This document shows positions 1 to 25,861 of a stretch of 25,861 nt of DNA, piece after piece. The notes beneath the pieces are model-generated. The model was not told where the DNA came from, did not search any database, and was given only the letters and a program-made list of their open reading frames with translations. The position numbers and the translations under genes were made by a program. The stretch's first letter is position 1. Each line of letters opens with the position of its first letter. Source of the DNA: a virus. Location: the IMG/VR virus record IMGVR_UViG_3300023234_000140; one strand, written 5' to 3'.

Positions 1-135
1 CTTTTGTTATAGCAGAATCTAAAATATATGAAAAATAATACTCTCCACATTAATGGAGGTTGGTTGGAGAGGAGGGCCTTTATTCCCTTAAGTCACCAAC
101 CTCTATAATGTTCACAATTCCCCTAGAGAATGATT

Positions 136-273
136 ATGGAAAGAGAAATGGAAAACAAAATAAGAGAAAAGCTAAGAAAAGCTCACAAAGAACTAGATGA
201 AATCGAGCAAATGCTATCACCAATTAAACCAATACATCAAGAACCTTTTGATCCAATAGAGGAAAGAAATTAA
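136..273 (+). CDS. Small helical hypothetical protein (45 aa, MEREMENKIREKLRKAHKELDEIEQML...)
   Basis: Manual translation; the stop lies 1 nt before the next ATG at 275. Confidence 0.55.
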   Translation: MEREMENKIREKLRKAHKELDEIEQMLSPIKPIHQEPFDPIEERN

Positions 274-274
274 A

Positions 275-523
275 ATGAAAAATCTTGAAGATAAATGTTT
301 ATGGAAAGAGTATGTTGAAAAAGCAATAGAAGAAATTAATGGAGATTATGCAGAATGTAAAATTTGTGATGGTTATGATAAAACCTGTTATTCTTATTCA
401 ATAAAAAATAATACGCAACCAGGTGGATCAAGGGAGGTTGCAAGGAAGAAATCTTGCGATTTTTCTCCTCATTTTAATCCCTCCACCACATCACTCAATA
501 AACGAAATATTTATAAAGAGTAA
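275..523 (+). CDS. Cys-containing hypothetical protein (82 aa)
   Basis: ORF track; CKIC...C motif, possibly metal-binding. Confidence 0.6.
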   Translation: MKNLEDKCLWKEYVEKAIEEINGDYAECKICDGYDKTCYSYSIKNNTQPGGSREVARKKSCDFSPHFNPSTTSLNKRNIYKE

Positions 524-540
524 CTAACTAACTAAGTTAC
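520..540. promoter_or_regulatory. Inverted repeat GTAACT-N9-AGTTAC, candidate operator upstream of the RHH-like gene
   Basis: GTAACT (520-525) and AGTTAC (535-540) lie 11 nt before the ATG at 552. Confidence 0.4.
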
Positions 541-551
541 TACCAAATAAA

Positions 552-704
552 ATGTTAAATATAAACGAAAAATTTGAAGACGTTGAAGCAAGGAAATTAA
601 GAGCTATAAAAGGAGATTTATCTTGGCATGATTTTATTATGTTGATGACTGAACATTGTTCTGATTCTAAGAAAAAAGGAAATTTCGAGGTTTATAAAAA
701 ATGA
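552..704 (+). CDS. Putative ribbon-helix-helix transcription regulator (50 aa, MLNINEKFEDVEARKLRAIKGDLSWHDFIMLM...)
   Basis: Not in the ORF track. An alternating beta-strand, then a helix, then G-x-x-SW-x-DFI is typical of small archaeal RHH/CopG-like proteins. Confidence 0.6.
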   Translation: MLNINEKFEDVEARKLRAIKGDLSWHDFIMLMTEHCSDSKKKGNFEVYKK

Positions 705-747
705 AATATTTAAAAGAGAAAATATCGCTGAAAGGGGGTTCAAATAT

Positions 748-1419
748 ATGAAAAAAATATTAGGAATACTAATGTTAGTTTGTTTTATTGGTCTTACATC
801 TGCTGGAAGTGAACAAGTTGTAAACAAAACAGCAGTGGATAGTTTAATTGATGATCCAGTATATGCTAATGGAGTTTTTATGAATGGAACTTGGAATGGA
901 GTTTGGCAAATAGCTCAACCATGGGGGTATAAAAAAGGAGATAATATAACTAATGAAAATCTTCCAGATGAATTATTAGAGTATTTTTATTACACAAGAT
1001 ACTTTGAAGATCCTGTAATAGAAACTCCAAGTAAGCCAGATGGAAGCACTTGTTTAGTTCAATGGGTTTGTGAAAATGGGGCTTGGATTAAGACAGATTA
1101 TGTTAATTGGCATATCCCATATAATTGTGAAAAAGATAAAATGATTTATAATTCTTATTCAAATAAGATGGTAAAATCACAATACAATGAAAGGAATTGT
1201 GAACATTCAAAGAATTATTGGAAGAAAGTTATTCCAGGAGAAAAATGTTTTGTATTGAATGACAATGGAATTGGTTTAAAAGAAAAGCCAACAGAATCAT
1301 GTGTTAAAGAAACAATTCAAGTAGAACAACAAACTAGCGAAGATAAACAAGAACAACCAGTAATCGTTCCAGAAAAGAAGAAAGGATTTTGGAATTGGTT
1401 TAAAGGATTGTTCAACTGA
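748..1419 (+). CDS. Secreted Cys-containing protein (223 aa)
   Basis: N-terminal signal peptide (MKKILGILMLVCFIGLTSA), several Cys, and an amphipathic C-terminus FWNWFKGLFN. Confidence 0.8.
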   Translation: MKKILGILMLVCFIGLTSAGSEQVVNKTAVDSLIDDPVYANGVFMNGTWNGVWQIAQPWGYKKGDNITNENLPDELLEYFYYTRYFEDPVIETPSKPDGSTCLVQWVCENGAWIKTDYVNWHIPYNCEKDKMIYNSYSNKMVKSQYNERNCEHSKNYWKKVIPGEKCFVLNDNGIGLKEKPTESCVKETIQVEQQTSEDKQEQPVIVPEKKKGFWNWFKGLFN

Positions 1420-1472
1420 ATAGATAATTAATTTTTATTTTATTAATTCTATTCTAAAGAGGTGAAAAACAA

Positions 1473-1550
1473 ATGGATGAAAACATAATACTAAAAATAG
1501 TAATACTTATAATGGCTGCAATCATTATTATGTTAAAATGGATGTGGTGA
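1473..1550 (+). CDS. Single-TM microprotein (25 aa, MDENIILKIVILIMAAIIIMLKWMW)
   Basis: GAGGTGA RBS upstream; hydrophobic core. Confidence 0.5.
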   Translation: MDENIILKIVILIMAAIIIMLKWMW

Positions 1551-1640
1551 TAGAAAGTAAAAAGGAGAGTGGACAAGATGACTTCTAGTTCGCAAGATAC
1601 TGATAGAATGAACAAAACAAATCCGTCAAGACCCATTTTA

Positions 1641-1657
1641 AACATTAAATATAAAAA
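1641..1657 (+). promoter_or_regulatory. Archaeal TATA-type promoter motif AACATTAAATATAAAAA, copy 1
   Basis: The identical 17-mer occurs at 1641, 13527 and 16498, each 38-39 nt before an ATG. Confidence 0.7.
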
Positions 1658-1679
1658 CAACTTCTTCTAATAGTAACTC

Positions 1680-2357
1680 ATGGGTAACCAGAGGTTAATT
1701 GCAATTATGGTATTATTAATGTTAATACCAATGGTTGCAGCAACAACACCTTCTCTAGGAATATTTGAACAATCAACCGACATTGAATTAATTCAACTAT
1801 GTTCTAACAAAACTGCTCTATGTGATTACTGTAATATTTCTTCAATCAAATACCCAAACTCTTCTTCAATATTCTCTGATGTTGCAATGACAAAAAGGTC
1901 AGGGGATTTCAATTATACTTTAATTCTTAACTACACAGAACCCCTTGGTGAATATGATGTTTCAGGTTACTGTGGTTTTAATGGAGGAGATTTACAAGTG
2001 TTTTCCTATACTGTGGATGTGACAGCAAATGGAAATGAAAGACCTGATTCTGGAGTAATTGTTTTCTTCATCATATTATTCTGTCTGGAATTCATAGGAT
2101 TATTTATTATGATGATGTATAATATTTTTCATATTGCCCAATGGGATTTAGATGCAAAGGACCTAATCATTAACTTCGCATTATACTCTGGCCTATTCAT
2201 AACTTTAATTTTTGGAAAGGAATACTTAGGAAATGTTTTCTTTAATGATTGGATTATTTGGTTCATTGGAATAACTGGTTTCACAAATATTATTCTTCCA
2301 GCATTTGGATTTGTAATGTCTATTGTAAAGGGGGGCCTTGATGGCATGAAACCATGA
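1680..2357 (+). CDS. Membrane protein with signal peptide, extracellular beta-rich Cys domain and three C-terminal TM helices (225 aa)
   Basis: Hydrophobic N-terminus, sequons NIS/NSS/NYT, three hydrophobic segments. Confidence 0.8.
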   Translation: MGNQRLIAIMVLLMLIPMVAATTPSLGIFEQSTDIELIQLCSNKTALCDYCNISSIKYPNSSSIFSDVAMTKRSGDFNYTLILNYTEPLGEYDVSGYCGFNGGDLQVFSYTVDVTANGNERPDSGVIVFFIILFCLEFIGLFIMMMYNIFHIAQWDLDAKDLIINFALYSGLFITLIFGKEYLGNVFFNDWIIWFIGITGFTNIILPAFGFVMSIVKGGLDGMKP

Positions 2358-2551
2358 ATAAGAAAAAACCTTTAATCAACAAAAAGATTCCAAAGGAATA
2401 TGAACTTTGGACAGAACAGAGAATAGAGAACATCAGAAGAATGGTTTCAGTTCCAGTAACTAAGGCAGATGCAATGAGAATTATTGCAAGAACCGAGGGT
2501 GTTGAAGTAACTAAAGAAATGATTAGAAAAATGAAGAGGATACAAAAATGA
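2354..2551 (+). CDS. Small basic protein, possibly DNA-binding (65 aa)
   Basis: ATGA overlaps at both ends; K/R-rich. Confidence 0.65.
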   Translation: MNKKKPLINKKIPKEYELWTEQRIENIRRMVSVPVTKADAMRIIARTEGVEVTKEMIRKMKRIQK

Positions 2552-3060
2552 GAAAAAGAATGAATAAGCGAGGAGTAAGTGATGTTGTTACTTGGGTAAT
2601 TACAATCATTGGACTTTTAATTCTTGCACCAATTATGTTGTTAGTTGTTAATAGTATTCTTGATCCTTACCAAGCACAGGTTGGAAATATTACAGCAGCA
2701 GCAGGAGAAGGAGTTGGAACAGTTAAGGATACTTTCATAACTTTCTGGGATTGGTTAATTGCAATAGCATTCTTAGTAAATATGATTCTTTTATTTGTAT
2801 TTGCATTCATGGTTGAATCTCACCCAATATATGCTTTCTTCTATTTCATAAGTTCTGTGATCGCATTAATGTTTTCAAAACTTGTAATGGCCCCCGTGAC
2901 CACAATATTTGGGATGGAAGCATTTTCCACAGAAGTTCTCCAACTTCCAATTACAAATTTCATTGTAACAAGATTTGATTTAATTTTATTGGGAGTAATT
3001 ATTGTGACGGGAATAATCATGTATGGTAAATTTAGGAGTGCATCAGGATTTCAAAGATGA
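2548..3060 (+). CDS. Polytopic membrane protein with a class III (pilin-like) signal peptide (170 aa)
   Basis: MRKRMNKRG|VSDVVTWVITIIGLL: basic residues, then Gly, then a hydrophobic helix; about four further TM segments. Confidence 0.75.
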   Translation: MRKRMNKRGVSDVVTWVITIIGLLILAPIMLLVVNSILDPYQAQVGNITAAAGEGVGTVKDTFITFWDWLIAIAFLVNMILLFVFAFMVESHPIYAFFYFISSVIALMFSKLVMAPVTTIFGMEAFSTEVLQLPITNFIVTRFDLILLGVIIVTGIIMYGKFRSASGFQR

Positions 3061-6000
3061 AAAAGTTATTAATTATTTTGTTGATGGGAATGTTCTTAGT
3101 TAGTTTCGTAGGTGCAGCAGTTCTTCCAATGAAATCATTTGATGATAAGATAGGAGATTATGGAAAAGTTACAATTCATAACTGGAATATAATTGGAAAG
3201 ATATTTGATTTGAAATTAGCAGAGTTAGAACTTAAAGAAAACACAGATACTTGTGGTTCAAGTTGTTCAGCAGAAACAGAGATAGTAATGTATCAGCGAG
3301 GAAGTTTAATAGATGATGTTAAGTTTATGACTTTGCAAGAAGATGAATCTTGGATTAAACAAGATATTAAAAGTTATCAATTCTATATTAAAACAGGCGA
3401 AGAAGTTTATGATGTAGATGATTTTGAATATCAATGTAAAGAACAAGAAGTATATGAACCAAAGAATGATACAACTTATACAGAGAAATATGATTGTAAG
3501 AATGTTAAAGTAGGAACTCACAAAGAAACAGAAAAGTTATGGGAAGAATATACTTTAGGAAGTGAAGTAGAAACAGGAACTTATGAAATTAAATTAGAAG
3601 GAGAAAAGAAATCTTCAAGAACTGTGGATTGGCAAATTACTTCTCAAGGAAAGTTAATTGATGAATGGGCAGTTTGGGGTAAAAACCCTAATTTAATTGC
3701 TTATTGGACATTTGATGAAACAACAGGAGATGTAATTGATGTAGTTAATGGATTATATAATTGGACAGAAGTTGGAACTGTTCCAGAAAGTAGTGGGGTT
3801 TTAGATGGTTCAAGAGGACATACAAGTGTTTCAAACTATTTTAAACAAGTTAAAGGAACTACTGATATTATGAGTAGTATTGAAAATCAAAATTTCACAA
3901 TCGCAGGATGGGTTTATACTAAAACAGCAAGGGATCATGGACCAGTTTGGAGTAATTCAAGAGGTTCAGCAACACAAGGATTTCGTGTATTTAATTATTA
4001 TGCAGGAGCAGAAGATAGACATATTGTTTTAGAAATAAACAGTGGAGGAACATCTAAAAAGGATGGAGTTGAAGGAACAGATTATATTCCTTCTGTTGAA
4101 AATAGATGGATACACTGGGCATTAAAAAGAGATGGAAGTAATTTTACTCTTTTTTGGAATGGTTCAATTATAAGAAATGTTACAAGAACTGGTGTTTTAA
4201 ATCTTTCAACAGCTGGAACTAATGCACAATTTAATTTAGGTTATCAATTAGCAATAGACCAGAAATATAATGAAAATACTTATGATGATACAGGGTTTTG
4301 GGGTAAAGCATTAACTGATGCTGAAATAGTTAATTTATTTAATTCTGGAGAAGGAAAATATTATAGTGAGATTCAAGGAAATTTAATTGTTTTAAACTCT
4401 CCAGAAAATGATTATGGTCCATCAATAAATACTATAGAGTTTAATGCAACTGCAACACAAACAGTAGCAACAATATCTAATATGAGTTTATGGACAAATC
4501 AAAGTGGAATTTTCCAACAAGAAAATGTAACAACTGGATTGAGTGGAAATACAAATGAAACTATCTGGAGTCATACAATTATAGGAAATGGAAATTATTT
4601 ATGGGGAGTACAAGCTTGTGATAGTGATGGGGATTGTGGTTTTGCAAGTGAAAATAGAACTGTTAATGTAGATTCAACTGCACCAGTGATTACAATTATA
4701 TCTCCAACAACTCCAATTTCTTATGGTTATGTTAATCAAAATGTTACTTTAAACTGGAGTATTGTAGAGGCAGGAACTTTTGATTCAGTTTGGTATAATC
4801 ATAATAGTTCAAACATAACTGTTTATGGTGCAAGTAATGTTTCAAACTTTTCTATTGAAAGTTATATAAATAATAACATAACAGTTTATGCAAATGATTC
4901 AGTAAATAATATTGGATCAACTTTCTATGAATGGAATTATACTTTATTTGAAAATAGTAAAACTTACCCAACTACAACATTTGAAACAGATACTGAATAT
5001 TTCATAATTAATTTAACCTATGATGATTCAATATATTTAAGTATGAATGGAAACTTAAATCATAATGGAACTAATAGTGTTTTAACCGACACTGGGAGTG
5101 GAAGTAATGTAATATTTAATTCCACAATAGTAATTCCCGTAGTTACCGCCTCTGGAACAATGGATTTCTTTTGGAATGTTTCCTTGAATGATGGAGCAAC
5201 AACAACATACATAACTTCTCCAACATATTCCCATTCAGTTACTGCCCTACAATCAATTAACATAACAAACACTGCCTGCCCAGCAGGTTACTTTGAAACA
5301 GCAAATTATACTTTTAAGGATGCAAACACCTTAACAGATCAAAACATGAATATTGATTATAATTTTGAATATGGAACAGGAGATTCAAGTTCAAAAGAAT
5401 TGTATGGAAACTTTGTAGATACAGACATCTTTAGAATTTGTATTAATGAAACTCAAGGAGATTATAAATTAGGTTATGGAGAAATTAATTATGATTCAAC
5501 AGGGTATGTGGAAAGAAGATTCTATATGTTTGAAGAATTTCCTTTAAGTAATGAAACAGGGAATGCTTATACTCTTTACAATCTTCCAACAGCATCAGCA
5601 ACATCTTTCATCTTTGAAGTAAAGGATGCACAACTTACTCCCTACAATAATAAATATTTGAATTTATTAAGATGGTATCCTGAACTAGATGAATATAAAA
5701 TTGTTGAAGCAGCATATACTGATGGTGATGGTAAGACAGTAATGAAAGTTAAAGTAGAAGATGTTGATTACAGGGTTGGTGTTTATGAAAGGGACGGAAC
5801 TTTAATTCAACTTGCAGCAGCAGTAAGAATGGCCTGTTTAGTAAACCCCTGCACATATACTCTTCAAGTAGATTCAGCAGAAACAGATTTCTTTTCGGTG
5901 TATGATGTAGAATCTACTTTAGTTTATGATTCAGATAATAGTAGATTTGTTTTCACCTGGAATGATGCAAGTCAGGCCACAGATTCAATGAGATTAGATG

Positions 6001-6386
6001 TTTACAAAGAAACAGGATTACAAAGTATATTAATTTGTAATTCAAGTGCAACTGGATATACTGGAGTAATGACCTGTGGTACTGGAACTTATTCTGGAAA
6101 CTTTTATGCGGTTGGATATAGAACAGCATCTCCAGAAAAAATTCTTATTACTTTGTGGCATTCCCTAAGTGATGCTGTTGATGGTGACTTTGGATTATTC
6201 ATAGGGTTTATTTTAGCTATGGTAGTAGGATTAATTGGTATATTCTCCCCAGTAGCATCAATAACATTATTAATAATTGGTCTAATTCCAGTGGTTATAT
6301 TTGGTGCAATAAACATAGCTATTTTCATGGGGATTGTAACTTTAGCAGGGATAATAATTCATTATCTCGGGAAGGCAAAGTCCTAA
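3057..6386 (+). CDS. Large membrane-anchored adhesin / receptor-binding virion protein: signal peptide, LamG (concanavalin A-like) domain, Ig-like repeats, C-terminal TM helices (1109 aa)
   Basis: LamG motifs LIAYWTFDE...FTIAGWVY...WIHWALKRDGSNFTLFWNG...ALTDAEIVNLFN; Ig-like segment YLWGVQACDSDGDCG...VDSTAPVITIISP; many N-x-S/T sequons; hydrophobic C-terminus. Confidence 0.85.
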   Translation: MKKLLIILLMGMFLVSFVGAAVLPMKSFDDKIGDYGKVTIHNWNIIGKIFDLKLAELELKENTDTCGSSCSAETEIVMYQRGSLIDDVKFMTLQEDESWIKQDIKSYQFYIKTGEEVYDVDDFEYQCKEQEVYEPKNDTTYTEKYDCKNVKVGTHKETEKLWEEYTLGSEVETGTYEIKLEGEKKSSRTVDWQITSQGKLIDEWAVWGKNPNLIAYWTFDETTGDVIDVVNGLYNWTEVGTVPESSGVLDGSRGHTSVSNYFKQVKGTTDIMSSIENQNFTIAGWVYTKTARDHGPVWSNSRGSATQGFRVFNYYAGAEDRHIVLEINSGGTSKKDGVEGTDYIPSVENRWIHWALKRDGSNFTLFWNGSIIRNVTRTGVLNLSTAGTNAQFNLGYQLAIDQKYNENTYDDTGFWGKALTDAEIVNLFNSGEGKYYSEIQGNLIVLNSPENDYGPSINTIEFNATATQTVATISNMSLWTNQSGIFQQENVTTGLSGNTNETIWSHTIIGNGNYLWGVQACDSDGDCGFASENRTVNVDSTAPVITIISPTTPISYGYVNQNVTLNWSIVEAGTFDSVWYNHNSSNITVYGASNVSNFSIESYINNNITVYANDSVNNIGSTFYEWNYTLFENSKTYPTTTFETDTEYFIINLTYDDSIYLSMNGNLNHNGTNSVLTDTGSGSNVIFNSTIVIPVVTASGTMDFFWNVSLNDGATTTYITSPTYSHSVTALQSINITNTACPAGYFETANYTFKDANTLTDQNMNIDYNFEYGTGDSSSKELYGNFVDTDIFRICINETQGDYKLGYGEINYDSTGYVERRFYMFEEFPLSNETGNAYTLYNLPTASATSFIFEVKDAQLTPYNNKYLNLLRWYPELDEYKIVEAAYTDGDGKTVMKVKVEDVDYRVGVYERDGTLIQLAAAVRMACLVNPCTYTLQVDSAETDFFSVYDVESTLVYDSDNSRFVFTWNDASQATDSMRLDVYKETGLQSILICNSSATGYTGVMTCGTGTYSGNFYAVGYRTASPEKILITLWHSLSDAVDGDFGLFIGFILAMVVGLIGIFSPVASITLLIIGLIPVVIFGAINIAIFMGIVTLAGIIIHYLGKAKS

Positions 6387-6811
6387 TGGCATCAACATTT
6401 GAGGGATGGACAGAGGGAATGGTGTTTTCTATAATTTTCATTTTAATATTTGGGGTAATAGTTATTGGAGGAATGAATAATTTACATGATGGAGAGGATT
6501 TTGAAGTTGAAGGATTAGACACTTCATCAATGGAAGCAAGTTTTAATCAATATCAAGAAAATCAAGAAGATAGCATTACAGGTGGTGAAGCATCATTTTT
6601 GTCAGCAGTAGGTCTAACTTTGGGAACTTCTTGGAATATTATAACCTCGTTGTTCTCCATGTTAATGGTCTTTGTTGCAGGTGGAGGATGGATTGAAACA
6701 GTTGTAAAATATATGATGTTACCTGACTACTTGTCCTGGGCCCTTAGAGGACTATGGATCACTGCACTAGGGTTTATAATCTTAAGAATATTGTTCAAGG
6801 TGAAAACATGA
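6386..6811 (+). CDS. Membrane protein, probably a virion or assembly component (141 aa)
   Basis: Three hydrophobic segments; stop/start overlap with the adhesin gene. Confidence 0.75.
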   Translation: MASTFEGWTEGMVFSIIFILIFGVIVIGGMNNLHDGEDFEVEGLDTSSMEASFNQYQENQEDSITGGEASFLSAVGLTLGTSWNIITSLFSMLMVFVAGGGWIETVVKYMMLPDYLSWALRGLWITALGFIILRILFKVKT

Positions 6812-7122
6812 GTAACTTTACAAATATAACCAACCCATTTGAAGGAGCTAATAATTTCTCTTCATTACTTAATGTAGTGAATACTAATACAGGTGGGTGG
6901 GGTTATGTAGGATTAATGATTATGATGCAAGTAATTCTGTTCATGGCCTTTATGCCACAGTTTGGTTTTGTTGCAGCATTGATGACTTCCGCATTCCTTA
7001 TGTTAATTTCTGGTATGTTCTTAACATATTTGGGTCTAATGGGTTGGAAATTTCTTATGTTGTTTCTAGGACAAATATTGTTCTCCATAATATATATTAC
7101 TTGGCAAGAAAGAAATGTTTAG
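6808..7122 (+). CDS. Multi-TM membrane protein (probable start at ATG 6808, MSNFTNITNPF...)
   Basis: Internal ATG of track ORF 6754-7122; it overlaps the upstream TGA and is preceded by GGTG. Three TM segments; sequons NFT/NIT/NFS. Confidence 0.7.
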   Translation: MSNFTNITNPFEGANNFSSLLNVVNTNTGGWGYVGLMIMMQVILFMAFMPQFGFVAALMTSAFLMLISGMFLTYLGLMGWKFLMLFLGQILFSIIYITWQERNV

Positions 7123-7166
7123 GTAACTAAGAAGTAACTTAAAAGTGACTTAACGATATATAAAGG
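7123..7166 (+). promoter_or_regulatory. Capsid-operon promoter: three GT(A/G)ACT repeats at 11-bp spacing followed by TATA box GATATATAAAGG
   Basis: GTAACT at 7123 and 7134, GTGACT at 7145. GATATATAAAGG at 7155-7166 is identical to 19156-19167. Confidence 0.6.
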
Positions 7167-7219
7167 ACTTATTCTTCCAAATACTTATGCTGAATATTAA
7201 TGAAAGGAGGTCAAAATAA

Positions 7220-7465
7220 ATGTTTGATAATTTAAGTGCTTTAGGATATGGTCTAGTAACTTTCGCTATTATTATTGGTGTAGGAACTGTTGTTCTTCAA
7301 AAATTCGGTGACTCTGTTGGAGGAACTGCTAACACAACTGTTTCTTACTTGAACACACAACTTGGAACCTCAGGGTTAGCAGGTTGGACACCCGCAATAA
7401 TTGCATTAAGTGTAGGTATGTTATTCTTGGGTGTATTCCTAACTAGAAGTGGAAGAAAAGTTTAA
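7220..7465 (+). CDS. Putative major capsid protein 1, spindle-shaped-virus-type helical hairpin (81 aa)
   Basis: Two hydrophobic helices joined by a loop with an NTT sequon; basic C-terminal tail; strong AGGAGG RBS; paralog immediately downstream. Confidence 0.7.
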   Translation: MFDNLSALGYGLVTFAIIIGVGTVVLQKFGDSVGGTANTTVSYLNTQLGTSGLAGWTPAIIALSVGMLFLGVFLTRSGRKV

Positions 7466-7484
7466 ACATTCTTGATTAAATAGA

Positions 7485-7817
7485 ATGTTTGACAACTTGT
7501 CTGCTTTAGGATATGGTTTAGTAACCTTTGCAATTATAATTGGTGTAGGAGTAGTAATACTTTCTAAGTTTGGTAGCAGTGTGGATGGGTGTAGTGACAT
7601 CGCAACTGGTGGAACTTGGTCTTATAATGTCTCTTCAGGTCTTTGTGGTAACACAACAGACACATCATCTGCTTCACAAGCAACCCAGAATGTTTTCTAT
7701 TTAGAAGGACAGATGGGAACTGCTGGATTAGCAGGATGGACACCAGCAATAATTGCTCTTTCAGTTGGTATGCTATTCCTAGGTGTATTTCTAACTAGAG
7801 GCGGAAGGAAGGTATAA
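7485..7817 (+). CDS. Putative capsid protein 2, paralog of 7220-7465 with a 29-aa loop insertion (110 aa)
   Basis: Near-identical N- and C-terminal helices; the insertion carries two Cys and NVS/NTT sequons. Confidence 0.7.
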   Translation: MFDNLSALGYGLVTFAIIIGVGVVILSKFGSSVDGCSDIATGGTWSYNVSSGLCGNTTDTSSASQATQNVFYLEGQMGTAGLAGWTPAIIALSVGMLFLGVFLTRGGRKV

Positions 7818-7832
7818 ACCTCCGTTAAATAG

Positions 7833-7861
7833 TTTATTTTTTTTTTATTTTTTCCTTTTTT
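7833..7861 (+). terminator. Oligo-T tract after the capsid genes, archaeal-type terminator (its 3' end may also serve as a TATA element for 7888)
   Basis: Long T-rich run immediately after the stop at 7817. Confidence 0.5.
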
Positions 7862-7887
7862 ATACCACAAACATAGGGTGAACCATA

Positions 7888-8106
7888 ATGAAAGCAAAAA
7901 AAGTAGTAACAAAATTTGGAAGGAACATAAAAGATGTTTTTATAGTTGCAAAACAATCAGTTAAACATGAAACAAAGGGATGTAGTAATGAAGTTTGTAA
8001 AAAATTAGGTGTTAAAAAGACCAAGTATAAGAAAAAAACTCGGAAACAACTTCATAAAGAATATAATTCTAAGGCCACATTAAATCTAGGTGGTTTATAT
8101 GGCTAG
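7888..8106 (+). CDS. Lys-rich small basic protein (72 aa)
   Basis: ORF track; very high K/R content. Confidence 0.65.
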   Translation: MKAKKVVTKFGRNIKDVFIVAKQSVKHETKGCSNEVCKKLGVKKTKYKKKTRKQLHKEYNSKATLNLGGLYG

Positions 8107-8161
8107 AAAAAAGAAAAAACAAAGATCGGTGTATAGGCAAGGGAGGAAAATAAAATGGTAA
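8099..8161 (+). CDS. Protamine-like micropeptide (20 aa, MARKKKKQRSVYRQGRKIKW)
   Basis: GGTGG RBS upstream; overlaps both neighbouring ORFs. Confidence 0.4.
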   Translation: MARKKKKQRSVYRQGRKIKW

Positions 8162-8325
8162 CAAAAAAAATTATTCTGAAAAAGTTTGGTTTAGATATGT
8201 CAAGAAATGTTAAAGGTGGTATACAATTTACCAGAGATTATACAAGAGCAAAAACAAAAGCAAATGCTATAAAACTATTCTCCAAAAAATACAAAACTAA
8301 AGTCAAATCAAGGGAGGTATATTAA
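8155..8325 (+). CDS. Small basic protein (56 aa, MVTKKIILKKFGLDMSRNVKGG...)
   Basis: GGGAGG RBS; manual translation. Confidence 0.65.
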   Translation: MVTKKIILKKFGLDMSRNVKGGIQFTRDYTRAKTKANAIKLFSKKYKTKVKSREVY

Positions 8326-8326
8326 A

Positions 8327-8461
8327 ATGAGTGTAAAAACATATTTAATTGGTCAAATAGGGATGAACCAGATTAAAATGGGAAAAGAACCTTCTGATCC
8401 TGTGAAGTTAAGGAGATTAACTATTTCTAATCTAAAAAAAATATTAAGGAGGTTTAAATAA
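8327..8461 (+). CDS. Small basic protein (44 aa, MSVKTYLIGQIGMNQIKMGKEPSDPVKLRRL...)
   Basis: GGGAGGT RBS; TAATG overlap with the next ORF. Confidence 0.6.
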   Translation: MSVKTYLIGQIGMNQIKMGKEPSDPVKLRRLTISNLKKILRRFK

Positions 8462-8616
8462 TGGCATATAAAATAATAGTAGGAACAAAAAAAGGAAATT
8501 CTTTGATGATCCCAAAAAGTTTTAAAACAAGGTATCAGGCAAAGATTGCAATTAGTAATGCAAAAAAATCTTTAAAATATAAAAATTTTACAAAATATTT
8601 AATTGTAAAAATATAA
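8461..8616 (+). CDS. Small basic protein (51 aa, MAYKIIVGTKKGNSLMIPKSFKTRYQAKIA...)
   Basis: AAGGAGGT RBS within a 19-bp motif that is repeated at 8614. Confidence 0.65.
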   Translation: MAYKIIVGTKKGNSLMIPKSFKTRYQAKIAISNAKKSLKYKNFTKYLIVKI

Positions 8617-8629
8617 GGAGGTTTAAATA

Positions 8630-8758
8630 ATGACAATCTATAAATCACATAAGATTTTGAATGCAAGAAATACTGCTGCAAGATTTAGGAAAATGGGCTA
8701 CAATGTTTCAATTCATAAACTTAAGAAAGGGTATGCAATTTATGTTAAAAGAAAATAA
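8630..8758 (+). CDS. Small basic protein (42 aa, MTIYKSHKILNARNTAARFRKMGYNVSIHKLKKGYAIYVKRK)
   Basis: AAGGAGGT RBS; manual translation. Confidence 0.65.
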   Translation: MTIYKSHKILNARNTAARFRKMGYNVSIHKLKKGYAIYVKRK

Positions 8759-8786
8759 AAAATGTTCCTTTAGTTTTTAGTGTCTG

Positions 8787-8813
8787 GTTCCCCAACAATT
8801 AGAGTTGGGGAAC
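8787..8813. terminator. Perfect 10-bp hairpin between convergent operons
   Basis: GTTCCCCAAC-aattaga-GTTGGGGAAC lies between the stop at 8758 (+) and the stop at 8821 (-). Confidence 0.7.
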
Positions 8814-8820
8814 TTTATTT

Positions 8821-9120
8821 TTATTGTTTTCTAAAAGTTGCTGATTCCAAAACAGTTAATCTTTCTAAAATACTATTAATTACTTGTTCTAGTGTTGGTT
8901 GTGCAGGTTCTGCAACTGGTGCAACCACAGGTGCTGGTGCAATAGGTGCAACTGGTGCTGCAACTGGTTCAGTTCCTGGAATTTGTTGTTCTTCTGTATA
9001 TCTTGCCATATTTTTACCTCCTTTTATTCTGTTTTTAAATAATTCCCAAATTAAATAACCAAATATTCCTAGGAAACCTAAGATTATTCCGTAAGTAGCA
9101 ACTGTGTGATACCATACCAT
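8821..9120 (-). CDS. Protein with N-terminal TM, Pro/Ala-rich linker and C-terminal helix (99 aa; second start likely at 9009)
   Basis: ORF track; internal GGAGGT-N6-ATG in frame. Confidence 0.65.
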   Translation of the reverse strand: MVWYHTVATYGIILGFLGIFGYLIWELFKNRIKGGKNMARYTEEQQIPGTEPVAAPVAPIAPAPVVAPVAEPAQPTLEQVINSILERLTVLESATFRKQ

Positions 9121-9121
9121 C

Positions 9122-9322
9122 TTATTTCAATAACTCCCTAATTTTAGCACAAGTTGGACATTCTTTTTCAGGAGCATCAACTATTTGTTTAGGTGTTTCG
9201 GAAATCTTATCAAGATTACCTTCGTCCATATATTGTTCCTTGCAATTATCCATGAATTCTTTCATTCCCATTATTTTTTCCTCCCTTTTGTTTTTAAAGT
9301 CATCATTTTCTTTCCCCTTCAA
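9122..9322 (-). CDS. Small protein with a C-terminal CPTC motif (66 aa)
   Basis: ORF track; tightly packed in the operon. Confidence 0.6.
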   Translation of the reverse strand: MKGKENDDFKNKREEKIMGMKEFMDNCKEQYMDEGNLDKISETPKQIVDAPEKECPTCAKIRELLK

Positions 9323-9644
9323 GAAATTCTTCTAATTGTTTCAATAATCTTTTTCTTTTAGGTAGTGCATAGAATAATTGTGTTGCTGGTTGAAATCCTG
9401 AAATAATAAATAATGCAATACCAAAGAATTGCAATTCTACCATTCCTGTTAATATTCCTAGCAAATATATTGCAAGACCACAACTCCAGGTCATCCAAAA
9501 TGTAATCTTCCCTGCTTCATGGACCCATTCATGTGTTTTTTCATGGTATTTAATCATGGCCTTAGACCATCTTTCATTCCTAATCATTTCATCCCTAGCT
9601 GCCATTATACTATTCTTTAAAAGTTCTAATTTTGGTTCTCTCAT
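9303..9644 (-). CDS. Two-TM membrane protein (113 aa)
   Basis: Hydrophobic hairpin; overlaps neighbouring ORFs. Confidence 0.7.
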   Translation of the reverse strand: MREPKLELLKNSIMAARDEMIRNERWSKAMIKYHEKTHEWVHEAGKITFWMTWSCGLAIYLLGILTGMVELQFFGIALFIISGFQPATQLFYALPKRKRLLKQLEEFLEGERK

Positions 9645-10000
9645 TTTTCAATTACCTTCCCATAAGTTATTTTCATTCTAAATAAAAATACTATTAATAC
9701 ATAAATCGTTGTAAGTGCAACAATAAAGTCAGCACCTTGAATCATTGTCATAACTGAAACTCCATAATCTCCATCACTCATAATATACCCTGCAATCCCA
9801 AAGATATAGGTTAAGATGAATTTAAGGAACATGAACTCTAACCAAGTCCAGAATAATGCACTTACCATTGAAACTCCCCTAGTAAATGAATCTTTTGCAT
9901 CACCAAAGAAGATCGGGCCCATTCTCTTTCCAAGTTCTCCAATATTATTAAAGAATGTTTCTATTTTCCTGATCTGTCTCTTTGTTAATTTTCTACTCAT
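9641..10000 (-). CDS. Membrane protein (119 aa)
   Basis: Two or three hydrophobic segments; ATGA overlaps. Confidence 0.7.
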   Translation of the reverse strand: MSRKLTKRQIRKIETFFNNIGELGKRMGPIFFGDAKDSFTRGVSMVSALFWTWLEFMFLKFILTYIFGIAGYIMSDGDYGVSVMTMIQGADFIVALTTIYVLIVFLFRMKITYGKVIEK

Positions 10001-10146
10001 TTTTTTCTAACCTCCCTAATTAGAACATCACCATCTTGATTGAAACCTATAATTAAATCTTGACCTTTCTCCCATTCTTTATTCTCTACAATATTCTTAG
10101 GAAAAGTAATAAAATATCTTCCTTTTGACTCCTGTAACCTAACCAT
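9997..10146 (-). CDS. AbrB/SpoVT-like (swapped-hairpin) transcription regulator (49 aa, MVRLQESKGRYFITFPKNIVENKEWEKGQDLIIGFNQDGDVLIREVRKK)
   Basis: Not in the ORF track. The pattern Y-x-IT-x-PK-x-I...W-x-KG-x-x-L...DG-x-V-x-IR matches AbrB-type proteins; it is the first gene after a TATA box. Confidence 0.7.
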   Translation of the reverse strand: MVRLQESKGRYFITFPKNIVENKEWEKGQDLIIGFNQDGDVLIREVRKK

Positions 10147-10167
10147 ATCTATACCATAACAAAACTA

Positions 10168-10701
10168 CTATTTAAATATATGTATTTTTGGGGGTTGCTT
10201 AGGGAGGTGCTTTCTTTTCTTCTGGACCTTATTCTTAGAACCTTTTTTCCTACCAAGGTATTTTCCTTCCTCTAACTTAGCTCTAGCAACTCCTACCCTA
10301 ATCTTCTGAACTAAATTTTCAACATAGAAGCAGTTCATAGACAATTTGATTCTAAACATGAACCTTCCATTAGGACTATTCAAATCTACATTTTCTGATA
10401 TAGATTTTAGAGTGATCCCATTGTCAATTATAAAACTCTCTAATTCAACACCATCTTTAAAGTTCCTGGTCAATCTGTCAGTGTCCTGGACAATTAAAAC
10501 ATAGTCAGGGTGATCTCTCAAGCAATTAAGCATATTCTGGTAACCTTTCCTTTCAGATTCCTTGCCAGTTTGCTCATCTGTGTAGTACCTTACCACATCA
10601 TAATTCTCTCTTTGTGCCCACTTCTTACAGTAATCCACTTGTTGTTTGACATTTTGTTTCTCTTTATTAGTGGAAATCCTCGCATAAATTATTGCTTTCA
10701 T
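10168..10701 (-). CDS. Small serine recombinase (resolvase/invertase family), catalytic domain only (177 aa)
   Basis: YARIST catalytic motif, DEQTGKESERKGYQNML, DRLTRN motif, and helix E ending in GRKKG. Confidence 0.92.
   Translation of the reverse strand: MKAIIYARISTNKEKQNVKQQVDYCKKWAQRENYDVVRYYTDEQTGKESERKGYQNMLNCLRDHPDYVLIVQDTDRLTRNFKDGVELESFIIDNGITLKSISENVDLNSPNGRFMFRIKLSMNCFYVENLVQKIRVGVARAKLEEGKYLGRKKGSKNKVQKKRKHLPKQPPKIHIFK
10170..10181 (-). promoter_or_regulatory. TATA-type promoter ATATATTTAAAT for the AbrB-like operon
   Basis: Starts 35 nt upstream of ATG 10146; the same 12-mer occurs on + at 18901-18912. Confidence 0.55.
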
Positions 10702-10844
10702 CCTAGAAATTTCTCCAGAGGACAGAACTCTTTACAACATTTCTTTTTCCTAATTCTTTTTTTCCCACTTTGTTTCTTACTTCTAATGTCCTCATTACCC
10801 AGGTGGGTGCAGAACATACCATGACTTTGGAACTTACATTTCAT
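10698..10844 (-). CDS. Cys/Lys-rich microprotein (48 aa, MKCKFQSHGMFCTHLG...KKKCCKEFCPLEKFLG)
   Basis: Manual translation; ATGA overlap with the recombinase start. Confidence 0.5.
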   Translation of the reverse strand: MKCKFQSHGMFCTHLGNEDIRSKKQSGKKRIRKKKCCKEFCPLEKFLG

Positions 10845-10989
10845 CATAATGCTCCTTACATAATTTTTCATGATTCTTCCTGGCCCAATCTACTTTGTAA
10901 TTTCTTTTACAATATTTACAAATGAACCTTGTAATCATTCCTGGTTTTTTCTTTGGACTTTTGTTCCAAGATTGTCCTCCAAATTTCAT
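10834..10989 (-). CDS. Zinc-finger microprotein (51 aa, ...FICKYCKRNYKVDWARKNHEKLC...)
   Basis: C-x2-C-x12-H-x3-C spacing; ATGA overlap with the upstream ORF. Confidence 0.6.
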   Translation of the reverse strand: MKFGGQSWNKSPKKKPGMITRFICKYCKRNYKVDWARKNHEKLCKEHYDEM

Positions 10990-11225
10990 TCTTCAAACTC
11001 CGTTGGTGCTACATTAATTACAAAAGTTGAATCGGGTATTGTATAGGAGGCATCTTCAAAACATTTTTCCAGGTGTTGATTTAATTCAACACAAACTCCA
11101 CATGGATCAACCACTGCCCTATTAAAGTGGGTCAATTTCATCCCTATATATAGGAGACCCATCAAAAGCACCACTATTGTTAGGACAACCATAATCATTT
11201 GCATCTTTTCTTTTGTGTTCATCAT
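10986..11225 (-). CDS. Single-TM protein with a CxxC motif (79 aa)
   Basis: N-terminal hydrophobic helix followed by DPCGVCVE. Confidence 0.65.
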   Translation of the reverse strand: MMNTKEKMQMIMVVLTIVVLLMGLLYIGMKLTHFNRAVVDPCGVCVELNQHLEKCFEDASYTIPDSTFVINVAPTEFEE

Positions 11226-11265
11226 TTTTTTATTTTTTTTCCCCCCAAACCCTTTATTATTATAT

Positions 11266-12138
11266 TTAGTTTTTTATTTCTTTACTTTCATCATAATCCT
11301 TAGAGTATTTTGTGATAGTTGGCAAAGAAACCTGTATTATGTTTGCAAAGTCCTCTCTAGTCCACTTGACCCCCAATTCTGCACACTTTGCTCTTGCTCT
11401 GAAGTAAGCATCCCTTCTAAAATCCCTCTCTGTTCCTATGAAAGCATTACCAATAGTCATAATTGCATGGTCCTTGTTCTTTTCATACGCTTCCAAGTCA
11501 AATTGACTAAGAACATTATATTTATAGGTTGGATTCAATACATCAGGGAAAGTTCCCATATCTCTGGGGGAACTATGCTTGTGGTAGTTCCTTTGATGTC
11601 TTCTTCTCCAATCTTGCCACAACTTCTCCAAGTTTCTCTTTCTAATATACTTATATCTTCCAGCATACTTTCCTCCTTTAGAATAAACATGAATCATTCC
11701 TAAAGGTCTTTGCCATACAATGTATTCACTAAATTTATTGAAGTAAGCAAGGTTAATCATTATGAAGTGTCTCTTCTTCCTCGCCATCATCAACAATCTC
11801 TCCAAGTTCTTCACCATCTTAGTTAAAGAATCCTTAGACAATGCTTGAAGTGCTGGTTCATCCCACACAGCAATCTGATCCTCTGTTGATTGAAGAAATT
11901 GAATCATCTTTTCCAAATCAAAGAACACATTCTTCTCACCAAAAGGTCTACCTAATACTCCGGCAGCATAAAAACCAACTCCGATTGAAAATGTTGTCTT
12001 ACCTTCTCCTTCTGCTCCTTCAAATAAAAGAACTGCATCTCTCTTTGGATTCTTTTGAATACATCTTCTTAACATCCCATCTATTCTTCCTTTCAATCTA
12101 TTGTCTAGGGGAAACCCAAAAGGTTCTACTCTTACCAT
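11266..12138 (-). CDS. P-loop ATPase of Zot/pI-like type (virus assembly/extrusion) with a possible C-terminal HTH (290 aa)
   Basis: Walker A GAEGEGKTT, Walker B IAVWDE, downstream MARKKRHFIMIN strand; C-terminal WTREDFANIIQVSLPTITKY. Confidence 0.8.
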   Translation of the reverse strand: MVRVEPFGFPLDNRLKGRIDGMLRRCIQKNPKRDAVLLFEGAEGEGKTTFSIGVGFYAAGVLGRPFGEKNVFFDLEKMIQFLQSTEDQIAVWDEPALQALSKDSLTKMVKNLERLLMMARKKRHFIMINLAYFNKFSEYIVWQRPLGMIHVYSKGGKYAGRYKYIRKRNLEKLWQDWRRRHQRNYHKHSSPRDMGTFPDVLNPTYKYNVLSQFDLEAYEKNKDHAIMTIGNAFIGTERDFRRDAYFRARAKCAELGVKWTREDFANIIQVSLPTITKYSKDYDESKEIKN

Positions 12139-12548
12139 TAGTATTCATCATCCTCTGCTGGTTTACTTCCAAAGATATCATAATATTTCATCTTGCTCAA
12201 CAACCACATATTAATTTTCTTTAAACAAGTATAAATTTTATTAGATTCAATGTTCTCATTTCTATAAGCAGCAGGGTTTGCATTTATTTCCGTATTTAAT
12301 TCTTGCAACATACTTTGGTAATAATCTTTCTCTGTTGTTTTGTCATCATCTTCTTTTCCATTAAGGTGCATAGAAATGTCAATGTAAAGACCATCAAGTT
12401 CTTCAAACCAATTCTTATAATCTCTTTTCCCTCGGTAATCTGAAATCCTTTCCAAAGTTTCCTGAAGAATTTTAATATAACCTTGTCTTAAATCCCATGC
12501 AATATCGCTTGTGGGTGCTTCATCACCATAGTTTTTCTGCCATGCCAT
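12138..12548 (-). CDS. Helical hypothetical protein coupled to the ATPase gene (136 aa)
   Basis: Stop/start overlap with the ATPase; first gene of the leftward operon. Confidence 0.75.
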   Translation of the reverse strand: MAWQKNYGDEAPTSDIAWDLRQGYIKILQETLERISDYRGKRDYKNWFEELDGLYIDISMHLNGKEDDDKTTEKDYYQSMLQELNTEINANPAAYRNENIESNKIYTCLKKINMWLLSKMKYYDIFGSKPAEDDEY

Positions 12549-12567
12549 TTTCTCTTTAACATTAACA

Positions 12568-12609
12568 ATAACATAACATTTATATACTTTACGGATATGG
12601 TTATGTTAT
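12568..12609. promoter_or_regulatory. Divergent promoter region with a 10-bp inverted repeat flanking a TATA box
   Basis: ATAACATAAC (12568-12577) and GTTATGTTAT (12600-12609) surround TTTATATA (12579-12586). Confidence 0.5.
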
Positions 12610-12623
12610 GAAAGTGAGAGAGA

Positions 12624-12872
12624 GTGATGGGGCAACAAGAGGTAATCAAAGCAGTTGATGATTTAGGTTTCACTTCCCTTGAGGAATTGAAAGGTAGATT
12701 GGATTCAACAGAAGTGGTTATTCAAAGAGCACTAGGAAAATTAACTAAATGGAAAGAAATAGAAACAGTAACAATGACAAAGTGGCAAAGGAAAGTTTAT
12801 ATTTCAGAAGGATTTCTAATAAATATGCGGAGGGTAGTTCATGTCAGACAATCAAGATTGGGTAACGATTAA
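12624..12872 (+). CDS. Putative winged helix-turn-helix protein (82 aa)
   Basis: TSLEELKGRLDSTEVVIQRALGKLTKWKEIETV resembles a wHTH recognition helix and wing. Confidence 0.55.
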   Translation: MMGQQEVIKAVDDLGFTSLEELKGRLDSTEVVIQRALGKLTKWKEIETVTMTKWQRKVYISEGFLINMRRVVHVRQSRLGND

Positions 12873-13140
12873 TGCAATCCTAAAGAAAAAGAATGCGGTG
12901 GGAATTGAAAAACCTATTGCTGCAAGAATAGTTTGTAAATATCAATTCGCAGTTGCAATGTTTTCTGACAAAGCACTTGCAAAGAAGTTATCAAAAGCAG
13001 AAGCAAGATCAGGAAAAGATGTTAGGTATGATGAAGGATTAAATGTAATGGTTGAAAGGTTTCCAGAGAAATCAGCGAGGGAAGTTAGCGAAATAATTAC
13101 AAAACAAATGGAAGACAATGGGGGAACAATAAGTAAATGA
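12841..13140 (+). CDS. Hypothetical protein, possibly DNA-binding (99 aa)
   Basis: ORF track; GGAGGG RBS upstream. Confidence 0.65.
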   Translation: MSDNQDWVTINAILKKKNAVGIEKPIAARIVCKYQFAVAMFSDKALAKKLSKAEARSGKDVRYDEGLNVMVERFPEKSAREVSEIITKQMEDNGGTISK

Positions 13141-13415
13141 GTTTCTTAGACAAAGCACAGATTAATCTATACCAATTTTATAAGCTGGGAATGATTTGTT
13201 TTGGAGTTGTTGCAGTTGCATCTTCTTATTCCCTATATTCTAATTGGTTATTCTTAAACATTGGTGCAAGGATTTCTTCAATGGGAAGTATTACTTTTAA
13301 CATCTGTTTAATCTTATTCTTTAATTGGTTATACAATCAACTTCCAACTAAAGAACAAGCAAGTAATATGCCTGATGAAAAAGAGTTGAATAATTTTATG
13401 GAGAAATTAAAATGA
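13137..13415 (+). CDS. Two-TM membrane protein (92 aa)
   Basis: Two hydrophobic segments; ATGA overlaps. Confidence 0.7.
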   Translation: MSFLDKAQINLYQFYKLGMICFGVVAVASSYSLYSNWLFLNIGARISSMGSITFNICLILFFNWLYNQLPTKEQASNMPDEKELNNFMEKLK

Positions 13416-13534
13416 ACATGATGTGGGGAGGAATTATATTTCTAATAATAATTTTTGCTTGGGCATATAATTCTACCAATAAAGAAAAAGAACTTGACAA
13501 ACAAATAGAAGAAGAAGTAGTTGAAGAACATTAA
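13412..13534 (+). CDS. Single-TM microprotein with acidic tail (40 aa, MNMMWGGIIFLIIIFAWAYN...EEEVVEEH)
   Basis: Manual translation; ATGA overlap, GGAG RBS. Confidence 0.55.
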   Translation: MNMMWGGIIFLIIIFAWAYNSTNKEKELDKQIEEEVVEEH

Positions 13535-13543
13535 ATATAAAAA
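13527..13543 (+). promoter_or_regulatory. Promoter motif AACATTAAATATAAAAA, copy 2
   Basis: 39 nt before ATG 13566. Confidence 0.7.
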
Positions 13544-13565
13544 TAACTTAATCTAATAACTTCTT

Positions 13566-15284
13566 ATGAGTTGGTGGAGTAAAGCAAAGAGTTATGTTTC
13601 TAGTAAAATTAGTAGGAAGAAAACTGTTGTAAAACAATCCGTTGTGTCCGCTCCAACTCGGTCTGTTAAAGTTACTGATTATGTTGGTGGAGGTTCTAAA
13701 ACAACTTCAAGTTATACTCCTGGAACAACTACTCGTGCAACTGGTGGAGGAAGTTCTGGTGGAGGTGGAAGTTCTGCACCAGTTCAACTAGACATTGAAC
13801 CCCAAGGAATTAGTCCAGAACAAGGAGAACAATATAGGGAAGAAGAACAAGACCTTTACAAAAGAACAGGTTATCAAGGAGGAATCTCATATAATGTTCC
13901 TGCAACAGGTGGAAAAATAACTGCAGAAAATATTCAAGAAGCTAAACAAAACTCTGCATATTTAGTTCCTACAGATAGGGAGGGAAGAAAACAACTTCAG
14001 GCCTATGAACAACAACAACTACAACCTTCTCCACAAGAACAATTAAACAGAAAAGTTAAAAGATACAAAGAAGGAGAGTTTTACAAATCAGATTTTTTAG
14101 TTCCTTCCAAATCAGGAGGAAACTTTTCTTGGGGTGAATTTGCAAAAACAGGTAACCTTCCTTATAGTCCAATACATTCTGCAATAAAAACTTCAATGAC
14201 CTTTGGAGAAATTATTAGTGCAAAGACAGGTTTCTCTGACAAAATTAAAGGAACTTGGATGGGAACTCCTGTCTCTGGAGATAAACAAGTAAAATTCTAT
14301 GGGGATGTTTCAACAGGAGTTTTCTTTGGTCCTGCAATGCAAACAGGAACATTAAGTAAACAACTTCAAAAAACATTAAGTAAAAATCAATTTGAAAAGT
14401 TAGAAGAGTTTTATGGGGGGGTTGAACGAGAAGTTGTAAAGAAAGGAACTACAGTTGAACAATTAAAAGTTATTCAGAAAGTTCAAAAAGAATTTGGATT
14501 GTCTGATGATGCAACAAAAGGATTAATTAAATCTTTGAAAAACAAGGGAATAATAAAAGAACCAGTTCTTAAATTATTTACAGATAGTAGTGGGAAATTA
14601 ATAATTGAAACCCCAAGAGTATTACCTCCAAAACCTAAATTAGAAATAACTGGAATAATTGATATACAATTACCTCAAACAATGAAAGGTGCAGGTTTAA
14701 TCACTGGAGGAATGAATCCTCCAAAAATATTGGACCAAAAACTAAAGAATCCAAAACAAAAAGTTCAATTAGAAACACAACAAAAAATAAAGTTAGATCA
14801 TCAAATGAAAGTTTATGGGAATTGGATAATTGGTCAGAAACCTTTAATCTATAGTGATATAAAAAGTGGAACTAAATTAAAAACTCCAACAAGAGTTGCA
14901 GTTGCACCCCCCAAAACAATTCCCGACATGAAAATACCAACTCCCCAGATTATGAAAACACCAAGTCCTACAAGACCAAACAATATAAGACCTTATACTC
15001 CAAGACCAACTAATCCTGGTAAATTTTTAATTCCATTTATTCCTAGGTTAAGATTGGACCTTCCAAGATCAAGATCAGGAAGATACCAAACTTCAAGTAG
15101 AATTTTTGGATATACTCCTTCTTTTACTGCATTAAAATTAGGAATCACTGGAGAAAAAACTAAGAAAGGAAAGTTAGGTTACACTGGTTTTGAAGTTAGA
15201 AACATTATTAAACCTAAAACAACTAAGAAAACAACTAAGAAAAAGAGAGTGAGTAAAAAAAAGGTAAGTAAGAAAAAAAAGTAA
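13566..15284 (+). CDS. Large basic low-complexity protein, probably internal virion or DNA-associated (572 aa)
   Basis: Ser/Gly/Thr-rich N-terminus, Pro-rich C-terminal third, Lys-rich tail KTTKKTTKKKRVSKKKVSKKKK; no signal peptide. Confidence 0.75.
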   Translation: MSWWSKAKSYVSSKISRKKTVVKQSVVSAPTRSVKVTDYVGGGSKTTSSYTPGTTTRATGGGSSGGGGSSAPVQLDIEPQGISPEQGEQYREEEQDLYKRTGYQGGISYNVPATGGKITAENIQEAKQNSAYLVPTDREGRKQLQAYEQQQLQPSPQEQLNRKVKRYKEGEFYKSDFLVPSKSGGNFSWGEFAKTGNLPYSPIHSAIKTSMTFGEIISAKTGFSDKIKGTWMGTPVSGDKQVKFYGDVSTGVFFGPAMQTGTLSKQLQKTLSKNQFEKLEEFYGGVEREVVKKGTTVEQLKVIQKVQKEFGLSDDATKGLIKSLKNKGIIKEPVLKLFTDSSGKLIIETPRVLPPKPKLEITGIIDIQLPQTMKGAGLITGGMNPPKILDQKLKNPKQKVQLETQQKIKLDHQMKVYGNWIIGQKPLIYSDIKSGTKLKTPTRVAVAPPKTIPDMKIPTPQIMKTPSPTRPNNIRPYTPRPTNPGKFLIPFIPRLRLDLPRSRSGRYQTSSRIFGYTPSFTALKLGITGEKTKKGKLGYTGFEVRNIIKPKTTKKTTKKKRVSKKKVSKKKK

Positions 15285-15299
15285 GACACTTAAACTAAA

Positions 15300-15818
15300 A
15301 TGGAAGAATATGAAAACCAAGCACCAGGAATGGGAATGCCCTTTGGTGCGGATAAAGCGAGTATTATAGAAAAGATTGACCCAGAGGAAATAGTAGAACT
15401 TTTAAGAAAAAGATTGATGGGTATGGCACCCAATCCAAAAACTGGTGAATGGGAAACCAATCCTATTCTAAAGGACAATGCTATTTCAGAAATTGGTGCC
15501 TGGGATTTATCAAACCTACTTCTTTCAATCTCTAATCAAAATACTTCTCTTTCAAAACTTGATGACAAAACAATTAGATTAAGGGCCTATGCAATTACTG
15601 AAACTGGTGTGAAGATGATGATTAGTAATTGGGATGAATACAAAATAACAAACAGATCACAAATTAATTTTGTTGCAGACATTCTTTATTCAATAACATT
15701 AATCACATTAAAGATGGCAGACAAGGAAGGAATAAGGAAGATGATTATGGGAATGTATAGCGAGAGTAGAAATATTAGTGAACACAGTGAACCCAAAAGG
15801 AGTTTCTTTAGAAAATGA
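15300..15818 (+). CDS. Hypothetical protein, likely involved in morphogenesis (172 aa)
   Basis: ORF track; position in the structural operon. Confidence 0.75.
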   Translation: MEEYENQAPGMGMPFGADKASIIEKIDPEEIVELLRKRLMGMAPNPKTGEWETNPILKDNAISEIGAWDLSNLLLSISNQNTSLSKLDDKTIRLRAYAITETGVKMMISNWDEYKITNRSQINFVADILYSITLITLKMADKEGIRKMIMGMYSESRNISEHSEPKRSFFRK

Positions 15819-15833
15819 CAAGGGAGGTGAACA

Positions 15834-16499
15834 ATGACATTTGATTTAGGAGGTTTAGGTGCGACCGCAGCAGGATGGGGAACCAGCATTATAACTTGGG
15901 TAATTATTTTAGTTATAATCTTTGGAGTTTTTATTGGTGCTCTTATGTTTAGGAAGGCAAGAAAATACCAGTATCCATGTATAGAAATCATTGGTCTTGG
16001 TCAAGGAAAGGTTAGTATTATTAACACCAAAGCAGGTTGGTTCAAGAAGAGAAGTATGTTCTTTGGATTAATTGAAGCAGGTGGAGAACAAGAACTTAAA
16101 TGTAAAGATGGAAATAGAAAAATCTTTGATGCTTCCTCGGTAGATTACCATGAGATTAATAACAAGAGGGGAATTATTTGTAAGAGAAAAGATGATGATC
16201 CAGATGTTTTAGTTCCATTAAGTCATGTAGAAGTTCAGGGATTACATTTATTGGTAAGGATTGCACCAGCAGATTATAGAGATGCAGCAGTGGATATTCT
16301 TGAAAGTAAAAGAAAAGAAACCATGAGTTGGTTGGAGAAGAATGCTCCACTACTTATTGGAATCACAATCTTTGTGTTCGGAATAGTTGCTCTGATAATT
16401 ATATTTAACTTTGCAAAAGGAGAAAGTGCTGCTTGGAGAGAATTTGCAATAGCAGCAAGAAGTGGTGCACAAGTTGTGGCATCCACAGTTGCACCATAA
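15834..16499 (+). CDS. Membrane protein with N- and C-terminal TM helices around a soluble domain (221 aa)
   Basis: GGAGGTGA RBS; two hydrophobic segments. Confidence 0.8.
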   Translation: MTFDLGGLGATAAGWGTSIITWVIILVIIFGVFIGALMFRKARKYQYPCIEIIGLGQGKVSIINTKAGWFKKRSMFFGLIEAGGEQELKCKDGNRKIFDASSVDYHEINNKRGIICKRKDDDPDVLVPLSHVEVQGLHLLVRIAPADYRDAAVDILESKRKETMSWLEKNAPLLIGITIFVFGIVALIIIFNFAKGESAAWREFAIAARSGAQVVASTVAP

Positions 16500-16514
16500 C
16501 ATTAAATATAAAAA
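16498..16514 (+). promoter_or_regulatory. Promoter motif AACATTAAATATAAAAA, copy 3
   Basis: 38 nt before the in-frame ATG at 16536, which suggests that ATG is the true start. Confidence 0.65.
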
Positions 16515-16535
16515 ACAGATTCCATTATGACACCT

Positions 16536-18704
16536 ATGGGTTTAAAGAGTAGTATTTTTTTCTTATTTTTAATTTTACTACTAGGTGTTACTTCTGCTTC
16601 TATTGAGTTTGGTTATGACAATGAATTAAACCCAAGAGTTATTATGGAAGAACCTGTGACCGCAGGGATTTCTAATGTTTCTGGAGAGAGTGTAAACGAT
16701 ACAACTTATTGGCAAGGTTGGACACCTACAACTTATTATGATTCTATAAAGTTACTTTTTGATGCTACTTATTGTCTTTTAGTTGGTTGCACAATGCAAG
16801 GAGATATTGATATGAATGATAATCAAATTCTTGATGCAGGGAATATTATATCAAATGAAAACATTACAGCAGACACATATTTTGGAGATTGGAATGGTGG
16901 GAATGTTGATGGAAACATTTCAGTAGGAGAACAATTTAGTTCAAGTTATGATCCTTTCAACAAATTTTATTCATTCAACTTACATACAAGTAATGCAACA
17001 GGCTATGATGCTTATGAGCAAGTAGGAACTTTAGCAGAAGTAACAGCAAGTCCTTTAACTTGGGGTGGAACACAAGAAACAGATTTTTCTCCATTATGGG
17101 CTAGTGATGATTCAAGACATTCTCCACAAAATAGTGCAACTTGGACAAAATATCCAGCAATATTAATGAAATTCTTAACAGGAGAAAATCCAGCAGATGC
17201 CTTATATATAAATGTAACTGGTGAGGCAAATGTAAACGCTTATACCTATGGTTATTATATTTGGGATTATGATTCAACTGCTTGGGAATTATTAGGTTCA
17301 GCACATTCAACTCCTTATAATTTAGATACAACATATAGTGCTGTAATAAATACAAATGCTGAAAACTATATTGACACTGACGGAACGGTTTATATTATGA
17401 TAAGGGCAATAACTCTTGGTAGAACACTCCAAATAAGATTAGATTATGTAGATGTTCAAGTTGGTGTAATTGGTGGGGATGTAACTTATGAAAATAGGAA
17501 TTTCAATAAGCCTGTTTCTGTAACAGCCGATTCAACAAGTGCATTCTCAGTTTTCGCAAGTGATGGAACTGAAGTTCTTAAAGTAGATACAATGGCAAAG
17601 GCTTTCGGTGGTGCTGGTTTAAGTATAGATAATGATGCTGTTATTGGAAACAACCTTTGGACTAAAGGAACTGCATCTATTTCAGAAACAACTGCTCCAA
17701 CCGACGATATGCTAACAATCCAAAAGACTTATACAGAAGACCTTGGAGAGGGATTATATGAATCTATATCTTGGAATCCAACAGATGCCTCAACAGGTGG
17801 ATTTTCAGCAATGGAATTTCGAGCAAATGCTCGTGGAGAATATAACTGGGCGGCAGATTCAACTTTATATGGAATAAGAGGAATGTTCCATCAATCACCT
17901 TTCGGTGCTGTTGGTAATGCAAATACAACATTAGTAGCTTCTTATTTTACAGGTGCAAATGAACTTAACTTCCAGGATGGTCCTGGTGGTGATGGTGTTA
18001 TGGCAAATAAAACCTATGCACAAATATTAAAACCATTAGAATTATTGGCATATTCAGGAACAGATATGGGAGATGCTTGGGGTTTATTAATTCAGGCTGG
18101 GACTCAAGAATACGGTAATTATGCAGTAGATAAAGAAACAATGTTGGAGATTGAAAAACCAACTTTGGGAGATGTAAATTATCAAGTTGTTTTAAATGGA
18201 ACTGATGCAGGAACAGGGATTTGGTTTGGTGGAATTGATGGAAGAAGAATTTACAATGACGGAACTAATTTAGTTTTTAACACAACAACAGGAGATGCTT
18301 ATTTCACAAGAAATGTGAGTGCAACTGGATTTATAACAAGAACAAATTTATTGAGTTCAGAAGTTACTGCAAAAGATTGGATTAAAGATGTTGAAGATTA
18401 TAAAGATGTTAAGGGGGATATTAAATATGATGAATTTTTAGGGCATACAACTTTTGAAGTTACTGATATGTCAAAACCAGAAACAACTATTACCCCAACA
18501 AGTAAAATAATATTCAATCCAGAAACAGGTTTAAATGAAACTTTTATAGGAACTAAAGAAGTAATTATATACCCTTATAAAAAATTAGAAGATGGTGTGG
18601 ATTTACAAACAGAACAAAATGTTTTACGACAAGCTCTTTATGATGCTTTACAAAAGATTGATGATTTAGAAAGTAGAATAATCACTTTGGAGAAGGTAAG
18701 ATGA
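16536..18704 (+). CDS. Fibre / receptor-binding protein with signal peptide, beta-rich body and C-terminal chaperone-like coiled-coil region (track ORF starts at 16527)
   Basis: Hydrophobic signal; YCLLVGCTMQGDIDMNDNQI fibre-like motif; beta-sandwich segment YYIWDYDSTAWELLG...LDYVDVQV; C-terminus GDAYFTRNVSATGFITR...DGVDL...LQKIDDLESRIITLE. Confidence 0.7.
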   Translation: MGLKSSIFFLFLILLLGVTSASIEFGYDNELNPRVIMEEPVTAGISNVSGESVNDTTYWQGWTPTTYYDSIKLLFDATYCLLVGCTMQGDIDMNDNQILDAGNIISNENITADTYFGDWNGGNVDGNISVGEQFSSSYDPFNKFYSFNLHTSNATGYDAYEQVGTLAEVTASPLTWGGTQETDFSPLWASDDSRHSPQNSATWTKYPAILMKFLTGENPADALYINVTGEANVNAYTYGYYIWDYDSTAWELLGSAHSTPYNLDTTYSAVINTNAENYIDTDGTVYIMIRAITLGRTLQIRLDYVDVQVGVIGGDVTYENRNFNKPVSVTADSTSAFSVFASDGTEVLKVDTMAKAFGGAGLSIDNDAVIGNNLWTKGTASISETTAPTDDMLTIQKTYTEDLGEGLYESISWNPTDASTGGFSAMEFRANARGEYNWAADSTLYGIRGMFHQSPFGAVGNANTTLVASYFTGANELNFQDGPGGDGVMANKTYAQILKPLELLAYSGTDMGDAWGLLIQAGTQEYGNYAVDKETMLEIEKPTLGDVNYQVVLNGTDAGTGIWFGGIDGRRIYNDGTNLVFNTTTGDAYFTRNVSATGFITRTNLLSSEVTAKDWIKDVEDYKDVKGDIKYDEFLGHTTFEVTDMSKPETTITPTSKIIFNPETGLNETFIGTKEVIIYPYKKLEDGVDLQTEQNVLRQALYDALQKIDDLESRIITLEKVR

Positions 18705-18790
18705 AGTTTAATGGAAAAAAAGATATGGTTAAGATTCCCTACTATTACGAATTAGATTTAAACAGTGATACGGGGATACAATTATTTTAA
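18701..18790 (+). CDS. Micro-ORF (29 aa)
   Basis: ATGA overlap with the fibre gene; GGAG upstream. Confidence 0.35.
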   Translation: MKFNGKKDMVKIPYYYELDLNSDTGIQLF

Positions 18791-18791
18791 A

Positions 18792-18887
18792 ATGGAATTT
18801 GAAAATTTGTTTAAACAACCAAAGATGGAAACAGAAGATTATGGAGATTACAATTTGGATGAAGATGATCTTGATTTAGATGAATAA
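18792..18887 (+). CDS. Highly acidic micropeptide (31 aa, MEFENLFKQPKMETEDYGDYNLDEDDLDLDE)
   Basis: Manual translation; starts 1 nt after the preceding stop. Confidence 0.4.
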   Translation: MEFENLFKQPKMETEDYGDYNLDEDDLDLDE

Positions 18888-18930
18888 TAATCCCTACATA
18901 ATATATTTAAATCAAAATATTATTATATTT

Positions 18931-19149
18931 GGGGGTAAGGTTGGGATGTAGTTTCTCTCCAAGCATTAATAACCTTGGAACAATGCCTTGCTCCCACTTT
19001 CATACTCAACCTTAATCACCATTTTGGTTGGGGGATGTGTCTTGCGACACCATCCTCTTTTGTCCTCCTTGGATTTACCTTCGCAACTATTTCTTCAACA
19101 GCGAGGGGTTGGGTTTAATATCCCGTAGAATCCTTGGGGGTTTATTTTT
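18931..19149 (+). ncRNA. Candidate structured non-coding RNA (or structured origin element)
   Basis: GC-richer segment with no credible ORF and several stems. TATA motif ATATATTTAAAT at 18901-18912 upstream; T-run at 19141-19149. Confidence 0.5.
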
Positions 19150-19155
19150 ACGATA

Positions 19156-19167
19156 GATATATAAAGG
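19156..19167 (+). promoter_or_regulatory. TATA-box promoter GATATATAAAGG of the replication operon (leaderless)
   Basis: 31 nt before ATG 19187; identical to 7155-7166. Confidence 0.7.
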
Positions 19168-19186
19168 TGTTTTTGTTGAACACTTC

Positions 19187-19435
19187 ATGGAAAAGGAGAT
19201 GATTAAACAAAGGATATTGCAATGGCAACTTCTTGCAGATCAATGGCGTAGTGAAAACAAAAATATTTTTATAAAAACTTGGAATGGTAATTTACATTTC
19301 TGTAAAATAGTTATGGTTGGTGAAACTCAAATCACTGTTGATAATCATGGGCCAGAACAAAGGGCTGGAACTAGAGATTATATTGATTGGTTAAATGTTC
19401 AAGAGTTTGCAAAAGATAGAGGTGAAGGAGAATGA
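19187..19435 (+). CDS. Small beta-rich hypothetical protein, possibly Sm/SH3-like (82 aa)
   Basis: ORF track; first gene after the promoter. The fold assignment is a guess. Confidence 0.65.
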   Translation: MEKEMIKQRILQWQLLADQWRSENKNIFIKTWNGNLHFCKIVMVGETQITVDNHGPEQRAGTRDYIDWLNVQEFAKDRGEGE

Positions 19436-19566
19436 TTAATTTAAAGAAGTGTAAGAAGTGTGGGGAGCTTTTTGATATTGATACTTCACAGGATTGGTGT
19501 CCTAAATGTAGAAATAAAAAAATTAAATTGATTGGAGAAAAAGATGGGAACTTGTTGGAATTGTAA
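19432..19566 (+). CDS. Zinc-ribbon microprotein (44 aa, MINLKKCKKCGELFDIDTSQDWCPKCRNKK...)
   Basis: CxxC-x12-CxxC; GGTGAAGGAG RBS; ATGA overlap. Confidence 0.7.
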   Translation: MINLKKCKKCGELFDIDTSQDWCPKCRNKKIKLIGEKDGNLLEL

Positions 19567-20428
19567 TACTCAAATTACCTTAGCAGAAGAACAAACCAAA
19601 TGTGATTCTTGTGGTTGTATTATTTATTATAAATGTAATTCTTGTAAAGAAGAATTTAAAGTTGAAGATAGAAAAACAAAAAAGAAATTAAAAGAATGTA
19701 AATTATGTGGTTATTTTTTCTGCCCAAGTTGTGGAGTGTGTTCATGGGGTTGTTCAAGATATACATGGGAAAAAGAAATTTTACAAAGATTAGCTCCAGA
19801 AATTACACAAGGTAATTGTATAAATATTGTTGAAAAAGTTAGGGATATTGTTAATTACTTTGAAGAAGAAAAGAGTGGGAAGGAAAGAAGAGTTTGTACT
19901 GAAAGAGGAGTATCAATTAGTTATGCAAAGAATAGAATTAAAACTTTATTGGCAAAGGTTGAGGGTTTTAGAGTTAAAAATGAAAATGATAGAAACGCTT
20001 TTATTAAAAGAATGAATGAAATAATTCAAAAAAATATTGGAGATGAATTAAAAATAAGTGATGTTAAAGAAGATGGAAGTTATGGACAAGAATATAGGGA
20101 TGCTTTTAATCTATTAGTTTGTATGGGAAAATTAAAAATTATTAAAAAATCATTTATAAAAAATAATGAAACTATTGAATATGATTCTTATATTAGAATT
20201 GAAGGAGTTCCATGTAAATTACTTTCAACTGATAATTTAATAATTAATGAATGCACAAATATCAAGCATGAAAATAATAAAAGATTTCCATTAGAAACAA
20301 CTCATTGTCCAACTTGCCCAGTACATACAAAAGGAAAAAATAAGGGGCAACAATGGGAATTAAAAAAGAGGTTAAATAATGAGGATGTCTGTCAATTATA
20401 CAGAGGTTCTTTTATTAAAAAGAAATAA
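19544..20428 (+). CDS. Multi-zinc-finger protein upstream of the primase-helicase (track ORF 19532; ATG start at 19544)
   Basis: CWNC, CDSC, CNSC, CKLC and CPSC motifs at the N-terminus, further Cys at the C-terminus; GGAG RBS before 19544. Confidence 0.8.
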   Translation: MGTCWNCNTQITLAEEQTKCDSCGCIIYYKCNSCKEEFKVEDRKTKKKLKECKLCGYFFCPSCGVCSWGCSRYTWEKEILQRLAPEITQGNCINIVEKVRDIVNYFEEEKSGKERRVCTERGVSISYAKNRIKTLLAKVEGFRVKNENDRNAFIKRMNEIIQKNIGDELKISDVKEDGSYGQEYRDAFNLLVCMGKLKIIKKSFIKNNETIEYDSYIRIEGVPCKLLSTDNLIINECTNIKHENNKRFPLETTHCPTCPVHTKGKNKGQQWELKKRLNNEDVCQLYRGSFIKKK

Positions 20429-22791
20429 TGAAAGATTTATTAAAAGAAGAATGGGAAAAACATAAAGCTAGTAAAAACAAACCTAAAATAATAAAAGAAA
20501 TAAATATTCCTGAGCAAATACGAGGATTTAACTTTGTATTGGATGGTGGTAATGGAAAACAACCAATAGAAAAAGCATGGCAAAAAAAGGTGCATAAAAT
20601 AGATTGTCCTAAATTTCAAGAACATATTTCCCAAGGAAAAAATTATGGGGTTCAAAGTAATGAGTCGTTTATTAATATTAATGGAGAAAATAGATTTTTA
20701 ATTGTTATTGATTTTGATACAAAAGAATTTCAAGATAAAGTTCTTAAAGAATTTCCAGAAACATTTACAACTTCAAGTGGGAGTGACAAAAATTGCTTTC
20801 ACTTATGGTTAGCATCTGATGAAAATAAGGCGTTTAAAATTAAAGATGAAAAATTAGAAACTTTATCAGATGTTATTGGGGCAGGTAATCAAATAATTGG
20901 TCCTGGAAGTACACATCAATCTGGAAGTATTTATTCAGTTGTTAAAGATGTTCCAATAGTTTTTATGCCTTATGCAGAAATAAAAGCTATATTAAAACCC
21001 CATGATAAATCTCCTAAGAAAATAAAAAAACCTCAAAAACAATATTCCCCAAAAGGTATTGGAACAAATATAGCAGAAGATATAATTAATTCTATTTCAA
21101 TGGATGAAGTTCTTAATGAAATAGGGATAGATACTTCTAAAAACCCAACAAATTGTTTTGCCCATGGTAGTAAGGGTGAAAAATGTTTTAGTTATAATGA
21201 TCAAACTGCACATTGTTTTCACTGTGATGGTTCTTGGAATAAGTTTAGTTTAATTAGGGAAGCAAAAAATTTAACAGATAAAGATACTTTTAATTGGTTT
21301 GCAGAAAAGACAGGGAAAACAGATGAATTAGAAAAATCAAGAAAAGATTATGGAAAAGAAAATGCCCAGAAAAATAAATTAAAGGAGGCTGCAAGGGTTT
21401 TTACTCTTGGTGGACAGATAGAATTATTTTATGATCAACAACCATTCTTTTATGATAAAAGCAAAATGTTTTTTATATGGAATAAAGAATTATTTAAATG
21501 GGAACTATCAGATGAAATAGATATTTTAAATGTTATTTTTGCACTTACTGGCAAAGATATTATTACTTCTAAAAGTAGGGCAGAAATAATTAATTCATTA
21601 AAACAAAAAGGAAGATTGAATCATCCAAAACCAATAAAAAAATCTTGGATACAATTTAAAAATAAAATATATGATGTAAAAACAGGGGAGGAATTTGAAG
21701 CAACACCAGAATATTTTGTTACAAATCCAATACCTTGGAAAGTTGGTGATAGTGAAGATACTCCAATTATAGATAAATATCTTAATGAATGGGTAGGAGA
21801 AACTTATTCACAATTATTATATGAATTTCTTGCATATAATACTTGCATAGATAAATTTATGCAGAGAATATTTGCTTTTTGTGGAGGAGGATCTAATGGG
21901 AAGGGTACATTCATTAAATTAAACTATAAATTTTTAGGAGAAGATAATTGTGTTTCTTCTGAAATAAAAAATTTGAGTGATGATAAATTTGAAGCGGCCG
22001 TTCTTTATAGAAAATTACTTTGTGTAATGGGAGAAGTTTCACATTCAGATTTAAAAAATACTAATCAAATTAAAAAGATTGCTGGAGAAGATAAACTTAG
22101 TTTTCAATTCAAAGGTAAAACTCCTTTCACAGATGATAATACTGCAACTTGTGTTTGTCTTACTAATTCTCTTCCAATTACTCCAGATAAATCTTTAGGA
22201 TTTTATAGAAAATGGGGGATAATAGATTTTCCAAATCAATTCAGTGGAATTAAACATGATGTAGTTGGATCTATTCCTGATGTTGAATTTGAAAATCTTG
22301 CAAGAAAATGTATTAATATTTTAAAAGATTTATATAAAACAAGAAAATTTACTAATGAAGGTACATTTGAGGAAAGAATGGAAAGATATGAAGAAAGATC
22401 AAATCCTGTTATGAAATACTTAGAAGAATATTATGATGAAGAGGTTGGGGGTTATATTTCAATAAGACAATTTACTAATGATTGTAATGAATATCTTAAA
22501 AAAAATCATTTAAGAATAATGTCTGCGGTTTATGTTGGAAAAATATTAAGAGAAGAGGGTTTTTCTGTATCACAAAGGAAAATAGATGATATTACTTCTA
22601 CTGTTATTCTAAACCTTAGCAAAAAAGTCCGTAGAACCACTGAAACCACCCAAATCTCAACTAGAAATTCCCCTGTAAAATCTAGTGAGAATTTGGATGG
22701 TTTCGATGGTTTGAGTGGTTTTACCTCTGAAGAGATAAAAAATGCAGGATATACTAAAGAAGAATTAAAAAAGGCAATGAAAGATAAATGA
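20428..22791 (+). CDS. Bifunctional primase-polymerase / Zn finger / D5-like SF3 helicase replication protein (787 aa)
   Basis: Prim-pol motifs NYGV, LIVIDFD, T-x-SG...FHLW, IIGPGSTH; C-x2-H...C-x2-C zinc finger; D5_N-like FKNKIYDVKTG; Walker A GGGSNGKGT; Walker B CVMGE. Confidence 0.92.
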   Translation: MKDLLKEEWEKHKASKNKPKIIKEINIPEQIRGFNFVLDGGNGKQPIEKAWQKKVHKIDCPKFQEHISQGKNYGVQSNESFININGENRFLIVIDFDTKEFQDKVLKEFPETFTTSSGSDKNCFHLWLASDENKAFKIKDEKLETLSDVIGAGNQIIGPGSTHQSGSIYSVVKDVPIVFMPYAEIKAILKPHDKSPKKIKKPQKQYSPKGIGTNIAEDIINSISMDEVLNEIGIDTSKNPTNCFAHGSKGEKCFSYNDQTAHCFHCDGSWNKFSLIREAKNLTDKDTFNWFAEKTGKTDELEKSRKDYGKENAQKNKLKEAARVFTLGGQIELFYDQQPFFYDKSKMFFIWNKELFKWELSDEIDILNVIFALTGKDIITSKSRAEIINSLKQKGRLNHPKPIKKSWIQFKNKIYDVKTGEEFEATPEYFVTNPIPWKVGDSEDTPIIDKYLNEWVGETYSQLLYEFLAYNTCIDKFMQRIFAFCGGGSNGKGTFIKLNYKFLGEDNCVSSEIKNLSDDKFEAAVLYRKLLCVMGEVSHSDLKNTNQIKKIAGEDKLSFQFKGKTPFTDDNTATCVCLTNSLPITPDKSLGFYRKWGIIDFPNQFSGIKHDVVGSIPDVEFENLARKCINILKDLYKTRKFTNEGTFEERMERYEERSNPVMKYLEEYYDEEVGGYISIRQFTNDCNEYLKKNHLRIMSAVYVGKILREEGFSVSQRKIDDITSTVILNLSKKVRRTTETTQISTRNSPVKSSENLDGFDGLSGFTSEEIKNAGYTKEELKKAMKDK
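22635..22722. repeat. Imperfect long inverted repeat with 9-bp-spaced repeats inside the helicase gene 3' end (candidate origin)
   Basis: Left arm 22635-22665 with AACCAC at 22635 and 22644; right arm 22681-22722 with TGGTTT at 22698, 22707 and 22716. Confidence 0.65.
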
Positions 22792-22958
22792 CCTACCAAA
22801 CAATCCAGCTAGTAATTGAAACAGAACTTCCAAACGAACAACTCCTGGAAATCTTCAATGAAGGAACTTCCAATCTAAAAGAACTAGGAATTGTTCTCCA
22901 TGAGATTGTAATCAAAGATTCAGCAAATTCATTAGTAAAAGGAATTGAATATGGTTAA
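22788..22958 (+). CDS. Hypothetical protein (56 aa, MTYQTIQLVIETELPNEQLLEIF...)
   Basis: ATGA overlap with the helicase stop; manual translation. Confidence 0.55.
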   Translation: MTYQTIQLVIETELPNEQLLEIFNEGTSNLKELGIVLHEIVIKDSANSLVKGIEYG

Positions 22959-23130
22959 GAAAAAAACAACAAAAAAACAATGTAAAAAATGTAAATGTAA
23001 ATTTGAAGGAGAGTATTCTCACTATCAAACCCATAAATATGTATGTCAACAATGTTATCAAGAATTAAAGAATAAAAGGGTAGGTAATAAACCAACCTAT
23101 AAGGAATACATCAAATGGGTAAATCGTTGA
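22951..23130 (+). CDS. Zinc-finger microprotein (CKKC...CQQC; track start 22945)
   Basis: Two CxxC pairs. Confidence 0.65.
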   Translation: MVKKKTTKKQCKKCKCKFEGEYSHYQTHKYVCQQCYQELKNKRVGNKPTYKEYIKWVNR

Positions 23131-23169
23131 TTACAATGCCTTATTCAAGCAACAGAGGTTATTTCTAAG

Positions 23170-23331
23170 ATGAGATCATTAAAAACAATAATTAAATCAA
23201 CAGGCCTAAGTTTACACGAAGTAGCAGAAGCACAGAGTAGATGTTTACAATACTTCCTATCAGCAGATGAACTTCAATCTTATCTGGAAACTGCACTTTG
23301 TTACCATTTTCAAAGGAACAACAACCTTTAA
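23170..23331 (+). CDS. Hypothetical microprotein (53 aa, MRSLKTIIKSTGLSLHEVAEAQ...)
   Basis: GAGGT upstream; manual translation. Confidence 0.45.
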   Translation: MRSLKTIIKSTGLSLHEVAEAQSRCLQYFLSADELQSYLETALCYHFQRNNNL

Positions 23332-23355
23332 GTAGTCTATAGTCTATCATATATC

Positions 23356-23463
23356 ATGGAAATAAAAACATACATACAAAAAAAGATAAGTGATCTTAGA
23401 TTACTTATGTTCTTGAAAAAGAACGAACATACACTATTAAAAAGAGGGATTGGTTTATACTAA
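23356..23463 (+). CDS. Basic microprotein (35 aa, MEIKTYIQKKISDLRLLMFLKK...)
   Basis: TTTAAGTA TATA-like element about 28 nt upstream. Confidence 0.4.
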   Translation: MEIKTYIQKKISDLRLLMFLKKNEHTLLKRGIGLY

Positions 23464-23484
23464 TCCTCTCCTTATTTTTTTACA

Positions 23485-23667
23485 ATGGAAATAAAATCAA
23501 GAAAAGAAACAACAACAAAGATAACATATTATATATGTTGCCCAGAATGTGATAAAGAAATAAAAGGATCGTCACCTTCACAAGTTGAATACAATCTTAA
23601 AATACATTTAATGACACATAATCAATCCCATAGGGATGAATCAGAAATTAAACAGGAGGAAAACTAA
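23485..23667 (+). CDS. C2H2-type zinc-finger protein (60 aa)
   Basis: CPECDKEIKG...NLKIHLMTH. Confidence 0.75.
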   Translation: MEIKSRKETTTKITYYICCPECDKEIKGSSPSQVEYNLKIHLMTHNQSHRDESEIKQEEN

Positions 23668-23669
23668 AC

Positions 23670-23987
23670 ATGGTATTTGAAGAAATTAATCCACAAGAGG
23701 TTAAATTTGAAAAAGAAGAAGATTCTATTCAAGGAATTTTACTTCAAAAGCAAACAGATATAGGACCTAACAAGGCAAATCTGTATGGCATTGAAACACC
23801 TGAAGGTGTAAAAAATGTTTGGGGAGCTACTATCCTTGATCAAAGAATGGACTTTGTTAAGGTTGGAGATAAGGTAAAAATTACCTTTAAAGGCCTAGGT
23901 GAAAAGAAACCTGGTCAAAATGCACCAAAGATTTTCAAAGTTGAAGTTGATAAAGAAGATCAAATTGAAACTCAAAAGATAGAATAA
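23670..23987 (+). CDS. Putative OB-fold single-stranded DNA-binding protein (105 aa)
   Basis: SIQGILL...G-x-N-x-x-x-LY-x-IET-x-EG...VWGATILD...VKVGDKVKITFKG pattern; acidic tail; located in the replication module. Confidence 0.65.
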   Translation: MVFEEINPQEVKFEKEEDSIQGILLQKQTDIGPNKANLYGIETPEGVKNVWGATILDQRMDFVKVGDKVKITFKGLGEKKPGQNAPKIFKVEVDKEDQIETQKIE

Positions 23988-24080
23988 ATTTTTATTAAAA
24001 CCCCAATTTGGGGTTCATAGTCATCATGTGTGCTGGAATGACACATCAGCCTCTTATCAAGGCACACATTCATAATCAAA

Positions 24081-24200
24081 ATGGAAGAAAAAGAACTAGA
24101 ACAAATAAAAGAAGAACTTGAAGAACAAATGATTCAAGCAGAGGGAAAAGTAGAATCATTGAAGGAGATGATAAAGATATTGGAGGATAAATTAAAATGA
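24081..24200 (+). CDS. Coiled-coil microprotein (39 aa, MEEKELEQIKEELEEQMIQAEGKVESLKEMIKILEDKLK)
   Basis: Heptad pattern; ATGA overlap with the next ORF. Confidence 0.6.
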   Translation: MEEKELEQIKEELEEQMIQAEGKVESLKEMIKILEDKLK

Positions 24201-24421
24201 AACAACTACCAAAAACATTAAGCAATTTATTAGAGAAATCATACAGAAGCACTTGGAAATCAAATGGAGATACAAATATGAAAGCATTAAGGAGATTCAA
24301 AAAGGAATTTGAATTTGCAGATATGTTCGGTTATGATGTAAGTAAATATAAAACAGGATATAATCATCATGCTTACTTTTTAGGATTAGATATGTATTCA
24401 ACAGAGGAAATAAGAGAATGA
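24197..24421 (+). CDS. Hypothetical protein (74 aa)
   Basis: ORF track; GGAGG RBS. Confidence 0.65.
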   Translation: MKQLPKTLSNLLEKSYRSTWKSNGDTNMKALRRFKKEFEFADMFGYDVSKYKTGYNHHAYFLGLDMYSTEEIRE

Positions 24422-24534
24422 ACTTAAATTTATTTTTACTATATTTGGGTTTTGGACTTGCATTAGCATTGATTGTAATAATGATGGATTTTATAATCTA
24501 TTATTTAAATGAAAGATATGGAGAGAAAAAATGA
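24418..24534 (+). CDS. Single-TM microprotein (38 aa)
   Basis: MNLNLFLLYLGFGLALALIVIMMDFII...; ATGA overlaps. Confidence 0.55.
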   Translation: MNLNLFLLYLGFGLALALIVIMMDFIIYYLNERYGEKK

Positions 24535-24689
24535 GGGATATATATGATTGGTGTATAAGTTGTAAAAGAGAAGGAATGGTTTGTTTAGATTGTTTGAAGA
24601 TGTATATTTTTAGAAAAGAAGTTACAACAACAAAGCCAACAAGTTATTTAAGTAAATTGGAGAGATCAGAAAATGACTATCAAATCTAA
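24531..24689 (+). CDS. Four-Cys zinc-finger microprotein (52 aa), paralog of 25671
   Basis: WCISCK-x5-CLDCL...KP motif. Confidence 0.65.
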   Translation: MRDIYDWCISCKREGMVCLDCLKMYIFRKEVTTTKPTSYLSKLERSENDYQI

Positions 24690-24727
24690 AACGACATCAA
24701 AGAATACAAAAACGAATGGGAGTAAAA

Positions 24728-24940
24728 ATGAACAATTATAATCAGAATGATGGCTCAGGTGCTTTTTCTAGGATGGCTAATGAGGTTACGGTTCTTGGAA
24801 CTCTCCATTCTGATACCCAAAGAGTCCGTAAAAAGGTTGTGTATGCAATCTGCCCAACACCCTATATCGTTAGAAATACCGATATAGTTCGGGGTGTTAT
24901 TGGTTGGGAAGCTCTGTGGGGTTTAGAGGTGAAAGAATGA
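24728..24940 (+). CDS. Hypothetical cassette ORF, GC-richer than its surroundings (track start 24716)
   Basis: GGGAG RBS; ends ...EVKE* in a junction motif. Confidence 0.45.
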   Translation: MNNYNQNDGSGAFSRMANEVTVLGTLHSDTQRVRKKVVYAICPTPYIVRNTDIVRGVIGWEALWGLEVKE

Positions 24941-25155
24941 TAGGAAAATTGGAAATTACTTCAAATGTAAAAGAAATAGATTTTATGGAAAGTGTTTTGA
25001 ACATGGCAAGTTCTGGATATGAAGGAAGTTGTTCTACTTCATTAATGTTTTATGCTTTATTACATTCATGGCACATTGATAAATTTGTTTATTACAATTA
25101 TTTAATTGAAGAAACAAAAAAGACATTCAACACCACAAGTGAGGTGAAAGAATGA
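24937..25155 (+). CDS. Cassette ORF (72 aa, MIGKLEITSNVKE...FNTTSEVKE)
   Basis: GAGGTG RBS and ATGA overlap. Confidence 0.6.
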   Translation: MIGKLEITSNVKEIDFMESVLNMASSGYEGSCSTSLMFYALLHSWHIDKFVYYNYLIEETKKTFNTTSEVKE

Positions 25156-25244
25156 GTGAAAATATGTTAGAAGAGATTAAGTCAGCTCTTACAATTATTG
25201 CAGGTTTAATGTTAGGGTTTGTATTGGGAGCGACCTATGGATAA
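25152..25244 (+). CDS. Single-TM micropeptide, copy 1 (30 aa, MSENMLEEIKSALTIIAGLMLGFVLGATYG)
   Basis: GAGGTG RBS; hydrophobic helix with GxxxG motifs. Confidence 0.6.
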   Translation: MSENMLEEIKSALTIIAGLMLGFVLGATYG

Positions 25245-25271
25245 TTCATTCAACACCACAGAGGTAAAAGA

Positions 25272-25430
25272 ATGAGTGAAACAATAATTTTAAATAAAGC
25301 TATTGAATGTTCAAGTTGTGTTGATTGGGATGTTTTAGTAACAGGAATAATAATTTTTTTAGTTGTTTATATTTTATTCGGCTTAATTGAATTAGCATAT
25401 ACTGTTTTACATAGGAGGGAAAATGATTAA
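25272..25430 (+). CDS. Single-TM microprotein with CxxC (52 aa, MSETIILNKAIECSSCVDWDVLVTGIIIF...)
   Basis: GAGGT RBS; manual translation. Confidence 0.6.
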   Translation: MSETIILNKAIECSSCVDWDVLVTGIIIFLVVYILFGLIELAYTVLHRREND

Positions 25431-25545
25431 AAAGATATTCGCAATCAACCTAGCACTTTTACTTTTAATACTTTGGAATGCAATTGATATTCGTAGAATT
25501 AGGAAATCATTAAACACCACAAGTGTGAATGGGAGTAAAGAATGA
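25423..25545 (+). CDS. Single-TM microprotein (40 aa, MIKKIFAINLALLLLILWNAIDIRRIRKSLNTTSVNGSKE)
   Basis: AGGAGG RBS; ends in a junction motif. Confidence 0.55.
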   Translation: MIKKIFAINLALLLLILWNAIDIRRIRKSLNTTSVNGSKE

Positions 25546-25634
25546 GTGAAAATATGTTAGAAGAGATTAAGTCAGCTCTTACAATTATTGCAGGTTTAAT
25601 GTTAGGGTTTGTATTGGGAGCGACCTATGGATAA
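25542..25634 (+). CDS. Single-TM micropeptide, copy 2 (identical to 25152-25244)
   Basis: Lies inside the exact repeat; GGGAG RBS. Confidence 0.6.
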   Translation: MSENMLEEIKSALTIIAGLMLGFVLGATYG

Positions 25635-25670
25635 TTCATTCAACACCACATTAACAAACAGGAGTAAAGA

Positions 25671-25861
25671 ATGAATCATAAAGAATTTAAATCAATCTGG
25701 GAATGGTGTTATGAATGTAAAGATAATTATGAAAGTTGTGATGGATGTTTAAGAGTAACATTATATAGATTACAAACTGATGTAGTAAAACCTGCATGGT
25801 TCAAAAGAGAATTAACTGAGATTGACAAATCAAGAATTAAATATAAAGAGAGAACGCAAAT
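25671..25861 (+). CDS. Four-Cys zinc-finger protein, truncated by the window edge (MNHKEFKSIWEWCYECKDNYESCDGCLR...)
   Basis: AGGAG RBS; same Cys spacing as 24531-24689. Confidence 0.6.
   Translation, partial: MNHKEFKSIWEWCYECKDNYESCDGCLRVTLYRLQTDVVKPAWFKRELTEIDKSRIKYKERTQ

Follow-up and report, generated by a model that had tools for sequence, protein, structure and literature searches.

Neighboring genes in a micro-gene array of the 25.9-kb window (the whole stretch of DNA that was analyzed) are linked by a short repeated joint, which is probably a portable intercistronic module in a translationally coupled operon of orphan micro-genes, shuffled in a homology-driven manner and kept for its role in the mRNA. 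Comparisons with related contigs showed that deletions, duplications and partner swaps break inside this module, either in a 14-nt box or in the half that carries the overlapping stop and start codons. On this comparative evidence, we consider it highly likely that the joint is a recombination seam.

The repeated joint and the layout of the array

The segment from 24673 to 25861 consists of tiny plus-strand ORFs arranged head-to-tail. The 14-nt box CATTMAACACCACA matches the window exactly four times, at 25124, 25247, 25508 and 25637 and always on the plus strand, versus 0.04 copies expected; four copies were reached in none of 100 shuffles. These counts bore out an earlier note on this DNA, which had described the box at these positions as a junction motif, and the scan of the rest of the window that it had called for revealed nothing outside 25124-25650. 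The sequence AAAGAATGA occurred eight times versus 1.34 expected, with five of the eight occurrences within 24932-25674.

Each copy of the box is followed by a ribosome-binding spacer and then by an overlapping stop and start. The joint module, which is ~30-40 nt long and found in direct orientation at several gene borders, thus has three parts: (i) the box, which lies among the final codons of the gene upstream or closely follows its stop; (ii) a Shine-Dalgarno (SD) spacer; and (iii) an ATGA stop/start overlap. The spacer had been described as variable, with a length of 6-15 nt. This range held, and can be refined to 9, 6, 15 and 15 nt after the four boxes, all multiples of three, which places the TGA of the following ATGA overlap in the reading frame of each box. 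TCATTC and GAATGA make up a small inverted repeat, and the distance between these arms differs among joints, from 18 to 27 nt; the box alone is not a palindrome.

The last constant gene ahead of the variable stretch is a 52-aa zinc-finger gene (c11; 24531-24689, plus strand, as are all features of the array), an ORF present in most relatives. It overlaps a 22-aa ORF (24673-24741) that comparison with intact relatives identified as a remnant left by a deletion, in which 13 codons from the beginning of a 174-aa gene run on in frame into the final 8 codons of a 76-aa gene. The two genes are intact in about six to seven contigs, including L125, L138, L141, L143, L145 and L152. Within this remnant begins a relic joint (24714-24731), which comprises an SD-like GGGAG and the start of a 70-aa gene (c1; 24728-24940); its sequence is related to that of the spacer behind the box at 25508. 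The c1/A joint (24926-24940) has an SD and an overlapping stop/start without the box, and no hairpin is predicted for it. The earlier note had listed partial copies of the motif at 24926-24940 and at 24714-24726, the latter identical to 25527-25539, and the sequence at both places is as it claimed.

Gene A (72 aa; 24937-25155) ends in the box and tail, which make up its last codons, and the box is likewise the true C-terminus of gene D. Joint 1 (A/B; 25124-25155) consists of the box, a 9-nt SD spacer and the stop/start overlap. It leads into the first copy of gene B (25152-25244), an optional gene for a 30-aa peptide with a single transmembrane (TM) segment. Behind gene B, the box starts 3 nt past the TAA and is hence untranslated; here joint 2 (B/C; 25247-25275) has a 6-nt spacer and the stop/start half. 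Gene C (52 aa, CxxC and TM; 25272-25430) and gene D (40 aa, TM; 25423-25545) follow, the latter with a terminal variant of the box that carries A at position 5. Joint 3 (D/B; 25508-25545), with box and 15-nt spacer, precedes the second copy of gene B (25542-25634), and joint 4 (B/E; 25637-25674), also with a 15-nt spacer, precedes gene E (25671-25861), a zinc-finger protein gene of 73-75 aa in relatives that is truncated by the end of the window. As the earlier note had stated, one unit is present twice: an exact 114-nt direct repeat (25147-25260, identical to 25537-25650) holds the 30-aa ORF of gene B together with the box. Pfam scans of 30 ORFs of the window, which included all of the large ones, gave no family match for the cargo proteins of the array, for which the earlier note had suggested a putative role in host interaction.

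Gain, loss and exchange of genes at the joints

We compared the window with a set of ~45 related metagenome contigs. The layout of the window, A-B-C-D-B-E with box spacings of 123, 261 and 129, was also found in four independent JGI and ENA assemblies (L140, L146, L147 and L149). This result bears on a possible artefact, in which collapsed or chimeric strain assemblies would produce both the repeats and the variants. Many contigs do end in the variable region of the array, as such an explanation would predict, but identical layouts recur in independent assemblies from different samples, and the joints and a linked SNP (described below) lie within <40 nt, below both the read length and the k of 141. 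We therefore regard an assembly artefact as extremely improbable; metagenome contigs of these elements break in the array region because of the shuffled repeated joints. The earlier note had named misassembly, along with a fixed gene order among relatives, as results that would speak against shuffling. The four-box layout of the independent assemblies disposes of the former, and gene order was not fixed.

Among the non-redundant contigs that span the end of gene A, this gene is followed by B in 11 and directly by C in 17. The A/C joint exists in two forms. In the common form (L133, L135-138, L141 and L145), the A/B spacer is kept, and the crossover therefore falls within the 15-nt stop/start half that is common to the starts of B and C. 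In the second form (L132), the B/C spacer is kept, which places the crossover within the box. Since each form is a single deletion away from A-B-C, at least two independent events must have occurred, in different parts of the repeated module. Furthermore, there is a G/C SNP at 25111, 13 nt 5' of the box, and each of its two alleles is found both with and without B; the four combinations comprise 8, 3, 4 and 10 contigs. Because the distance between the SNP and the box is less than the read length and less than k (141), assembly chimeras do not explain the four combinations. This four-gamete pattern instead requires either that B was gained or lost repeatedly or that exchange took place within <40 nt.

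Additional rearrangements were found elsewhere in the array. Contig L172 has the order A-B-E, in which C-D-B is deleted, and an exchange between the two copies of B in the 114-nt repeat accounts for this product. In L132 and L134, identity with the window ends inside the D box, at 25517; D stops four nucleotides later and a different gene follows. Gene E is deleted in frame in L160 via a 9-nt repeat that two genes have in common at their starts. Whether a given event was a gain or a loss, we infer by parsimony only. Most of the contigs represent one nearly clonal population (98-99.8% identity), within which conservation of the box is uninformative. With respect to the diverged copy in L134 (89% identity), 14 of 14 box positions are identical, which has a chance probability of ~0.2.

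Partner swaps were also seen in contigs that are otherwise unrelated. A metagenome scan with the bipartite pattern returned 16 contigs; this pattern demanded both halves of the joint and could return only contigs already of this architecture. One of the 16, L162, was a chance match in an unrelated context and was set aside. Gene B, with the same sequence, was found in otherwise unrelated contigs and lies downstream of four unrelated genes, each ending in the box: A, D, a 50-aa gene (L166) and a 100-aa gene (L173). A 59-aa protein (L167) and a 52-aa protein (L171) likewise end in the box, followed in both cases by one identical gene other than B. In pairwise comparisons of L167 with L171 and of L173 with the window, the box marks the exact point at which identity sets in, and the sequences downstream of it match at 100%. 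L134 and L171 share ~470 nt at 100% identity, up to a point of divergence in the tail of a 52/53-aa gene that both possess. Counted over all contigs, no fewer than six different genes precede the box and at least four follow it. The earlier note had raised one local tandem duplication as a possible source of the motif copies; this is ruled out, since the boxes terminate six or more unrelated genes. The proposal of the earlier note that the junctions are places where micro-genes are gained, lost and duplicated, in the manner of the PeSL cassettes of T4-type phages, was upheld, as cassette content differs among relatives between identical joints.

These patterns allow one to weigh a simpler explanation, namely that the box is purely a translation signal and that random illegitimate recombination is filtered by selection, as in the Hendrix model, with the repeats having no effect on rate. 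It would account for deletions in the region that use just 3-9 nt of homology, and for the fact that the surviving joints are all in frame with the ATGA overlap kept, which is the outcome that selection for coupling would yield. However, the same indel of B occurs with two different joints, both within the repeated module, and the four-gamete pattern spans <40 nt. Moreover, several independent pairs of otherwise unrelated contigs become homologous precisely at the box. The box-less joints of the same operon had no swap point in this data set. We consequently judge this explanation to be unlikely and favor homology-driven exchange at the module.

The box as a predicted translational element

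RNA folding predicted that CAUUC of the box pairs with GAAUG of the start region and that CACC pairs with the SD sequence GGUG. The predicted hairpin, of 5-6 bp plus 4 bp, has short, AU-rich stems, encloses the ribosome-binding site and has no T-run. The folding energies were -8.6 kcal/mol (z -3.4) for joint 1, -10.2 kcal/mol (z -3.0) for joint 2 and -7.4 kcal/mol (z -2.4) for joint 4, and the predicted hairpins as a whole range from -7 to -11 kcal/mol. Considering all contigs, the box folds onto the SD and start in 10 of the 12 distinct joint variants, and no such fold is predicted for four box-less joints of the same operon. The D/B joint and the L173 joint fold onto an internal decoy, GAAUGG, instead of the true start (z -0.2 and -1.3, respectively). 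The complementarity of the box to the downstream ribosome-binding site is a feature that the earlier note did not mention.

The two arms of the hairpin are invariant across all joints, and for this reason there is no covariation support for the structure. A few box variants (at position 0, and at position 5 in the D box) weaken pairs with no compensation. The variant box of L134 pairs over 9 bp with the differing start region of its own downstream gene. On these predictions, we give about even odds to the proposal that the box hairpin occludes the ribosome-binding site of the next gene.

The box could instead be kept for the peptide that it encodes, a C-terminal K-[ST]-[FL]-N-T-T tail shared by the small proteins that might, for example, direct their sorting or act as a sequon for glycosylation. 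Seven contexts have the box translated at the end of a real ORF, each time in the same frame, and both NTT and NGS are N-X-S/T sequons. Yet the box is kept behind the stop codon of B, and one variant retains the CACC core while encoding NHP in place of NTT. The same G+C-rich codons appear in all copies despite a genome of 31% G+C, and both soluble and membrane proteins carry the tail. A peptide function is therefore highly improbable as the reason for conservation. Judging from these sequences, the box is conserved at the nucleotide and not at the peptide level, because it is untranslated after B and because the variant that reads NHP for NTT keeps CACC.

Altogether, the modeled structures suggest that the box primarily serves translational coupling. 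Retention of the untranslated box after B can be understood in these terms, because a ribosome terminating there would still unwind it 3 nt past the stop. In both archaea and bacteria, gene pairs with ATGA overlaps are coupled by termination-reinitiation (Huber et al. 2019, PMC6728339). The corresponding arrangement, a stop/start overlap with the SD in the 3' end of the upstream gene, is present here. ATGA coupling is a general mechanism of expression; the array differs in having, in addition, a repeated upstream box complementary to the ribosome-binding site, which is used as a mosaic border.

We propose that the downstream ribosome-binding site would be hidden in the hairpin until a ribosome finishing the upstream gene melts it. 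Exchange would take place by unequal exchange, annealing or template switching between repeats of 9-31 nt, with 114-143 nt of homology available where gene B is repeated, and would involve no fixed-site catalysis. Recombinants that keep frame and coupling would survive, and unrelated proteins would thereby gain the same C-terminal tail. Short-homology recombination between repeated joints, as opposed to a site-specific reaction, is the most likely route of exchange, because the crossovers are spread over the module and gene B, the arm spacing varies, the box is non-palindromic and no tyrosine integrase was found among the 30 window ORFs scanned. The constant in-frame outcome would be due to selection, because the genes are chained by ATGA overlaps and only recombinants that are still coupled express the downstream genes.

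The 30-40-nt joint thus very probably couples translation and would also be a seam along which genes are excised, copied and transferred between unrelated genomes. For annotation, it follows that unrelated proteins with a common C-terminal tail are not homologues here, and that the 22-aa ORF and mini-ORFs of 12-15 aa are scars.

Known cassette systems and the nature of the element

The earlier note had called the array integron-like and had asked whether the encoded serine recombinase acts on the motif. Under this hypothesis, a dedicated cassette system would use the box or hairpin as a site for the element's serine recombinase, and the cassettes would move as circles. There are true resemblances to integrons: the cassettes are promoterless single genes in one orientation that are present, absent or duplicated, and the box, in direct orientation throughout, is located at the 3' end of each cassette like attC. 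The TCATTC/GAATGA repeat is a small inverted repeat, and the element encodes a serine recombinase of 177 aa (10168-10701, minus strand), with a second one of 164 aa encoded in relatives. However, the crossovers occurred in at least three different places (the box, the stop/start half and the inside of B), and the two different A/C joints together with the exchange within B refute a fixed crossover point. Other deletions nearby exploited unrelated repeats of 9 nt or shorter. A serine-recombinase site of the res or hix type, with a dyad of fixed geometry, was absent, as the arms of the non-palindromic box region are separated by variable distances; moreover, the recombinase gene is 14 kb away and in the opposite orientation.

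Integrons, furthermore, depend on the tyrosine integrase IntI and on attC hairpins of 57-141 nt. IntI was not found, since the Pfam scans of the 30 window ORFs gave only the serine resolvase at 10168-10701, and no imperfect palindrome of attC type and length was present, the repeat search having shown no inverted repeat at the joints. Expression also differs, being driven in integrons by the Pc promoter and here, as the sequences suggest, by translational coupling. The integron-like label was consequently abandoned, and a role for the serine recombinase at the junctions proved to be unsupported, given that the crossover positions within the joint vary. We consider a dedicated integron-like system very unlikely. 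Little credence, too, is given to the specific proposal that the box hairpin is the true recombination site of a minimal cassette system of DPANN viruses, served by one of the small serine recombinases and with the micro-genes as circles. If it were true, a serine recombinase and a translational joint would form an integron analogue that moves single micro-genes between unrelated virus genomes.

The closest parallels to short-homology exchange at a repeated expression signal are found in phages. In T4-type phages, hyperplastic regions contain PeSL (promoter-early stem-loop) cassettes (Arbiol et al. 2010, PMC2839356; Comeau et al. 2014, PMC4122927). Both systems have a variable region in which a short conserved expression signal, ending in an SD and a start codon, recurs between orphan genes. 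The repeat delimits the indels and replacements seen among relatives, and exchange is thought to be homologous, carrying the expression signal along with the gene. Two of these features were directly observed here: the SD and start codon of the downstream gene lie at the 3' end of the repeat, and in this orphan-gene region the indels and replacements among close relatives are bounded by repeats. In contrast, PeSLs are intergenic, ~100 bp long and contain a sigma-70 promoter and a terminator stem-loop, whereas the joint is 30-40 nt, partly coding and putatively translational; excised mini-circles have been shown for PeSLs, while the joint is known from contigs only. There is no intergenic space in the array because the genes overlap (ATGA). 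A promoter scan gave 13 sites versus 16.6 expected, none of them at a joint; no TATA-like run was present in the joint sequences, and no joint had a terminator-like site.

The earlier note had been aware of no such system in archaeal viruses. This statement needs correction, because the haloarchaeal tailed virus HGTV-1 is reported to have a PeSL-like TATA-box/inverted-repeat motif before most ORFs of the left arm (Sencilo et al. 2013, summarized in PMC3950731). The similarity to our case is that an archaeal virus carries a motif, repeated at ORF borders, which was proposed to function in expression and genome shuffling. The HGTV-1 motif is a transcription signal in a 144-kb tailed virus, in contrast to our translational joint, for which contig comparisons document actual swaps and which belongs to a non-tailed element of ~27 kb.

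With the present case, the PeSL idea comes to cover a translation signal in addition to transcription signals, and a ~27-kb DPANN-linked element in addition to large bacterial phages. In the modular theory of Susskind and Botstein, short boundary or linker homologies between the modules of lambdoid phages were reportedly proposed as preferred crossover points. Such lambdoid boundary sequences are sporadic, unlike the single box that recurs here within one operon. To our knowledge, the viruses of DPANN archaea are almost uncharted, and the array offers a natural, population-level example of a way in which accessory genes may be renewed in very small viruses whose archaeal hosts are uncultured.

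The G+C content of the window is 31%. Apart from a prim-pol/D5-type helicase gene (20428-22791) and the small serine recombinase, hardly any of its proteins are recognizable. A 298-aa protein (19532-20428) was considered as a Sak4-like annealase on the basis of a weak PHROG match (E 1e-4), which was unsupported by Pfam and PDB searches. The window had no DNA match among 50,697 phage records. Scanning IMG/VR with the box alone gave single chance matches only, and scanning with the bipartite pattern gave zero matches; a search of IMG/VR for relatives of the helicase found one, which was distant. In the distant relatives L001 and L174-L181, the box was absent even with 2 mismatches allowed, and no other obvious joint repeat took its place. 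Some relatives encode the 164-aa resolvase mentioned above, and the possibility that its arrangement is an inversion of the resolvase region of the window was ruled out, as the two recombinases are 25% identical and their neighbors are unrelated.

For the prim-pol/helicase protein, the closest relatives of the helicase part lie on MAG contigs of Pacearchaeota, Woesearchaeota and Nanoarchaeota, with 42-67% identity over that part. One match of 34% covers nearly the whole protein, and another is weaker (25%). Because these relatives sit on contigs binned as DPANN, the host is probably a DPANN archaeon, by an indirect link. Finally, a search of JGI and ENA assemblies for exact protein matches turned up dozens of contigs that belong to the same element, and two of the contigs in the comparison set, L153 and L172, continue from gene E via a DNA methylase gene into the starting genes of the window. 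The window is therefore a nearly complete, circularly permuted genome of ~27 kb, with the contig broken inside the variable region, and the contig evidence is consistent with what is, roughly, a virus- or plasmid-like, circular and non-tailed element of that size.

Window ends and a second recombinase module

The window is a nearly complete genome that is circularly permuted. Two related metagenome contigs, L153 and L172, bridge its ends (25671-25861 to 1-300), and the bridging order in relatives was found to be gene E (the zinc-finger gene at the window end), two to four small genes, the DNA methylase and then the window-start genes. The break in the window contig is within the variable region.

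An optional multi-gene module, located after the methylase and a 55-aa gene, was observed in relatives L136, L138, L140, L156 and L157 and was absent from L133 and L153. Its first gene encodes another serine recombinase, 164 aa in length, which shares only 25% identity with the 177-aa serine recombinase of the window (10168-10701, - strand). This module may represent a small mobile insert inside the element.

Variation upstream of the micro-gene array and beyond it

Two more mini-ORFs, each of 16 aa (L148:1300-1365 and L154:2480-2548), end at the same relic joint (24714-24731, +) as the 22-aa scar of the window (24673-24741, +). They point to deletions that arose independently upstream of the 70-aa gene (24728-24940, +).

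The prim-pol/helicase is encoded by a single 787-aa ORF in the window (20428-22791). Gene calling gave 515 + 272 aa for it in the 27.4-kb relative L133 and 608 aa in L132. Upstream of it, L124 has a gene of 1086 aa in place of the 725-aa one. Therefore, variation extends beyond the micro-gene array. The 298-aa protein (19532-20428) has a zinc ribbon at its N-terminus and a weak PHROG match to Sak4-like annealases (E 1e-4), which was not confirmed by Pfam and PDB searches.

Gene ends, hairpins and repeats

Comparison of the 105-aa protein (window 23670-23987) with a 137-aa protein (L171:6875-7288) showed detectable likeness in the last seven residues only, IETQK-I/V-E, and a hairpin-forming spacer lies 3' of both genes. 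This common ending may represent a further gene-end module that the two have in common, or a diverged homologue. A G+C-rich hairpin of the window (23999-24017), located immediately 3' of the 105-aa gene and 5' of the micro-gene operon, may be a transcript boundary.

The more distant relative L178, which is a contig of a Pacearchaeota MAG and encodes a related helicase, carries an iteron-like array of six tandem copies of a 10-nt unit (L178:12901-12980) and four copies of a 23-nt repeat at apparent - strand gene starts (L178:6102-8624).
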